Part shown: one piece after another, positions 1 through 56,949 of the stretch
How positions within the stretch are numbered: position 1 is the first letter of the stretch
How the letters are laid out: every line of letters starts with the position of its first letter
Source: Candidatus Iainarchaeum sp.
GTDB taxonomy: Archaea > Iainarchaeota > Iainarchaeia > Iainarchaeales > VGJJ01
Length of the DNA stretch: 56,949 nucleotides
Assembly (NCBI GenBank): GCA_043803765.1
Contig: JAZDJQ010000016.1
Coordinates: 1 to 56,949, forward strand
Direction of reading: 5' to 3'
The notes under the pieces: generated by a model
Seen by the model: only the letters and a program-made list of their open reading frames with translations
Told to the model about the DNA's origin: nothing
Database searches by the model: none
Program-made: the position numbers and the translations under genes

Positions 1-917
1 GCATGATGAAACGCAGAACCATTTTTCACTAAATAAGCGAGCTTTTTGCATTGTTCAGTGGGTGTTTCCAATGCCTGTTCGATTTTTCCAGAAATTTTTG
101 CCAATTCTTTTTTTTCATCCGAAGAAAGCAGTGGAAAGATAGTATTGCTTGATTGTGTGGCTAAACTTTCAGCTCGCTTTCGCGTATTAGCAAATACTAA
201 CACTTGTTTTTTTTGTTTCACTGTGTCGGAAATAAAGGAATGCATCGGGTCATCCCCCGGAAAATCAATTTCTTTCCCCTCTCCTTTGAATGCTATCTGT
301 TGATCGTAATACACTCCCTCCTTCAATGGAACAGGACGATAATTACTCTCAACGAGATCGGCGTTCAACCAGGCGCTTAACTCGTCCGCGTTGGGAATCG
401 TAGCGCTTAATGCAATGATTTGGATTTTAGGGTTGAGAATACGGAGTTTGGTAATCACCATTTCCAATGTTGCCCCTCTATCCGAGTCTAATTCATGCAC
501 CTCATCAATAATAAGCGTGCCAATTTGATTCAACCACTCTGAACGATGAACAAGAAGCGAATCCAATTTTTCATAGGTGGTAAAGATAAAATCCACTTTG
601 GACAAATGCTTAGAACTAGAGTCCAGATCACCCGTCGAAACAGCCATTTTGATATTGTTTTGTTGCGCATACTTTTCTTTCAAATCACGATAATGTTCAT
701 GAGCGAGTGCACGCAAGGGGCAAGTGTAAACCGCTTTCTTTCCTTTATTGAGAATACTATTCAATCCGGCAAGTTCCGCAATAATGGTTTTTCCCGAAGC
801 AGTAGGAGACGCGACTACTAGATTTTGATTCTCCCAATCCACTTCCAATACTTTAGTCTGCATTGGATTGAATGACTGAAAACCATTTGCTTGTTTCACA
901 AGAGATGAAATATTCAT
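1..917 (-). CDS. hel308: Hel308/Ski2-like SF2 DNA helicase, N-terminal part (runs off window start)
   Basis: Not in ORF track. Manual translation from ATG at 917 gives MNISSLVKQANGFQSFNPMQ, Walker A SPTASGKT, PLRALA, TTYEK, IIDEVH, LSATIPN, RPVPL, FANTRKRAE, SAFHHA. Confidence 0.93.
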   Translation of the reverse strand, partial: MNISSLVKQANGFQSFNPMQTKVLEVDWENQNLVVASPTASGKTIIAELAGLNSILNKGKKAVYTCPLRALAHEHYRDLKEKYAQQNNIKMAVSTGDLDSSSKHLSKVDFIFTTYEKLDSLLVHRSEWLNQIGTLIIDEVHELDSDRGATLEMVITKLRILNPKIQIIALSATIPNADELSAWLNADLVESNYRPVPLKEGVYYDQQIAFKGEGKEIDFPGDDPMHSFISDTVKQKKQVLVFANTRKRAESLATQSSNTIFPLLSSDEKKELAKISGKIEQALETPTEQCKKLAYLVKNGSAFHH

Positions 918-998
918 ATGTTCAACTTGCAGGGGAATTGTTTTAATGGTTGGAGAAAAAACATGAGAAAAAAGGGAGCAGGAGGGAGGCCTAATTAC

Positions 999-1241
999 TT
1001 AGGCCATAGCAGATTCTGCCGACCCTCCATGAAGTACAATGTATTCATATGCTTTGTTCAGCACGAGCGACGCTTTGGGAAGATCACCAGGTTTATAGCT
1101 CGAAGACGATTGCCACTCCCCCTTATCATCCTTATACCTTTTTTGAAGGCTTACGGAAAGGAATTCTGCCCCTTTATCACTCGTATTTTTCCAAACACTC
1201 GCAACTATGGCACCGGCAACAAATTTTTGTATGGGTTGCAT
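999..1241 (-). CDS. Small conserved protein, probable PC4-like ssDNA-binding fold
   Basis: 80 aa with pattern GAIVASVWKN...SVSLQKRYKDDKGEW...DLPKA; GGAGGTG Shine-Dalgarno upstream. Confidence 0.55.
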   Translation of the reverse strand: MQPIQKFVAGAIVASVWKNTSDKGAEFLSVSLQKRYKDDKGEWQSSSSYKPGDLPKASLVLNKAYEYIVLHGGSAESAMA

Positions 1242-1370
1242 ATTCGACTCACCTCCTGAATTGGAGTCAAATTCTTTAGGATTTTTACTTAACTAAATCA
1301 TTTTCAAACGGTGAATCGCCATTGGTTCCGCTGGAATTTATTTAATGTGAGTCTTGAAATGGGGGCTCGT

Positions 1371-2069
1371 TCATTTTTTTTCTTCTTGTTTCCTTACGGG
1401 TCGGCTCTGCTCTTTTCCTTCCTTGCTCCAATTCAATAATTCCTTCAATGCAAAAAGTTGTTCCCGATGCTCACTCACAATGTGATGGCTGCGCTTGATT
1501 TGGGAAGCCGACACTTCCTTTTTGAGTTTGCGTCTTTCTTTTGCATGCTGGGCAAGACCTTTATGGTTTTGATACACCGGAGAATGTTTTACTGTTTCCG
1601 TGAGTTGCTTTCGATATTCCGGATTATCCACAAAAGCAGCAATCATCGGCCGATACTTTTCATCCGATATAAGGGACGATTTCAAATCAATTGTTTTGGA
1701 ATCATCACGGTATTCTCTATCCATTACTTTTTTTGAAACATGCTTCCAGAACAAGGGGTCGGTTACTTTCTTAGCATGAGCAAACGTATCATAGGAGAGT
1801 TCCCGCAAGTGAGCCATCTGCCACTGCCACTTCTTAGATGTTTGTTCCTGATGACGCAAAGTAAATTCCTGGATTTGCTTCTCCAGTTTTTCAGGCGTGG
1901 GGTATACGAGGCGAGGCCAATTAGTAGGAGAAGTGGTTTCTAACTGCAACACCCCCCTTTTCTGAAAATAATATTCAATTGCTTTTTTCCTGCGAGGATT
2001 TGTATCCAAAAAGGGAGCGCCGTCAAACGCTTTTTGTATTTTCTCAACCGAATCGAATACAGCAGGCAT
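1371..2069 (-). CDS. Hypothetical basic helical protein
   Basis: 232-aa ORF; TTAAAA box about 30 nt upstream; no recognisable motif. Confidence 0.7.
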   Translation of the reverse strand: MPAVFDSVEKIQKAFDGAPFLDTNPRRKKAIEYYFQKRGVLQLETTSPTNWPRLVYPTPEKLEKQIQEFTLRHQEQTSKKWQWQMAHLRELSYDTFAHAKKVTDPLFWKHVSKKVMDREYRDDSKTIDLKSSLISDEKYRPMIAAFVDNPEYRKQLTETVKHSPVYQNHKGLAQHAKERRKLKKEVSASQIKRSHHIVSEHREQLFALKELLNWSKEGKEQSRPVRKQEEKK

Positions 2070-2130
2070 ATTTCACCAAATCAGTTAGAGATTACTCCTT
2101 TTTAACCTCCGTTTCATTTTCCCTTGCACG

Positions 2131-4683
2131 ATGATGACAAAAGGACAGGGCGCACTCGAATACCTCATCCTCATGGGGGGGGTAACGCTATTAGCCATGA
2201 TTGTGCTGCTCGCATTATTTTCATCCGCACCCGCACTTACTGATATTTTAGAAGGAAACCTAGGGGGATATTCTTCTTTGTCTTCCTCAATTCTTGATGA
2301 TCCTGTGGTTCCAGTAGAATTTGAGGGAACGTTTCTGTTGGAAAACGAACTGGTTAGGATCGAATTCGCAGAAGAAAACGGGGATGCCTTGCTTCAAAGC
2401 ATTACGAACAAGATGACTGGGGTGGTTTTTCCAATGAAAGGAGAATATCATTGGGAATTCTATCTTAATAATGAATCAAATTTCAATGATTCCATAGACA
2501 TTTATGCGGATACTGCCTCCTGTGATCCGGTAACGGTAAGCGAATTGGAACAGTCCGGAACCCAAAGCGTGACTTTTGTCTGGCCTCATTGCGTGGTTGA
2601 AGGAGAGGAAACAGTGGACGTACGTCTCCAGGTGAGATTGGATGACGATTCCCCGTTCAGCAAGTGGCGTTTATCACTTGACAATCACACGAATAACTGG
2701 GGCATTCATATTGGTAGTCTCTTTGTGGACATTCAAGATCAATCAAATGATTATCTGGCTGTTTTCTCCAACTCGGGAATTCTGGTAGAAGACCCTTACT
2801 TGAACTACCGGCCCACAAAACCCCTACTTGCCACCACATTCATTCAAATGCAGGCCTACTATGTGGATGATGGCTCTCCTGAAGGGATTTACATTGCCTC
2901 CGAAGATTATCGTAATCTTCACTCGCGGGTAATCCAGTGGAATGCTGTTTCCGATAGTGTCAAAGGAAATCACACGCGATTTGGATTAGGGGGATATGGA
3001 AGGGCTCCGTTGGATCCGGACAACATTGACTTCGATATGGAATACGATTATTCCATAGGAGTGTTTGAGGGTGACTGGTATGATGCTGCCAAAATTTATC
3101 GGAACTGGGCCTTGACAGAAGGCGGCACGGTTTCCCTTGGAAAAGTAGAACAACGCACGGATATTCCCGATTGGTACAAGGAACTGGGACTGCAACTCGT
3201 ACAAAATTTGCTGGGAAGTTCTTATAACAATGGAGTTGAAGTGAATGACTATGCCCCTTTGGAGTTTTTCCAAGAAGTAAAGGATTTCTATCTTCCCTGC
3301 GAGGAATACTTTGACCCGGAGGCCTGTGGAGAGGGGTCGGCTTCCACTGTGATGGGTCTGTTCGAATGGAGCTGGTTTGATAATGAGGACAATGCTCAAT
3401 ATGGGGACTACTCTATTTATCCTGCAATGGGGGTGTTTGCTTCTGCTGCCAAAGCCGCGTCTATCTATCTCATAGGATACACCTTGAGTTTTGGGTATTC
3501 CGTTGACGGCTCGGAATTGGATGACATGCGCTTCTATGCTAATGTCGATCCCACTACTGGGGAACCATTTTTCATTTCTGGAATCAATGTGTATGCTATG
3601 GATCCCGCGGCTACTGATTGGTGGGAACGTTATGCGACTGTCTTCAAGAACCAAGCTGTAGAAAATGGGTTCATGGGCATTTACCTTGATAACCCATACA
3701 TTTTCGGATTGGGGTCCCATAATCCAAATATTCCAACACCATCAAATCCCCACAATCAAGGGCAGGGAGGAACGTACTTGCTTGAAGGATATAGGAATGG
3801 AATTCAAACAATCATAAACAACATACGGGAAACCTATTCGGATTTCATTCTCGTGCACGAACAGGGACATGAAGCCTATGAACCTACAAGCTGGTCCAAT
3901 TCAGGACAAAACGACGCCCCTCCTAACGGCGTCAACCCTGTTTTCACAACTAATATTCCGTTGATTGAAACCATTTACCACGATTACAAGTTGTTCAATT
4001 ATGGAAATATCTATTCCAATCTTACGTGGCATGCCTACGACGCGTATTCAGGGCAACCCGGTTTGCTTACGGAGGCCGCGCAAGCCAGCATTGCATCGGG
4101 TTTCATCCGGGGAAAAATGGTCACGCACACCGAGAGCACGCTAGGATACGCTGTTCATAATTCAGTGAAAGACCACGGAGACGCGTTCGCGCCTTTTGTG
4201 AATTATGCGTATTTCCTCAAGCAACTCATCAAAGTGCGCTTGAGCGAGGCAAAGAAATTTCTTATTTATGGCCAGTTGCTCCGGCCACTAAAACTTGAAG
4301 GGGCCGGCAATAACATAACCTTCACGTACAAGACCATGGGTGATAATCCGACTCCTTATCCGCAGACCTTCCCGCCAGTGATGAACTCAGTATGGAAGGC
4401 AAGCGATGGAAGCATTGGAGTAATGTTTATCAATTATACGAACAACGACGAGTCTTTCAGCTGGACATTTGACGCAGATGAATATGGTCTCAGTTCTTCA
4501 TTGTTCACCATGAAAAAACTCGCCAATCATGACAACATAGGGGATTTTTTTTCCAATCCCAAAGAGCCCGGATCACATGTGGAAGATGTGGTGTTTCAAT
4601 TCGATGAAACTTTTCCTAATGGGAAAGAGTTCAACGAATCCATGCCCCCGCGAAGTGTCCGCTTTTACCAAATAACCTCCTAA
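2131..4683 (+). CDS. Class III (pilin-type) signal peptide protein with DUF6259-like putative glycoside hydrolase domain
   Basis: N-terminus KGQGALEYLILMGGVTLL; GDWYDAAKIYRNWA, GIYLD and GQLLRP...VMNSVWKASDGSIG motifs. Confidence 0.65.
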   Translation: MMTKGQGALEYLILMGGVTLLAMIVLLALFSSAPALTDILEGNLGGYSSLSSSILDDPVVPVEFEGTFLLENELVRIEFAEENGDALLQSITNKMTGVVFPMKGEYHWEFYLNNESNFNDSIDIYADTASCDPVTVSELEQSGTQSVTFVWPHCVVEGEETVDVRLQVRLDDDSPFSKWRLSLDNHTNNWGIHIGSLFVDIQDQSNDYLAVFSNSGILVEDPYLNYRPTKPLLATTFIQMQAYYVDDGSPEGIYIASEDYRNLHSRVIQWNAVSDSVKGNHTRFGLGGYGRAPLDPDNIDFDMEYDYSIGVFEGDWYDAAKIYRNWALTEGGTVSLGKVEQRTDIPDWYKELGLQLVQNLLGSSYNNGVEVNDYAPLEFFQEVKDFYLPCEEYFDPEACGEGSASTVMGLFEWSWFDNEDNAQYGDYSIYPAMGVFASAAKAASIYLIGYTLSFGYSVDGSELDDMRFYANVDPTTGEPFFISGINVYAMDPAATDWWERYATVFKNQAVENGFMGIYLDNPYIFGLGSHNPNIPTPSNPHNQGQGGTYLLEGYRNGIQTIINNIRETYSDFILVHEQGHEAYEPTSWSNSGQNDAPPNGVNPVFTTNIPLIETIYHDYKLFNYGNIYSNLTWHAYDAYSGQPGLLTEAAQASIASGFIRGKMVTHTESTLGYAVHNSVKDHGDAFAPFVNYAYFLKQLIKVRLSEAKKFLIYGQLLRPLKLEGAGNNITFTYKTMGDNPTPYPQTFPPVMNSVWKASDGSIGVMFINYTNNDESFSWTFDADEYGLSSSLFTMKKLANHDNIGDFFSNPKEPGSHVEDVVFQFDETFPNGKEFNESMPPRSVRFYQITS

Positions 4684-4748
4684 TAAGCCCTGAAACAAAA
4701 GAGTAAAAAGAACAACTGATGTTTTCCTATCATGAGGAGGGCGAGCAT

Positions 4749-5099
4749 ATGATTCCAGGTTTAGGGGGGATGAACCCCGCACAGATGAAGGCCATGATGA
4801 GGCAGTTCGGTATTAAGAGTGAAGAATTAGATGCAACAAAGGCAACAATCGAATTGGTCAATGGAAAAAAGATTGTATTCGATTCACCGCAAATCACGGT
4901 TGTAGACATGAAAGGGCAGAAAACCTACACGCTTGTAGGAGAAGCAATAGAAGAAAAAGAAAACGATTCCACTATTTCAAAAGAAGACATTGAATTAGTT
5001 ATCGCCCAAACTCATGTTTCAGAAGAAAAGGCGCGTGATGCACTGGAAAAGAGTTCAGGAGACATTGCCGAAGCAATCGCCTCCCTAAAAGAAGAATAA
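4749..5099 (+). CDS. nac: Nascent polypeptide-associated complex protein
   Basis: GGMNPAQMKAMMRQFGI; C-terminal UBA-like EDIELVIAQTHVSEEKARDALEKSSGDIAEAI; GAGGAGG SD before ATG 4749. Confidence 0.93.
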   Translation: MIPGLGGMNPAQMKAMMRQFGIKSEELDATKATIELVNGKKIVFDSPQITVVDMKGQKTYTLVGEAIEEKENDSTISKEDIELVIAQTHVSEEKARDALEKSSGDIAEAIASLKEE

Positions 5100-5115
5100 C
5101 CACTTTTTTCTGGTA

Positions 5116-5310
5116 TTATTTCCTTCTTTTCTTTTTTCCTAGTTTCCTGGAATCCATTTTCAATGCAGCATTTTTTGAAGGAAGCATAATTTGTTCCGCT
5201 CCAATACCGCGTTGTGTCATACGGTGAAGGATAATAATCTGCAAACTAATCAACAACACCTGCGCAAGGAAAAGGAGCATTAAATCCGGTCGACCAAAGA
5301 AAACATTCAT
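5116..5310 (-). CDS. Small single-TM protein with basic tail
   Basis: MNVFFGRPDLMLLFLAQVLLISLQIIILHRM...KKKRRK; GGAG SD. Confidence 0.6.
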   Translation of the reverse strand: MNVFFGRPDLMLLFLAQVLLISLQIIILHRMTQRGIGAEQIMLPSKNAALKMDSRKLGKKKRRK

Positions 5311-5317
5311 ATGAAAA

Positions 5318-5428
5318 CTATCTCCTTCCATTATTCTTGGACATGCGGTAAACGATGAGGATACTCAACACAATAGAAACCGCCTGCCCTAAGAAAATCA
5401 ACAACTCACCTGTAGTAAGGAATAACAT
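5318..5428 (-). CDS. 36-aa single-TM microprotein (not in ORF track)
   Basis: Manual translation MLFLTTGELLIFLGQAVSIVLSILIVYRMSKNNGRR*; GAGGTG SD; resembles downstream ORF. Confidence 0.55.
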   Translation of the reverse strand: MLFLTTGELLIFLGQAVSIVLSILIVYRMSKNNGRR

Positions 5429-5464
5429 ATCGCCACCTCTACCGAAAGCAAAACGACCCGCTAT

Positions 5465-6829
5465 TTAAATCTGCGTCTCATCCGGCAAGAGAGGCGGGTC
5501 TACTTCTATCCCTGAAATAAAAGTAAGCTCCCCCTTCATGGCAACCGCATTCAAATTAAGGAATACAACATCCCCCACGTTTTTCCCGGGCTTCACCACA
5601 ATTGACACTATTCCTTCATTTGGAACGATAAATGACTTATTGCTATCCGAAAAAGAGACTTCCGTTAGTATCATCGTGCCATTCTGGAAAACCTCGGATT
5701 GAATACCCATGCCGTTTAATGTGTTCACTATTTTTTCCGAGACACTTCCAACGTTTTCTTCAATCGTGTCGGCTTCCACAAGGAATCGAGTTAATGGGTC
5801 TTGGAAACTCATCTCACTATTCGTAGCGGTTGCCCCGCTTACTACGCTTTGCAGTATTTTCTTTGCTTCATCCAATGAAATATTTCCCAATGACACATAC
5901 AACTGGTTTCCATTTCCCTGCACATCAGTAAATACATCCGGATGGTCAACCATGTACAATTTAACGTGAGGAATGAATATGTTGGCGTCCTGAAAAATAG
6001 CAACAAGCATATTATCCAATGACGGAATAATGGGAGAATCCACTTTTTCTATGCCTGCTATTCCGCTCAATAGTTTTTGCAATGCATTCCCATCCATTTG
6101 AGGAATGTATTTCCACTCTCCTGTAATCGAAATACGGGGCTGAAGAGAAGAAATAGTATATTCTCCATTCGTAGAGAGTGAAATAGGGGACTGCGTCATG
6201 TTCTGCGTTTCAATAAGATAAACCGAAACAATTGTTTCCCCCTGAAATGTGGCGGAAACAGTACTCTTTACTTGGTCTCCCGATTGTGTTTGACTTGATA
6301 CGATGGCCTGAATAGTAGTCTGTTGCAGAGTAAATGATTTAGTATCCCCATTCTGATTTGTTCCCGTCAACGTTGATGGAACCTGTGCCGATGCCTGAAA
6401 ATAAATCTCATGATTGGATAAAGAAGAAACATTCTCCACTTCTGCAAGAAACGATTCTTTATCAAATCCTTCTTCCAATTGAACACTGGCAAGGTACGCT
6501 AACTCGGAAGTAGCCGAATCAATCGTTGTAAATTGAGACGTTATTCCTGCAACGAAAGGAATATCTTGTATTGCGGCATCAATAACCGTTTTGTCCGTTT
6601 CACTCGTTTGCCCGCCAATAATAGCAGTAGGAAACACCATCGTAATCGTTGCTTCCGTATCCTCTACAAGAAATGTGTCCAATGATTGATTCGTTAATGG
6701 ATCTTCTTGATTGTCCTGTTGCGCGGATTGTCCTGCAAAAAATATTCCAACACCGGAAAGGAGCATTAATGCAATAATGATTCCTGCCCCCAATCGAACC
6801 GATAGTCCTGTTCCCGGCTTATCACTCAT
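5465..6829 (-). CDS. Membrane-anchored hypothetical extracellular protein
   Basis: N-terminal TM helix followed by an acidic, beta-rich body. Confidence 0.75.
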   Translation of the reverse strand: MSDKPGTGLSVRLGAGIIIALMLLSGVGIFFAGQSAQQDNQEDPLTNQSLDTFLVEDTEATITMVFPTAIIGGQTSETDKTVIDAAIQDIPFVAGITSQFTTIDSATSELAYLASVQLEEGFDKESFLAEVENVSSLSNHEIYFQASAQVPSTLTGTNQNGDTKSFTLQQTTIQAIVSSQTQSGDQVKSTVSATFQGETIVSVYLIETQNMTQSPISLSTNGEYTISSLQPRISITGEWKYIPQMDGNALQKLLSGIAGIEKVDSPIIPSLDNMLVAIFQDANIFIPHVKLYMVDHPDVFTDVQGNGNQLYVSLGNISLDEAKKILQSVVSGATATNSEMSFQDPLTRFLVEADTIEENVGSVSEKIVNTLNGMGIQSEVFQNGTMILTEVSFSDSNKSFIVPNEGIVSIVVKPGKNVGDVVFLNLNAVAMKGELTFISGIEVDPPLLPDETQI

Positions 6830-6911
6830 GTGTGCTCCCAACTACTCCGCAGCCGGAAAAGGGTTAAAAAAGGCTTGGCATGGGCAATACTCTGAAAGGA
6901 GTGAATAAATC

Positions 6912-7643
6912 ATGCAAAAAGGGGACGTTATCAGCCTATCTTTCACAGGGAAGGAGACGGACAGTGGAAAAGTATTCGATACTACGCATCTTGACATTGC
7001 AAAAAAAGAAGGACTAAAAACGAATGAAAGAAAATACGGTCCTGTTACCGTGATTATAGGAGCAGGAGAACTATTATCAGGTATTGATGACGCATTACTC
7101 GGGATGAAAAACGGTGAACAAAAGACGATTTCTCTTTCACCCGAAAAAGCATTTGGAAATAGAGACGCTCAATTAATCAAAATTCTTCCATTAAACGAAT
7201 TCAAAAAACATAATGTTCCGGCTGTTCCCGGAACGATTGTAAATGCCAATGACATGTTAGGAAAAGTACAAAGCGTATCCGGTGGACGCGTACGCGTTGA
7301 CTTCAATCCCGAATTGGCAGGAAAAGAAGTAACCTATGAACTCAAAATAGAAAAACAATTCACGGACGAAAAAGAAAAACTGGACGCTCTTGCTGAAAAA
7401 ATGTTTCCTTGGGATGTAAAACCGGCTATTCAAAGAGAAAAAGACAGTGTCACCGTATCAGGGCCTATTCCCATTATGACTCGCTATCAAAGAAGCCTGG
7501 CTATTTTTTCTAAACTCGTATTAGAGTCTATTCCAACAGTGAAAAAAGTCAACCTTCGCTCCGAAATAGAGAAAAAAGATGTCGAAAATGCCCACGTACA
7601 CGACGATGGAACGATTCATTCAAACGAGGAACACTCTCCCTAA
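6912..7643 (+). CDS. slyD: FKBP-type peptidyl-prolyl isomerase (long archaeal SlyD-like)
   Basis: GKVFDTT, PEKAFGNRD, GRVRVDFNPELAGK; His-rich tail. Confidence 0.9.
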   Translation: MQKGDVISLSFTGKETDSGKVFDTTHLDIAKKEGLKTNERKYGPVTVIIGAGELLSGIDDALLGMKNGEQKTISLSPEKAFGNRDAQLIKILPLNEFKKHNVPAVPGTIVNANDMLGKVQSVSGGRVRVDFNPELAGKEVTYELKIEKQFTDEKEKLDALAEKMFPWDVKPAIQREKDSVTVSGPIPIMTRYQRSLAIFSKLVLESIPTVKKVNLRSEIEKKDVENAHVHDDGTIHSNEEHSP

Positions 7644-7758
7644 TTCGCATTAATGGGGTAATGTAGCGTCAAAACACGGGTTCTTTTTTAAAGGGAAAGG
7701 CGCACTCTGATAGTATCATTCCCTTATTTTAGGAAGCCTTGATTGACGGGTTTAACGC

Positions 7759-8391
7759 ATGACCAACGCGCAAGTGAAGAAAACAGGAACTACCACTTTA
7801 GGCATACGAACCAAGGATGTTATCATCCTCGCGGCAGACCAAAAAGCCACCATGGGGTATTTCGCAGCAGATTTGGACACCAAAAAAGTATACAAGCTTA
7901 CTGACAAAATAGGACTCACTATTGCAGGAGGAATGGGAGACGCTCAAACACTCGTACGTTTTCTCCGTTCCCAAGCCAAACTATTTGAAGTGGAAAGAGA
8001 AAATGCCATCACCACAAAGGCACTTGTCACGTTCATTGCTAACATTTTGAGCGGTAACCGCTATTATCCTTTCATGGTTCAATTCATTATTGGAGGATGC
8101 ACCGGGCAACCCTTGTTGTATTCCATGGATGCAGTAGGAAGCATTGCCGATGTAGAAGATTACACGGTTTCAGGAAGCGGGAGCGAATTCGCAATGGGAG
8201 TATTAGACACTCAATATGAAAGCACCATGAAAAAAGAAGAAGCAATTAAACTCGCCGTGAAAGCAATTTCCGCAGCAAAGAAACGAGATGTCATGTCAGG
8301 GGGGCATAGCATCAGCATCATGGTGATTGACTCCACTGGTGTACAAGAAATACCTAAGAAAGATGTTGAAAAAATAATTGCCGCCATCTAA
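7759..8391 (+). CDS. psmB: Proteasome beta subunit
   Basis: Propeptide then KTG/TTTLG; GSGS, RDVMSG; directly upstream of aCPSF1 as is common in archaea. Confidence 0.95.
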   Translation: MTNAQVKKTGTTTLGIRTKDVIILAADQKATMGYFAADLDTKKVYKLTDKIGLTIAGGMGDAQTLVRFLRSQAKLFEVERENAITTKALVTFIANILSGNRYYPFMVQFIIGGCTGQPLLYSMDAVGSIADVEDYTVSGSGSEFAMGVLDTQYESTMKKEEAIKLAVKAISAAKKRDVMSGGHSISIMVIDSTGVQEIPKKDVEKIIAAI

Positions 8392-8465
8392 AACGTTTAA
8401 CCAAACTGAGAAGCTATCACCGTTTACTTTACTATTATTGCATTTCCATAACCATCATCAAAATA

Positions 8466-11400
8466 GTGAATAACTGGAATGGTCATCTGCCTATGACGAC
8501 TAAACAAAAGACAGGAATTCCCTCGACAGGGGATACAAAAACACAACCGGCAGCACCGCGAATGGATACGACTGAAATTGATGAATTCATCCGCAAAAGT
8601 CTTCCTAAAACATGCCAAGTATCCCATGTTGATTTTGAAGGACCGGAGATTATTGTCTATACTAAGAATCCAAGCGCTTTTTTTGCATCAAGTGATAACT
8701 ATATTGCTAAAACAGCATTCGAATTAAAGAAAAAAATATCCGTACGCAGTGACAAAAGCCTTTTAGCAGACCCCTCTACGGCCAAAAGACAGATTGAAGG
8801 ACTGATTCCTATTGAGGCAGGAGTAAAAAACATTACATTCCTGGATGCATTCCACCAAGTGGTTATTGAAGCAGAGAAACCAGGACTGGTTATTGGAAAA
8901 GGAGGAGAAACAAGCAAAGGAATCGTCCTCAAAACAGGATGGACGCCCAAAATATTACGCGCACCCACTCACGACAGCGAATTTCTCACAGGGATACGCT
9001 ATCACTTACACAAACACGCAGGAGAAAGAAAAAAATTCCTACAAGAAAGCGCTCAACGCATTTATCGAAAAGCCACATCCAAACACGATTGGGTAAGACT
9101 CACAGGATTGGGCGCCTTTCGTGAAATTGGAAGAAGCTGCATGATGGTCGAAACACCCTTGTCTAAAGTCATCATGGACTGCGGCATTCACCCCGGTAAC
9201 AAGGATGACCCGTATCCCTATTTAGACGCGCTCAATTTCCCATTATCCGAACTCGACGCATTAGTTATTTCTCATGCGCACATGGACCATCAAGGATTTG
9301 CTCCTTACTTGTATCGAATGGGGTATCGCGGACCATTGTATTGCACCGAACCCACGCGTGATTTGATGGTGTTACTGCAATTTGATTACGTGGATGTAGC
9401 ACTCAAACAAGGAGTGGAGCCTCCTTACACGGAGAAAGATGTGAAAGAATTACTCAAGCATGTTATTGTGCGCGATTACAGAGAAGTAACGGATATTACT
9501 CCGGACATGCGCCTCACTTTTTTCAATGCCGCCCACATTTTAGGAAGCGCATCCGTGCATCTGCATGTAGGAGAAGGAGGACACAATATTTTGTACAGCG
9601 CGGATATGAAATACGGATTCACTCGACTCTTTGACCCAATGGATTTGAATTATCCACGAGTCGAAACAATGATACTCGAATCCACCTATAGCGGGGAGAC
9701 GGACATTCAACCTCCTCGTGAGATCGACGACCAACGACTGTACACAATCATTAAAGAAACACATGCCAATGGGGGAAACGTTCTCATCCCTGTTTTTGCT
9801 ATTGGACGAGGACAAGAAGTCACGCTTGTAATTGAAGATTTGTATCGAAAAGGATTTTTGCCCGGCGCCCGAGTATACGTGGACGGGTTAACGCGAGAAG
9901 CAAGCGCTATTCATACCGCGTATCCTGAATATTTACGACAAAATGTCCAGCGGCGCATTTTACAGAATGATTCTCCTTTTACCAGCCCCGTATTCCACAT
10001 GGCAACCCACAATGAAAGAGAACAAATCCTATCAGAAGGAAAAGCCATCATTCTTGCATCAAGCGGAATGCTCAATGGAGGAGCAAGCCTGGATTATTTT
10101 TACCGAATGGCCGAAGACGAGAAAAACGCGCTCGTATTTACCGGTTATCAAGGAGAAGGAACACTCGGAAGGAAACTTCAAGGAGGCATTCAAAACATTC
10201 CCGTAGCAGACAGCAGTGGAAAAACAAAAGAACTGAATATTAGAATGCGCGTAGAAAGCCTAGAGGGATATTCTGTTCCCTATGAAACGGAATTATTCAT
10301 CAAACAAAATGGTGAATTCAAGCTGGCACAAATTGGAAAAATTGGTGATGATTATTTTGATTCGGAAGAAGAAGGCATGAAGGATCTGAACGGTGTTCTG
10401 GTTCCAGCCTTTGATGAGAATGGAGTGGTTGACTTACATCCTGCTTCACACATTATCAAGCACAAGACTACAACTCCCCATTTGTTTATTCAAACAAAAT
10501 CAGGAAGAAGCGTACAGGCATCTAGAGGACATAGTGTGTTTGTCTTGCGAGATGGAGAAGTCAACACCATTAAAACAGGGGAATTAAAAGAAGGGGATTA
10601 CTTGGTTATTCCGTCCAAGGTTCCCGAGTCCCATACTCTAACGGAAGTAGTGATGGCGAATCATGTCAAAAATACGAATTATGGCATTCATGAAGATGTA
10701 TTCATTCCAAAAAAAGGGGGGAATGTGTCTACTCCCAACGTTAATGGATTCCTCAAGACTCATTGCCGGGACATGAAAAGTCTCGCACGATTTTTAGGGT
10801 ATTATATTGCAGAAGGACACATCGATTATGGAAAATGCGACCGGCCAACTCTCAGTTTTGGGTCTCATGAAACCGAAACACTTGTCCAAGACGCACGAGA
10901 GTGTATCCGAAAAGCATTTGGATTGGAAACGAGCACACATTGGCCTCATCCTACTGCAATTCAACTACGAATAAACAATTCATTACTCGCCGAATTCCTT
11001 GATGATATCCGGGTTGGTCGAGGAGCCAAAAACAAACGAATTCCTACTATTGTGTACAATTTTTCTATAGAAAACCAGCGCGAGTTTTTGAGGGCATATT
11101 TTGCAGGAGACGGGAACCATTATCAAAATGGCAAAACAGGGAAAGGATATCTGGCAGCAAAGAGTGCAAGCAGGGAACTGGTATCCGATTTAGCCTATTT
11201 GCTATTACAGCACGGCATCGTCGCACGGATCAAAGGACCATTTGTTGAAAAAGAACGAATGTTAAACGGCAACAAAGTAAAGGAAACAACCACTTACAAA
11301 ATCTATTTTCCTGAAAAGGACTTTATTTCACAAGCGAAACCCATTGGTCACCTCCCTTTTGCTCTTCCCATCAAGGAAATTCAACTCGAAAAGATAATCA

Positions 11401-11867
11401 ATCTTATTCCTCAAGGAGATAAACGAAACGATGCCAAGGATTACCTGCACAACCTCAAAAAAGGGCGCACACTCATCGGGATACAAAAATTACGCACCCT
11501 CTTTGATGGGGTGGAATCTAACCACCCTATTTTTCAAACGCTCCAGAAATTCCTGCATGGACACCTATTAGTAGACACCATTACTACTATCAAAGAAGTC
11601 AATCCTCCACTCTTTGAATACGATATTTCCGTTCCAGGAGTAGAAAATTTTATTGGAGGGCGAGGGGGAATTTGTCTGCATAACTCCGGCCACTCGGATC
11701 GAAACCAATTACTAAACTATATACGAAACGTTAATCCAAAACCCAAGAGGATTATTGTGGATCATGGAAACAAAATAAAGACAGTGGCATTCGCCAAATA
11801 TATAAGTCAAAAATTTGGAATCAGCAGTATGGCCATCCGAAATTTAGATACCATTCGCCTACGCTAA
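8466..11867 (+). CDS. fttA: beta-CASP ribonuclease aCPSF1 (FttA), intein-containing; start may be 8493 or 8562
   Basis: KH region (FEGPEI, KPGLVIGKGG), HAHMDH, AHILGS, ESTY, PVFAIGRGQE; spliced junction EGY/SGHSD; final DHG. Confidence 0.95.
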   Translation: MNNWNGHLPMTTKQKTGIPSTGDTKTQPAAPRMDTTEIDEFIRKSLPKTCQVSHVDFEGPEIIVYTKNPSAFFASSDNYIAKTAFELKKKISVRSDKSLLADPSTAKRQIEGLIPIEAGVKNITFLDAFHQVVIEAEKPGLVIGKGGETSKGIVLKTGWTPKILRAPTHDSEFLTGIRYHLHKHAGERKKFLQESAQRIYRKATSKHDWVRLTGLGAFREIGRSCMMVETPLSKVIMDCGIHPGNKDDPYPYLDALNFPLSELDALVISHAHMDHQGFAPYLYRMGYRGPLYCTEPTRDLMVLLQFDYVDVALKQGVEPPYTEKDVKELLKHVIVRDYREVTDITPDMRLTFFNAAHILGSASVHLHVGEGGHNILYSADMKYGFTRLFDPMDLNYPRVETMILESTYSGETDIQPPREIDDQRLYTIIKETHANGGNVLIPVFAIGRGQEVTLVIEDLYRKGFLPGARVYVDGLTREASAIHTAYPEYLRQNVQRRILQNDSPFTSPVFHMATHNEREQILSEGKAIILASSGMLNGGASLDYFYRMAEDEKNALVFTGYQGEGTLGRKLQGGIQNIPVADSSGKTKELNIRMRVESLEGYSVPYETELFIKQNGEFKLAQIGKIGDDYFDSEEEGMKDLNGVLVPAFDENGVVDLHPASHIIKHKTTTPHLFIQTKSGRSVQASRGHSVFVLRDGEVNTIKTGELKEGDYLVIPSKVPESHTLTEVVMANHVKNTNYGIHEDVFIPKKGGNVSTPNVNGFLKTHCRDMKSLARFLGYYIAEGHIDYGKCDRPTLSFGSHETETLVQDARECIRKAFGLETSTHWPHPTAIQLRINNSLLAEFLDDIRVGRGAKNKRIPTIVYNFSIENQREFLRAYFAGDGNHYQNGKTGKGYLAAKSASRELVSDLAYLLLQHGIVARIKGPFVEKERMLNGNKVKETTTYKIYFPEKDFISQAKPIGHLPFALPIKEIQLEKIINLIPQGDKRNDAKDYLHNLKKGRTLIGIQKLRTLFDGVESNHPIFQTLQKFLHGHLLVDTITTIKEVNPPLFEYDISVPGVENFIGGRGGICLHNSGHSDRNQLLNYIRNVNPKPKRIIVDHGNKIKTVAFAKYISQKFGISSMAIRNLDTIRLR
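10272..11684 (+). mobile_element. Intein (471 aa) with LAGLIDADG homing endonuclease in aCPSF1
   Basis: Starts SVPYETELF; block B ASRGHSVF; FLGYYIAEGH and FLRAYFAGDG; ends YDISVPGVENFIGGRGGICLHN before Ser+1. Confidence 0.93.
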
Positions 11868-12182
11868 CACCTTTTTCCTCACCACTATTTTGCCCAAATT
11901 GTTATGTTTTGGATAAAATGGGTTTAATCGTTCATTCTACTTATTTTTTCATCCAATTTACATAATTTTTAGGGGTTTTTCCCTTTTTCACAAAATGCCC
12001 CAAAATCGAAATACATAACTCGCTTTTTTTGCATTTTTCAAAACAATCTCCATTCTAAAACAATCTTTGCCAAAAATAGAGTTATACACAAGAAAATATG
12101 GTTAATTAACGCTTATTTTTGTCTTAATTAGGTGTATTCTACTTGTAATTTAAAATAAAGGCTAATTTGGGCTTTTTGTCCA

Positions 12183-12195
12183 AAAGATATATATA
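12183..12195 (+). promoter_or_regulatory. BRE/TATA box upstream of candidate ncRNA
   Basis: AAAGATATATATA about 20-25 nt before the onset of a GC-rich structured tract. Confidence 0.5.
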
Positions 12196-12214
12196 CTTGG
12201 AGTAGGTTAGAAAA

Positions 12215-12463
12215 GCAGAGCGGGTTTTCCGGGTCAGCCCCTATTAGGAGGGGGATCTGAAAACACCTCTAGCGGTCCTGTGTGCGAGTCACCTATCCCC
12301 CTGTTAGGGACTGGCAAATCATGAAACAGGCCAGAAAGGGAGGGTATGAACCAATCGTGCGCAACCCCCTGTGCTCATTGGGTCGCCCCCCATTTCACTT
12401 CAAGCAGAAAGAAATCCATTCTAAGGAGGACGGTCGCTTCCCCTGAAAGGCCGTCTCCTTTTT
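12215..12463 (+). ncRNA. Structured non-coding RNA candidate, possibly a divergent SRP RNA
   Basis: GC-rich ORF-free island after an AT-rich spacer; several stems; CAGGCCAGAAAGGGAG resembles SRP helix 8; terminal hairpin plus T-run. Confidence 0.55.
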
Positions 12464-12490
12464 CTTACAATTGATGGTGGGGATTAGAGA

Positions 12491-13009
12491 ATGTCGCCAC
12501 CCAAAAAATCTCCCAAATCAATTGTTATTGGCATCACGGGAACGCCCGGCACAGGAAAGACCTATTGGGCGAAAGTCATTCAACCCATACTAACTGCCAA
12601 CATCGTATCCGATAATGATGTTGCGCGAAGAAGCGGGGCAGGGTCATATGATTCCTCTTCCAACGAAGTTGAAGTAGACATAACTGCGTTGCGGAAAATA
12701 TTAATTCGAAAAATAAAAAACACTCATCACTCTCTCATTATTGAAGGGCATCTTCTATGCGAAATGAGTCTCCCTCTAAACGGATTGATTATTCTCACAT
12801 GTCCTGTTCCCATTCTGCAAAAAAGACTACGTAAACGAAAGTATTCCGATGTCAAAATACTAGACAATTGTTTCTGCGAAGAAACCCATTATTGTCTCAA
12901 AAAAGCGAAAAAAAACTATCCCCATATTCCCAAATGGAAAGGGTCTACCCATAGGGCTAAAAAGGTCATTCGTGCTGAATTACTGGAGTGGATTCGTCGA
13001 ATTCATTGA
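12491..13009 (+). CDS. AK6/Fap7-type adenylate kinase
   Basis: ITGTPGTGKT, IIEGHL, LQKRLRKRKYSDVKILDN. Confidence 0.85.
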   Translation: MSPPKKSPKSIVIGITGTPGTGKTYWAKVIQPILTANIVSDNDVARRSGAGSYDSSSNEVEVDITALRKILIRKIKNTHHSLIIEGHLLCEMSLPLNGLIILTCPVPILQKRLRKRKYSDVKILDNCFCEETHYCLKKAKKNYPHIPKWKGSTHRAKKVIRAELLEWIRRIH

Positions 13010-13022
13010 AAGGGGGATTATC

Positions 13023-14282
13023 GTGAAATACGTGCTCATCATTCTACTTGTTCTCGCCCTGCTCGGGGGAAACGTTCAGGGAATTATCATCAATGAAAAT
13101 AAAATGAACGAGTTAGGATTTTCACCTATTTCTATTACTTCTTCGAATCAAATGGCGTGCGATTCATTCTCTTTCCTAGCAGATGACACTTACTTTCTCC
13201 AAGGAAATGACACCATGGTACGATTTGGAGCAGTCATTCTTCCATTCTCTGAAAAAGATGCAAACGTTACTCTTTATCTAAATCAAAATGAGGAACCGGA
13301 ACACCTTTTCACTCCATCTGATGTGCACCCTGATTCCAAAATGATAACATGGCGCATTGCTTCATCCCATTTAATCAAAGGAGAAAATACGATTACGATT
13401 TGCGGAAAGGCATCTCCCTCAACCGAAAGTATTACATTATCCCCCGGAACAATTGGACTATACCAGCAAGCCCGATTTGATGAAGAAGGGAGCTTCGCTA
13501 CGTATGTTGTAGGAAACAATCCTATTTTGGGAGTGGAAATTCCCATTCAACTCTATCTTCATAATGATGGTGCCGAATCTACACTTGTAAAAGTAGATTA
13601 TCGTAAATACGAATTAGACTATGTGCCATTACTCAAAGGAGAAACAGGATTTCAAGACACGCTGGGAAAAGAAGAATCCCGCACAATCACCTATTATATC
13701 AAACCATTGCATGCCGTTTCCATTCTTCTTCCACCCGCCGTACTAACGTATACTACTATTTTTGGAGAAAAAATAACACAATATTCGACACGCGCTTACC
13801 TTGAAGTAGCTCCCCCCGCATTCAACGTTTCAGGTGCATTCCTCATTCCGGCCAACCGCGTCCGAGTAGGAGAAACGACTACTATTGATTGGGTTGTTCA
13901 AAATGAAGGAATCGATACCATTCATGGAATAAACGCCCAATTCTTTGTTCAACCTAATAATGGGGTAAAACTAAGTCCTCTTACGATTGATTCTCTTTCG
14001 CCCGCTAAAGCAGTATCCCGTTCTTTCTCCATTGTATTTCAAGAGCGTGGAACGTATGAGATAGGGTGCACGCTCTACTCTATGGAAGACGCGTCTCTCA
14101 CCACGAATTGCCGAAGCGTAACGATTGAAGTAGTAGAAGAAAACACAGGGATTGCCCTATTGTTTTCCCTATTGTTATTATTCATTGCAGTAGGCGTGTA
14201 TACATACATTTACATATTACCTGACAAAAAACCGTCCATCGAGGAAAAAAAGAAGAAAAGAAGATTCCAGCATGTTGAATAA
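13023..14282 (+). CDS. Secreted Ig-like (CARDB/BatD-like) protein with C-terminal TM anchor
   Basis: Signal peptide after GTG start; LHNDG and VQNEG Ig-like modules; TM helix plus basic tail. Confidence 0.7.
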   Translation: MKYVLIILLVLALLGGNVQGIIINENKMNELGFSPISITSSNQMACDSFSFLADDTYFLQGNDTMVRFGAVILPFSEKDANVTLYLNQNEEPEHLFTPSDVHPDSKMITWRIASSHLIKGENTITICGKASPSTESITLSPGTIGLYQQARFDEEGSFATYVVGNNPILGVEIPIQLYLHNDGAESTLVKVDYRKYELDYVPLLKGETGFQDTLGKEESRTITYYIKPLHAVSILLPPAVLTYTTIFGEKITQYSTRAYLEVAPPAFNVSGAFLIPANRVRVGETTTIDWVVQNEGIDTIHGINAQFFVQPNNGVKLSPLTIDSLSPAKAVSRSFSIVFQERGTYEIGCTLYSMEDASLTTNCRSVTIEVVEENTGIALLFSLLLLFIAVGVYTYIYILPDKKPSIEEKKKKRRFQHVE

Positions 14283-14471
14283 CACTTTTATAAGGGAAGG
14301 GCATCCTATGTTCAGTAGCATTCGATACACCGAGTTTGAATACATGAATTCATTTCACACTACCCCTTTTTGTTATTTTTTCATTCCATTACGAAAAATG
14401 ACCACATTATTCTTTTCAGGAATTTTGAGCAAAATTCCATTAAACCCATTTTGGAGATTGGAGGAAATACT

Positions 14472-14825
14472 ATGATGAATGAACAGAACCCCTATCGTGA
14501 ATCCCGAAGGAGAGACTTTGGACCGGTTCCAGTAAAGGAAGGAGAAACCTATGAAGTTACTATCGAAGGCATAGGAGAAAAAGGAGATGGTATTGCCAAA
14601 ATCCAAGGGTTTGTGATTGTCGTACCTAAAACACAACAAGGACAACACGTCAAAGTACGGATTACCGCCGTGCGGGGAAAAGTAGCATTTGGCGAAGTGG
14701 TGGGAACTGCCGATTCTGCAATGGAAGATAATTCACTCCAAAATGAGGAAGCAACACTTCCAACCACTCCTGATGAAGAAATAGAGGATGATTCCCTAAC
14801 AGAAGCGGAAGAAGAAAACGAATAA
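14472..14825 (+). CDS. Single TRAM-domain RNA chaperone
   Basis: PVKEGETYEVTIEGIGEKGDGIAKIQGFVIVVP; acidic tail; GGAGG SD. Confidence 0.92.
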   Translation: MMNEQNPYRESRRRDFGPVPVKEGETYEVTIEGIGEKGDGIAKIQGFVIVVPKTQQGQHVKVRITAVRGKVAFGEVVGTADSAMEDNSLQNEEATLPTTPDEEIEDDSLTEAEEENE

Positions 14826-14829
14826 TAAC

Positions 14830-14878
14830 AGGAGACGGGGTCACTCCGGCCCCGGAATCCGTTTCTTTTTATTTTTCA
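14830..14878 (+). terminator. Hairpin plus T-tract after TRAM gene
   Basis: GGAGACGG...CCGTTTCT stem followed by TTTTATTTTT. Confidence 0.5.
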
Positions 14879-14881
14879 CAC

Positions 14882-14930
14882 TACATCAAACCGTTTTAAT
14901 TTCTAAACTTTTTTCGAACGGTTTGCTATC
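14882..14930. repeat. Solo copy of 49-bp palindromic dispersed element (unit B)
   Basis: Reverse complement matches units at 28390-28438 and 50578-50626. Confidence 0.85.
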
Positions 14931-14931
14931 A

Positions 14932-15690
14932 TTATTTTTTCTTACGTTTCTTTAGCTTACGCGCCGGTGCATTACTATTTGATAGCTGGCTTTTTCGAGT
15001 GTTTCCTAATACTCCGCTTGAACGCACTGTTTCACTCATCACAATGTACAATGTCATCCACCACAAATAGGACGCAATGCCAAGGAAGACAACCGACAAT
15101 GCATTAAACTCGGGAAGAGAAAGAAGCGTGACAATTCCCACAAGAACAATTCCATACCCTATCATCAGAATCCAAGAAATCCAATACTTGGCTGTTCCCA
15201 CTACGCGCAAAATCTTTTCAAATGAAAACGCACTGCTCACTCTCTTGTCATGCGCATACAATTGTACTCCTACCGGCAACATAATTGCCGCGATAATGAA
15301 CAAAAATAGCGCGATCGACCCAATAATGGCTCCTCCAATAGCAAGAAACATTACTCCTTGCACGGACGCTCCAATATTGAGCGGAATATTACGAATGATT
15401 TCCATAATCAAAGGAAGAGATGCCGCCGCCCCGAACAATAATACAAGAAGCGCGGGCAAAAAGAACAAAATAGCAATAACAAAAACAATCAATCCCGAAA
15501 GAAAAGAATCAACAAAGTCATCAAACATGGGCATGCGGTCATTCTGATGAAATGTCCTCCGGGAGAGTTCAATCCCTAACCCGTGCAACAAAGGCCTTGT
15601 TGGAGGAAAAATGGCAAACAACACCCCTAGCACAATCGTCACGGGATCCGCCCGCAAGGGCCGCTTGACCGCCTCAACAAAATCAACCAT
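14932..15690 (-). CDS. DUF4013-like multi-pass membrane protein
   Basis: MVDFVEAVKRP, MPMFDDF, SAFSFEKILR, several TM helices; GGAGG SD. Confidence 0.7.
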   Translation of the reverse strand: MVDFVEAVKRPLRADPVTIVLGVLFAIFPPTRPLLHGLGIELSRRTFHQNDRMPMFDDFVDSFLSGLIVFVIAILFFLPALLVLLFGAAASLPLIMEIIRNIPLNIGASVQGVMFLAIGGAIIGSIALFLFIIAAIMLPVGVQLYAHDKRVSSAFSFEKILRVVGTAKYWISWILMIGYGIVLVGIVTLLSLPEFNALSVVFLGIASYLWWMTLYIVMSETVRSSGVLGNTRKSQLSNSNAPARKLKKRKKK

Positions 15691-15821
15691 TTCTGATTCC
15701 TCCTTCCAGTATGAAGTAACTAATCCCAGCAACGGGTTGCCGTTTATAAACCACTTCCTTTTTCACTCTACGTGAAATACCCCTCTTCTATTAAATGGAG
15801 AATTAAACACAAGGAGTAAGC

Positions 15822-16346
15822 ATGCCAACCCTTCCTACCCGACCGGTCAAAAAATATCATCGTCCCCACAAACCGCCTGTCGAGAAAGCGTGCGGTGCGA
15901 TCATTTATCGTGGAAAAAAATTCTTATTATTACGTCCTACACGCTCACGTTATTGGAGTGCGCCCAAAGGACGAATGGAAAAAGGAGAAAATGAGGAACA
16001 GACTGCTCGAAGAGAAGTATTTGAAGAGACAGGACTGAAAAATATTGTATTCTATCCAAAATTTAGACGAGTGAACGTGTACACGATGATGCGCGAACAC
16101 GGTCCTATCGAACGACATGTTATATTCTTCCTAGGAGAAACCAAAAGCGGAGATGTTAAACTATCGGATGAACATAACGCGTTTGAGTGGTTAGGATTCG
16201 AAGAATCCATTCATCGAGTAAAGTTTCCAGCGCTCAAAGCGATTATGTTTGCTGCCGCCAAGACGATTGACCCGGGGTTTATTTTAACACCCCAATCGAA
16301 GAAAAATGAGGATAAGAATCGCTCCAACTTAAAAACGGAGAAGTGA
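15822..16346 (+). CDS. Nudix hydrolase (Ap4A hydrolase-like)
   Basis: Nudix box GRMEKGENEEQTARREVFEETG; LSDEH. Confidence 0.9.
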   Translation: MPTLPTRPVKKYHRPHKPPVEKACGAIIYRGKKFLLLRPTRSRYWSAPKGRMEKGENEEQTARREVFEETGLKNIVFYPKFRRVNVYTMMREHGPIERHVIFFLGETKSGDVKLSDEHNAFEWLGFEESIHRVKFPALKAIMFAAAKTIDPGFILTPQSKKNEDKNRSNLKTEK

Positions 16347-18052
16347 TGATAATGAGCATGCATACTTCACACTGGTTAGGATTATTGGGAATAGGAATAC
16401 TATTATTCGGCGGATGCATTAACGGGGGAAATCAACCCGTTCCACCTGATGGACAAGGAAACATATTACCGCCATCCTCTATCGAAAGCGGATGGTGGAT
16501 GTATTCCCCATCCCAAGCAGACGTGAACCCGTGGCAAGTAGTTGACATTCCATTCAACAAACAAAAAGAAGAATACGCACAAGTAGTAGATTGGATTGAG
16601 TTCAATAACATCCAAACCGATGCTATTGGATTTATTCAAGGAAATGAAATAACATGTGCTGCACTCAATTGCCCAAGAGGAGATTATTTAATTGTCAAAC
16701 CAACAGATGCACCTGCACGCATATTTTTTGAACAAAATGGATTTACTCCCTATGTTGGAGCAGGAATATTCGCCCACGTTGAAGAAAATAATATTTCCAC
16801 CACCATTTTCAACGCGACTCAAAATTCTATTTACTTTGGAGGATGCAATGATTTCATTCCAGCCAAAAAAATAGGAACCGATTTCATTCCTCAACCTATT
16901 CAAACATGCGTATGGGAAGGAATCCCCCACGTGCTTGAGAAAGGAAAATTCCAAACCACCGAATGGACGCCCGCAGCCAACGGAGAATACAAAATGCTTT
17001 TTTCCTATGGAATAGGTTGCATGTCCGATACCCCACTAAGTGAAGCCAAATGCACTCACATGGAAGAAGTTAACTCTCTTCCCATCCTCTTCACGCATGC
17101 TCTAACCACAAACCTCATGACATTTTCCCATTCTATACTGGGTGGTGGAAAAAATGACTGGCAGACACTATCGGACGAGATCGGATCCGAAACCAATTCT
17201 TTACTATTCGAAGAATGGTTAAACATGCATGGCATTTACCCCAACTCCATTACATTTATTCCTTCTCCCGAAACGTCTTCCTGTTCATCCACCGACTGCA
17301 CGATTGGTACGTTTCGCATCGTCGCATCCTCGTATGACAAAGAAGCATTGGAATCAATTGGTTTCACGTGGAACGGATTCTATTCCCAAGTACAGGCTAC
17401 CCCAAACTATGACGCAGCACAATGGTTTGTGGGAACACCTTACCAATGCTTTGCAAACAAATGGAACGTTGGAATGACCCCCGTTCGCTCAATTGGAACG
17501 GATTTCCAAAACATGAAAACATGGCTCGAATCAGAAGGAATTACGGTTAATTACATTGCCCTCATTCGAGGATTTAGTTTGAGTCAACAATGCAACAAAC
17601 TATCCAATGACAAATATGCCGTTGGCACAACCGATGAAGATAGTGCATTTATCCTTCCCTCACTAGGATTTGCAGCAGCAGGACTAACACAAATCAAATT
17701 ATTCACCGATACCACCAATGAAGAACCACTCGCACTCATCTACAAAAGCAAATTCTGCTACATCCCACCATGGGGAGAACCCGGAATGACGATTGGAAGC
17801 GAAGACAAAATTGTGCAACGCGCAACAGAATGGTTAGCCGAGAACGGCATACCTTCATTAGAAGGACCAACGCTTTACTCAATCAATCCTTCTACCACCG
17901 GGTCGTGCGACACCGATTCAGGAATGGCATTAAAAGTAACCCTTCCCGCATGGACAAAACCGCACCTATTAGCATTAGGATTTCAAGAACCATCCTATTC
18001 CTTCGAACAAACAAGTACACTCATCTATCCGCTTAATGAAGAAAATAACTAA
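16343..18052 (+). CDS. Putative lipoprotein with four internal Cys-containing repeats
   Basis: Lipobox-like LLFGGC; repeated W(L/I)xxxxI...C...GF units. Confidence 0.7.
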   Translation: MMIMSMHTSHWLGLLGIGILLFGGCINGGNQPVPPDGQGNILPPSSIESGWWMYSPSQADVNPWQVVDIPFNKQKEEYAQVVDWIEFNNIQTDAIGFIQGNEITCAALNCPRGDYLIVKPTDAPARIFFEQNGFTPYVGAGIFAHVEENNISTTIFNATQNSIYFGGCNDFIPAKKIGTDFIPQPIQTCVWEGIPHVLEKGKFQTTEWTPAANGEYKMLFSYGIGCMSDTPLSEAKCTHMEEVNSLPILFTHALTTNLMTFSHSILGGGKNDWQTLSDEIGSETNSLLFEEWLNMHGIYPNSITFIPSPETSSCSSTDCTIGTFRIVASSYDKEALESIGFTWNGFYSQVQATPNYDAAQWFVGTPYQCFANKWNVGMTPVRSIGTDFQNMKTWLESEGITVNYIALIRGFSLSQQCNKLSNDKYAVGTTDEDSAFILPSLGFAAAGLTQIKLFTDTTNEEPLALIYKSKFCYIPPWGEPGMTIGSEDKIVQRATEWLAENGIPSLEGPTLYSINPSTTGSCDTDSGMALKVTLPAWTKPHLLALGFQEPSYSFEQTSTLIYPLNEENN

Positions 18053-18075
18053 ATATAAAATAAATCATCCTACTT

Positions 18076-18762
18076 TTATTCTAACATACCATTTTTCCTA
18101 AAACTAAATGATTCTCCCCGAGAAAGAATAATATGATCCACTAATTCCACATCCACCCAACCGCATCCTTCCAAAATCTGTTTCGTGAGCAAAATATCTT
18201 GCGGACTGGGTTGAACATCATGAGAAGGATGATTATGCACTATCACCACGCGTGCCGCATTACGAGAAACAACGGCATGAAGAACATCTTTAGGGTCTAC
18301 TACTACTTGGTATCTATTTCCACGAGACAATAATATTGGACTTGCCACACAACGATCACGCAAATCAAGGAGAATAACATAAAACAATTCCCTCTGCTCC
18401 ACTGCCACTTTATCTCGAATCCAAGAAAGCGCATCATCCAATGACTGAGAATGCTGGTCTTTACGCATCATGCGCTTTCCTAGTTCTAGCCCCGCATGAA
18501 GGGTTAATTGCTGCACGGCCCCCAAATTCAACACATTATACGACGGGTGGGAACGACGATATAACTCATCTAATGAACCATCCACTAATGAAAGGGAATC
18601 CATCCCCAACTCCAGAGCGTTCTTCCCCTTTCTCCCAGAACGAAGAAGAATCGCCACCAACTCGGCATCCGAAAGAGAGGCAATCCCCTCTACTTTTGCC
18701 CGCTCCCTCGGACGGGAAGAAAACGGAATATCCATCATCCGCATCCTGGGGAAATTAGACAA
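18076..18762 (-). CDS. radC: RadC (UPF0758) JAB-domain protein
   Basis: RPRER, LSDAELVAILL, HNHPS...PSPQD, LVDHII. Confidence 0.92.
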   Translation of the reverse strand: MSNFPRMRMMDIPFSSRPRERAKVEGIASLSDAELVAILLRSGRKGKNALELGMDSLSLVDGSLDELYRRSHPSYNVLNLGAVQQLTLHAGLELGKRMMRKDQHSQSLDDALSWIRDKVAVEQRELFYVILLDLRDRCVASPILLSRGNRYQVVVDPKDVLHAVVSRNAARVVIVHNHPSHDVQPSPQDILLTKQILEGCGWVDVELVDHIILSRGESFSFRKNGMLE

Positions 18763-18831
18763 CGCATTAAAAAAACCAGCGAAAATTTCCTAGTATGCGT
18801 ATTAAATAGGACGACTCGCTCAACGAAGAAA

Positions 18832-19590
18832 ATGAAACCCGTTTCTTCACCCAAACCATGCTTGAGGGTCCGCGCCTATTTTGATTTCATGGACCCCTGG
18901 TCGTATCTCGCACGAGTACGATTCGTAAAAGCGATACACGCCAAAAAAATTCCAACCGAAATTGAATGGGTGCCCTACCAACTCTATCGTGGAAACATTG
19001 ACCATTTCGTTGAACGCAAAACAATCTATGGACATGAAACACTACAAAAAGTGTATGCGGACCTGCACCACTTAGGAGTAAAAGAAAACATCATCATACG
19101 ACACCCACGCTATGAATCCAGTTCACTACGCGCCCTCACCGGATATTTCTATGCCATGCAAAGAGGAAAAGGAGATGCCTACATGGATTTGCTCTATGAA
19201 CAAGTGTTTGAACAAGTAAACGATATTTCCTCTCTCGCATTGTTATCGCGCATCGCAATCAAATTAGGATTCAACGTGCAGGAATTCATCGCATTCATTG
19301 AACACTCATCCCACCAAAACAGAGTGCATCATCTCACCCAAGACGCACAAGAAAAAGGAATAGCCGGCCTACCCACTTACATCGTCAATGGAATACCCGT
19401 TGTAGGAGCCCTCACCACACCTGAATGGAAAGAATGGTTAGACCAATTTACTCAACATTCCACCCCCCTATCAAAAGCCATCCCCCTTGCCCAACAAAAG
19501 AAAAAAAAGACGAAAAGCAAGCCATCATCCAATCAAAAGAGAAAACGAGGAAAAAGAAAAAAGGGCATTTCTCTTCCCCGAAAACGTTGA
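18832..19590 (+). CDS. DsbA/FrnE-family thioredoxin-fold protein
   Basis: YFDFMDPWSY, GIAGLPTYIVNG. Confidence 0.8.
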   Translation: MKPVSSPKPCLRVRAYFDFMDPWSYLARVRFVKAIHAKKIPTEIEWVPYQLYRGNIDHFVERKTIYGHETLQKVYADLHHLGVKENIIIRHPRYESSSLRALTGYFYAMQRGKGDAYMDLLYEQVFEQVNDISSLALLSRIAIKLGFNVQEFIAFIEHSSHQNRVHHLTQDAQEKGIAGLPTYIVNGIPVVGALTTPEWKEWLDQFTQHSTPLSKAIPLAQQKKKKTKSKPSSNQKRKRGKRKKGISLPRKR

Positions 19591-19622
19591 ATGGTTTATA
19601 ATGAGACCCCTGCACCATTCTA

Positions 19623-20780
19623 TTGATGACTGCCACTCCTAAGGAAGGGAAAAAAAAGGAAAAAGGGAAAGAACTATTCCACGGAATGAACCTTTCTCCT
19701 TCCATTCTCAATGGACTGCACGAAATGGGATTTGAACAACCCACCCCCATCCAAAAAGTTGCGATTCCACTCATCATGGAAGGAAAAGATTTGCTCGGAC
19801 AAGCCAAAACAGGAACAGGAAAAACAGCCGCATTCGGCATTCCACTATTATCACGACCTATTCAAAAAAAAGGAGGAATAATAGGCCTCGTTCTTGTTCC
19901 AACACGCGAACTAGCATTACAAGTACGAGACGAAATAGAAAATATTGGAAAACACACTCCGCACAAGGTTGTTGCAGTATTCGGAGGAGCCAGCATGCAA
20001 CAACAAGCAGACGGATTAGCACGCAACCCCAGCATCATAGTAGGAACACCTGGCAGAATGCAAGATTTCATGCGACAAGGAAAACTAGTATTAAACCAAC
20101 TTCAAACAGTTGTATTAGACGAAGCAGACAAAATGCTGGACATGGGATTCAAAGAAGACATTGAACGAATACTCGGACAAACACCCCCAGAAAGACAAAC
20201 ATTATTATTTTCCGCTACGATGCCAACCGGAATACGACACCTAGCAAAAAAATACATGAAAAACCCAATCGAACTAAACCTAAGCGAAGATACTCTGACA
20301 GTAGAAGGAATCACTCAATATTATCTAAACGTGGATCCAAAACAACGCATCACCATGTTATTAGGATTAATCAAACACTTCAATATTACTAAAGGACTTG
20401 TTTTCTGCTCCACCAAACGAACCGTAGACTGGCTGGAAACCCAACTATCCAAACGACACATACCCGTAGCCAAAATCCATGGAGACATGCCCCAAAACAA
20501 GAGACAATATTTCCTACACGCATTCGAAGAAGGAAAATACACCCTCCTGCTCGCAACCAACGTAGCCGCACGAGGAATCCACATCGAAGATATTACCCAC
20601 GTAATCAATTTCGACTTTCCAGAGGAATACGAAACATACGTTCACCGAGTCGGACGCACAGCAAGACAAGGAAAAAAAGGAGTTGCTATCACATTCGTAA
20701 CCAACATGTCCGATGTTCAACGAATAAAAGAGTTAGAAATACTCATGAACGCCAAAGTGCATGAACTGAAAGCAAAATAA
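19623..20780 (+). CDS. DEAD-box RNA helicase
   Basis: Q motif, AKTGTGKT, PTRELA, DEAD, SAT, ARGI, HRVGRTAR. Confidence 0.96.
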   Translation: MMTATPKEGKKKEKGKELFHGMNLSPSILNGLHEMGFEQPTPIQKVAIPLIMEGKDLLGQAKTGTGKTAAFGIPLLSRPIQKKGGIIGLVLVPTRELALQVRDEIENIGKHTPHKVVAVFGGASMQQQADGLARNPSIIVGTPGRMQDFMRQGKLVLNQLQTVVLDEADKMLDMGFKEDIERILGQTPPERQTLLFSATMPTGIRHLAKKYMKNPIELNLSEDTLTVEGITQYYLNVDPKQRITMLLGLIKHFNITKGLVFCSTKRTVDWLETQLSKRHIPVAKIHGDMPQNKRQYFLHAFEEGKYTLLLATNVAARGIHIEDITHVINFDFPEEYETYVHRVGRTARQGKKGVAITFVTNMSDVQRIKELEILMNAKVHELKAK

Positions 20781-20873
20781 CTCTCCAGTTCGGGAAATTT
20801 TTTGTGAAAAGTGTTTTCAGATATTATTATGATTTATAGTGGTGTATCTTTTCAACCCGTTTGGGTTCGTTTT

Positions 20874-22229
20874 CTATTTTGTTTCGAGTATTTCTTTGAG
20901 TTTTCGGTCAAATTGGGCGCTTTTATAGTAAATGAACTTTTTCCCTGTTAATTTCTTTTCCAAAAACCCTTTTTCGGTCAAATGGTCCAAATCTGTTCGC
21001 GCGGTTTGGTAAACAACGTTGTGTGTGTTTTGTATTTCTTGAATCGTGAATATTTTGTCGGGGTGCTTGATAATTTCCTTGAGCAGGAGCGACTGTCGAA
21101 GGTTGATGTTAGGTACTTTCTGGATGATTCTAGTTGCTTCTCGGATTTCCTTTTGCTTTTGATTGATATATGATTTCAGCTCGATCATGGCGCGATGAGT
21201 GGAGTCCAAGTTGAAGTTTAGAAAATAGTTAAGATCCATCTCGTCTGTTTCCGTGTAAAGATATGCTTTTTGATATTGGGAAGGAGCCTGTTTGAGTATT
21301 CTAGAAATGGATGTGAACTGGAATAACCAATAATCGTTTTTGAGGCAATACCAATAGAATAGTGCGCGCGCCGTTCGTCCATTCCCATCTACGAAAGGGT
21401 GGACGTATCCAATGAGAAAATGCAAAATAATTGCTTTAATTAATGGGTGGATATACGGGTCGTCTTTTCGATTGGCGAACGTGCAAATGTCTTGAACAGC
21501 CTTTGGGACAATCGCGGCTAATGGTGGCGTGTACATTACTTCTTGGGTTGCTTGATCTAATACCACAATGTCGTCTGTTATTCGGAATGCTCCCTCAAAC
21601 TCTTTTCCTTCAAGTGTATCATTTGTAACCATTTTGTGAATTTTTTGGATAAATTCAGGGGTAAGAAGATGATTTTTGTCTTTTACACTATCTACGATGA
21701 ACTTGATAGAGTGATAATTATTGGTAATCATTTTTTCAGACTCATTTCGCGGCTTTCTTCCCGTTCGGAGCATTTCCTTGGCGACTTTTCGTGTAGTTGC
21801 AGCTCCTTCAAGTTGGCTTGAAGCAATTGCCTCTTCCATGAGTGAGTTAATGAGGTAGTAATCTTTGTTTTCCCCTTGAAGCCCAGTTAGTGAAGTATTT
21901 GACTCAACAGTCATGCTGGCATGGGTATCAATCTCGTGCAGTCGTTCAATGATTTGTCCTGTTAGCTGGTATTTGAGGCGTGTGCGGGCTAGGAATGGTA
22001 ATAAAATTTCTTGGTAGTTGGTATTTCGGAACAGTTTGATGATCGCCCAAACTATTTCATGTTTGAACCCTTTCGGCAGTTCCATATGAAATAGCTGATC
22101 CCAATGGAAATACTCATCATTCGCCTGCTTGAGCAAGGCTTGGGCCTCTGGGCTGCGGGTTGTTTCGAGTACCTGAGAATTTTTTCCCAAGACTTCTCTC
22201 CAATTCGGGGGTTTTAGGGGGGTTTTCAT
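20874..22229 (-). CDS. Fic family protein with C-terminal winged HTH
   Basis: HPFVDGNGRTAR; SSQLEG; YQTARTDLDHL. Confidence 0.92.
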   Translation of the reverse strand: MKTPLKPPNWREVLGKNSQVLETTRSPEAQALLKQANDEYFHWDQLFHMELPKGFKHEIVWAIIKLFRNTNYQEILLPFLARTRLKYQLTGQIIERLHEIDTHASMTVESNTSLTGLQGENKDYYLINSLMEEAIASSQLEGAATTRKVAKEMLRTGRKPRNESEKMITNNYHSIKFIVDSVKDKNHLLTPEFIQKIHKMVTNDTLEGKEFEGAFRITDDIVVLDQATQEVMYTPPLAAIVPKAVQDICTFANRKDDPYIHPLIKAIILHFLIGYVHPFVDGNGRTARALFYWYCLKNDYWLFQFTSISRILKQAPSQYQKAYLYTETDEMDLNYFLNFNLDSTHRAMIELKSYINQKQKEIREATRIIQKVPNINLRQSLLLKEIIKHPDKIFTIQEIQNTHNVVYQTARTDLDHLTEKGFLEKKLTGKKFIYYKSAQFDRKLKEILETK

Positions 22230-22234
22230 ATAAG

Positions 22235-22340
22235 AACCTACTAATTTAGTAGGAATTAGTAGATATTAGTAGTGGTCCAAACTATTTAAAGCTATACGCA
22301 AAACCTACTAATTTAGTAGGAATTAGTAGATATTAGTAGT
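22235..22340. repeat. Two perfect 39-bp direct repeats, each with an internal palindrome, flanking the fic TATA box
   Basis: AACCTACTAATTTAGTAGGAATTAGTAGATATTAGTAGT at 22235-22273 and 22302-22340; 28-nt spacer contains TATTTAAA. Confidence 0.9.
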
Positions 22341-22531
22341 TGGGCAAAATGAGGTGGAAATACCTTCTGGTGGAGGCGCTTATACTATTCTAGCAAACTG
22401 CCAATCAATTTTTCCATACAGGATTCCATTAGTTGGTTAATCGAATTAGTAATAGGATCTAGATTATGGCGGACCATCCAATGTAGAGGCGAGATGCTCA
22501 TTTATATCCTTTTTCAAGACCCATTCTGCGT

Positions 22532-23803
22532 ATGACAAACGAAAACATGTCTCCCGCTACTCCATTCACCAAAACATATGATGTAATCATAGTGGGAGGG
22601 GGGCCTGGAGGTAGTTCATCCGCATTATTCCTCCAAAAAAAAGGATACAACGTTCTGCTGCTGGAAAAGGCAAAGTATCCCCGCGACAAAATATGCGGAG
22701 ACGCCGTTTCAGGAAAAAGCGTTGGAATGCTAAAAGAATTAGGCATCGAACACGAAATGGAAAAAATGGACAACGCCAAAGTATTCGGACTTGTGTTTTC
22801 TTCTCCAGAGGGAAAAATGCTCGAAATCCCTTTTCCGGTAAAAGATGAAGAAGGAAAAGCAAAAGCACGAGGATACGTATGCCGACGCATCGTATTCGAC
22901 AACTTTCTCTTTTCGCATGTTAAACAAAAAGTGGAAGCACGGGAAGAATTCCAAGTAACCGACTTAGTGTGGAATGAAACGCATGATACGGTTATTGGAG
23001 TAAAAGGAATCGATACTACAACTAAAAAAGAAGAAGAATTCCGTGCCAAATTTGTGATTGGAGCAGATGGCGCCGCCGGTATTGTAGCAAACAAAGTAAA
23101 TGCAGAAAAAATACCCGATGATCATGTATGCGTGGCCACCCGGGTGTATTACCAAAACATCTCCGGAATGACCCCCAACATCGAGATCCATTTCATTGAT
23201 TCCGTAATGCCCGGATACTTCTGGATTTTTCCACTTGAAAACGGAAAAGCAAACGTTGGATTGGGAATGATAAGCAAAGACCGACAAGCAAAAGGAATCA
23301 ACCTTGTAGAAGAAACCGAACGCGTGATTAGGGAACATCCCTTATTCCAAGAACGATTCAAGAATGCAACCAAACTAACCGATGTAAAAGGATGGACACT
23401 TCCATTCGGATCATTCAGGAGAACACTACACGGAAAAGGATGGCTACTTGTGGGAGATGCCGCATCATTAGTAGACCCATTCTCAGGAGAAGGAATAGGA
23501 AACGCCATGACCAGCGGAAAATATGCTGCGGAGGCCATTGACCGAGCAATCAAAGCGAACGACTTTTCTCCTGAATTCATGAAATGGTACGATACTGAAT
23601 TATGGAAAGAAATAGGACCGGAACTCAAAACGAGTTACAACCTCCAAAAAATGGGACGACACAAATGGCTGCTCAATTTAGTCATTGGAAAAGCCGCGAA
23701 GAGCAAAGAAGTACGGGACACCATTTCAGGAATGCTCGTGAATGAAAACGCACGGAAAAGCTTTATCTCTCCCATGTTTTACATCAAACTGCTGCTGGCA
23801 TAA
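22532..23803 (+). CDS. Geranylgeranyl reductase family FAD oxidoreductase
   Basis: GGGPGG, PRDKICGD, GADG, PGYFWIFP, GDAA...DPFSGEGI. Confidence 0.9.
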   Translation: MTNENMSPATPFTKTYDVIIVGGGPGGSSSALFLQKKGYNVLLLEKAKYPRDKICGDAVSGKSVGMLKELGIEHEMEKMDNAKVFGLVFSSPEGKMLEIPFPVKDEEGKAKARGYVCRRIVFDNFLFSHVKQKVEAREEFQVTDLVWNETHDTVIGVKGIDTTTKKEEEFRAKFVIGADGAAGIVANKVNAEKIPDDHVCVATRVYYQNISGMTPNIEIHFIDSVMPGYFWIFPLENGKANVGLGMISKDRQAKGINLVEETERVIREHPLFQERFKNATKLTDVKGWTLPFGSFRRTLHGKGWLLVGDAASLVDPFSGEGIGNAMTSGKYAAEAIDRAIKANDFSPEFMKWYDTELWKEIGPELKTSYNLQKMGRHKWLLNLVIGKAAKSKEVRDTISGMLVNENARKSFISPMFYIKLLLA

Positions 23804-23885
23804 TCCTGCATACTTTTTCTTTTTTCTATGAGGATTCGACCCACGCACCAAGCGGGCTTTTAATTCCTGCCCATTTCTTTCTATT

Positions 23886-24620
23886 ATGGGAGCAGAAAAA
23901 AGAGACGATAAAATACACATTTCAGTAGTGGTTCCCACGCTGAACGAAGAGAAAAACGTACCCGGATTTATTTCCGCGTTACGCGCCCAACAATTCAATG
24001 GAACATATGAGATCATCGTCGCAGACGGTTATTCAGATGACAAGACCGTAGAATTAGCAAAAAAACTTGCCGACGTAGTCGTATTAGAGAAACGGCGGAC
24101 CATCGCATGCGAACGCCAAGCAGGGGCAGAAATAGCAAAAGGAAAAATCATCGCATTCATGGATTCGGATGCGCGACCGCCAAAGAGTTGGCTCCAGAAG
24201 ATATGGGACACATTCGAAAAGAATCCAAGCGTATCCATGATATACGGGCCCGTGTTTTACTCCGATGCATCGGAACAGGAACAATATCTTTCTACACTCC
24301 TCATGCCCAAATTCCTCCGAGTCATGAGTCTGATAGGAATGCACAACCCAATCGGGAGCAACATTGCCATCCGACGGGAAGTATTCAACGAAATAGGTGG
24401 ATTCGATACTCAATACATTACCTGCGAGGATCTAGATTTAGGAAAGCGAGCCAAAAAACGCGGATCACTCCACTATGAAAAATATCTTCACCAGTTCGTT
24501 TCAGCACGACGAGTAAGAAAGTGGGGATACCTACGATATATTGGTTTTCATCTATACAACGGAGTAAGATACCACTTGACAGGAAAAGCAAGCAAAAAAT
24601 ACGAGGACGTACGGGAGTAG
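23886..24620 (+). CDS. GT2 glycosyltransferase
   Basis: VVPTLNEE, DGYSDD, FMDSD, GGFD, EDLD. Confidence 0.9.
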   Translation: MGAEKRDDKIHISVVVPTLNEEKNVPGFISALRAQQFNGTYEIIVADGYSDDKTVELAKKLADVVVLEKRRTIACERQAGAEIAKGKIIAFMDSDARPPKSWLQKIWDTFEKNPSVSMIYGPVFYSDASEQEQYLSTLLMPKFLRVMSLIGMHNPIGSNIAIRREVFNEIGGFDTQYITCEDLDLGKRAKKRGSLHYEKYLHQFVSARRVRKWGYLRYIGFHLYNGVRYHLTGKASKKYEDVRE

Positions 24621-24650
24621 TCCTATTAACTCACAAAGAGAACACCCGCC

Positions 24651-25808
24651 ATGCGCATCGCCATTTTCACTGATTCTTTCTGGCCCCAAATCAACGGGGT
24701 AACCATCAGCATATGGAACATGTGCACCGAGCTGGGCAAGCAGGGACACGAGTTTCTTATTTTTGCACCCAAACAGAAAAACGACCACGTGATGCTTCCA
24801 CCGCACAAGGGAAAAATAACCATACGATGGTTGCCTGCAAAACCCCTTCCAACGTATCCGGATTATCTTATTGCGTATTCTTTTTCTCAAGAGGATAAAC
24901 AAGCAATGCAGAATTTTCACCCAGACGTGATTCACGTCCATACTCCTTTTTACGTGGCAAAAAAAGGAATCGAATGGGGAAAAAAACACAACATTCCCGT
25001 AATTGGAACATTCCACACGCTTATCTCAGAATTCCTAGATTACGTTCCTATTCCCGGATTAAAAAAAGCAAAAATAGCACAAAAAATAACATGGGCCTAC
25101 ACTCGGCACTTTTACAAAGACTGCAATATGATTACAACCCCCACACAAGTATTAGTGGACGAGCTGCAAGAACACGGTTTCAAAAACGTGCAAGTGTTGA
25201 GCAATGGAATTGATTATGACGCGTTTTCAAAAGCAAAAGGAAAAAAACCAAAAGGAAAAACATCAATCGCCTATTGGGGGCGCATCTCATTCGAAAAAAG
25301 ACTGGATGTGGCGATTGATGCATTATCCATCGTGCGGAAAACCCATCCTAATGTTGAACTCACTCTTATCGGATATGGTCCTGCTGAAACCGCACTCAAT
25401 AAACAAGCCCACTCATTAGGATTAGAAAAATACGTACACTTTCCAGGAGCAAAAAAAGGAAGCGAAGTAGCAAAAGAAGTAGCCAAGCATCATTTGCTTG
25501 TTGCCCCATCCCCGATGGAAACATACGGAATGTACGTATTGGAAGCAATGGCTGCCGGAATGGGAATCGTAGGATGCAATGCACGCGCTATTCCTGTTGC
25601 ACTTGGAAAAAATGAACGAGGATTATTATTCGAAAATGGAAATGCAACAGATTGCGCGGAAAAAATAATTCGGTTGATTGATCATCCATCATTGGAAAAG
25701 AAACTCTCCACGAATGCCAAAAAATGGGCACGTGCCTATTCCAGAAAAAACATTGCAAAGAAATGGATTGAATTGTACACGTCCATCATACGAAAAACAC
25801 AGCCTTAA
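24651..25808 (+). CDS. GT4 glycosyltransferase
   Basis: MRIAIFTDSFWPQINGV, HVHTPF, GRISFEK, ETYGMYVLEAMA. Confidence 0.92.
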   Translation: MRIAIFTDSFWPQINGVTISIWNMCTELGKQGHEFLIFAPKQKNDHVMLPPHKGKITIRWLPAKPLPTYPDYLIAYSFSQEDKQAMQNFHPDVIHVHTPFYVAKKGIEWGKKHNIPVIGTFHTLISEFLDYVPIPGLKKAKIAQKITWAYTRHFYKDCNMITTPTQVLVDELQEHGFKNVQVLSNGIDYDAFSKAKGKKPKGKTSIAYWGRISFEKRLDVAIDALSIVRKTHPNVELTLIGYGPAETALNKQAHSLGLEKYVHFPGAKKGSEVAKEVAKHHLLVAPSPMETYGMYVLEAMAAGMGIVGCNARAIPVALGKNERGLLFENGNATDCAEKIIRLIDHPSLEKKLSTNAKKWARAYSRKNIAKKWIELYTSIIRKTQP

Positions 25809-25833
25809 ATTCTCTCACTAATTGCTCGCATAC

Positions 25834-27545
25834 ATGCATACTATTACGCATGATATTCTCATTATTGGAGGAGGTTTAGCCGGACAACGCGCAGCCATTG
25901 AAGCAAGAAACATGGGAATGAACGTGGGAATCGTTTCAAAAGTCCACCCGGTACGCAGTCCCAGTGTGGCAGCTACTGGAGGAATCAATGCCGCACTAGG
26001 AGAGAAAGATAATTGGAAAGACCACTTTCACGACACGGTATACGGAAGTGACTTCCTAGGAGATCAGGATGCGATACGCATTCTATGCAAGGATGCTCCT
26101 ACCCGAGTAAAAGAACTCGAATCATGGGGCGTCGTTTTTTCCCACACAAAAAAGGAACGATTGCCCAGCGATTATCCGGGGGACAAAAAATTTCCCGCAC
26201 CTGCTATGCAGTAGAAGGAACAGGACACATGCTTTTGCATACGCTGTATGACCAGCTCATGAAAACAAAGACTACTATTTATCCAGAACATTACTGCCTC
26301 TCTCTCCTACTTGATACGGAAGGATGCCACGGTGCAGTCCTATGGGACATTGTGCACGGAAAAATAATCACCGCACGAGCAAAAGCAACATTGCTCGCAA
26401 CAGGAGGATGCGGAAAGATATTCGCTACTACGAGTAATGCACGCACTAGTACTGGAGATGGACTTGCCCTCGCCTATCATGCGGGGATTCCTCTGGAAGA
26501 CATGGAAATGATCCAATTCCACCCCACTGGAATGTATGGAAAAGGATTCATTGTGAGTGAAGCATCACGAGGAGAAGGAGCATTTTTGCTCAATGCCAAC
26601 GGGGAACGATTTATGAAAAAATACGCTCCACAGAAAATGGAACTTGCCCCTTTTGACGTAGCAGCGCGAGGGATTGCAATGGAAATACTCCAAGGGAAAG
26701 GAGCAGGCTCCAAAAAAGACCACGTGTTTATTGACATGCGACCATTAGGAAAAGAAAAAATAACGGAACGCGTTCCAGAAATACACCAAACCGTGCGCGA
26801 ACAATTAGGGATAGACTGTACAAAAGACCTTATTCCTATTACCCCAACCGCTCATTACAGTATGGGGGGCATCCCCACCGATACCCAAACACGCGTAACC
26901 ATGAATGAACATGCTTCTCCAGTAAAAGGACTATACGCCGCAGGAGAAGTGGCCTGCCTATCGGTGCATGGTGCAAATCGCCTGGGAGGAAATTCCCTGC
27001 TAGAAACCCAAGTATTCGGCCGCATCGCAGGAATCGAAATGAGCGAATACGCCCGACAAAAAAAGACACAAACAAAAATAGACGAAACACGATTCATCGA
27101 ACAAGCCATGAAACGAATTGAAATGCTTCTCCAAAACAGCAAAGGAAGCAAATCCAATGCCATTCAAGAAAAACTACAAGAAACCATGATGAAAGACTGC
27201 GGAATATTCCGAAACAAGGAAGGGTTGCAGCGAGGGATACGCATACGTTCCCAATTAGCAAAAGATGCCGCAACGATCCATGTTGAAGACAAAGGAATGG
27301 AATTCAACACCGACTTGATTAATGCTATCGAAACACAAAACATGGTGACTTTCTCCCAAGCTATCCTGGAAAGCGCACTCGCACGAAGAGAAAGCAGAGG
27401 AAGCCACTACCGAACCGATTATCCCACACGAAACGATGAAGGGTGGATGAAACATATCCTTTGCGTGCAAAAAGGAGAAAAACCAATGATTTCATACAAA
27501 AAGGTGGTGATAGCAGGATATGCCCCCGAAAAACGCCACTACTAG
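25834..27545 (+). CDS. sdhA: SdhA/FrdA-like flavoprotein split by a -1 frameshift at 26148-26154 (recoding, pseudogene or assembly error)
   Basis: ORF1 has GGGLAG and GGINAA; ORF2 has QFHPT, RGEG, HYSMGG, HGANRLGGNSL, ESRGSHYR; frames join at ACA AAA AAG. Confidence 0.8.
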
Positions 27546-28341
27546 AAGCAAAAAAAACAAGCAAAAGAAAAAGAATGCCCTTTCACAAGAAGAAAGAAAC
27601 ACTCCTCATTCTCAAAAAAAAGTTGTCTTACCCGTTTCCCCATTACATGTAAGAATTTATCGATTCAATCCCCACCTCGATTTCTCCCCACGAACACACG
27701 AATACAAACTAGTAGAAAAAGAAGGAGAAAGCATACTCGATTTACTTACACGCATTAAACACACGCAAGACGGAAGCCTAACCTACCGAGGAAACTGCGG
27801 AAATGGAAAATGCGGAGCATGCGGAATAAAAGTAAATGGAAAAGAAGTATTAGGATGCCTAACCAAAGTGAAAGATGTCATCGATACACACAACGGACTG
27901 CGCATCGACCCACTGCATGAAAAAGTATTGAAAGACTTGGCAGTGGATGAAACCAGTTTTTTCAATGAATTAATGAGTGTTAAACCCTGGATGGTACTCC
28001 GGCCGAATGATGCTAAACGAAAAAATAGAATAGGGAAAAAAGAAGTGGACGCTTTGGACAAAACAGCATTCTGCAACTTGTGCGGAATATGCACGGCAGC
28101 TACCGGAACATCGTTCAATGGAAAACTAGGCCCCGCATCCATAGTGAAAGCGTATCGCTACATTCACGATTCTCGAGATGGAGATGTTGAAAGAATCAAC
28201 CAATTAACAGAAGCATTTCCCGTATCGTATTCTATTAGTCTAGCGGACACGTGCCCGCGCGATATCCATCCTGGAAAAAAAACCCAATTACTGGAAAAAG
28301 AAACAAAACGCATGATGGAAAGAAAGAAACTTTCACCGTAA
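27520..28341 (+). CDS. sdhB: SdhB/FrdB-like Fe-S subunit, degenerate
   Basis: IYRFNP, CGNGKCGAC 2Fe-2S motif, LKDLAVD, CNLCGIC; later cluster Cys residues missing. Confidence 0.8.
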   Translation: MPPKNATTRSKKNKQKKKNALSQEERNTPHSQKKVVLPVSPLHVRIYRFNPHLDFSPRTHEYKLVEKEGESILDLLTRIKHTQDGSLTYRGNCGNGKCGACGIKVNGKEVLGCLTKVKDVIDTHNGLRIDPLHEKVLKDLAVDETSFFNELMSVKPWMVLRPNDAKRKNRIGKKEVDALDKTAFCNLCGICTAATGTSFNGKLGPASIVKAYRYIHDSRDGDVERINQLTEAFPVSYSISLADTCPRDIHPGKKTQLLEKETKRMMERKKLSP

Positions 28342-28343
28342 AA

Positions 28344-28438
28344 TATAGCAAAAAGCACAAGTATTTGAACAGTTAACTGGCTTTTTGCATATAACAAACC
28401 GTCCGAAAAAAGTTCAAAAATCAAAACGGTTTGCTATA
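28344..28438. repeat. Inverted doublet (A+B) of TATAG-ended palindromic element, MITE/BIME-like
   Basis: About 90% identical by hand alignment to 50531-50626. Confidence 0.88.
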
Positions 28439-28491
28439 ATTCAGATTGGAGAGGGCATCATTAAAAAGAAAAAGAGAAAATATGTTTCCAC

Positions 28492-28920
28492 ATGGTCTTT
28501 CGATATTTCACTCTAGAAGAGGCAGAGTGCACGCTTCCAAAAGTTAAACGCCACATGACACGCCTCATGAGTGTACACGATGAACTGACTGCATTATCGG
28601 GAGTAAAAATAAGTGCGGACCCATACGATTGGACAACCCACTTACTTGCTATCAATATCAACAAACGCTACCATGAATTATCATTCAAGTATTTTGCCGA
28701 ACTCGAGTCTCTCACAAAAATAGGGTGCTACGTTAAAGACGTGCAACAAGGATTAGTTGATTTCTATTCCAAGATGGGACAAAAAGATATTCTGCTATCC
28801 TGGCAATACGATGAACCCAATTTGTTATATTACCACGACGAGTCCTCTGGAGTGAACCGGCGTATTCCCATTTCCAAACTACGACAAAAATTATTCGAGC
28901 AACAACACGCATTACTTTAA
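28492..28920 (+). CDS. DUF2203 family protein
   Basis: RYFTLEEA, VKDVQQGLVDF, LSWQYDE, YYH...RRIPI. Confidence 0.85.
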   Translation: MVFRYFTLEEAECTLPKVKRHMTRLMSVHDELTALSGVKISADPYDWTTHLLAININKRYHELSFKYFAELESLTKIGCYVKDVQQGLVDFYSKMGQKDILLSWQYDEPNLLYYHDESSGVNRRIPISKLRQKLFEQQHALL

Positions 28921-28947
28921 CAATACGCTTACTTATTCATTTCCATT

Positions 28948-29595
28948 ATGGATCCAACTGAGCGCGCGGGAAAATACAAAGAAAAATACGCGCAGGGCGT
29001 TATTATCCGCGACCACTCGCTAGAAGAATACAACCGCTTCCTTCATACTGCGGGGGAAAACCAGACAATAGAAAAGATTATTCACCGCATTCTTAGAAGA
29101 AAAGAAACATGCCAATTGTTAGATATCGGGTGCGGAAATGGGAACGCATTACACACACTGAAAAAACTCTATCATTCACGCCTTATTACCATTGGGATGG
29201 ATTTGATTCCCCCACAACAGATGGAAGGAATTGATACTTTTATCGAAGGAGATGTTCACGCGCAAACAATACCCACAGAATGCGACCTCATCCTCTCATT
29301 CAGGGCACTCCACGAAATGGGAAAAATTGCCCATTTACTCTCCCGTATTGGAGAATCCCTATCCAAAGGAGGAAGGGCCTATGCCTGGATTCGAATGCGC
29401 GACCGCATCGGAGGAAAGACAGTATTTTTGGGGGAAATGAATGAAACAGAGGAAAAGGAACTCATTTCCTTTTCTAGCAAACAGCATGCGCATTACCGAG
29501 TATTATGCAATCCATCCATCATGCCAATAAAAGAAAAAGAAACTTCTTCCACGTTCATCGCAGGATATTCCATCATGCTATATGCCCCCCTTTGA
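28948..29595 (+). CDS. Class I SAM-dependent methyltransferase
   Basis: LLDIGCGNG motif I. Confidence 0.8.
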   Translation: MDPTERAGKYKEKYAQGVIIRDHSLEEYNRFLHTAGENQTIEKIIHRILRRKETCQLLDIGCGNGNALHTLKKLYHSRLITIGMDLIPPQQMEGIDTFIEGDVHAQTIPTECDLILSFRALHEMGKIAHLLSRIGESLSKGGRAYAWIRMRDRIGGKTVFLGEMNETEEKELISFSSKQHAHYRVLCNPSIMPIKEKETSSTFIAGYSIMLYAPL

Positions 29596-29651
29596 GAACC
29601 CTTTATAGTGATTTTGATACAATTAATTATTCTTCCAGGAGATGATCGTGC

Positions 29652-30275
29652 ATGACCGAACCCAAACCCCTAACCTACAAAAAACTACAAGGATTATCCG
29701 AAAAACAGATCGCGGAACACCATGACATTTTGTATGCAGGATACGTAAAAAAAACGGATGAATTAAGAGAAAAAATAAAGACGGTTGATTTAACCAAAGC
29801 GAACGGCACTTACTCTGATTTGCGCGAAATAAAAATAGAAGAAGGATTCGCAGTGAACGGCGTACGATTGCACGAAGGATACTTTTCCGCACTCGGAGGA
29901 AACGGAGGAAAGCCCAGCGGAAATCTATTGAAAATGATCGAAGAGGACTTCGGAAGCTATGAAAAATGGGAATCCGAATTCAAAGCAATGGGATTAGCAT
30001 CGCGGGGATGGGTCGTATTGGCGTTTGACTGGGAAGATATGAAACTGCATAATTATCTGTGCGACATGCACAACCAAGGAGCCGTGTGGGATTGTTCAGC
30101 TGTTCTCATTCTGGATGTATATGAGCATGCCTATTTCATTGATTATGGGACCAATCGAAAAGCATACATTGATGTATTCATGCAAAACATTAATTGGGGA
30201 AAGTTAGAACAAAAGGCGGATACCTTACGCATGGCCGAAGCAAGGGGAAAAATGGGAAAAAAACAGGAGACTTGA
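29652..30275 (+). CDS. sod: Fe/Mn superoxide dismutase
   Basis: EHHDILYAGY, LHEGY, GWVVL, DVYEHAYFIDY. Confidence 0.93.
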   Translation: MTEPKPLTYKKLQGLSEKQIAEHHDILYAGYVKKTDELREKIKTVDLTKANGTYSDLREIKIEEGFAVNGVRLHEGYFSALGGNGGKPSGNLLKMIEEDFGSYEKWESEFKAMGLASRGWVVLAFDWEDMKLHNYLCDMHNQGAVWDCSAVLILDVYEHAYFIDYGTNRKAYIDVFMQNINWGKLEQKADTLRMAEARGKMGKKQET

Positions 30276-30284
30276 TTTCATGAA

Positions 30285-31508
30285 ATGCGGGAATTTAAGT
30301 TCTCTTTCGAGGAAAATGAAACTATGACACTAGATTCAAATGCAGTGTATGACGTCGTCATCATCGGCGCCGGCCCCGCAGGAGGGAGTGCCGCCATTCA
30401 ATGTGCCAAAAATGGATTGAAAACACTTATCTTAGAGGAACACGCCAGCATAGGGGAGCCCGTGCATTGCGGCGAGTGTTTGAGTGAAATGGCCGAAATT
30501 AGAACGAAAATAAAGTTTCCAAAAGAAGTCATCGCGCGCCCCGTGAAAGGAGTCAGCGTCATTTTTCCGGATGGACATGCTGTCAAACTAACCGAATCAG
30601 GGTACGTCTTGGAGAAACATTTGTTTGAAAAATGGTTGGTAGGGGAAGCGCAAAATGCAGGGAGCGAAATTTCATTATCAACAAAAGTACTAGGGCTCGC
30701 CCGGGAAAAAAACACGTGGAATGTTCAAACAACGCAAGGAGAAGTAAAAGCTAAGCTCATCTTAGATGGTTCAGGTGCGGCAGGAATAGCCAACCGTTTG
30801 TTGAAAATGAACGAACGGTTCAAAGTCACGACAGGAATTCAATACGAAATGTTGGACATCCCAAACGAAGATTATTTGGATTTTTACTTATGGCCCCGGC
30901 TTGCACCCGAAGGATATTGTTGGATGATCCCAAAGAATGATGGAAGAGCCAACGTGGGACTGGTGACGCACGATGTACCAAACGCAAAAAAATACTTAGA
31001 CCAATTCGTAAAAAAAATGAAATGGGAAAACAAAAAAATCGTGAAAACATTTGGGGGGCCGATTCCCTGCTCGGGGCCTGTAAAAAACACGCATGGAGAC
31101 GGAATTCTACTAATTGGGGACGCAGCAGGATTCACTTCCCCATTGTTTGAAGGAGGCACCCAGCTCGGACTAGTATCGGGACGCATGGCAGCCGACGTAG
31201 CAAAAGAATCCATCACCCAAAACAGGCTGGACAAAGAATTTCTATCTATTTACGAGAAAAAATGGAGAAACGAATTTCCTTCCTATGACAAAATAATCAA
31301 GGGGAAAAAAGCACTCTATGGGTTTACCGATGACGAATTATCACGCATTGGCCATTTAATGCCAGACGAATTATCAAACCTAAGCAAGTTTGACAAAGCA
31401 AAAGTAGGATTCAATGTACTATACCGCAACCACGATTTATACAAAAAAGGAGTTGTGGACGCATTCCTCGCATTCGGATACTCAAGAGCAACTCATTACG
31501 GATGGTGA
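30285..31508 (+). CDS. Digeranylgeranylglycerophospholipid reductase-like protein
   Basis: GAGPAG, PVHCGE, PEGYCWMIPK, GDAAGFTSPLFEGG. Confidence 0.85.
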   Translation: MREFKFSFEENETMTLDSNAVYDVVIIGAGPAGGSAAIQCAKNGLKTLILEEHASIGEPVHCGECLSEMAEIRTKIKFPKEVIARPVKGVSVIFPDGHAVKLTESGYVLEKHLFEKWLVGEAQNAGSEISLSTKVLGLAREKNTWNVQTTQGEVKAKLILDGSGAAGIANRLLKMNERFKVTTGIQYEMLDIPNEDYLDFYLWPRLAPEGYCWMIPKNDGRANVGLVTHDVPNAKKYLDQFVKKMKWENKKIVKTFGGPIPCSGPVKNTHGDGILLIGDAAGFTSPLFEGGTQLGLVSGRMAADVAKESITQNRLDKEFLSIYEKKWRNEFPSYDKIIKGKKALYGFTDDELSRIGHLMPDELSNLSKFDKAKVGFNVLYRNHDLYKKGVVDAFLAFGYSRATHYGW

Positions 31509-31689
31509 ATACCGAGTCAGCATCTCTTTATCAGCAGCATGATTGTTAACATGACCGCAAACATGTCATTCTACAAAAAGAACTATCTCATTTCGTAATA
31601 GCTCAATCCGTTATTTTACCCACCTAATTTGTTGTAGCAGCGCGTGTTTATCACGCGGCATTATAATCCTAATTCCTAGGAAAAAAGGT

Positions 31690-33222
31690 ATGCCACGAAA
31701 AATAATCATTATTGGGGCAGGATTAGGAGGACTCGCTTTGGCTGCCCGCCTTGCCCACCAAGGGAACGAAGTGCATCTTTTTGAGAAAAATGCCGCTCCA
31801 GGAGGAAGAGTTACCCAGAGAAAAGTAAGAGGGTATACGATTGATTTAGGACCTAGTTTTTTACTCATGCCAGGAGAATTCGAGGAATTGTTTGCGTATT
31901 GCAGGGAACCCCTGCCAAAAGATTGGGAATTACTACCTCAACATCCGCTCTACCGGCTACATTTTGCAAACCAGTCATTCTTGGACATTGATTCGGACAT
32001 TCCCACCATGCAAAAAAATTTCCACACCTATGACGCCGAAAACGCAGCACAAAACTTCCAATCATTCCTCGACTTTCTAGCATACGAGCAAGAAAAATAT
32101 TCTATTGTGTACGAAAAGTTCATCACGCGACCAACCAAAAAAATTACGTCCCTTATTTTTTCACGCGACATCGTTTCCCTATTCCAATTAGACGGTTTTC
32201 ATTCCATGTGGGAAAACATGCACCCTTTTTTTGATGACGAGAACCTGAAACTCGCATTTAGTTTTCAAAGCATGTACATCGGAGAAAGTCCACTTTTAAC
32301 TCCGGGAACATACAGCATCATTCCATTCATTGAACTAACACAAGGAGCATGGTATCCAAAGAAAGGAATGTATTCCATCATTCAACACATTGAAAAACTA
32401 GCCAAAAAAAAGGGAGTAGTATTTCATTATCAACAAAAAGTAAAAGAAATACTCATTCATGAAAGAAAAACAAAAGGAATTGAGCTTGAAAATGGAAAAA
32501 TAATACATGCAGACGTTGTCATAAGCAACCTCGACTTGCCTGCAACCTATCATTCACTTATCCCAAAAGAAAAAAGAAAAAAATATACAGACGAAAAACT
32601 ATCCAAACTAAGATACGGATGCTCCGCCTTTATACTTTGCATTGGAACAACCGCCCATTATGAACAACTAACTCATCACAATTTTTTCTTCAGTGAAGAT
32701 TATAAAAAAAACATCGACGAAATATTCCAAACACATACTATTCCAATGGACCCCAGTTTTTACGTGAACGTTTCAACGAAAACAAATCCGTCCATTGCCC
32801 CTAAAGGAAAAAACTTATTCTATGTCCTTGTACTCGTCCCCCGTTCAGCTGAAAAGGACGGAAAAAAAGTAGATTGGCCCGCATACAAAAAGGAATACGC
32901 ACAACATGTTATCACATTATTAGAGAAAAAAGGATTGAATGGACTATCTAAAAAAATAAACATGCTGGAAATTCTCACGCCTGACGATTGGGAAAATATG
33001 GTCGGGATGCACCTGGGAAGCACGTTTGGATTATCCCCTATTTTTTCCCAAAGCACTATATTTCGACCTAATCAAAAGAGCGAAGAATTTCAAAACCTTT
33101 ATTTTGTAGGGGCTTCCACTCACCCGGGAGGAGGAATGCCCTTTGTATTGATTTCAGCGAGAACGTGTGAAAAACATATGCAAGACGATTTTGCTTCCAA
33201 GCAAGAAAAAACAACCGAATAG
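31690..33222 (+). CDS. crtI: Phytoene desaturase family (CrtI-like)
   Basis: GAGLGGL, DLGPS, WYPKKGM, NLYFVGASTHPGGGMP. Confidence 0.88.
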   Translation: MPRKIIIIGAGLGGLALAARLAHQGNEVHLFEKNAAPGGRVTQRKVRGYTIDLGPSFLLMPGEFEELFAYCREPLPKDWELLPQHPLYRLHFANQSFLDIDSDIPTMQKNFHTYDAENAAQNFQSFLDFLAYEQEKYSIVYEKFITRPTKKITSLIFSRDIVSLFQLDGFHSMWENMHPFFDDENLKLAFSFQSMYIGESPLLTPGTYSIIPFIELTQGAWYPKKGMYSIIQHIEKLAKKKGVVFHYQQKVKEILIHERKTKGIELENGKIIHADVVISNLDLPATYHSLIPKEKRKKYTDEKLSKLRYGCSAFILCIGTTAHYEQLTHHNFFFSEDYKKNIDEIFQTHTIPMDPSFYVNVSTKTNPSIAPKGKNLFYVLVLVPRSAEKDGKKVDWPAYKKEYAQHVITLLEKKGLNGLSKKINMLEILTPDDWENMVGMHLGSTFGLSPIFSQSTIFRPNQKSEEFQNLYFVGASTHPGGGMPFVLISARTCEKHMQDDFASKQEKTTE

Positions 33223-33271
33223 GTTTCTAATAGGAACAAAAGGAATGAAAATTCCCACTAAAAATGAAACG

Positions 33272-34267
33272 CTATGCTATGGTCGCTCGTCTTGCCGAAC
33301 GCGAACGTGTTTCTACTTGTACGGATTGAGGAATGGGAATAGAATGGTTCCTTGCTTGGGGCATGAGATGATATCCAACCCACGCAACCGCTTTTAGTGC
33401 AGCATGAACGGGAATAGCCATCAGGGTTGCTGCCTTGTATACCGCTGGAAGTTCAGCAAACTGGTCTTGCAACTCGGGTTCGCTCATTAATGCTTGCACA
33501 TGTTCATGAATGCCCGTTGGAATCTGCGCACGCACTTCATGCGCAGGATAGAATTCTTCCAATTGGTATAATCCCATCAAGTGTTTCACTCTGCCTGAAA
33601 AAAAATCCATCAACACACGCGTTCGAGGAACAATAACATGCGCTGAAGGATGCGTTTCCACCGTATCCATTCCTAAGTACATGGACAACCACAAATCATC
33701 TGCAATCACATGCTCAGGAAAACGAACCCCTTTCACTGACTTTGCTCTCACGGCAGTACAGGATGCCTTCCTATCACGCAATGCAAGCGCGGAGAGCGAA
33801 ATATCACTCACTCCAAACAAGAGATGGTCCAAAACCGAATCAGTTTTAGGAGCAATGGAAACATCATTCGCCGAAACCGCATTCAACCCTTTATCAGAAT
33901 GCAACATATGAGTCAAACTAGCCAATGTATCGGGTTGTACTCTGGCATTTGCATCTAAGAACACTACTACATCTTCGCTTTCCATCCGATGCGTTTGTTC
34001 CGTCTTATCTATCAACGCGTTCAATGCCCTCGGTTTTCCAGGAACACTCTCCGTGATAAAATCCATATTCCGATGGGCTTTTTTGAGCCCCTCTAACACT
34101 TCTACGGTGTTATCCTGACAGGCATTCGCACATACAAGTACGTGCATTTTTGAACCAATTCCCTTCGAGGCGTTCACCGAAGAAAGGGATGCCGGCAAAT
34201 TCTGAGCCTCGTCACGCGCCGGCATAAGCACTACGAGTTCATTTTGAGTTGAATTGGGAGTTGTCAT
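33272..34267 (-). CDS. GT2 glycosyltransferase
   Basis: MPARDEA, NACQDNT, GKPRALN, FLDAN, ADDLWL. Confidence 0.82.
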   Translation of the reverse strand: MTTPNSTQNELVVLMPARDEAQNLPASLSSVNASKGIGSKMHVLVCANACQDNTVEVLEGLKKAHRNMDFITESVPGKPRALNALIDKTEQTHRMESEDVVVFLDANARVQPDTLASLTHMLHSDKGLNAVSANDVSIAPKTDSVLDHLLFGVSDISLSALALRDRKASCTAVRAKSVKGVRFPEHVIADDLWLSMYLGMDTVETHPSAHVIVPRTRVLMDFFSGRVKHLMGLYQLEEFYPAHEVRAQIPTGIHEHVQALMSEPELQDQFAELPAVYKAATLMAIPVHAALKAVAWVGYHLMPQARNHSIPIPQSVQVETRSRSARRATIA

Positions 34268-34390
34268 GGCACCACGTGAAAGGTTTGGCCTATAAATACC
34301 TTATCCCCCATTTTGGGGAGAAATAACTCCCTGAATGACATTTAATGGAATAAACGCGCTTTTTTATTCTCGGAAAACCCATGCCGTTGT

Positions 34391-34609
34391 ATGCGTTGGT
34401 CCTACGTTCCCCTGCTCGCTCTAACCATTGTATTCCTGTTATTCGTACTGCTTAATCTCCAATACTATTGGTTGGCTATTCTCCTCATGTTAGGGCTTAT
34501 TCTTTTCGCACTTTTTTACAATCCCATGCATGAAGTACATAAAGCAACATTCCAACCAATGAAAACGAGCGCTTCCAAAACAAAAAGAAAACTAAAAAAG
34601 AAGCGCTAG
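34391..34609 (+). CDS. Small two-TM protein with basic tail
   Basis: 72 aa; hydrophobic N-half; ends KRKLKKKR. Confidence 0.6.
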   Translation: MRWSYVPLLALTIVFLLFVLLNLQYYWLAILLMLGLILFALFYNPMHEVHKATFQPMKTSASKTKRKLKKKR

Positions 34610-34678
34610 CATTTTTTTTTGAAACATTGAAAGGAAGAAAAAAGTCGAACAATTATTTACGCATGTATCGTATCATTA

Positions 34679-35815
34679 TCATTTTGTCTTTTTTACGTAC
34701 ACCGTCTGAGTAGGATATGCAAAGTCTATTCCCGCTTTCTCAAACTCCCGCTTAATCGAGGAGTTCACATAATCCCAAATTTTTAGTAAATCATCCTGAT
34801 CCTGAACAAAGTAAATCACATTCACATCTAATGAATGCGCGCCAAAGCCGGCAAACCAAACCAGCACTTCTTCTTTCTCAGGAGTATCATGCAGTACTCC
34901 ATCCGTGTTATTGATTATTTTACGAACTATTTCTTTCGCTTTGTCCATTTTAATCGAAGTCGTATCATACGTCAACTGCAATGTGATAAATGTTCTCCTT
35001 GCCTTTGCACGCGCCCAATTCTCCACTACCGAAGAAGCAACCTTACTATTTGGAAAAGTGAGAACGCGCCCCTCCCAATTCCGAATCAATGTAGTGCGGA
35101 GATTGATGGCCTCAACCGTTCCCGTATAATTATCAATTGTGATTCTATCCCCAACAAAAAATGTTTTGTTTGAAAAAATAACTAATCCGCCAAATATGTC
35201 TTTTACTGTTTCTTGTGCAGCAAATGCAATAGCTAATCCTCCAATTCCCAATCCGGCAAGCAAAGCAGTAATATCATACCCAAAATTATCCAATGCTAAC
35301 AAAAGCGCCATTCCAATAACGACATACTTTAATGCACGTTTAACAAGCGGAACAAGCTGGTCGTCCAATTTTGATTTCGTTTTAGCTGTCAACTCAAACA
35401 AAAAGCGCTCACTGAACAAATCAATAATTTTGATGAGAATATATACAACAAGTCCTAATCCAATCAATCCAACTACATTATGGTAGAATGATTGTACGCC
35501 CTCGCCGGGAAATGTAAGGAATACTTCCGCCGAAAAAGTAAGGCCAATGATAAACGTCCCATATCGTATCGGAAGAGCAATCGCATCAATGAGAAGGTCA
35601 TCCCAATCACTCTTCGTTTTAAATGCGAGGTGCTTTCCATACGTGGTAAGGGCGTATTCGATTATTCTTCCCAAGAGCAGAAAACCAATCATGGAAGCTG
35701 CATAGAGGAGATACTGCTCGATCGTCGAGCCAAAAACGATGGACTGAAGGGTAAAATCCTGCTCAAACAGGGAAACCATGTCCTTTCTATGAGAGAAAAT
35801 CCTAATAATGCCCAC
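34679..35815 (-). CDS. mscS: MscS mechanosensitive channel
   Basis: LAGLGIGGLAIAFAAQETVKDIFGG, GTVEAINLRTT, GIDFAYPTQT. Confidence 0.93.
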   Translation of the reverse strand: MGIIRIFSHRKDMVSLFEQDFTLQSIVFGSTIEQYLLYAASMIGFLLLGRIIEYALTTYGKHLAFKTKSDWDDLLIDAIALPIRYGTFIIGLTFSAEVFLTFPGEGVQSFYHNVVGLIGLGLVVYILIKIIDLFSERFLFELTAKTKSKLDDQLVPLVKRALKYVVIGMALLLALDNFGYDITALLAGLGIGGLAIAFAAQETVKDIFGGLVIFSNKTFFVGDRITIDNYTGTVEAINLRTTLIRNWEGRVLTFPNSKVASSVVENWARAKARRTFITLQLTYDTTSIKMDKAKEIVRKIINNTDGVLHDTPEKEEVLVWFAGFGAHSLDVNVIYFVQDQDDLLKIWDYVNSSIKREFEKAGIDFAYPTQTVYVKKTK

Positions 35816-36022
35816 TCCTTTCTCCCATTCAAATGAATTTTTACCTATTCCCGCGAACCCGTGTTACAGTTTTAAAAGCGTTTTCTTGGTCTTTGAAGTA
35901 TCCTGAGGGTTGCAGCACTGTTCGGTTAACGTTTAACGTGGGGGAGGCGATTATTTCGTCTTCAAAACTACTATCGTAGACCCCTTTACACCGAGAGCAC
36001 TGCGCACGAGGAGCGGTCCATC

Positions 36023-36259
36023 ATGCTCAAGTCGATAGCGGAACACCATTTAGTACCCCGGCACGAACTTCTAACAAAAGAAGATGCACATGCTCTCCTC
36101 AAGCAATTCGGTCTCGATTTTGATAAACTTCCACGCATCTCTGTTGACGACCCGATGGTGGTGGAATTGAAAGGAAACGTGGACGACGTTATTCGTATTA
36201 CGCGCAACTCGCCCGTAGCGGGAGAAACACTCTATTATAGGAGGGTGGTTCACGCATGA
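36023..36259 (+). CDS. rpoH: RNA polymerase subunit Rpo5
   Basis: HHLVPRHELL, LPRI..DDP, RNSPVAGETLYYRRV. Confidence 0.96.
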   Translation: MLKSIAEHHLVPRHELLTKEDAHALLKQFGLDFDKLPRISVDDPMVVELKGNVDDVIRITRNSPVAGETLYYRRVVHA

Positions 36260-37731
36260 CACAATCCTGGGAACAATATGCCCTCGTTGAGAGCTGGTTC
36301 AAGACGCGCAACTTTGCGCAGATGAACATTGACTCATACAACCAGTTCATTGACGACCGATTGAACGAAATCATCCAAGAAAACAAAACGATTACCCCCA
36401 AAATAGAAGAAGTTCGAATCGAATTAGAAGATATTGAAGTACTCAAACCAAGAATTATTGAAGCAGATGGAAGCCCACGAAACGATTTTTATCCAATGGA
36501 AGCACGCATACGAAACAGGACGTATTCCGCACCACTATTTTTGACAATGCGCTTACTGCGAAGAGATGTAGAACAAGACGTGAAAAAGACCTATATTGGA
36601 GAACTGCCCGTCATGCTCAAATCAAAACTATGCCACTTACAAGGAAAAACGCCCGAAGAACTTATCAGCATGGGAGAAGACCCCATGGACTTTGGAGGAT
36701 ACTTTATCATCAATGGAAGCGAAAAAGCCCTCACCCCCCAAGAAGTGCTTGCTTCCGATCGAATTCTCATCACGGAAGGGGCATCCGACAAATTTTCGGC
36801 CGAAGTCATCTCCACCAAAGGAGCATTCAAAGGTCGCGTGCGCGTAACAAGAAGTAAAGACGGAATGCTCAGCGTTACTTTCCCCGCATCCCCACGAAAA
36901 CTACGATTATTTTCCTTATTGAAAGCCCTTGGACTGAAAGATAACAATGAAGTGTTAGAAGCATTCCCAAAAAACCCCCTTATCATGAACGATATTCTCA
37001 TCAATCTTGAAGCAGATGACACCCAAGATGTGGAAGACGCACTTGACCGAATAGGAAAATACGTGGCGCCGGGGCAAGTAATCGATTACCGCCTACGCAG
37101 GGCACAGGAAGTCATTGACGCATTTTTGCTCCCACACATTGGGGACAGCAAAGAAGACCGACGCGCCAAAGCATTCTACTTAGCCACGATGGCCACGCGT
37201 GCGATTGAACGCGCAATAGGATTACGCGGACAAGACGACAAAGATCACTATGCAAACAAACGATTAGAATTAAGCGGAAAACTAATGGAACACTTATTCC
37301 GACACTCATTCAAATATTTTATCAAAGACTTAACATTCCAGATTGACCGCACCGTAACACGAAGGAGAAAACTCAACATTTCAACCGTTGTACGCCCGGG
37401 CGCTGTTACCGAACGCATCCTATTCGGAATGAGTACTGGGAACTGGATTGGACGATCAACCGGAGTGTCCCGCTTCATGGATAGAGTAAATTATTTAGGA
37501 CCATTAACCGAGTTTAGAAAAGTAAAAAGTCCACTAAACAAGAATCGTGAATTATACGAAGCACGCGATGTGCACGGAACGCATTGGGGCCGCCTCTGCT
37601 GTATTGAAACACCGGATGGACCACAATGCGGATTGGTAAAAAACTTGGCATTATTCTCCGAGGTAACACAAGATGTGCACCCGGGGCCGGTCGAAAAACT
37701 ACTCAAGGAGATGGATGTTTACCTAAAGTAA
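36256..37731 (+). CDS. rpoB2: RNA polymerase subunit Rpo2N (B'')
   Basis: GGYFIINGSE, DDKDHYANKRL, THWGRLCCIETPDG..CGLVKNLA. Confidence 0.96.
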   Translation: MTQSWEQYALVESWFKTRNFAQMNIDSYNQFIDDRLNEIIQENKTITPKIEEVRIELEDIEVLKPRIIEADGSPRNDFYPMEARIRNRTYSAPLFLTMRLLRRDVEQDVKKTYIGELPVMLKSKLCHLQGKTPEELISMGEDPMDFGGYFIINGSEKALTPQEVLASDRILITEGASDKFSAEVISTKGAFKGRVRVTRSKDGMLSVTFPASPRKLRLFSLLKALGLKDNNEVLEAFPKNPLIMNDILINLEADDTQDVEDALDRIGKYVAPGQVIDYRLRRAQEVIDAFLLPHIGDSKEDRRAKAFYLATMATRAIERAIGLRGQDDKDHYANKRLELSGKLMEHLFRHSFKYFIKDLTFQIDRTVTRRRKLNISTVVRPGAVTERILFGMSTGNWIGRSTGVSRFMDRVNYLGPLTEFRKVKSPLNKNRELYEARDVHGTHWGRLCCIETPDGPQCGLVKNLALFSEVTQDVHPGPVEKLLKEMDVYLK

Positions 37732-37750
37732 ACACGTGCGAGGAAAAAAC

Positions 37751-39568
37751 ATGACACCACAAGAAGGAAAAGTGTTTGTTAATGGAAAACTCATAGGTTT
37801 TCACGCCGACATTCACAAGTTGACGAAAGAGTTAATCAACAAACGCCGCACGGGAAAAATAGACGCCCACGTGAACATCGCCCTGCACAGCGATAATAGT
37901 GAATTATACGTTAATACGGACGCTGGACGCGTGCAGCGACCGGTAGTAGTCGTTGAAAATGGAAAGATGCGCATCACCAAAGAGGTTATCAAGCAAATCC
38001 GAGATGGAAAGCTCACGTGGAACGATTTAGTCAATCAAGGATACATCGAGTACCTTGACTCTGAAGAAGAAGAAAATGCCAACATTGTTCTGCGGGAAGA
38101 AGACATTACAAACAAAACAACCCACATGGAAGTCAACCCCGTCGGAATATTTTCTACCATCAGCTCCATGATTCCCTTTTTGGAACACAACCTGGCAGGA
38201 AAAACACTGCACGGTGCCAAAGTGTTCAAACAAGCATTAGGACTGCCATCCGTTAATTACAATTTACGCACGGATACCGAATCCTATTTGTTATATTATC
38301 CTCAGCGCGAAATCGTACGAACCAAAACGCTTGATTTTCTTAACACCGATCAACGGCCGATGATCCAGAACTTTGTAGTGGCCATCATGCCCTACATGGG
38401 ATTCAATGTGTTAGACGCTCTTGTACTAAACCGAGGTTCGGTAGAACGCGGACTTGGACGCGCAGCTTATTTCCGCAACTATGAAAGCGAAGAAACACGC
38501 TATCCGGGTGGACAAATTGACAAGTTTGAAATTCCCATTGAGGAAGTCGTAGGACACTTAGGAGAAGACCCCTACAAAAAACTAGGAGCAGACGGATTAG
38601 CCGAACTTGAAACAAGTGTATCCGACAAAGACGTGATTATTGGAAAGACATCTCCCCCCCGCTTTTTGGAAGAAATAACCGAGTTTGGTGTTATTCAAGA
38701 AAAGAGACGCGAAGCATCCCTTTTTCCACGCAAAGGAAAGCCCGGCCACGTGGACCGAGTGGTAGTAACCGAAGGAATGAGCGGTGCACGCATTGCCAAA
38801 GTAAAAGTACGTTCCAATATGATTCCAGAGCCCGGGGATAAATATGCGTCCAAACATGGACAAAAAGGAGTAATCGGAGCAATCATCCCAGAGGAAGACA
38901 TGCCTTTTACTGAAAGCGGAATTAAACCCGACTTAATTCTCAACCCGCACGCCATTCCCACACGTATGACGATTGGACACATGCTTGAAATGCTCACAGG
39001 AAAAAGCGCCGCGCTATCAGGAAAACCCATTGATGGCACCCCATTCAATGAAACACCGGTTGAGGATGCACGAAAACTATTAGAAGAACACGGCTTTCGA
39101 CCCGATGGAAAAGAAGCATTCTATGATGGAAGAACAGGAAAAAAAATAGAAGGAGAAATCTACACCGGAGTTATTGCATACCGGCGATTATTCCACATGG
39201 TATCACACAAACTACAAGCACGCTCACGCGGACCGGTGCAAGTGCTAACACGACAACCCACCGAAGGAAAAGAGAAAGAAGGAGGACTCCGATTTGGTGA
39301 AATGGAAGGAGAAACACTCGTAGGACATGGGGCCGCCATGCTCTTGCAAGAAAAATTCATTGACGACTCAGACAAAGTCACCGAGCTCGTATGCGAAAAC
39401 TGCGGTGTTATCGCCGTAAATGACCAAATACGGAAGAAACGATTCTGCCCCATGTGCGATGGTTCAGCCGTATATCCTGTGCAAATGTCATACGGTTTCA
39501 AACTATTGTTAGACGAGCTCAAAGCATTGGGAATCTATCCCAAGATGCGCTTGGCGGACAAGGCGTGA
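37751..39568 (+). CDS. rpoB1: RNA polymerase subunit Rpo2C (B')
   Basis: GDKYASKHGQKG, NPHAIPTRMTIG, GGLRFGEME, C-terminal Zn ribbon. Confidence 0.96.
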   Translation: MTPQEGKVFVNGKLIGFHADIHKLTKELINKRRTGKIDAHVNIALHSDNSELYVNTDAGRVQRPVVVVENGKMRITKEVIKQIRDGKLTWNDLVNQGYIEYLDSEEEENANIVLREEDITNKTTHMEVNPVGIFSTISSMIPFLEHNLAGKTLHGAKVFKQALGLPSVNYNLRTDTESYLLYYPQREIVRTKTLDFLNTDQRPMIQNFVVAIMPYMGFNVLDALVLNRGSVERGLGRAAYFRNYESEETRYPGGQIDKFEIPIEEVVGHLGEDPYKKLGADGLAELETSVSDKDVIIGKTSPPRFLEEITEFGVIQEKRREASLFPRKGKPGHVDRVVVTEGMSGARIAKVKVRSNMIPEPGDKYASKHGQKGVIGAIIPEEDMPFTESGIKPDLILNPHAIPTRMTIGHMLEMLTGKSAALSGKPIDGTPFNETPVEDARKLLEEHGFRPDGKEAFYDGRTGKKIEGEIYTGVIAYRRLFHMVSHKLQARSRGPVQVLTRQPTEGKEKEGGLRFGEMEGETLVGHGAAMLLQEKFIDDSDKVTELVCENCGVIAVNDQIRKKRFCPMCDGSAVYPVQMSYGFKLLLDELKALGIYPKMRLADKA

Positions 39569-39584
39569 AAAGGAGGAACGAACC

Positions 39585-43398
<3,814 letters not shown>

Positions 43399-43418
43399 GA
43401 AAAAACAATCTTGCTTTT

Positions 43419-43997
43419 TCACCGCATCATTGATTCCAACTCATTCAACACAATAGGAAGTTCAACACACTTATCATATTGGGTGAAATGTCCCTTTCCT
43501 TTTTCAACAAGAGTCTTTGCATTCACTTTCTTTTCAAATACTTTATTTTCATCCGCCAAAACAAACGGGTCGTTGTCCGAAAACAAACAAAAAAACTTTT
43601 TAGAACGACTTTTTACTACATCCCACGGAATAGGCATCTCCAACCAAGGACGCGCAATGGCTTCATCCGTTGGGTTTTCATAGGATTCAGGCTTGAGCCG
43701 CGTCCAAGGAGCAACCAGCACCACACCCCCCGCCACCCCATTATTGGGAGTATGTGCCAAATAACGCAAAATAGCCTGACACCCCATCGAATGACCCACA
43801 AAAAAAGTATGTTCGTCAATTCCCCCCACCATTTTAACGAGACAACCTAACCATGCATGAATATTAGGATGGTTTGGATCGGGCATCGCGGGAATAATCG
43901 CTTCATGACCCTGCTTTTCCAACTCTTTCCTCAACCAAGGATACCAATCCGCGTTAGGAGAACCCTGCCAGCGATGAACAATCACAATGCGGGACAT
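43419..43997 (-). CDS. RBBP9/YdeN-family alpha/beta hydrolase
   Basis: WYPWL, GHSMG nucleophile elbow, SDNDPFV, GKGHF. Confidence 0.9.
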   Translation of the reverse strand: MSRIVIVHRWQGSPNADWYPWLRKELEKQGHEAIIPAMPDPNHPNIHAWLGCLVKMVGGIDEHTFFVGHSMGCQAILRYLAHTPNNGVAGGVVLVAPWTRLKPESYENPTDEAIARPWLEMPIPWDVVKSRSKKFFCLFSDNDPFVLADENKVFEKKVNAKTLVEKGKGHFTQYDKCVELPIVLNELESMMR

Positions 43998-44091
43998 ACA
44001 CGGAAGGAGAGCCCCAATCGTTTAAGAACTTTCCGCGAATGGAAATACTCTACATCTCATTCCATGAGAAGCATCAGTGGAGGTGCGGAGT

Positions 44092-44454
44092 ATGGATAAC
44101 ACGGAAGCAGGAAAGGAAATTCGCCGTGCGGTTGACACGGGAAAAGTTATTTTTGGAGTGAAGGAATCCCTTCATGCCATACGACATGGAGAAGGATTGC
44201 TTCTCGTAGTGGCACAAAACACTCCCGAAACGACTAAGGAAACGCTCATTCATCTTTCTACATTAGGAGAAATCCCATTGTATACGTATGCAGGAACAGG
44301 CATTGAATTAGGAAGCGTATGCGGAAAGCCCTTCATCGTATCCACTCTCCTTATCCAAAACGCAGGAAAATCAAAAGTAATGGACGTTCTCCAAAAAACA
44401 TCCAACATTATAGAAGAGAAACCCAAACGGGGGAGAAAGAGGACGTCCCGTTGA
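44092..44454 (+). CDS. rpl30e: 50S ribosomal protein eL30
   Basis: AVDTGKVIFG, ELGSVCGKPF; GGAGGTG SD. Confidence 0.95.
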   Translation: MDNTEAGKEIRRAVDTGKVIFGVKESLHAIRHGEGLLLVVAQNTPETTKETLIHLSTLGEIPLYTYAGTGIELGSVCGKPFIVSTLLIQNAGKSKVMDVLQKTSNIIEEKPKRGRKRTSR

Positions 44455-44503
44455 ATTCTTTATAAGCCTTCCTTTGGGAGAATACTGGTAGTAAGGTGAA
44501 CAA

Positions 44504-44932
44504 ATGGCACGAGGAGAATTTGCAGCGAGGCAATTAGAAAACAAGCGCAAAAAGTGGAGGATGAAAGATCCCTACCATAAGCGACGCGTCCTGCGACTAC
44601 GGGAAAAGCATGACCCACTCGAAGGAAGCCCGCAAGCAAAAGCAATCGTATTAGAAAAAAGAGGAGTAACCCAAAAACAACCCCACTCTGGTATTATGAA
44701 GTGTGCCCGCGTCCAACTAATCAAGAATGGAAAACAAGTCACGGCGTTTGCTCCGCGCGACGGCGCAATCAAATTCATCGACGAGCACGATGAAGTCATC
44801 ATTGAAGGAATCGGAGGAAGCCAGGGCGGACCCTACGGTTCACAATGGGGAGTCAAATACCGCATAACGCATGTAAACGGACAATCACTTGAAATGCTAC
44901 GCACTGGAAAAAAGGAGAAAGTCAAGCGATAA
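44504..44932 (+). CDS. rps12: 30S ribosomal protein uS12
   Basis: [31 protein letters not shown]. Confidence 0.95.
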
Positions 44933-44960
44933 CTATTATCGTATTACGAGTTGATATTGA

Positions 44961-45566
44961 ATGGAAACACTGCTCTTCGGAAAATGGGACACTTCTTCTA
45001 TCACATTTCGTGATGAAACACTCGTACGGCAGATCAGTTTGTCTCCACGAATCGTTCCTCACTCATTTGGAAAAGGGGCGGTGCGCGCATTCCAAAAAGA
45101 AAAACTAAACGTGGTAGAACGACTCATCAATAAAATAATGCGCTCCGGGCAAGGAAAAAGAAAACTAAGCGGAAAATACATCCGGGGAAGAGGAAGCTGC
45201 GGAAAAAAGATACAAGCCATGCGCATCGTGGAAGACGCATTCGATATTGTACATGCTCAAACAAACGAGAATCCCGTGCAAGTACTTATTCGTGCAATCG
45301 AAAACTCCGCCCCACGGGAAGACGTTACACGATTGAAAAAAGGAGGGGTTGCCTACTCCCAAGCAGTAGACGTTTCACCTCTCAAACGAGTAGATGAATC
45401 ACTCAAAAATCTGGCGCTCGCCGGATTCTATGGTAGTTTTAACAACAACACGAGCGCAGCAGAAGCATTAGCCAAAGAACTCGTACAAGCAGGACAGGAT
45501 GATAATAACAGCCAGTCCATCAAACGAAGAAACGAAGTAGAACGAGTGGCATTAGCTTCACGATAG
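44961..45566 (+). CDS. rps7: 30S ribosomal protein uS7
   Basis: LFGKWD, VERLINK, NSAPRED, AVDVSPLKR. Confidence 0.95.
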   Translation: METLLFGKWDTSSITFRDETLVRQISLSPRIVPHSFGKGAVRAFQKEKLNVVERLINKIMRSGQGKRKLSGKYIRGRGSCGKKIQAMRIVEDAFDIVHAQTNENPVQVLIRAIENSAPREDVTRLKKGGVAYSQAVDVSPLKRVDESLKNLALAGFYGSFNNNTSAAEALAKELVQAGQDDNNSQSIKRRNEVERVALASR

Positions 45567-45614
45567 CTGTTTTTTTTATACTTAATTTTTATACTTAAAG
45601 GCGCTCCTAGACGC

Positions 45615-46130
45615 ATGCCTAGAAGAAAGAGATGCCGGGTAGGCGATGGGGGGGGAAGAAGGAGATATCAAGAACAAACACTCCGAAATTTTTTTCCTGG
45701 ACACGATTCGGAATATCCACCGCTGGCTGAATTGACGAACAAAATATTCGGAGAAGAGTACATGGATGAGGTTGTTTCTCCCGCAACCGGACGGTCAATA
45801 ATAGGAGTTACCCCCAAGGGAAGGCTTGCCTTGTTGAGCCATCTTGGCATTTCCCAACCGTATTCCAAACTTTCAACTCCCTTACAAAGTGCTCTTATGC
45901 GCACGATATCCCACCATATTAAATCCGTTGCAAGGAAGGAGAAAAAAGAACCAAAGATCGTATTGCAGGAAGAGATAGCTAAAGTTATATTAGACATGGA
46001 ACAAATCGGAATCAAGTTGGGAAAGAAAAGGACAGACCCCCAAACCATTGCTACATTTCTTGTTTTGCGGCAACGGCTCAGATGGTATTACAATATCTTG
46101 TATATTATGCGTGAATTCAAGCAAGTCTAG
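45615..46130 (+). CDS. Hypothetical basic protein between rps7 and EF-2
   Basis: 171-aa ORF filling the gap; no recognisable motif. Confidence 0.55.
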   Translation: MPRRKRCRVGDGGGRRRYQEQTLRNFFPGHDSEYPPLAELTNKIFGEEYMDEVVSPATGRSIIGVTPKGRLALLSHLGISQPYSKLSTPLQSALMRTISHHIKSVARKEKKEPKIVLQEEIAKVILDMEQIGIKLGKKRTDPQTIATFLVLRQRLRWYYNILYIMREFKQV

Positions 46131-46206
46131 CAGTCCGTTTAAAAACGTTATTTTTGGCATTTGCCTATCGAAGGATAAAAATACTCCAATTTGGGGCTGA
46201 TATGAA

Positions 46207-48957
46207 ATGGGTCGAAAAGAAGACATGGCAAATGCCGCACAAAAACTAATGTCCAACCAACAAGATGTTCGAAATATTGGAATCGTAGCCCACATCGATC
46301 ACGGAAAATGCGTGGGCCCGGATACCCGCTTGTTGTTCGCGGATGGAAACGTTGAAACTGCTCAAACTATTTTTGAAACCCTTTCCAAAAAAGGAAAAAT
46401 TGTTCGCGAAAACCAAAACGAAACCGTCTATGAACTACCTGATGAAACAACTCCTGTTTTCTCTTTAAACAAAAACACGGGACGCATCGAGCGAAAACCC
46501 ATCTCACATGTTTGGAAATTGAAAGGAGGAAAAACGTTCAAGGTGACGCTTCGAAATGGGGCGACGGTTGAAACAACTCCCGAACACCCTTACCTTATTT
46601 TCAATGGAAATGATTTTATTGAAAAGGAAGCGCGAGCATTAAAATTAGGCGAAAAAATATTGGGAATCGACAATTGGCTTGAGCAATCAACGAGCCAAAA
46701 AGAAGAAAAAAACACAAATTCCAAAATTCTATTAATGGTTAAAAATGAATTGAGGGTAACCGAAAGCGAAATAGTCGATATTCAGGAAAGCCATCAGGAC
46801 ATTGTGTATGATTTTACTATTCCCGAAAACCACAATTTTGTCGCAGAAGGTGTGTTTATCCGTAATACTACAATGAGTGATAATCTCATCGCAGCAGCAG
46901 GGTTGATCAACAAGGAACTGGCAGGAAAACAACAATTCATGGATTTTGAAGACCAAGAACAGGACCGCGGAATTACAATTAACGCAGCCAATATTTCACT
47001 CGTTCCCTTGGTGAATGGAAAGCATTACTTACTCAATCTAATTGATACGCCCGGACATGTTGATTTTGGAGGAGAAGTTATTCGTGCCATGCGAGCCGTA
47101 GACGGTGTTGTATTGGTCGTGGATGCCGTAGAAGGAGTCATGCCTCAAACCGAAACAGTTATTCGTCAAGCATTGCGCGAGAATGTCAAACCCACTCTTT
47201 TCATCAACAAAGTGGACCGACTCATTAACGAGTTGCAGGTGGATGAAGCGGAAATGCAACGACGTTTCGTAAAAACAATAACCCAAGTAAATCAGCTCAT
47301 CCAAAAAAATGCCCCCGAAGGAAAAGAGGAATTATGGCAAGTCAATCCAGCAATAGGAAGCGTAGCATTCGGAAGCGCGTATCACCACTGGGCGGTTTCA
47401 ACCAAAAGCATGGCACGCACCGGAATCAATTTCAAAAAAGTATATGAGTGGATGAAAAACGACCAACAAAAAGAACTATCCAACAAATCCCCATTGGAAG
47501 ATACCATCTTTGAGATGATCGTGGAACATCTCCCCAATCCAATTGAAGCACAAAAATACCGCACCCCTGTTATTTGGGCAGGAGACCTAGAAAGCGAAGT
47601 AGGAAAAAGCATGCTCACATGCAATCCGCATGGAGAGGTTGCCATGATGGTAACCGATGTTTCAGTGGACCCACACGCAGGGGATATTGCAACAGGACGA
47701 GTGTACTCTGGAACAATAAAAAAAGGAGTAAAAGTCAAACTCATCGGATTGCAAAAAGAAGCACTCGTTAACCGTGTAGGAGTATACATGGGACAGGACT
47801 TTGTAGAAGTCGAATCAATTCCCGCAGGATGTATCGGAGCAATAGTAGGATTACGCGAAGCATACGCCGGACAAACCGTAGCACAGAATGATATTCACGA
47901 ATTTGAAAGTTTTAAGACAAACGTTGAACCCGTTATCACGATTTCAATTGAAGCAAAACAAACAAAGGATTTGCCAAAATTGATTGAAGTGATACGACAA
48001 CTTACAAAGGAAGACCCTAACCTGCGCGCAAGCATCAATCAAACAACAGGAGAACACTTGCTTTCAGGAATGGGGGAACTACATCTTGAAATCAACCAGT
48101 ATCGTATCGAGAAAACACACGGCGTGCCTATCACGGTTTCCCAACCCATTGTCGTATATCACGAAACGATTCAAATGCCTTCCCCCGAATTAGAAGGAAA
48201 ATCCCCAAACAAACACAACAAACTACTCATGAAAGTAGAACCCATTCCCAAAGCCATTTTGGAAAAACTCATGTACAATAAAGTACAAGGAAAAGTAAAA
48301 ATCAAAGACAAAGAATGGGTGGACAAGTTTGTGAACGCAGGAATTGACAACGATGAGGCAAAAAAGATTTGGTGTATTGAGAACTATAATTTGCTCGTGG
48401 ATGGAACAAAAGGAATACAAGCATTACACGAAATTCGTGAATTGGTAATCCAAGGATTCCAAGAAACAATGAAAGAAGGACCATTAGGAAAAGAAGAAGT
48501 GCACGGAATCAAAGTCACATTGACGGATGCCAAGTTGCACGAAGACGCGATCCACCGCGGTCCCTCGCAAATTATTCCCGTCGTATCACGCACCATTTAT
48601 GCCTGTATGCTATCCGCCAAGGCCGTTTTCCAAGAACCAAAACAATTACTCTCCATCAACGTTCCTGAAGAATACATGGGAGCCGTAACAAAAGAATTGC
48701 AGCAACGCCGCGTACAAATAACCGAAATCAAAAACGAAGGAGACCAAGTCATTATTATCGGCCTTGCGCCTGTGAAAGAATTAATCGGATTCTCCCAAGC
48801 CATTCGGGGAGCGGCCCAAGGGCGCGTGATTTGGACAGCCGAATACCACGGATACGAGATACTTCCCACGGAATTACAGAAGAAAACAATCGAAGAAGTA
48901 CGCAAAAGAAAAGGAATGGACCCCGAAGTCAAACACTACAGCTTCTTCTTGGAGTAA
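46207..48957 (+). CDS. fusA: Elongation factor EF-2, intein-containing
   Basis: AHIDHGK/TT after splicing, RGITI, DTPGHVDF, NKVD; diphthamide loop LHEDAIHRG. Confidence 0.97.
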   Translation: MGRKEDMANAAQKLMSNQQDVRNIGIVAHIDHGKCVGPDTRLLFADGNVETAQTIFETLSKKGKIVRENQNETVYELPDETTPVFSLNKNTGRIERKPISHVWKLKGGKTFKVTLRNGATVETTPEHPYLIFNGNDFIEKEARALKLGEKILGIDNWLEQSTSQKEEKNTNSKILLMVKNELRVTESEIVDIQESHQDIVYDFTIPENHNFVAEGVFIRNTTMSDNLIAAAGLINKELAGKQQFMDFEDQEQDRGITINAANISLVPLVNGKHYLLNLIDTPGHVDFGGEVIRAMRAVDGVVLVVDAVEGVMPQTETVIRQALRENVKPTLFINKVDRLINELQVDEAEMQRRFVKTITQVNQLIQKNAPEGKEELWQVNPAIGSVAFGSAYHHWAVSTKSMARTGINFKKVYEWMKNDQQKELSNKSPLEDTIFEMIVEHLPNPIEAQKYRTPVIWAGDLESEVGKSMLTCNPHGEVAMMVTDVSVDPHAGDIATGRVYSGTIKKGVKVKLIGLQKEALVNRVGVYMGQDFVEVESIPAGCIGAIVGLREAYAGQTVAQNDIHEFESFKTNVEPVITISIEAKQTKDLPKLIEVIRQLTKEDPNLRASINQTTGEHLLSGMGELHLEINQYRIEKTHGVPITVSQPIVVYHETIQMPSPELEGKSPNKHNKLLMKVEPIPKAILEKLMYNKVQGKVKIKDKEWVDKFVNAGIDNDEAKKIWCIENYNLLVDGTKGIQALHEIRELVIQGFQETMKEGPLGKEEVHGIKVTLTDAKLHEDAIHRGPSQIIPVVSRTIYACMLSAKAVFQEPKQLLSINVPEEYMGAVTKELQQRRVQITEIKNEGDQVIIIGLAPVKELIGFSQAIRGAAQGRVIWTAEYHGYEILPTELQKKTIEEVRKRKGMDPEVKHYSFFLE
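46309..46866 (+). mobile_element. Mini-intein (186 aa, no endonuclease) in the EF-2 P-loop
   Basis: Starts CVGPDT; block B TTPEHPY; ends VYDFTIPENHNFVAEGVFIRN before Thr+1. Confidence 0.93.
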
Positions 48958-49008
48958 ACAGCAGGATTTCCTCCACAGTCTTTTATTCATCTCTTCCTAA
49001 ACATCCGC

Positions 49009-49878
49009 ATGGATATCTCATTTGGAGTATTGGTGGCGTTTCTCGCCATGGTGTGCTGGGGAATAGGCGACTTTCTTATTCAGCGCTGCGTGCGCAAGAT
49101 TGGAGTCGTAGAAACACTCACAACGATTGGAGTGATTGGGGGAATAGGACTCCTTCCATTCGTGTGGAATGATCTCCAACAATTATTTCTCCCAGAAAAC
49201 AGCACTCTCCTAGTGGGACTTGGTATTGTCGCGTTCATCGCATCCATTCTGAATTTCTACGCTTACAAAGTAGGCAAGCTGAGCGTCGTAGAATTCATCC
49301 TCGAGTTCGAGCTGCCCGTGACAGTCGTTTTGGGATTGTTACTTTTCCAGGAAGTGCTTGGAGTCGAACAGATTATTCTAATGAGCGTAGTTTTTCTTGG
49401 TATTTTGCTTGTGGCCACGGGAACATTATCATTCAAGAAAGAGCACTGGGCCGAGAAGGGAGTATTGGTTGCACTCATGGCCGCGTTGTTGATGGGAATA
49501 GTGAATTTCCTCACTGCTTCTGCGGCTAAGAGCATCACTCCCCTGATTGCAATCTGGGGTCCCTGGATGATCATCACGATTATCTCCATTTTGATCATGT
49601 GGAAAGAAGGAAAGTTCAACGTGTTTTGGAAGAACGTCCAAAAATATCCTCAATTGATTGCCATAACCGGATTCGTGGACACGCTCGCATGGATCTCGTT
49701 TGCAGTCGCAACGTTCTATCAATCCCTGTCATTGAGCATCGCCATTACTGAGAGTTATCCCGCCGTGGCGCTTCTTTTAGGAATCCATTTCAACCACGAA
49801 CACATGAAAGGACACCAACTCCTCGGGGCATTGTTAGCGTTGAGCGGAAGTGTTGCACTGGGATTTTGGGTTCAATGA
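49009..49878 (+). CDS. DMT/EamA family transporter
   Basis: About 10 TM helices in two EamA-like halves. Confidence 0.85.
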   Translation: MDISFGVLVAFLAMVCWGIGDFLIQRCVRKIGVVETLTTIGVIGGIGLLPFVWNDLQQLFLPENSTLLVGLGIVAFIASILNFYAYKVGKLSVVEFILEFELPVTVVLGLLLFQEVLGVEQIILMSVVFLGILLVATGTLSFKKEHWAEKGVLVALMAALLMGIVNFLTASAAKSITPLIAIWGPWMIITIISILIMWKEGKFNVFWKNVQKYPQLIAITGFVDTLAWISFAVATFYQSLSLSIAITESYPAVALLLGIHFNHEHMKGHQLLGALLALSGSVALGFWVQ

Positions 49879-50249
49879 TGAAGTTTTACTTCATGCATTT
49901 TTTCGAAATCGGATCGGTTCTGTGTTACTAATATCGAATTCCACTGCATGGCGGTAGCCCCAATAAAGATATTCCTCATTTCTACTGGATTTCCTTTTCG
50001 TTTCAATTCATTAAATATCCATGCCGCAATGCGTGCGGTTTCTTGGTCGAATGCCACTACTGGTATTTTTTGCAAAAATCGCTCAACGGGCTCCCTATTA
50101 TCCCGTCGTTGCTGCAATTCAAATGCAGTAATTGCACTTACAAACAGATTTTTTTGATTCTTTTCCAAAAGAAGGCTGATTGCGGACTGATTACGACCTT
50201 TCAAAAAATCAATAATGGAACTGGTGTCTAGGCATATCTTTTGTTCCAT
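49872..50249 (-). CDS. vapC: VapC PIN-domain toxin
   Basis: CLDTSSIID, SAITAFEL, IGATA, LVTQNRSDF; overlaps upstream antitoxin. Confidence 0.88.
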   Translation of the reverse strand: MEQKICLDTSSIIDFLKGRNQSAISLLLEKNQKNLFVSAITAFELQQRRDNREPVERFLQKIPVVAFDQETARIAAWIFNELKRKGNPVEMRNIFIGATAMQWNSILVTQNRSDFEKMHEVKLHH

Positions 50250-50464
50250 TTTTTCCAACCTTCTTTGATCCACTTTTCATCTTCTTTGTCTTGAGCGGAG
50301 GAAACCCATGTCCCTTCGAGCGCCATAATCTGGGCTTTTCGGTTTTCCCAATCATCTTTTGCAGACAATTCATCTAACAGTTTGGTGAAACTAATTCCTT
50401 TTGCGTCTTTCAAGCGCCTAAGTTTATCGTATGTTTCATCCGCAATCATAATGGTCTTCGGCAT
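50228..50464 (-). CDS. vapB: Archaeal VapB-type antitoxin
   Basis: MPKTIMIADETYDKLRRLK...SFTKLLDEL RHH-like pattern. Confidence 0.85.
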   Translation of the reverse strand: MPKTIMIADETYDKLRRLKDAKGISFTKLLDELSAKDDWENRKAQIMALEGTWVSSAQDKEDEKWIKEGWKKWNKRYA

Positions 50465-50471
50465 ATACTAC

Positions 50472-50496
50472 TATACAGAATAAATCTGTATATAAA
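50472..50496 (-). promoter_or_regulatory. Palindromic operator overlapping the vapBC TATA box
   Basis: Perfect inverted repeat TATACAGA-ataaa-TCTGTATA overlapping minus-strand TTTATATA. Confidence 0.6.
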
Positions 50497-50530
50497 TAGT
50501 ATAATTGTTTGGGCATCAAAACGTCGTAGG

Positions 50531-50626
50531 TATAGCAAAAAGCCTAAGTATTTGAACAATTTAACGGGCTTTTTGCGTATAGCAAACCGTCCGACAAAAG
50601 TTCAAAAATTAAAACGGTTTGCTATA
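50531..50626. repeat. Inverted doublet (A+B) of TATAG-ended palindromic element
   Basis: TATAGCAAAAAGC...GCTTTTTGCG-TATA-GCAAACCGT...ACGGTTTGCTATA. Confidence 0.88.
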
Positions 50627-50687
50627 TCTGATATATCCGGCGGTTTAGTCTCCCAAAGTATATATGTTGTACGTGGGATATTTGTTT

Positions 50688-51302
50688 ATGGAATTCGAAT
50701 ACTCCGAGGGAAAAATCGTTTTCAATCGAGAACTGACAAATCTGGATAAGCTCGTCCTGAAGTTTTGCGACATCTTGCATCGATTGAACATCAGGTATGT
50801 CATCATATCGGGGTATATCACTATTCTCTTCGGACGCGTGCGAATGACCGATGACGTTGACTTGTTTATTGAAGAATTGCCAATCGAAAGAGTGATTGAA
50901 TTATGGAATTTGCTTGAAAAGGAAGGTTTTGAAGGTGTGTGCACATTTACTCCAGAAGAAGCATTTGAAACATTGAATGATAAAACATCCATCCGATTTG
51001 CCCTCAAAGGAACATGGAAACCCAATTTCGAATTAAAATTTCCAGCCAGTCCCAGCTCCATTTATTCCCTCCGAAAGAAGGTATTGGTGATATTGAATGG
51101 GCGGGAATTATACACATCCGAGATCGAAATGCAAATTGCCTATAAACTGAGGATGACTGGGGATAAAGACCTAGAGGACGCCCTTCATCTCTATTCGGTT
51201 TTTAAGGAACAATTGGACTTATCATTGCTAGAATTCCACATGCAAGACCTTGGGGTTCCACGAGAAAGGGCTGAACAATTATGGAAAAGCGGAAAAAAAT
51301 AA
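50688..51302 (+). CDS. Nucleotidyltransferase-fold protein (DUF6036-like)
   Basis: ISGY...GRVRMTDDVDL; IAYKL...KDLEDA. Confidence 0.75.
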   Translation: MEFEYSEGKIVFNRELTNLDKLVLKFCDILHRLNIRYVIISGYITILFGRVRMTDDVDLFIEELPIERVIELWNLLEKEGFEGVCTFTPEEAFETLNDKTSIRFALKGTWKPNFELKFPASPSSIYSLRKKVLVILNGRELYTSEIEMQIAYKLRMTGDKDLEDALHLYSVFKEQLDLSLLEFHMQDLGVPRERAEQLWKSGKK

Positions 51303-51472
51303 TCGTGACCGAAAAGGATCATCAGGATCTACTGCAGGAGATCGAAAGGAACAAGCAAGACCGGCTCAAGTTTGTTCGAGAATATGCCAACTGGCTTAAG
51401 AAAACGCCTAATGCGATTTGGAGTAAGCAGCAGGCCAAGTATTACGGTGGATTATCCTCGAAAAGAACGTAA
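51281..51472 (+). CDS. Small helical protein coupled to the nucleotidyltransferase
   Basis: 63 aa; overlaps the upstream stop; RLKFVREYANWLKKTPNAIWSKQQ. Confidence 0.65.
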   Translation: MEKRKKIIVTEKDHQDLLQEIERNKQDRLKFVREYANWLKKTPNAIWSKQQAKYYGGLSSKRT

Positions 51473-51609
51473 CCCCCCCAAATATCTTACTTGAATGAAA
51501 AGAAAAATGTGGAGCAAACAGCACTCAAAATACTTCGGGAAAATGATGCAACTGATTCTACCAGACGAAAAATAATTCCCTCAGTGTTTATTTGCGGAAG
51601 GTGTCAACA

Positions 51610-52224
51610 CTATCTGCGGGATGTCATGTTCTCAATGGCCTGACTACTAAGGGCACGGGCAAGCGCTTCGGCAGTGGTGTTGGCTAATTCTATTACTTCA
51701 TTTATTTTTGATTTAGGTACTTTCATTTGCTGGAGATGGCTTCTCAAAAAGTGCACATTCTTATCGATTTCATTTTTACTATGGATAAAGGTGCGCATCA
51801 TTCGACTATGTTTTCCTTCACCGTTACTCGTCGCACCTTTGCTTATTTGATTGCTTGCGAGCATCATGATTGCATGATGTACAATCAGTGATCCTACATA
51901 AGAATAGGTGGCACTCCCATTCATCTCACGTGCCATGCTATCCAATACTCGAGCGCTCGTTTTTCCAGAAATCTTCCGCATCACTCTTCTAAACCCAATA
52001 CCGTTGGCTAATGTAATCTCCTTCCCTGGAATTATTCCTAGTTCAGGGGTCCCGATTGTCGCGTGCTGGGGAATCCCCGTTCTCTCATCCCTTAATTTTT
52101 CGTGCTCAGCTACTCCCTTCACACGTATTTTTCTCATCAGGATTTTCATCCGTTCCGCCGGACGAGCTCTATAATATCCCACACCCATTCCACGATTCCC
52201 TGCGCGGGGTCCACTTTTCACCAT
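51610..52224 (-). CDS. Hypothetical basic protein
   Basis: 204-aa ORF; no recognisable motif. Confidence 0.6.
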   Translation of the reverse strand: MVKSGPRAGNRGMGVGYYRARPAERMKILMRKIRVKGVAEHEKLRDERTGIPQHATIGTPELGIIPGKEITLANGIGFRRVMRKISGKTSARVLDSMAREMNGSATYSYVGSLIVHHAIMMLASNQISKGATSNGEGKHSRMMRTFIHSKNEIDKNVHFLRSHLQQMKVPKSKINEVIELANTTAEALARALSSQAIENMTSRR

Positions 52225-52294
52225 GAAGGATTTTTCGCCAACTGACTATTTAATACGCGACCCTTTATTCCTTCAACAGTCCATTCGCATGCAA

Positions 52295-52684
52295 TTAGTT
52301 TTTTTTGGGAACTCGTCTCTTAAGTTTTTGTTCGACACGGGCACGGAACGCCGGATCCGTATTCCACCTTCTCAAGAATTCTTCCGATCCCTGCCTCTGC
52401 TGTGCTACCCACTCTTCGTTACGACCGAGACCGGAGAGCTTGTAGGGAGACTCTCCTCTTTTTCTTTTGGCATTGAGATTTTTCTGGTCGGCTTTTCTAT
52501 AACGAGCTAAAATACTCAGGTGATTGCCCCCTTTTCTCATTCTTTTTAATACGGCTTCTGTTTCTTTCCAAGTCAATCTCCCGAATGGCACTTGTGTATA
52601 TGCCCTCCCTAATCTATTTTTCTCGAGCTGACCCGCGATTCCTCTTTTCTGAACCGCACGCTTGACCCTTCGAATGATTCCCAT
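52295..52684 (-). CDS. Hypothetical highly basic protein
   Basis: 129 aa, Arg/Lys-rich. Confidence 0.55.
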   Translation of the reverse strand: MGIIRRVKRAVQKRGIAGQLEKNRLGRAYTQVPFGRLTWKETEAVLKRMRKGGNHLSILARYRKADQKNLNAKRKRGESPYKLSGLGRNEEWVAQQRQGSEEFLRRWNTDPAFRARVEQKLKRRVPKKN

Positions 52685-52909
52685 GGGTGGTCTAGGGGGG
52701 GGGAGAATATATTTCTATTCATCTCCTTTTTCCAGTTGCTGGGTATTTTTTTCTCTGGCAGAATAATAGAGTGTTTTTTTGTGGAATAGGGGCATTTCTA
52801 TTTAAACGTTCTCCCATGAGTTTGGAGTATACCGCGCCGGAAAGGGTGGCTATTTCCCCTTTAGTGCTGGTTAACAACCAACAAAAAAGGATTATTGGAG
52901 GAAAAAAGT

Positions 52910-54178
52910 ATGGCCGAAAAAGCCCATATCAATTTGATTTTCATTGGTCACGTCGACCACGGTAAGAGTACATTAGTTGGACGATTCCTGTATGATTCAG
53001 GAGCCCTCCCAGAAAACGAGTACCGCAAGATTAAGGATGAAGCAGAAGCAAGAGGAAAAGGATCATTTGCTTTTGCCTACGTCATGGACAACCTCAAAGA
53101 AGAACGAGAACGAGGAGTCACAATCGACGTTTCCTACAAAAAGTTTGCAGGACAAAAAAACAATTTCACTATTATTGACGCACCCGGACATAGAGACTTC
53201 GTCAAGAACATGATTACGGGAACGAGTCAAGCTGATGCCGCCGTATTAGTTATCTCATGTAAAGATGGCCCGCAGATGCAGACGAAAGAACATGCGTTCC
53301 TATCAAATGTGATGGGAATCAAACAACTCACTATTGCCATTAACAAAATGGATGAAGTTGATTACAAAGAAAGCGCCTATACCAAAGTCAAAGAAGAAGC
53401 CACCAAATTAGTAAAAATGGCCGGCTTCAAAGATGACCAATTTATTGTCATCCCCGTTTCGGCATGGATAGGAGACAATGTGTGTAAAGCATCCGACAAG
53501 ATGCCATGGTATAAGGGACCGACGTTGTTACAACGATTGGATGATTTGAAAGCACCCGCGTTACCAACCGGCAAGCCATTGCGCCTCCCCATTCAGGACG
53601 TCTACTCCATTAAGGGAGTGGGAACGGTTCCTGTTGGAAGAGTGGAAACGGGCATCATCAAACCCAATGACAAAATAATCGTCATGCCCTCTAAAGCACA
53701 GGGAGATGTCAAGTCGCTGGAAGCACACCACGAGCAACTTGCACAAGCATTGCCCGGGGACAACATTGGATTCAACGTCCGCGGTCTTGAAAGAAAAGAC
53801 ATCAACCGAGGAGACGTAGTGGGACATCCTCAAAACGCTCCAACGGTAGCAAAGGATTTCACGGCACAAATCGTGGTGCTAAACCACCCTACTGCCATCC
53901 CAGTAGGATACACGCCCGTGTTCCATATGCACACCGCTCAAATGTCCTGCACCTTTGCGGAGTTGCAGAAAAAGCTTGACCCCAAAACAGGACAAGTAGC
54001 GGAAGAGAATCCTAAATTCCTCAAATCAGGGGATGCCGCGGTAGTGAAAATTGTTCCGCAGAAACCACTCGTTGTAGAGGAATTCAAACAATTTCCTTCT
54101 CTCGGACGATTCGCGGTTCGAGACATGGGACAAACCGTTGCCGCTGGAGTGGTCTTGAAGGTCACTCCACGCGAGTAA
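52910..54178 (+). CDS. tuf: Elongation factor 1-alpha
   Basis: [44 protein letters not shown]. Confidence 0.98.
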
Positions 54179-54221
54179 TTCATTCATTAGGAGTCATGGA
54201 AGGAAACAGGGGAATGAATCA

Positions 54222-54530
54222 ATGCAGAAAGCACGAATCAAACTCACGTCTCCTTCCTCTGACACGTTATCTGAGATATGCGCTAAAATAGTGGATGTAG
54301 CCGATCGGACAGGAGTAAAACACACTGGTATTATTCCTCTTCCCACTAAAAAATTAAAAATTCCCACCCGCAAAAGCCCATGCGGTGGTGGAACCGAAAC
54401 ATATGAACGGTGGGAAATGCGCATCCACAAACGCATGATTGATATTCAAGCAGATGAACGAACACTGCGAAGAGTAATGCGAGTAGATGTTCCAGAAAAC
54501 GTACACATTGAAATCGAATTAAAGGAATAG
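54222..54530 (+). CDS. rps10: 30S ribosomal protein uS10
   Basis: IPLPTKKL, RKSPCGGGTETYERWEMRIHKR. Confidence 0.97.
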   Translation: MQKARIKLTSPSSDTLSEICAKIVDVADRTGVKHTGIIPLPTKKLKIPTRKSPCGGGTETYERWEMRIHKRMIDIQADERTLRRVMRVDVPENVHIEIELKE

Positions 54531-54747
54531 TTCATTATTCTCATTTTTTCCTTTTACTTTTTTTTGAATCCCAAATTTTCCCCCCCATTCATTACCCGCC
54601 ACTACCATTCCTTCTTTTACGTTCAATCCCGAACTTGTTGAATTGCCAAAGGGAATTTCTTATAAACGATTCAATGCAAAGATAGAACTAATGATAGACG
54701 GACAATTGTTCGTCAATCGTTGGGTTATACGAGGAGGTGTACCCAAA

Positions 54748-55092
54748 ATGGAACAAAAAATTGGATCCTGGGCATTCATCATTGGAGTGGTGATTGCCAT
54801 CATCGCCGGACTTTTAGGTGTCGGCGTGTTCGGACCCGCTGCGGAATGGATTCCTCTAGTAATGGTTATTCTAGGAATCCTAATCGGCGTGCTGAACGTC
54901 AGCGATAAAGAGATTACCACGTTCTTGGTGGCCGTCATTGCATTATTGGTCGCCGGAGGAGTGAATTGGGCAATTATTCCCATTATTGGTGAACAGTTGG
55001 GGACCATTTTCTTCAACATTGCCAGTTTAATGGCACCCGCTGCTATTATTGTGGGAATTAAGGCAGTATGGAACTTGGCATCTGCCAACTAA
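54748..55092 (+). CDS. Small four-TM membrane protein
   Basis: MEQKIGSWAFIIG...GVLNVSDKE...APAAIIV; GGAGGTG SD. Confidence 0.8.
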   Translation: MEQKIGSWAFIIGVVIAIIAGLLGVGVFGPAAEWIPLVMVILGILIGVLNVSDKEITTFLVAVIALLVAGGVNWAIIPIIGEQLGTIFFNIASLMAPAAIIVGIKAVWNLASAN

Positions 55093-55098
55093 TATAAG

Positions 55099-55137
55099 AA
55101 AAAGAGGGGGGGGTGTTTCCCCCACTCATCTTTTTTT
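55099..55137 (+). terminator. Hairpin plus T-tract
   Basis: G-run/C-run stem followed by TTTTTTT. Confidence 0.5.
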
Positions 55138-55218
55138 AACCCTACTTTTAATTTTCAAGCGGAAAGGAAGGGGTTTATAATTTTCATGTATCCTACATTG
55201 TCATATGGAGGATGCTAC

Positions 55219-56745
55219 ATGCGTTTGATGGTCCTATTAGGAACAGTATTATTGTTATTGGGGTTTCTTGCCCCTGTTGGGTTTGCACAGGGAGCCGACC
55301 CCATTACTATTCGTGCGGAACCCAGTGAACCCATTGTGGATTCCGAACCCGCACAAAGTATTGGAATAGATCGAGGAGAAGCCTCTACTGTTCATGAAGA
55401 TGATTCCCAAATAAACGAGCCCAATTCTTTACCCGCAGAGGAAGCAACTGTTGAATTAAGTGAGTCGGATTCGTCCGATTCCCAGATTCCCCCATCGAAT
55501 GATTCGTCTGTAATTGAAACAAAGCTCTTGCCCACCCTTGGTTCAGCAGGTGATTTGCCGACGACTTGTAGGGTTTCAATTAATCCTCAAACGGGCATTG
55601 TGAAAAAGATTTGTTCAATTAATGGTTCGTTTGATGAAGCACATGATGTTCCAACCAATGTAACGGGCCCCATTAGTGGTTCGTTTGATGAGGCACATGA
55701 TTTGCCTGTTGGTGTTAGCGTAACCGGCCCCATTGGGGGTCCATTTGATGAGGCACATGAAGTTCCCACTACTGCAACGAGTGTTGCAGGTCCATTTAGC
55801 GAAGCCAGCGAACAACCCGTGGTTCAGACGGAATCGCCTTCTACCATTGGCACGATTGAAGATGCCCCCATTTGCATGGTTTCAATTAATTTGCTAACGG
55901 GTGCCATGAATAAGATTTGTCCAATGGACGGTTCGTTTGATGAAGCACATGATGTTCCAACCAATGTAACGGGTCCTATTGATGGACCATTTGATGAGGC
56001 ACATGATTTGCCTGTTGGTGTTAGTGTAACCGGTCCTATTGGTGGTTCGTTTGATGAGGCACATGAGTCGCCTATTATTGGTTCAGCGGATTTGCCGACA
56101 GGCTGTAGGGTTTTAATCGATCCTCAAACGGGCATTGTGAGAAAGATTTGTCCAGTCGATGGTCCGTTTAATGAAGCCGACGAACAACCCGTGGTTGGGA
56201 CGGAATCGCCCTCTACCATTGGCACGATTGAAGATGTTCCGATATGCATGGTTTCAATTAATTTGTTAACCGGTGCCATGAATAAGATTTGTCCAATGGA
56301 CGGTTCGTTTGATGAAGCAAATGATGTTCCAACCAATGTAACGGGTCCTGTTGATGGCCAGTTTGCTGAAGCCACCGACCAGCCTATCAATACTGATAAT
56401 GGCAATGGAACGGACGGGGGAAGCACTGGCGGAAGCGGTTCTTCTTCTGGAGGCGGAGGGGGCGGATCAGGATTCCATTCATTACCTGCTCCTACACCGA
56501 ACGAGACTGAATTACCTGTGTTGCCTTCTCCGGATGCCGGTTCTACCGAATTGGGACCCGATCCTGCTGTTGTGGGACTCGCGGATGGACGTATGGGAGT
56601 AGAAACCCCCACTGGATCACCTGCTCTCGCATCTGATAATCCTATTATTGGATTACTCACAGGAGCCAATGCACCATTAATCGGAATTGGATTATTGGTC
56701 ATTCTGGGTATTGGTCTCTACATTCGCGGACGAAGCGTAGCATAG
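55219..56745 (+). CDS. Repeat-rich acidic cell-surface protein with signal peptide and C-terminal TM anchor
   Basis: MRLMVLLGTVLLLLGFLAPVGFA; ten G(S/P)FDEAH-type motifs; Gly/Ser linker; terminal TM. Confidence 0.85.
   Translation: MRLMVLLGTVLLLLGFLAPVGFAQGADPITIRAEPSEPIVDSEPAQSIGIDRGEASTVHEDDSQINEPNSLPAEEATVELSESDSSDSQIPPSNDSSVIETKLLPTLGSAGDLPTTCRVSINPQTGIVKKICSINGSFDEAHDVPTNVTGPISGSFDEAHDLPVGVSVTGPIGGPFDEAHEVPTTATSVAGPFSEASEQPVVQTESPSTIGTIEDAPICMVSINLLTGAMNKICPMDGSFDEAHDVPTNVTGPIDGPFDEAHDLPVGVSVTGPIGGSFDEAHESPIIGSADLPTGCRVLIDPQTGIVRKICPVDGPFNEADEQPVVGTESPSTIGTIEDVPICMVSINLLTGAMNKICPMDGSFDEANDVPTNVTGPVDGQFAEATDQPINTDNGNGTDGGSTGGSGSSSGGGGGGSGFHSLPAPTPNETELPVLPSPDAGSTELGPDPAVVGLADGRMGVETPTGSPALASDNPIIGLLTGANAPLIGIGLLVILGIGLYIRGRSVA
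55545..56380 (+). repeat. Intragenic mosaic repeats
   Basis: Near-identical DNA blocks, e.g. GGTTCGTTTGATGAAGCACATGATGTTCCAACCAATGTAACGGG recurring. Confidence 0.9.
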
Positions 56746-56759
56746 CATCGTATCGTTTT

Positions 56760-56795
56760 TCCCCTCATGAAAATGAGGGGGACATTCTTTTTTCT
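56760..56795 (+). terminator. Hairpin plus T-tract
   Basis: CCCCTCAT-gaaa-ATGAGGGG followed by TTCTTTTTT. Confidence 0.6.
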
Positions 56796-56949
56796 CCTCC
56801 TGTAAATACGACTCTGGGACAAAATTATTGGGTCTTTTTAGTTCAAAATTACCACGTATGCTCGTTTATTGACGTATTTTAGTGGGACGTCGGCTTTGGC
56901 TGAGTTTCCGAACGGTGTGACGGTTCGTTCGAGAATAATCGTCACTTTT

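Follow-up and report, generated by a model that had tools for sequence, protein, structure and literature searches.

We found that a 95-nt block in the genome of an archaeon labelled Candidatus Iainarchaeum is, with a probability of approximately 0.8, one copy of a non-coding and non-autonomous DNA transposon of the MITE/REPIN type. It probably belongs to a family of TA-targeting, MITE/REPIN-like elements that is apparently undescribed. The block occupies positions 28344–28438 of the window, i.e., the entire stretch of 56,949 nt that was analysed, which corresponds to contig C16 of a genome (G000) of 1.02 Mb in 19 contigs with ~42.5% G+C. The original prediction was that of an ultra-short non-autonomous mobile element or a REP-like system. 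This description agrees with what we found: the copies are dispersed, patchily distributed and placed at non-orthologous sites, and they are nested in one another with a duplication of TA. One part of it had to be changed. The block behaves as a mobile element, but the 49-bp unit is not its sole moving form, since what usually moves is a doublet of ~96 bp or a bigger composite.

The model that best fits these data has the following parts. The basic unit is a perfect palindrome of ~45–48 bp, 5'-TAGCAAA...TTTGCTA-3', usually flanked by TA, with a variable inner stem and a loop of ~20 nt containing TTTGAAC. The common mobile form is the ~96-bp doublet, in which a unit A is followed by a unit B in the opposite orientation. 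Insertion would occur at TA dinucleotides by a 2-bp staggered cut, as in IS630/Tc1-mariner elements. The reaction would be catalysed in trans, and the enzyme responsible would recognise the conserved termini (perhaps also the loop motif) and require complementary arms. Copies would survive in spacers only, typically past a stop codon and ahead of the following promoter, where they may incidentally provide T-runs or TATA-like sequence.

The family is of interest for several reasons. DPANN archaea have genomes of ~1 Mb with very short spacers, and their mobile DNA has received little attention. The repeats break assemblies (several copies of the relative G007 are at contig ends) and can be misannotated as promoters, terminators or small RNA genes. 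They also pose a biochemical question, namely which enzyme can move a hairpin of 45 bp and whether this enzyme recognises the shape of the hairpin.

Anatomy and copy number of the doublet

The window contains two full doublets and one solo unit. The doublet at 28344..28438 (plus strand) is made of unit A at 28344–28391 (stem GCAAAAAGC / GCTTTTTGC, loop with TTTGAAC) and unit B at 28390–28438 (stem ACAAACCGT / ACGGTTTGC(T), loop with GTTCAAA). The second one, at 50531..50626 (plus strand), is made of unit A at 50531–50579 and unit B at 50578–50626. A whole-genome search aligned the two doublets with 90.6% identity over 96 nt (E 2e-26), and the recurrence with ~9 differences that had been noticed before is therefore accurate. 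The solo unit is a unit B at 14882..14930 (minus strand), one terminus of which is degraded (TGATGTA instead of TGCTATA). It had been described as an inverted copy of the right half of the block, and in the same search positions 14887–14925 matched this half on the opposite strand with 89.7% identity. A repeat search of the window also recovered the inverted repeat of the right half, with arms of 48 nt that are 85–88% complementary.

Both the outer ends of the doublet and those of each unit are inverted repeats (TATAGCAAA / TTTGCTATA). The layout of unit A is TATAGCAAAAAGCC - loop - GGCTTTTTGCATA, where GCAAAAAGCC pairs with GGCTTTTTGC, and that of unit B is TATAGCAAACCGT - loop - ACGGTTTGCTATA. 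Terminal inverted repeats of ~13 bp had been noted, and the arms TATAGCAAACCGT / ACGGTTTGCTATA of the unit B at 50578–50626 form a perfect inverted repeat of 13 bp. Neighbouring units do share one TATA: they overlap in TA(TA) at 28390–28393 and at 50578–50581. The elements are 95–96 bp long, their units of ~48 bp have no ORF of their own, and the arms of the window copy contain T5 runs.

The pattern TAGCAAA-N26-36-TTTGCTA has one exact match in the window, against 0.00 expected from 100 shuffles. Both window doublets fold as two hairpins, with z-scores of -4.75 for DNA and -5.47 for RNA (200 shuffles). Together with the 16 loci found by the profile described below, these values exclude an origin of the block by chance. 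No Rfam family matched the window at gathering thresholds. The best match below threshold was to the sRNA ES056, at 28353–28441 on the minus strand (27.7 bits, with a gathering threshold of 43; E 0.004 in a search of 181 nt), and we take it as a chance resemblance of two-hairpin shapes.

A profile built from eight copies revealed 16 loci genome-wide (E <= 5.5e-5), so the family extends beyond the three loci of the window. They include eight close full doublets, three diverged full ones, two truncated ones, two solo units B and one fragment of unit A; full copies are 83–97% identical to those of the window. The loop motif is TTTGAAC in unit A and GTTCAAA in unit B, and a single generic unit pattern matches A in the forward and B in the reverse direction at adjacent positions. 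This indicates that unit B is a copy of A, inverted and diverged, and that two units in opposite orientations make up the element. All of the eight close full copies in this genome have TA on both sides, where it is indistinguishable from a longer terminal repeat. The left flanks show no conserved target other than TA.

Empty sites, nesting and distribution

If the doublets are mobile, related genomes should show sites with and without them, and a comparison of filled and empty sites had been proposed for this purpose. There are 20 loci in the relatives G004, G006 and G007, and 15 of them have a flank that maps to G000; none of the 15 matching junctions in G000 carries a copy. The reverse comparison can be made for the copy at C4:56457, which is located in the spacer that separates an aIF-1A-like gene from its neighbour (127 nt in G000). 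The element is absent from this spacer in all 15 relatives (0/15). The spacer is ~80–90 nt shorter in eight of them and somewhat longer in two, four have an unrelated insert of ~560 nt with two ORFs, and in the remaining one the left gene is missing from the locus. When the element and one TA are removed from C4:56457, what is left is a 34-nt spacer with a TTATTAAGG box that, by inspection, seems to resemble the TTATTA boxes of the relatives. Another case is a G007 copy placed directly past the stop of an Lrp-like gene, where G000 has a plain spacer of 70 nt. Empty sites were thus found in relatives, but the flanks of these genus-level sites are too diverged for a duplication to be read. At the site orthologous to 28344 the gene order differs in most relatives, and the spacer of G007 is unalignable.

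The two-ORF insert is an observation in its own right. It is ~560–680 nt long and occurs at four loci (L271, L277, L279 and L283, in G001, G004, G006 and G016), in the spacer orthologous to C4:56456–56582 of G000. It ends in a conserved GGATCGAACCTATAAATAGTC-like string, of which G003 has a remnant, and looks like a small mobile cassette of two genes.

The duplication could be read in G033, a closed genome of 1.24 Mb from another family. This genome has additional unit types (X, Y and Z) that share the same ends, and X is joined to Y in a doublet, again with complementary loops. At five loci the junction between X and Y is ...CATTCGC-TA-GTCGC..., and at five other loci it is ...CATTCGC-TA-[TAGCAAAA...TTTGCTA]-TA-GTCGC..., i.e., an A-B doublet plus one extra TA. 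The TA duplication is seen directly for this one nested event only, which was subsequently copied. Five loci have the XY doublet inside the loop of another unit A, with different outer flanks, and such composites therefore spread as units. In these the XY doublet is flanked by A-runs and not by TA, and one XABY copy has AA on its left and TA on its right. Bigger nested composites are found at several loci.

Further inserts were observed in doublets of G033 and G007. The Z-type doublets at 613428–613690, 897815–898070 and 783974–784245 of G033 have an insert of ~165 nt in the loop of the second unit. It consists of other long hairpins, i.e., a further repeat family is nested in the doublet family. 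In G007, a doublet subfamily of six loci (L017–L019 and L021–L023), four of them at contig ends, has a 52-nt insert in the 3' arm of unit A. This insert is made of two tight mini-hairpins (11-bp stems and 3-nt loops) and has no visible duplication.

The distribution of the family is patchy. A DNA search of 41 relatives gave matches in six, including G000 itself and one weak match of 25 nt. In the genus, 4 of the 17 genomes carry the family (G000, G004, G006 and G007), and outside of it many copies are present in G033 (62 profile hits). A strict unit pattern was found in 21 of the 215 genomes of the phylum, in 13 of 79 genera, and in all six genomes of family f17, and the reversed pattern, used as a control, had no match in the 215 genomes. 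At least 112 stretches match the unit pattern in a collection with one genome per species. Of the 80 matches listed, 76 are in archaeal MAGs. Their labels include Candidatus Iainarchaeum, archaeon GW2011_AR10, Woesearchaeota, Aenigmatarchaeota, Micrarchaeia, Bilamarchaeaceae and 'uncultured archaeon'. The four bacterial hits among the matches listed are not hairpins. A search of viral contigs with two patterns gave no matches.

Five of the archaeal carrier genomes are not among the 215 of the phylum, so that, insofar as taxonomy and record labels are trustworthy, the family is not restricted to a single phylum. Carriers under different phylum labels share the plan of the doublet, the loop motif and the termini, with very different stems. 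The combination of conserved ends and loop, freely covarying stems and several phylum labels makes the family a marker of gene flow among these episymbionts.

Covariation of the stems and the search for a mobilising enzyme

To study the stems we aligned 46 doublets from the genome, its relatives and the species collection. In the two hairpins 95.1% of the cells are paired, against 81.8% when partners are shuffled, and none of 500 shuffles reached 95.1%. Changes occur on both sides in 17 of the 23 pairs, and 140 compensatory cells were observed where 36.5 were expected. In a control where partners were slid by 1–3 columns, pairing was 35–40%. The 'fixed' foot also covaries in some lineages (GTGAA with TTCAC, TATCAAG with CTTGATA). 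An RNA transcribed from one strand would tolerate G:U, not A:C. The non-Watson-Crick cells are symmetric (13 G:T and 14 A:C among 1027), and this lack of an excess of G:T over A:C suggests that the constraint is one of DNA complementarity and not of RNA from one strand. The complementarity of the arms could reflect a requirement of the moving enzyme or their homogenisation in the hairpin. We also considered a kissing-loop RNA, given the complementary loops, and set it aside: the loops barely vary, which leaves no covariation, and their likeness follows from B being an inverted copy of A.

We then searched for the enzyme. No autonomous element with TAGCAAA ends was found in G000, in the closed G033, or at ~130 loci from other genomes, and the long stretches bounded by unit ends were only pairs of separate small copies. 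The IS630-type domain DDE_3 (PF13358) is absent from the five carrier genomes searched; it is present in 4 of the 151 genomes of the order, where the terminal ends differ from the units. There were also no matches in the five carriers to PF07282, PF01385, PF00665, PF01548 and PF13359 (TnpB, OrfB, rve, IS110 and DDE_Tnp_4). PF01359 had no matches, its control likewise matching nowhere. The window was said to be devoid of transposases, and indeed the two transposase-family matches of the genome are on contigs C4 and C1 and not on the contig of the window. The one on C1 (563–1741) is a DDE_Tnp_1 gene; like a remnant in G033, it was dismissed because its ends are different.

In G033, two copy-rich stretches contain 65 ORFs, including genes for a ribosomal protein, MCM, topoisomerase VI and eRF1. 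All are of housekeeping or unknown function and none is a transposase, and G033 has no multicopy IS-like protein family. The proteins that are most alike between G033 and G000 (TFB, RadA, FtsZ, RFC and TBP) were also inspected, and they are not encoded by mobile genes. Among them, the TFB (TFIIB) of G033 (334622–335527) and that of G000 (C11:12184–13074) are 89.6% identical, when the median is 44% over 452 shared ORFs, an unusual degree of identity even for such a conserved factor.

The proposed check for IS630 or HUH transposases with the same ends gave no such gene, and only a Y1 gene with other ends in the genome. We also considered an alternative that we regard as unlikely, i.e., that the doublets are REPIN/REP-type or IS200/IS605-derived palindromes whose single-stranded hairpins are recognised by a Y1 (HUH) transposase that copies doublets, as RAYTs probably do for bacterial REPINs. 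The doublet is indeed formed by two palindromic units in opposite orientation, there are mosaic clusters, and the stems covary between fixed termini. In the genus, Y1_Tnp (PF01797) is found in only 3 of the 17 genomes, which are the three with the highest copy numbers (G000, G004 and G007), and in none of the 13 genomes that lack the element. In the phylum, it is found in 13 of the 21 carriers and in 43 of the 194 other genomes (odds ratio 5.7; kinship inflates such tables). However, the unrelated DDE_Tnp_1, used as a control, is in 16 of the 21 carriers and 64 of the 194 non-carriers (odds ratio 6.5, inflated by kinship in the same way). Since its enrichment is at least as strong, the association with Y1 looks like a general richness in mobile DNA.

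The location of the Y1 genes also argues against this alternative. A doublet adjoins only 1 of the 24 Y1 loci scanned. In this exception, on a Woesearchaeota-labelled contig (L135/L246, 1321–1834), the doublet abuts the 5' end of the Y1_Tnp ORF. The apparent start of this ORF is only four codons before the conserved H..V.F..KYR strand, so that the gene may have been truncated by the insertion of the doublet. In G000, G004 and G007, the hairpins on either side of the Y1 genes are G+C-rich and unrelated to the TATAG units. In G000 the gene (C4:205–720, locus L012) is a single one of the IS200 type, with HVH and Y..Q motifs, near a contig end and beside a tRNA-like stretch; its flanking hairpins have CTAAAGG-like loops. 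These were tried as a second repeat family and discarded, since there are only three genome-wide. Closed G033, with its 62 profile hits and near-identical composites, has no Y1 gene according to Pfam and to a custom HMM used with filters off, and none was found in G006, G098, G071, G218 and G219. Furthermore, HUH Y1 elements insert without duplication, yet TA was duplicated at the nested insertion, and the left flanks have no conserved target other than TA. A link between Y1 and the doublets is thus not supported.

The doublets were also compared with known repeats. Correia elements (CREE/NEMIS) of Neisseria are flanked by TA and have TATAG-type ends, a likeness to the units that is one of general description, and we know of no transposase assigned to them. 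They are also small, non-coding, intergenic and multicopy, and at full length they form a hairpin. They differ in being bacterial, in their length of 100–200 bp, in their long terminal repeats (26 bp) and IHF site, and in not being doublets of two independent palindromic units. According to PMC10969869, they are often right upstream of genes, where they can act as promoters or RNase III sites, and archaeal MITEs are recorded for Sulfolobus, Halobacterium, Haloquadratum and Desulfurococcus. A census counts MITEs in DPANN genomes (PMC11602168), and its sequences may include the family; in the literature searched we found neither a description of the doublet family nor a described MITE that matches it.

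The REPINs and BIMEs that accompany RAYTs in Proteobacteria have the same inverted two-unit doublets, in mosaic clusters of unit types. They are described with a fixed sequence at the foot of the hairpin and variable but complementary stems (PMC3116915, PMC3337134, PMC6006769). The units described here differ by their nested TA duplication, their archaeal hosts, and the lack of a single-copy Y1 gene flanked by units, with G033 lacking Y1 altogether. Their ends are also different from the GTAG or CGTC tags to which the title of PMC3733652 refers. In a survey of complete genomes, the sole TnpA subclass found in Archaea was that of the IS200 type, REP systems being bacterial (PMC6006769).

PATEs, which derive from IS200/IS605, also have a hairpin near each end and no coding capacity, and are common in archaea. 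Their insertion takes place 3' of a fixed tetra- or pentanucleotide and makes no duplication, and terminal inverted repeats are absent. In contrast, the doublets have inverted-repeat ends, an unconserved left flank and a duplicated TA. IS200/IS605 is given as the most widespread IS family of archaea (PMC13343696). With a duplication and no flanking Y1 gene, the doublet falls outside what defines both REP-RAYT and IS200/IS605 elements.

The doublets also resemble the TA-duplicating MITEs derived from IS630/Tc1-mariner, such as MITEEc1, the eukaryotic Stowaway and SM1 of Sulfolobus. The likeness consists of TA at both ends, which is duplicated at the only insertion where this could be read, together with short terminal inverted repeats, a near-palindromic body and presumed movement in trans. 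In contrast to these MITEs, the units are far shorter (~45 bp) and their inner arms covary instead of being conserved. There is no IS630-type gene in five carriers, and the few in the order have unrelated ends. A cognate transposase, which is a feature of the IS630 class, is thus missing for the doublet family; a cognate autonomous partner is also missing for many accepted MITEs. The doublet works most like a TA-targeting MITE, such as Correia elements or those derived from IS630/Tc1, and is built like a REPIN/BIME.

As a tentative extension of the MITE/REPIN-type reading, an unrecognised DPANN enzyme might read the hairpin or cruciform shape together with the TAGCAAA foot and the TTTGAAC loop, and leave a 2-bp TA duplication. 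The family would then have spread horizontally between DPANN lineages with different phylum labels and persist in the closed G033 of 1.24 Mb, where no intact transposase is recognisable. A reading of shape coupled to TA duplication fits neither DDE-type MITEs nor HUH-type REPINs.

Genomic context of the copies

The context of the copies was assessed with crude ORF calls, for which the longest ORFs of 70 aa or more were taken without overlap (90% coding). With these calls all 16 copies are in spacers. The remark that the copies are intergenic and beside accessory genes thus holds for its first half only. The neighbours are not accessory genes in particular; in the window they include genes for an Fe-S subunit, a DUF2203 protein, a TRAM protein, a DUF4013 protein and a VapBC pair. 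The 28344 copy begins 2 nt past the stop of the gene for the Fe-S subunit of succinate dehydrogenase/fumarate reductase (27520–28341). The DUF2203 gene (28492) starts 53 nt past the end of the element at 28438, and the interval contains a promoter-like TTAAAAAG box that, by inspection, is kept in relatives. The 50531 copy is within a divergent spacer, between vapB (50228–50464, minus strand) and an ORF of 212 aa (50664–51302). The unit at 14882–14930 is in a convergent spacer, between the TRAM-domain gene (14370–14825) and the DUF4013 gene (14932–15732, minus strand), 1 nt from the stop of the latter.

Three features of the copies are left unexplained by a purely selfish element: the bias towards co-orientation with genes, the starts near stop codons, and the conserved loop motif. 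The copy starts less than 20 nt past the upstream stop codon in 9 of the 16 cases, and in three the stop is inside the element. Between tandem genes, and with the same crude ORF calls, the doublet is co-oriented with the genes in 8 cases vs 1 in this genome and in 16 vs 6 in G033 (24 vs 7 when pooled, binomial p 0.003; convergent and divergent spacers are uninformative). The bias may result from selection against the orientation that adds T-runs to the transcript, or from a strand preference at insertion. An orientation by replication strand in G033 was also tried and rejected: the first 23 copies looked replichore-like, but no consistent pattern is left with all 62 hits, and the curve of cumulative GC skew does not close.

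Such features could be expected of a host cis-element that was secondarily repeated, e.g., a bidirectional terminator or 3'-UTR stabiliser hairpin, a small RNA gene, or the site of a DNA-binding protein. The strong fold, the conservation of the TTTGAAC/GTTCAAA loop and of the termini across phylum labels, and the T5 runs in the arms fit this explanation as well, since archaeal transcription terminates at oligo-T tracts. We nevertheless regard it as very unlikely. Only 21 of 215 genomes in the phylum have the element, and in the genus 4 of 17; it shares no site with the sister species (0/15), and is lacking at orthologous genes. Copies are nested in one another, G:T does not exceed A:C in the stems, and there is no Rfam match at threshold (the best, ES056, has 27.7 bits vs 43). 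Finally, by inspection, the downstream genes (the one at 28492 and its counterparts in relatives) keep a promoter-like box of their own past the element. A third explanation, that the copies are operator or promoter sites of one transcription factor and form a regulon, would account for the palindromes and for the two window copies whose ends lie 37 and 53 nt ahead of a start codon, but it is close to refuted by the 6 of 16 copies between convergent genes, the variable distances to the next start (which also speak against fixed promoter positions only), the functionally unrelated neighbours, the patchy distribution, and the nested and truncated copies.

Three other features of the window were observed. 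At 22235–22348 there are two direct repeats of 47 nt, 67 nt apart and 94% identical, and in each of them a palindrome, CCTACTAATTTAGTAGG, precedes AATTAGTAG and ATATTAGTAG. Towards the end of the window, at 55547–56438, there are tandem repeats with periods of ~306 and 372 nt that are 61–90% identical and are probably within a coding sequence. At 46207–48957, an aEF-2-like ORF of 916 aa has, in its translation, an apparent intein-like insert directly after the P-loop (AHIDHGK, then CVGPDTRLLFADG...).

Follow-up and report, generated by a model that had tools for sequence, protein, structure and literature searches.

A probable mobile family of fold-selected, two-hairpin repeats in one order of DPANN-type archaea

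A repeat composed of two adjacent hairpins was identified at 50531..50626 on the + strand of an archaeal contig of 56,949 nucleotides (this whole stretch is referred to as the window), and further copies were found in the same genome and in related genomes. The repeat probably belongs to a mobile, non-coding and non-autonomous family that is selected for its fold and is widespread but patchily distributed in one order of DPANN-type archaea. The feet of the hairpins, the boxes in their loops and the ability of the stems to pair are conserved; the letters of the stems are free to change. The window is contig C16 of a genome (G000) of 1.02 Mb in 19 contigs, the small-subunit rRNA of which scores 1339 bits with the archaeal model versus 1045 bits with the bacterial model.

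Structure and genomic context of the doublet

The element in the window is 96 nt long and contains hairpin A followed by hairpin B. It scores 104.1 bits with the covariance model of the family, and its two units are delineated by sequence, fold and stem covariation and, for unit B, also by loop-loop covariation. Unit A (50531..50577, + strand) carries the foot TATAGC and has arms at 50535-50544 and 50567-50576, which form a stem of 10 bp around a loop of 22 nt. Unit B (50578..50626, + strand) has arms at 50578-50590 and 50614-50626, which form a stem of 13 bp around a loop of 23 nt. Both hairpins are imperfect palindromes that carry the feet TATAGC/GCTATA. The outer arms of the element measure 9-13 nt, and T5 runs are present on each strand of the doublet.

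The loop of unit A contains the box TTTGAAC (50551-50557), and the loop of unit B contains its complement, GTTCAAA (50600-50606). On the reverse strand, unit B consists of TATAGCAAA, 11 bases, TTTGAAC, 13 bases and TTTGCTATA, with the same layout and the same box offset as in unit A. The sequence of the two units thereby confirms the original prediction that the halves of the doublet are homologous and inverted, and the asymmetric motif that it proposed is the box, which occupies a fixed place in the loop and is inverted between the two units. The inner stems are AAGCC/GGCTT in unit A and CCGT/ACGG in unit B, and are complementary within each unit. The single unpaired base that had been described for unit A of both doublets of the window corresponds to G50577 in the doublet at 50531-50626 and to A28389 in that at 28344-28438; it is visible only when stem A is extended with the TATA that is also used by unit B.

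Two further copies are present in the window. A second doublet (28344..28438, + strand) scores 102.4 bits with the covariance model and shows approximately 91% identity to the first. A lone B-like unit (14882..14929, - strand), detected by the covariance model with 29.3 bits and by its fold, is somewhat degenerate with a decayed loop box, and is 85-88% complementary to both B units of the window. The sequence TATAGCAAA occurs five times in the window versus 0.47 expected, a count reached in none of 100 shuffles, and all five occurrences fall within the two doublets. A two-hairpin fold was obtained on both strands, as DNA or as RNA, with z values of -3.6 to -5.8 over ten folds (-3.9 to -5.8 for the RNA folds of both strands). 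In nine of these folds, none of 200 shuffles was as stable; in the tenth, that of the lone unit on the + strand, no more than 1 of 200 was.

The doublet at 50531-50626 has on one side a divergent vapB/PIN pair (49872-50464, - strand), assigned by Pfam domains, in which the vapB-like gene occupies 50228-50464 (- strand; domain search). On the other side is an open reading frame of 212 amino acids (50664/50688-51302) with no Pfam match. An EamA transporter and an intein-containing EF-2 are encoded upstream of the doublet. A TATA-like box (50656-50666) lies outside the element, approximately 24 nt before the ATG at 50688; since the open reading frame has this box for itself, the element is not needed as its promoter. 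A gap of 2 nt separates the second doublet from the stop codon of the preceding Fer2_3-domain gene (27520-28341), and a DUF2203 gene follows 53 nt beyond the doublet. The lone unit sits between convergent genes, one of which, a DUF4013 gene (14932-15732, - strand), ends 3 nt from it.

Selection on the two-hairpin fold

The two-hairpin fold is under selection, as is evident from a set of copies gathered from related genomes and metagenome contigs. Aligned with MAFFT, 49 copies have 90.6% of their stem cells paired, and 11 of 23 pairs have changed on both sides (0/500 shuffles); controls in which the pairing was slid gave 33-42% paired cells. With 72 distinct copies, drawn from a larger number of genomes, 91.8% of the cells are paired and 22 of 29 pairs have changed on both sides, again with 0/500 shuffles and with 29-43% pairing in slid controls. 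Changes on both sides were found in 180 cells versus 43.9 in shuffles. The compensatory stem changes that had been claimed from two units therefore hold in the larger set, which bears out the proposed selection on hairpins.

Of the 1650 stem cells of the model-fitted alignment, 1501 are Watson-Crick. More than 10 A stems and a similar number of B stems can be told apart in this alignment, and every one of them is complementary to itself. Subfamilies differ wholly in their stems, whereas their loops and TATAGC/GCTATA feet are nearly unchanged. The shuffle control for stem covariation ignores the relatedness of the copies, and the conclusion that the fold is selected is robust to it because of the number of independent stem types and because of the slid controls. 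A single long hairpin in which A pairs with B was considered and ruled out, since in subfamilies with unrelated A and B stems each stem remains self-complementary.

The loop box is conserved throughout the order. A helix of seven pairs between the boxes of loops A and B is paired at 90% in the 72 copies, and a few divergent copies show changes on both sides at four of its seven pairs. In some copies, three neighbouring positions of the box change together. These mirrored boxes fit a contact between the two loops and a single reader that recognizes the same box in both units equally well. The mismatches in the stems comprise 19 G:T and 31 A:C and show no strand preference, so that either strand, as DNA or as RNA, may be the one that folds.

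Distribution and signs of mobility

The element is present in 4 of 17 genomes of the genus as determined by BLAST, a count that includes G000 and leaves out a short partial match in G005; the numbers of matches in the other genomes of the genus are 16, 6 and 2. A complete genome of another family is also BLAST-positive. Within the order, the covariance model is positive for 36 of 151 genomes, distributed over 21 of 65 genera, and the counts per family are very uneven (for example 6/6, 9/15, 6/16, 3/15 and 0/16). All 33 carriers in a phylum-level sample belong to this same order, and under five further family labels, for which sampling was small, none of 11 genomes carries the element.

Copies are gained or lost at orthologous sites, and nested composites are themselves copied. 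The spacer upstream of vapB contains the element in G000 and lacks it in G004 and G006, with conserved flanks. A copy in G007 is located 3 nt past a stop codon, and the orthologous site of G000 is without the element. One copy of the subfamily that is dominant in G004 is held by G000. In the complete genome G033, a block of four hairpins is nested within loop A of another doublet. This composite occurs at three places with differing flanks, and the block alone occurs at two more. The nested block interrupts a run of A within loop A, and five uninterrupted relatives have no TA at that point. Other composites exist as well, as do tandem arrays with a shared terminal TATA. In the fragmented assembly of G007, several copies are found at contig ends or within approximately 100 nt of them.

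Base-exact junctions were not obtained in comparisons of G007, G004 and G006 with G000 or of metagenome contigs with G033. The compared genomes are approximately 70-85% identical, and their intergenic DNA does not align. Since no exact empty site is available, the ends of the element and the absence of a duplication are judged from flank statistics. In 41 copies, no direct repeats of 2-6 nt were detected in the flanks outside the conserved ends, the observed number being no higher than in a permuted control; a duplication of 2-4 nt that coincided with the conserved TA/TATA ends would be indistinguishable from the element. The flank preference is weak, with A at position -3 in 31 of the 41 copies and T at position +3 in 21. 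A 16-mer junction pattern run over the genome contigs was too unspecific and was abandoned (120 loci returned, with one true element and one doubtful partial element). In viral contigs there were no exact matches to a gapped pattern, which covers some of the subfamilies.

Placement and orientation relative to genes

When BLAST, nhmmer and the covariance model are combined, G000 contains approximately 16 copies, comprising 8 full doublets, 4 degenerate doublets and 4 single or partial units; the covariance model alone gives 14 loci. These copies are spread over 9 of the 19 contigs among housekeeping genes, and in doublets the order of the units is always A then B. All are intergenic, with none inside a long open reading frame as called by a crude ORF caller. 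A few extend up to 11 nt into the end or the start of a called open reading frame, and for two there are overlapping ORF calls of doubtful validity. In two cases, the called open reading frame of the upstream gene terminates a few bases into the element.

The complete genome of G033 (1.24 Mb) carries the element at approximately 60 places, found among the 150 of 1351 candidates that were scored, and some of its copies are 93-98% alike. About a dozen doublets, whole or partial, lie within approximately 45 kb of housekeeping genes that include those for GINS, eIF2, eRF1, Topo VI and MetRS. When the 51 open reading frames of this dense region were compared with Pfam, they were housekeeping or unassigned, and none was a transposase. 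The orientations of the copies of G033 appear by eye to be loosely grouped along the chromosome.

Doublet orientation, which the original prediction had named as a check, shows no general bias relative to the flanking genes. Among 39 doublets from five genomes, contexts of tandem genes comprise 13 co-oriented and 7 opposed doublets, and a further 11 doublets are in divergent and 7 in convergent contexts (crude ORF caller). In G000 alone, 6 doublets in tandem-gene contexts are co-oriented and none is opposed. Seven copies of this genome either overlap, by up to 5 nt, a co-oriented gene's stop codon or start no more than 15 nt from it, and the distance from the end of unit B to the next start codon varies from approximately 30 to 180 nt.

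Oligo-T is a termination signal of archaeal transcription. The T5 runs on each strand, together with the positions of the seven copies of G000 next to co-oriented stop codons and the 6 versus 0 tandem contexts, would suit a site of host function, such as a bidirectional transcription stop, an insulator or a binding site of a host protein that is kept by host selection. The accumulation of about a dozen doublets among the housekeeping genes of G033 and the conservation of the loop box across the whole order point in the same direction. However, the presence of the element in 4 of 17 genomes of the genus and in 36 of 151 in the order rules out an essential conserved signal, and the same orthologous spacers occur with the element and without it. 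The bias of G000 gives way to 13 versus 7 over the 39 doublets, the distance to the next start codon is variable, and the gene at 50688 has a TATA-like box of its own (50656-50666). A host function of this kind is unlikely to account for the family, although it would be compatible with mobility. A more specific version, a terminator-plus-promoter cassette, was rejected because the orientation bias of G000 fails in the other four genomes.

Search for a mobilizing enzyme

The original prediction implied a cognate protein, which was not found; what emerged is a co-occurrence with Y1 transposases at the level of genomes. Among the 151 genomes, a Y1_Tnp match is present in 22 of 36 carriers and in 21 of 115 non-carriers (Fisher p = 2.9e-6; Mantel-Haenszel p = 0.0013 when stratified by family), values that overstate the association as related genomes are not independent. 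The control family DDE_Tnp_1 was found in 20 of 36 carriers versus 42 of 115 non-carriers (p = 0.053; stratified p = 0.59). Y1_Tnp is the only transposase family found to be associated with the element at this level, and 14 of the 36 carriers are without a Y1 match.

No unit or doublet was found within 1 kb of any of 25 Y1 loci, the surroundings of which were covered to ±2 kb where the contig allows. Two doublets are located 1.1 and 3 kb from Y1 loci, distances that chance can explain. The Y1 element of G000 is a GC-rich copy of the IS200 type that has unrelated short GC hairpins at its ends. Its protein carries IS200-type motifs, and its gene is 77-82% identical to two copies in G007. In G033, no match to Y1_Tnp, DDE_3, the TnpB type or rve was detected, and DDE_Tnp_1 was represented by a weak fragment only. 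The link between Y1 and the element is statistical only, and it is contradicted by this complete genome with approximately 60 copies and no Y1 match. As the mobilizer of the element, a Y1 enzyme is a possible but doubtful candidate.

DDE transposases were considered as well. DDE_3 (IS630-type) is present in 4 of 151 genomes of the order and in 2 of the 36 carriers, and none of the six DDE_3 loci examined has the ends of the element. Six DDE_Tnp_1 (IS4/IS5-type) loci in five carriers were not bounded by units. TnpB-type zinc ribbons and rve were not found in five carriers, except for a weak TnpB-type fragment in G107. An autonomous insertion sequence with the same ends was not present at any of these 6 DDE_3, 6 DDE_Tnp_1 and 25 Y1 loci, and the nuclease or recombinase gene flanked by units that had been envisaged did not appear at the Y1 and DDE loci examined.

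These findings bear on whether the element is an ordinary cut-and-paste MITE (miniature inverted-repeat transposable element). The outer 9-13 nt (TATAGCAAA ... TTTGCTATA) would then be terminal inverted repeats for a DDE transposase of the IS630/Tc1-like kind, a TA duplication would be hidden in the TATA ends, and the inner arms would be a by-product of the head-to-head fusion of two mini-MITEs. The outer arms do form a true terminal inverted repeat. Tc1-like elements have a palindromic target consensus similar to ANNTANNT, and the weak symmetric flank preference (A at -3, T at +3) would fit such a target if TA were duplicated. MITEs have also been catalogued in bulk in DPANN and Woesearchaea genomes, as described in part of a catalogue of them (PMC11602168). 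Against these points stand the rarity of DDE_3 and its six loci without these ends, and the DDE_Tnp_1 loci of five carriers, which are unbounded by units in a transposase family that has no within-family association with the element. Moreover, free but compensated stems with constant loops are the opposite of terminal repeats that are bound by a protein and enclose a free interior, and the nested block of G033 interrupts a run of A at a point where five uninterrupted relatives have no TA. An origin as a conventional MITE is quite unlikely.

Possible RNA function and rejected identities

The element could instead encode a small RNA module in which two hairpins form a kissing contact of 7 bp between their loops and which has a role, for example, in the stability or processing of transcripts, or serves as an antisense loop. 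The exact complementarity of the loops over 7 nt, the 90% pairing with covariation at four of seven pairs in 72 copies, and the strong RNA folds of both strands (z of -3.9 to -5.8) are consistent with this proposal, as is a weak full-length match to the two-hairpin family ES056 of Rfam (26.4 bits, E approximately 0.01). The mirrored changes of the loops are, however, equally expected if one protein reads both boxes, and the ES056 score is far under the gathering score of 43. The stems show no excess of G:U over A:C (19 versus 31), there is no overall bias of orientation relative to transcription, and no promoter is evident at a fixed distance. Presence and absence at orthologous sites and nesting would be left unexplained unless the RNA gene were also mobile. 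Such a role is very unlikely.

Several named identities were rejected. The window contains no match at or above the threshold of any Rfam family, and the weaker one to the ES056 sRNA (RF02752), at 26.4 bits versus a gathering threshold of 43, is mostly structural. A bacterial -35/-10 promoter made of TTGAAC/TTCAAA and the TATA ends is not tenable: the host is archaeal, the spacings are variable, and a separate TATA-like box precedes the downstream gene. An integron attC site, which is a single imperfect hairpin with R/L boxes that follows each cassette on its 3' side in arrays beside an integrase gene, was dismissed since the copies are dispersed among housekeeping genes without cassette arrays and the covariation describes two hairpins, not one long hairpin.

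Comparison with known repeat systems

The original prediction likened the element to the REP pairs of BIMEs and REPINs, and this likeness is partly upheld. Like REP, BIME and REPIN sequences, as described in parts of three papers (PMC6006769; PMC3116915; PMC3337134), the element is a short extragenic palindrome present in many copies as inverted doublets, singles and clusters, with several sequence families per genome and a patchy distribution; its tandem and nested arrays add to the resemblance. According to the same parts of these papers, the bacterial sequences are thought to be processed as single-strand hairpins by an HUH/Y1 enzyme (PMC6006769; PMC3116915; PMC3337134). The foot and the genomic association with the enzyme do not correspond. 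REP-RAYT systems have a GT[AG]G foot, whereas nearly all of the 72 copies of the archaeal element have TATAGC and none has GTAG or GTGG. The loops of the archaeal element are large (22-23 nt) and are a conserved part of it, unlike those of REP, and its two units lie side by side sharing TATA, in contrast to the one long hairpin of REP doublets. REP-RAYT systems include a cognate RAYT gene, mostly single-copy and flanked by its own REPs (the REPtron), whereas the archaeal element accompanies 0 of 25 Y1 loci. The relevant part of a 2018 survey of complete genomes records only the IS200-type subclass in Archaea and the REP-associated classes only in Bacteria (PMC6006769). The archaeal element is not a member of the REP-RAYT family, and the likeness is an analogy.

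MITEs share with the element a small size, the lack of coding capacity, multiple intergenic copies, terminal inverted repeats and dependence on an outside enzyme. The element differs in having no detectable target duplication outside its conserved ends and no parent insertion sequence with the same ends at the loci examined, and in conserving its interior loops while its repeats vary. MITE families are mostly confined to close taxa, as far as the catalogue is represented by the part cited here, and a Woesearchaea genome is among the MITE-densest archaea, with 105 per Mb (PMC11602168). In that same part, 97.4% of the catalogued MITEs are restricted to one genus, versus at least 21 genera for the archaeal element (PMC11602168).

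Insertion sequences of the IS200/IS605 group have a hairpin at each end, make no target duplication and act on single-stranded DNA, as stated in part of the 2018 survey (PMC6006769). A miniature of such an element, for which no terminal inverted repeat is required, would resemble the archaeal repeat, which has two selected end hairpins and no detected duplication. It would also be expected to have a fixed target of four or five nucleotides beside its left end and a cognate TnpA that reads the hairpins. IS608-type elements carry two similar end hairpins on one and the same strand, and are cleaved some bases away from them, on the outer side and beside a fixed target tetranucleotide. The hairpins of the archaeal element differ in being inverted relative to each other, and conservation stops at their feet, beyond which there is only the weak A at -3 (31/41). 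Nor is their sequence related to that of the hairpins at the ends of the resident IS200-type copy.

The pneumococcal BOX elements are modular hairpin repeats in intergenic regions for which no mobilizing enzyme is known. Units of the RU/ERIC type likewise combine hairpin modules in varying arrangements between genes and have no known mobilizing enzyme, according to parts of two papers (PMC2759123; PMC3184786). Both the RU/ERIC units and BOX differ from the archaeal element in their unrelated sequences and bacterial hosts, and the archaeal element has a strict two-fold layout with complementary loops. Literature on MITEs of DPANN and Woesearchaeota, on palindromic repeats and on REPIN/RAYT contained no description of the element, within a scope that did not extend to the supplementary catalogues of PMC11602168.

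Proposed mechanism and significance

The constancy of loops and feet, together with stems that need only pair, suggests that the element is recognized as a folded single strand. Single-stranded DNA exposed during replication or transcription would be the likeliest form to be recognized, and recognition of the duplex through protein-bound inverted repeats is less likely than that of a folded single strand. With the two-fold layout, each strand would present the same two hairpins when exposed. The element may then be cut and rejoined, without duplication of the target, by a structure-specific enzyme acting in trans. HUH enzymes that act on single strands recognize structure and cut and rejoin DNA without duplication, and a Y1 transposase of the IS200/IS605 kind would be the best candidate class, against which there is direct evidence from the loci and genomes described above. 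Judging from the T5 runs, inserted copies may act as oligo-T transcription stops in both directions.

This mechanism can tentatively be extended to regard the element as the archaeal equivalent, built differently and with constant complementary loops, of bacterial REPIN-RAYT systems; it would be spread in trans by an IS200-type Y1 enzyme or by an unrecognized structure-specific enzyme and would persist in very small DPANN genomes, including those in which no transposase gene remains. To our knowledge, every REP-like system reported to date together with its enzyme is bacterial. Should the association with Y1 prove true, domesticated or hitch-hiking hairpin systems of the REP-like kind would not be confined to Bacteria.

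The finding also has practical consequences. The presence of the repeat at contig ends of G007 is consistent with a broken assembly, and the element may be useful for marking lineages and recent mobility. Masking of the repeat is advisable before intergenic motifs of these genomes are read as promoters. The two hairpins of 47-49 nt provide a defined substrate for finding the enzyme or a host factor. Among cellular genomes, those of DPANN archaea rank with the smallest and densest, yet G033 maintains approximately 60 copies with no recognizable transposase for the element. The dozens of stem variants around unchanged loops constitute a natural experiment on the selection of a fold. The element does not represent a new principle; it is a well-defined and testable system in a poorly studied lineage.

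Genes and other repeats in the window

A toxin-antitoxin pair (49872-50464, minus strand) immediately adjoins the doublet, which consists of two adjacent hairpins at 50531-50626. The pair is composed of a PIN-domain gene (49872-50273, minus strand) and a VapB-type antitoxin gene (50228-50464, minus strand), and the two genes overlap. The spacer upstream of the pair is kept in two related genomes (G004 and G006), where the gene on the far side is different. The elongation factor 2 gene (46207-48957, plus strand) contains an intein, and the Intein_splicing domain occupies residues 71-220, within the GTP-binding domain.

Several other repeats were identified in the window. Long direct repeats of 94-212 nt, with 61-90% identity and spacings of 141-372 nt, are present near its end (55547-56438) and look like a repeated coding module. 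A 47-nt unit occurs twice at 22235-22348; the two units are 94% alike, lie 67 nt apart and each contain a short palindrome of TAGTAG-like words. A separate hairpin at 22052-22094 has a 9-bp stem and carries TTTGAAC, the loop box of the doublet, in its loop, which is probably due to chance.

IS200-type element

A GC-rich IS200-type element was identified at a contig end in the genome that holds the window (G000 contig C4:162-748, L032), where it adjoins a tRNA gene. This element encodes a Y1 transposase of approximately 140 amino acids. The related genome G007 carries two copies that share 77-82% identity with it. The end hairpins of the G000 element are short and GC-rich and show no relation to the doublets.

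Doublets and related modules in G033

In G033, a complete genome from another family of the same order, a stretch of approximately 45 kb (C1:1,170,000-1,215,000; L279-L281) carries roughly twelve complete or partial doublets, a density several times the genome average. The core genes of this region include those for GINS, eIF2 alpha and beta, eRF1, TruD, L10e, Topo VI A and B, RIO kinase and MetRS.

Two short metagenome contigs (L233:1-316 and L213:1-692) are 99.9-100% identical to G033 and then diverge past one point, which in L233 coincides precisely with an element boundary. These breaks could be the result of recombination at the repeats or of assembly chimeras.

Additional hairpin modules lacking the loop box were detected in G033 (L035:1504-1780, L036 and L044) and at L232:1021-1171. 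These modules include the two outer hairpins of a four-hairpin block, as well as ‘mini’ A and B hairpins, the loops of which are deleted. These hairpins suggest that the related modules form a wider set than the covariance model, built from copies of the doublet family, captures.
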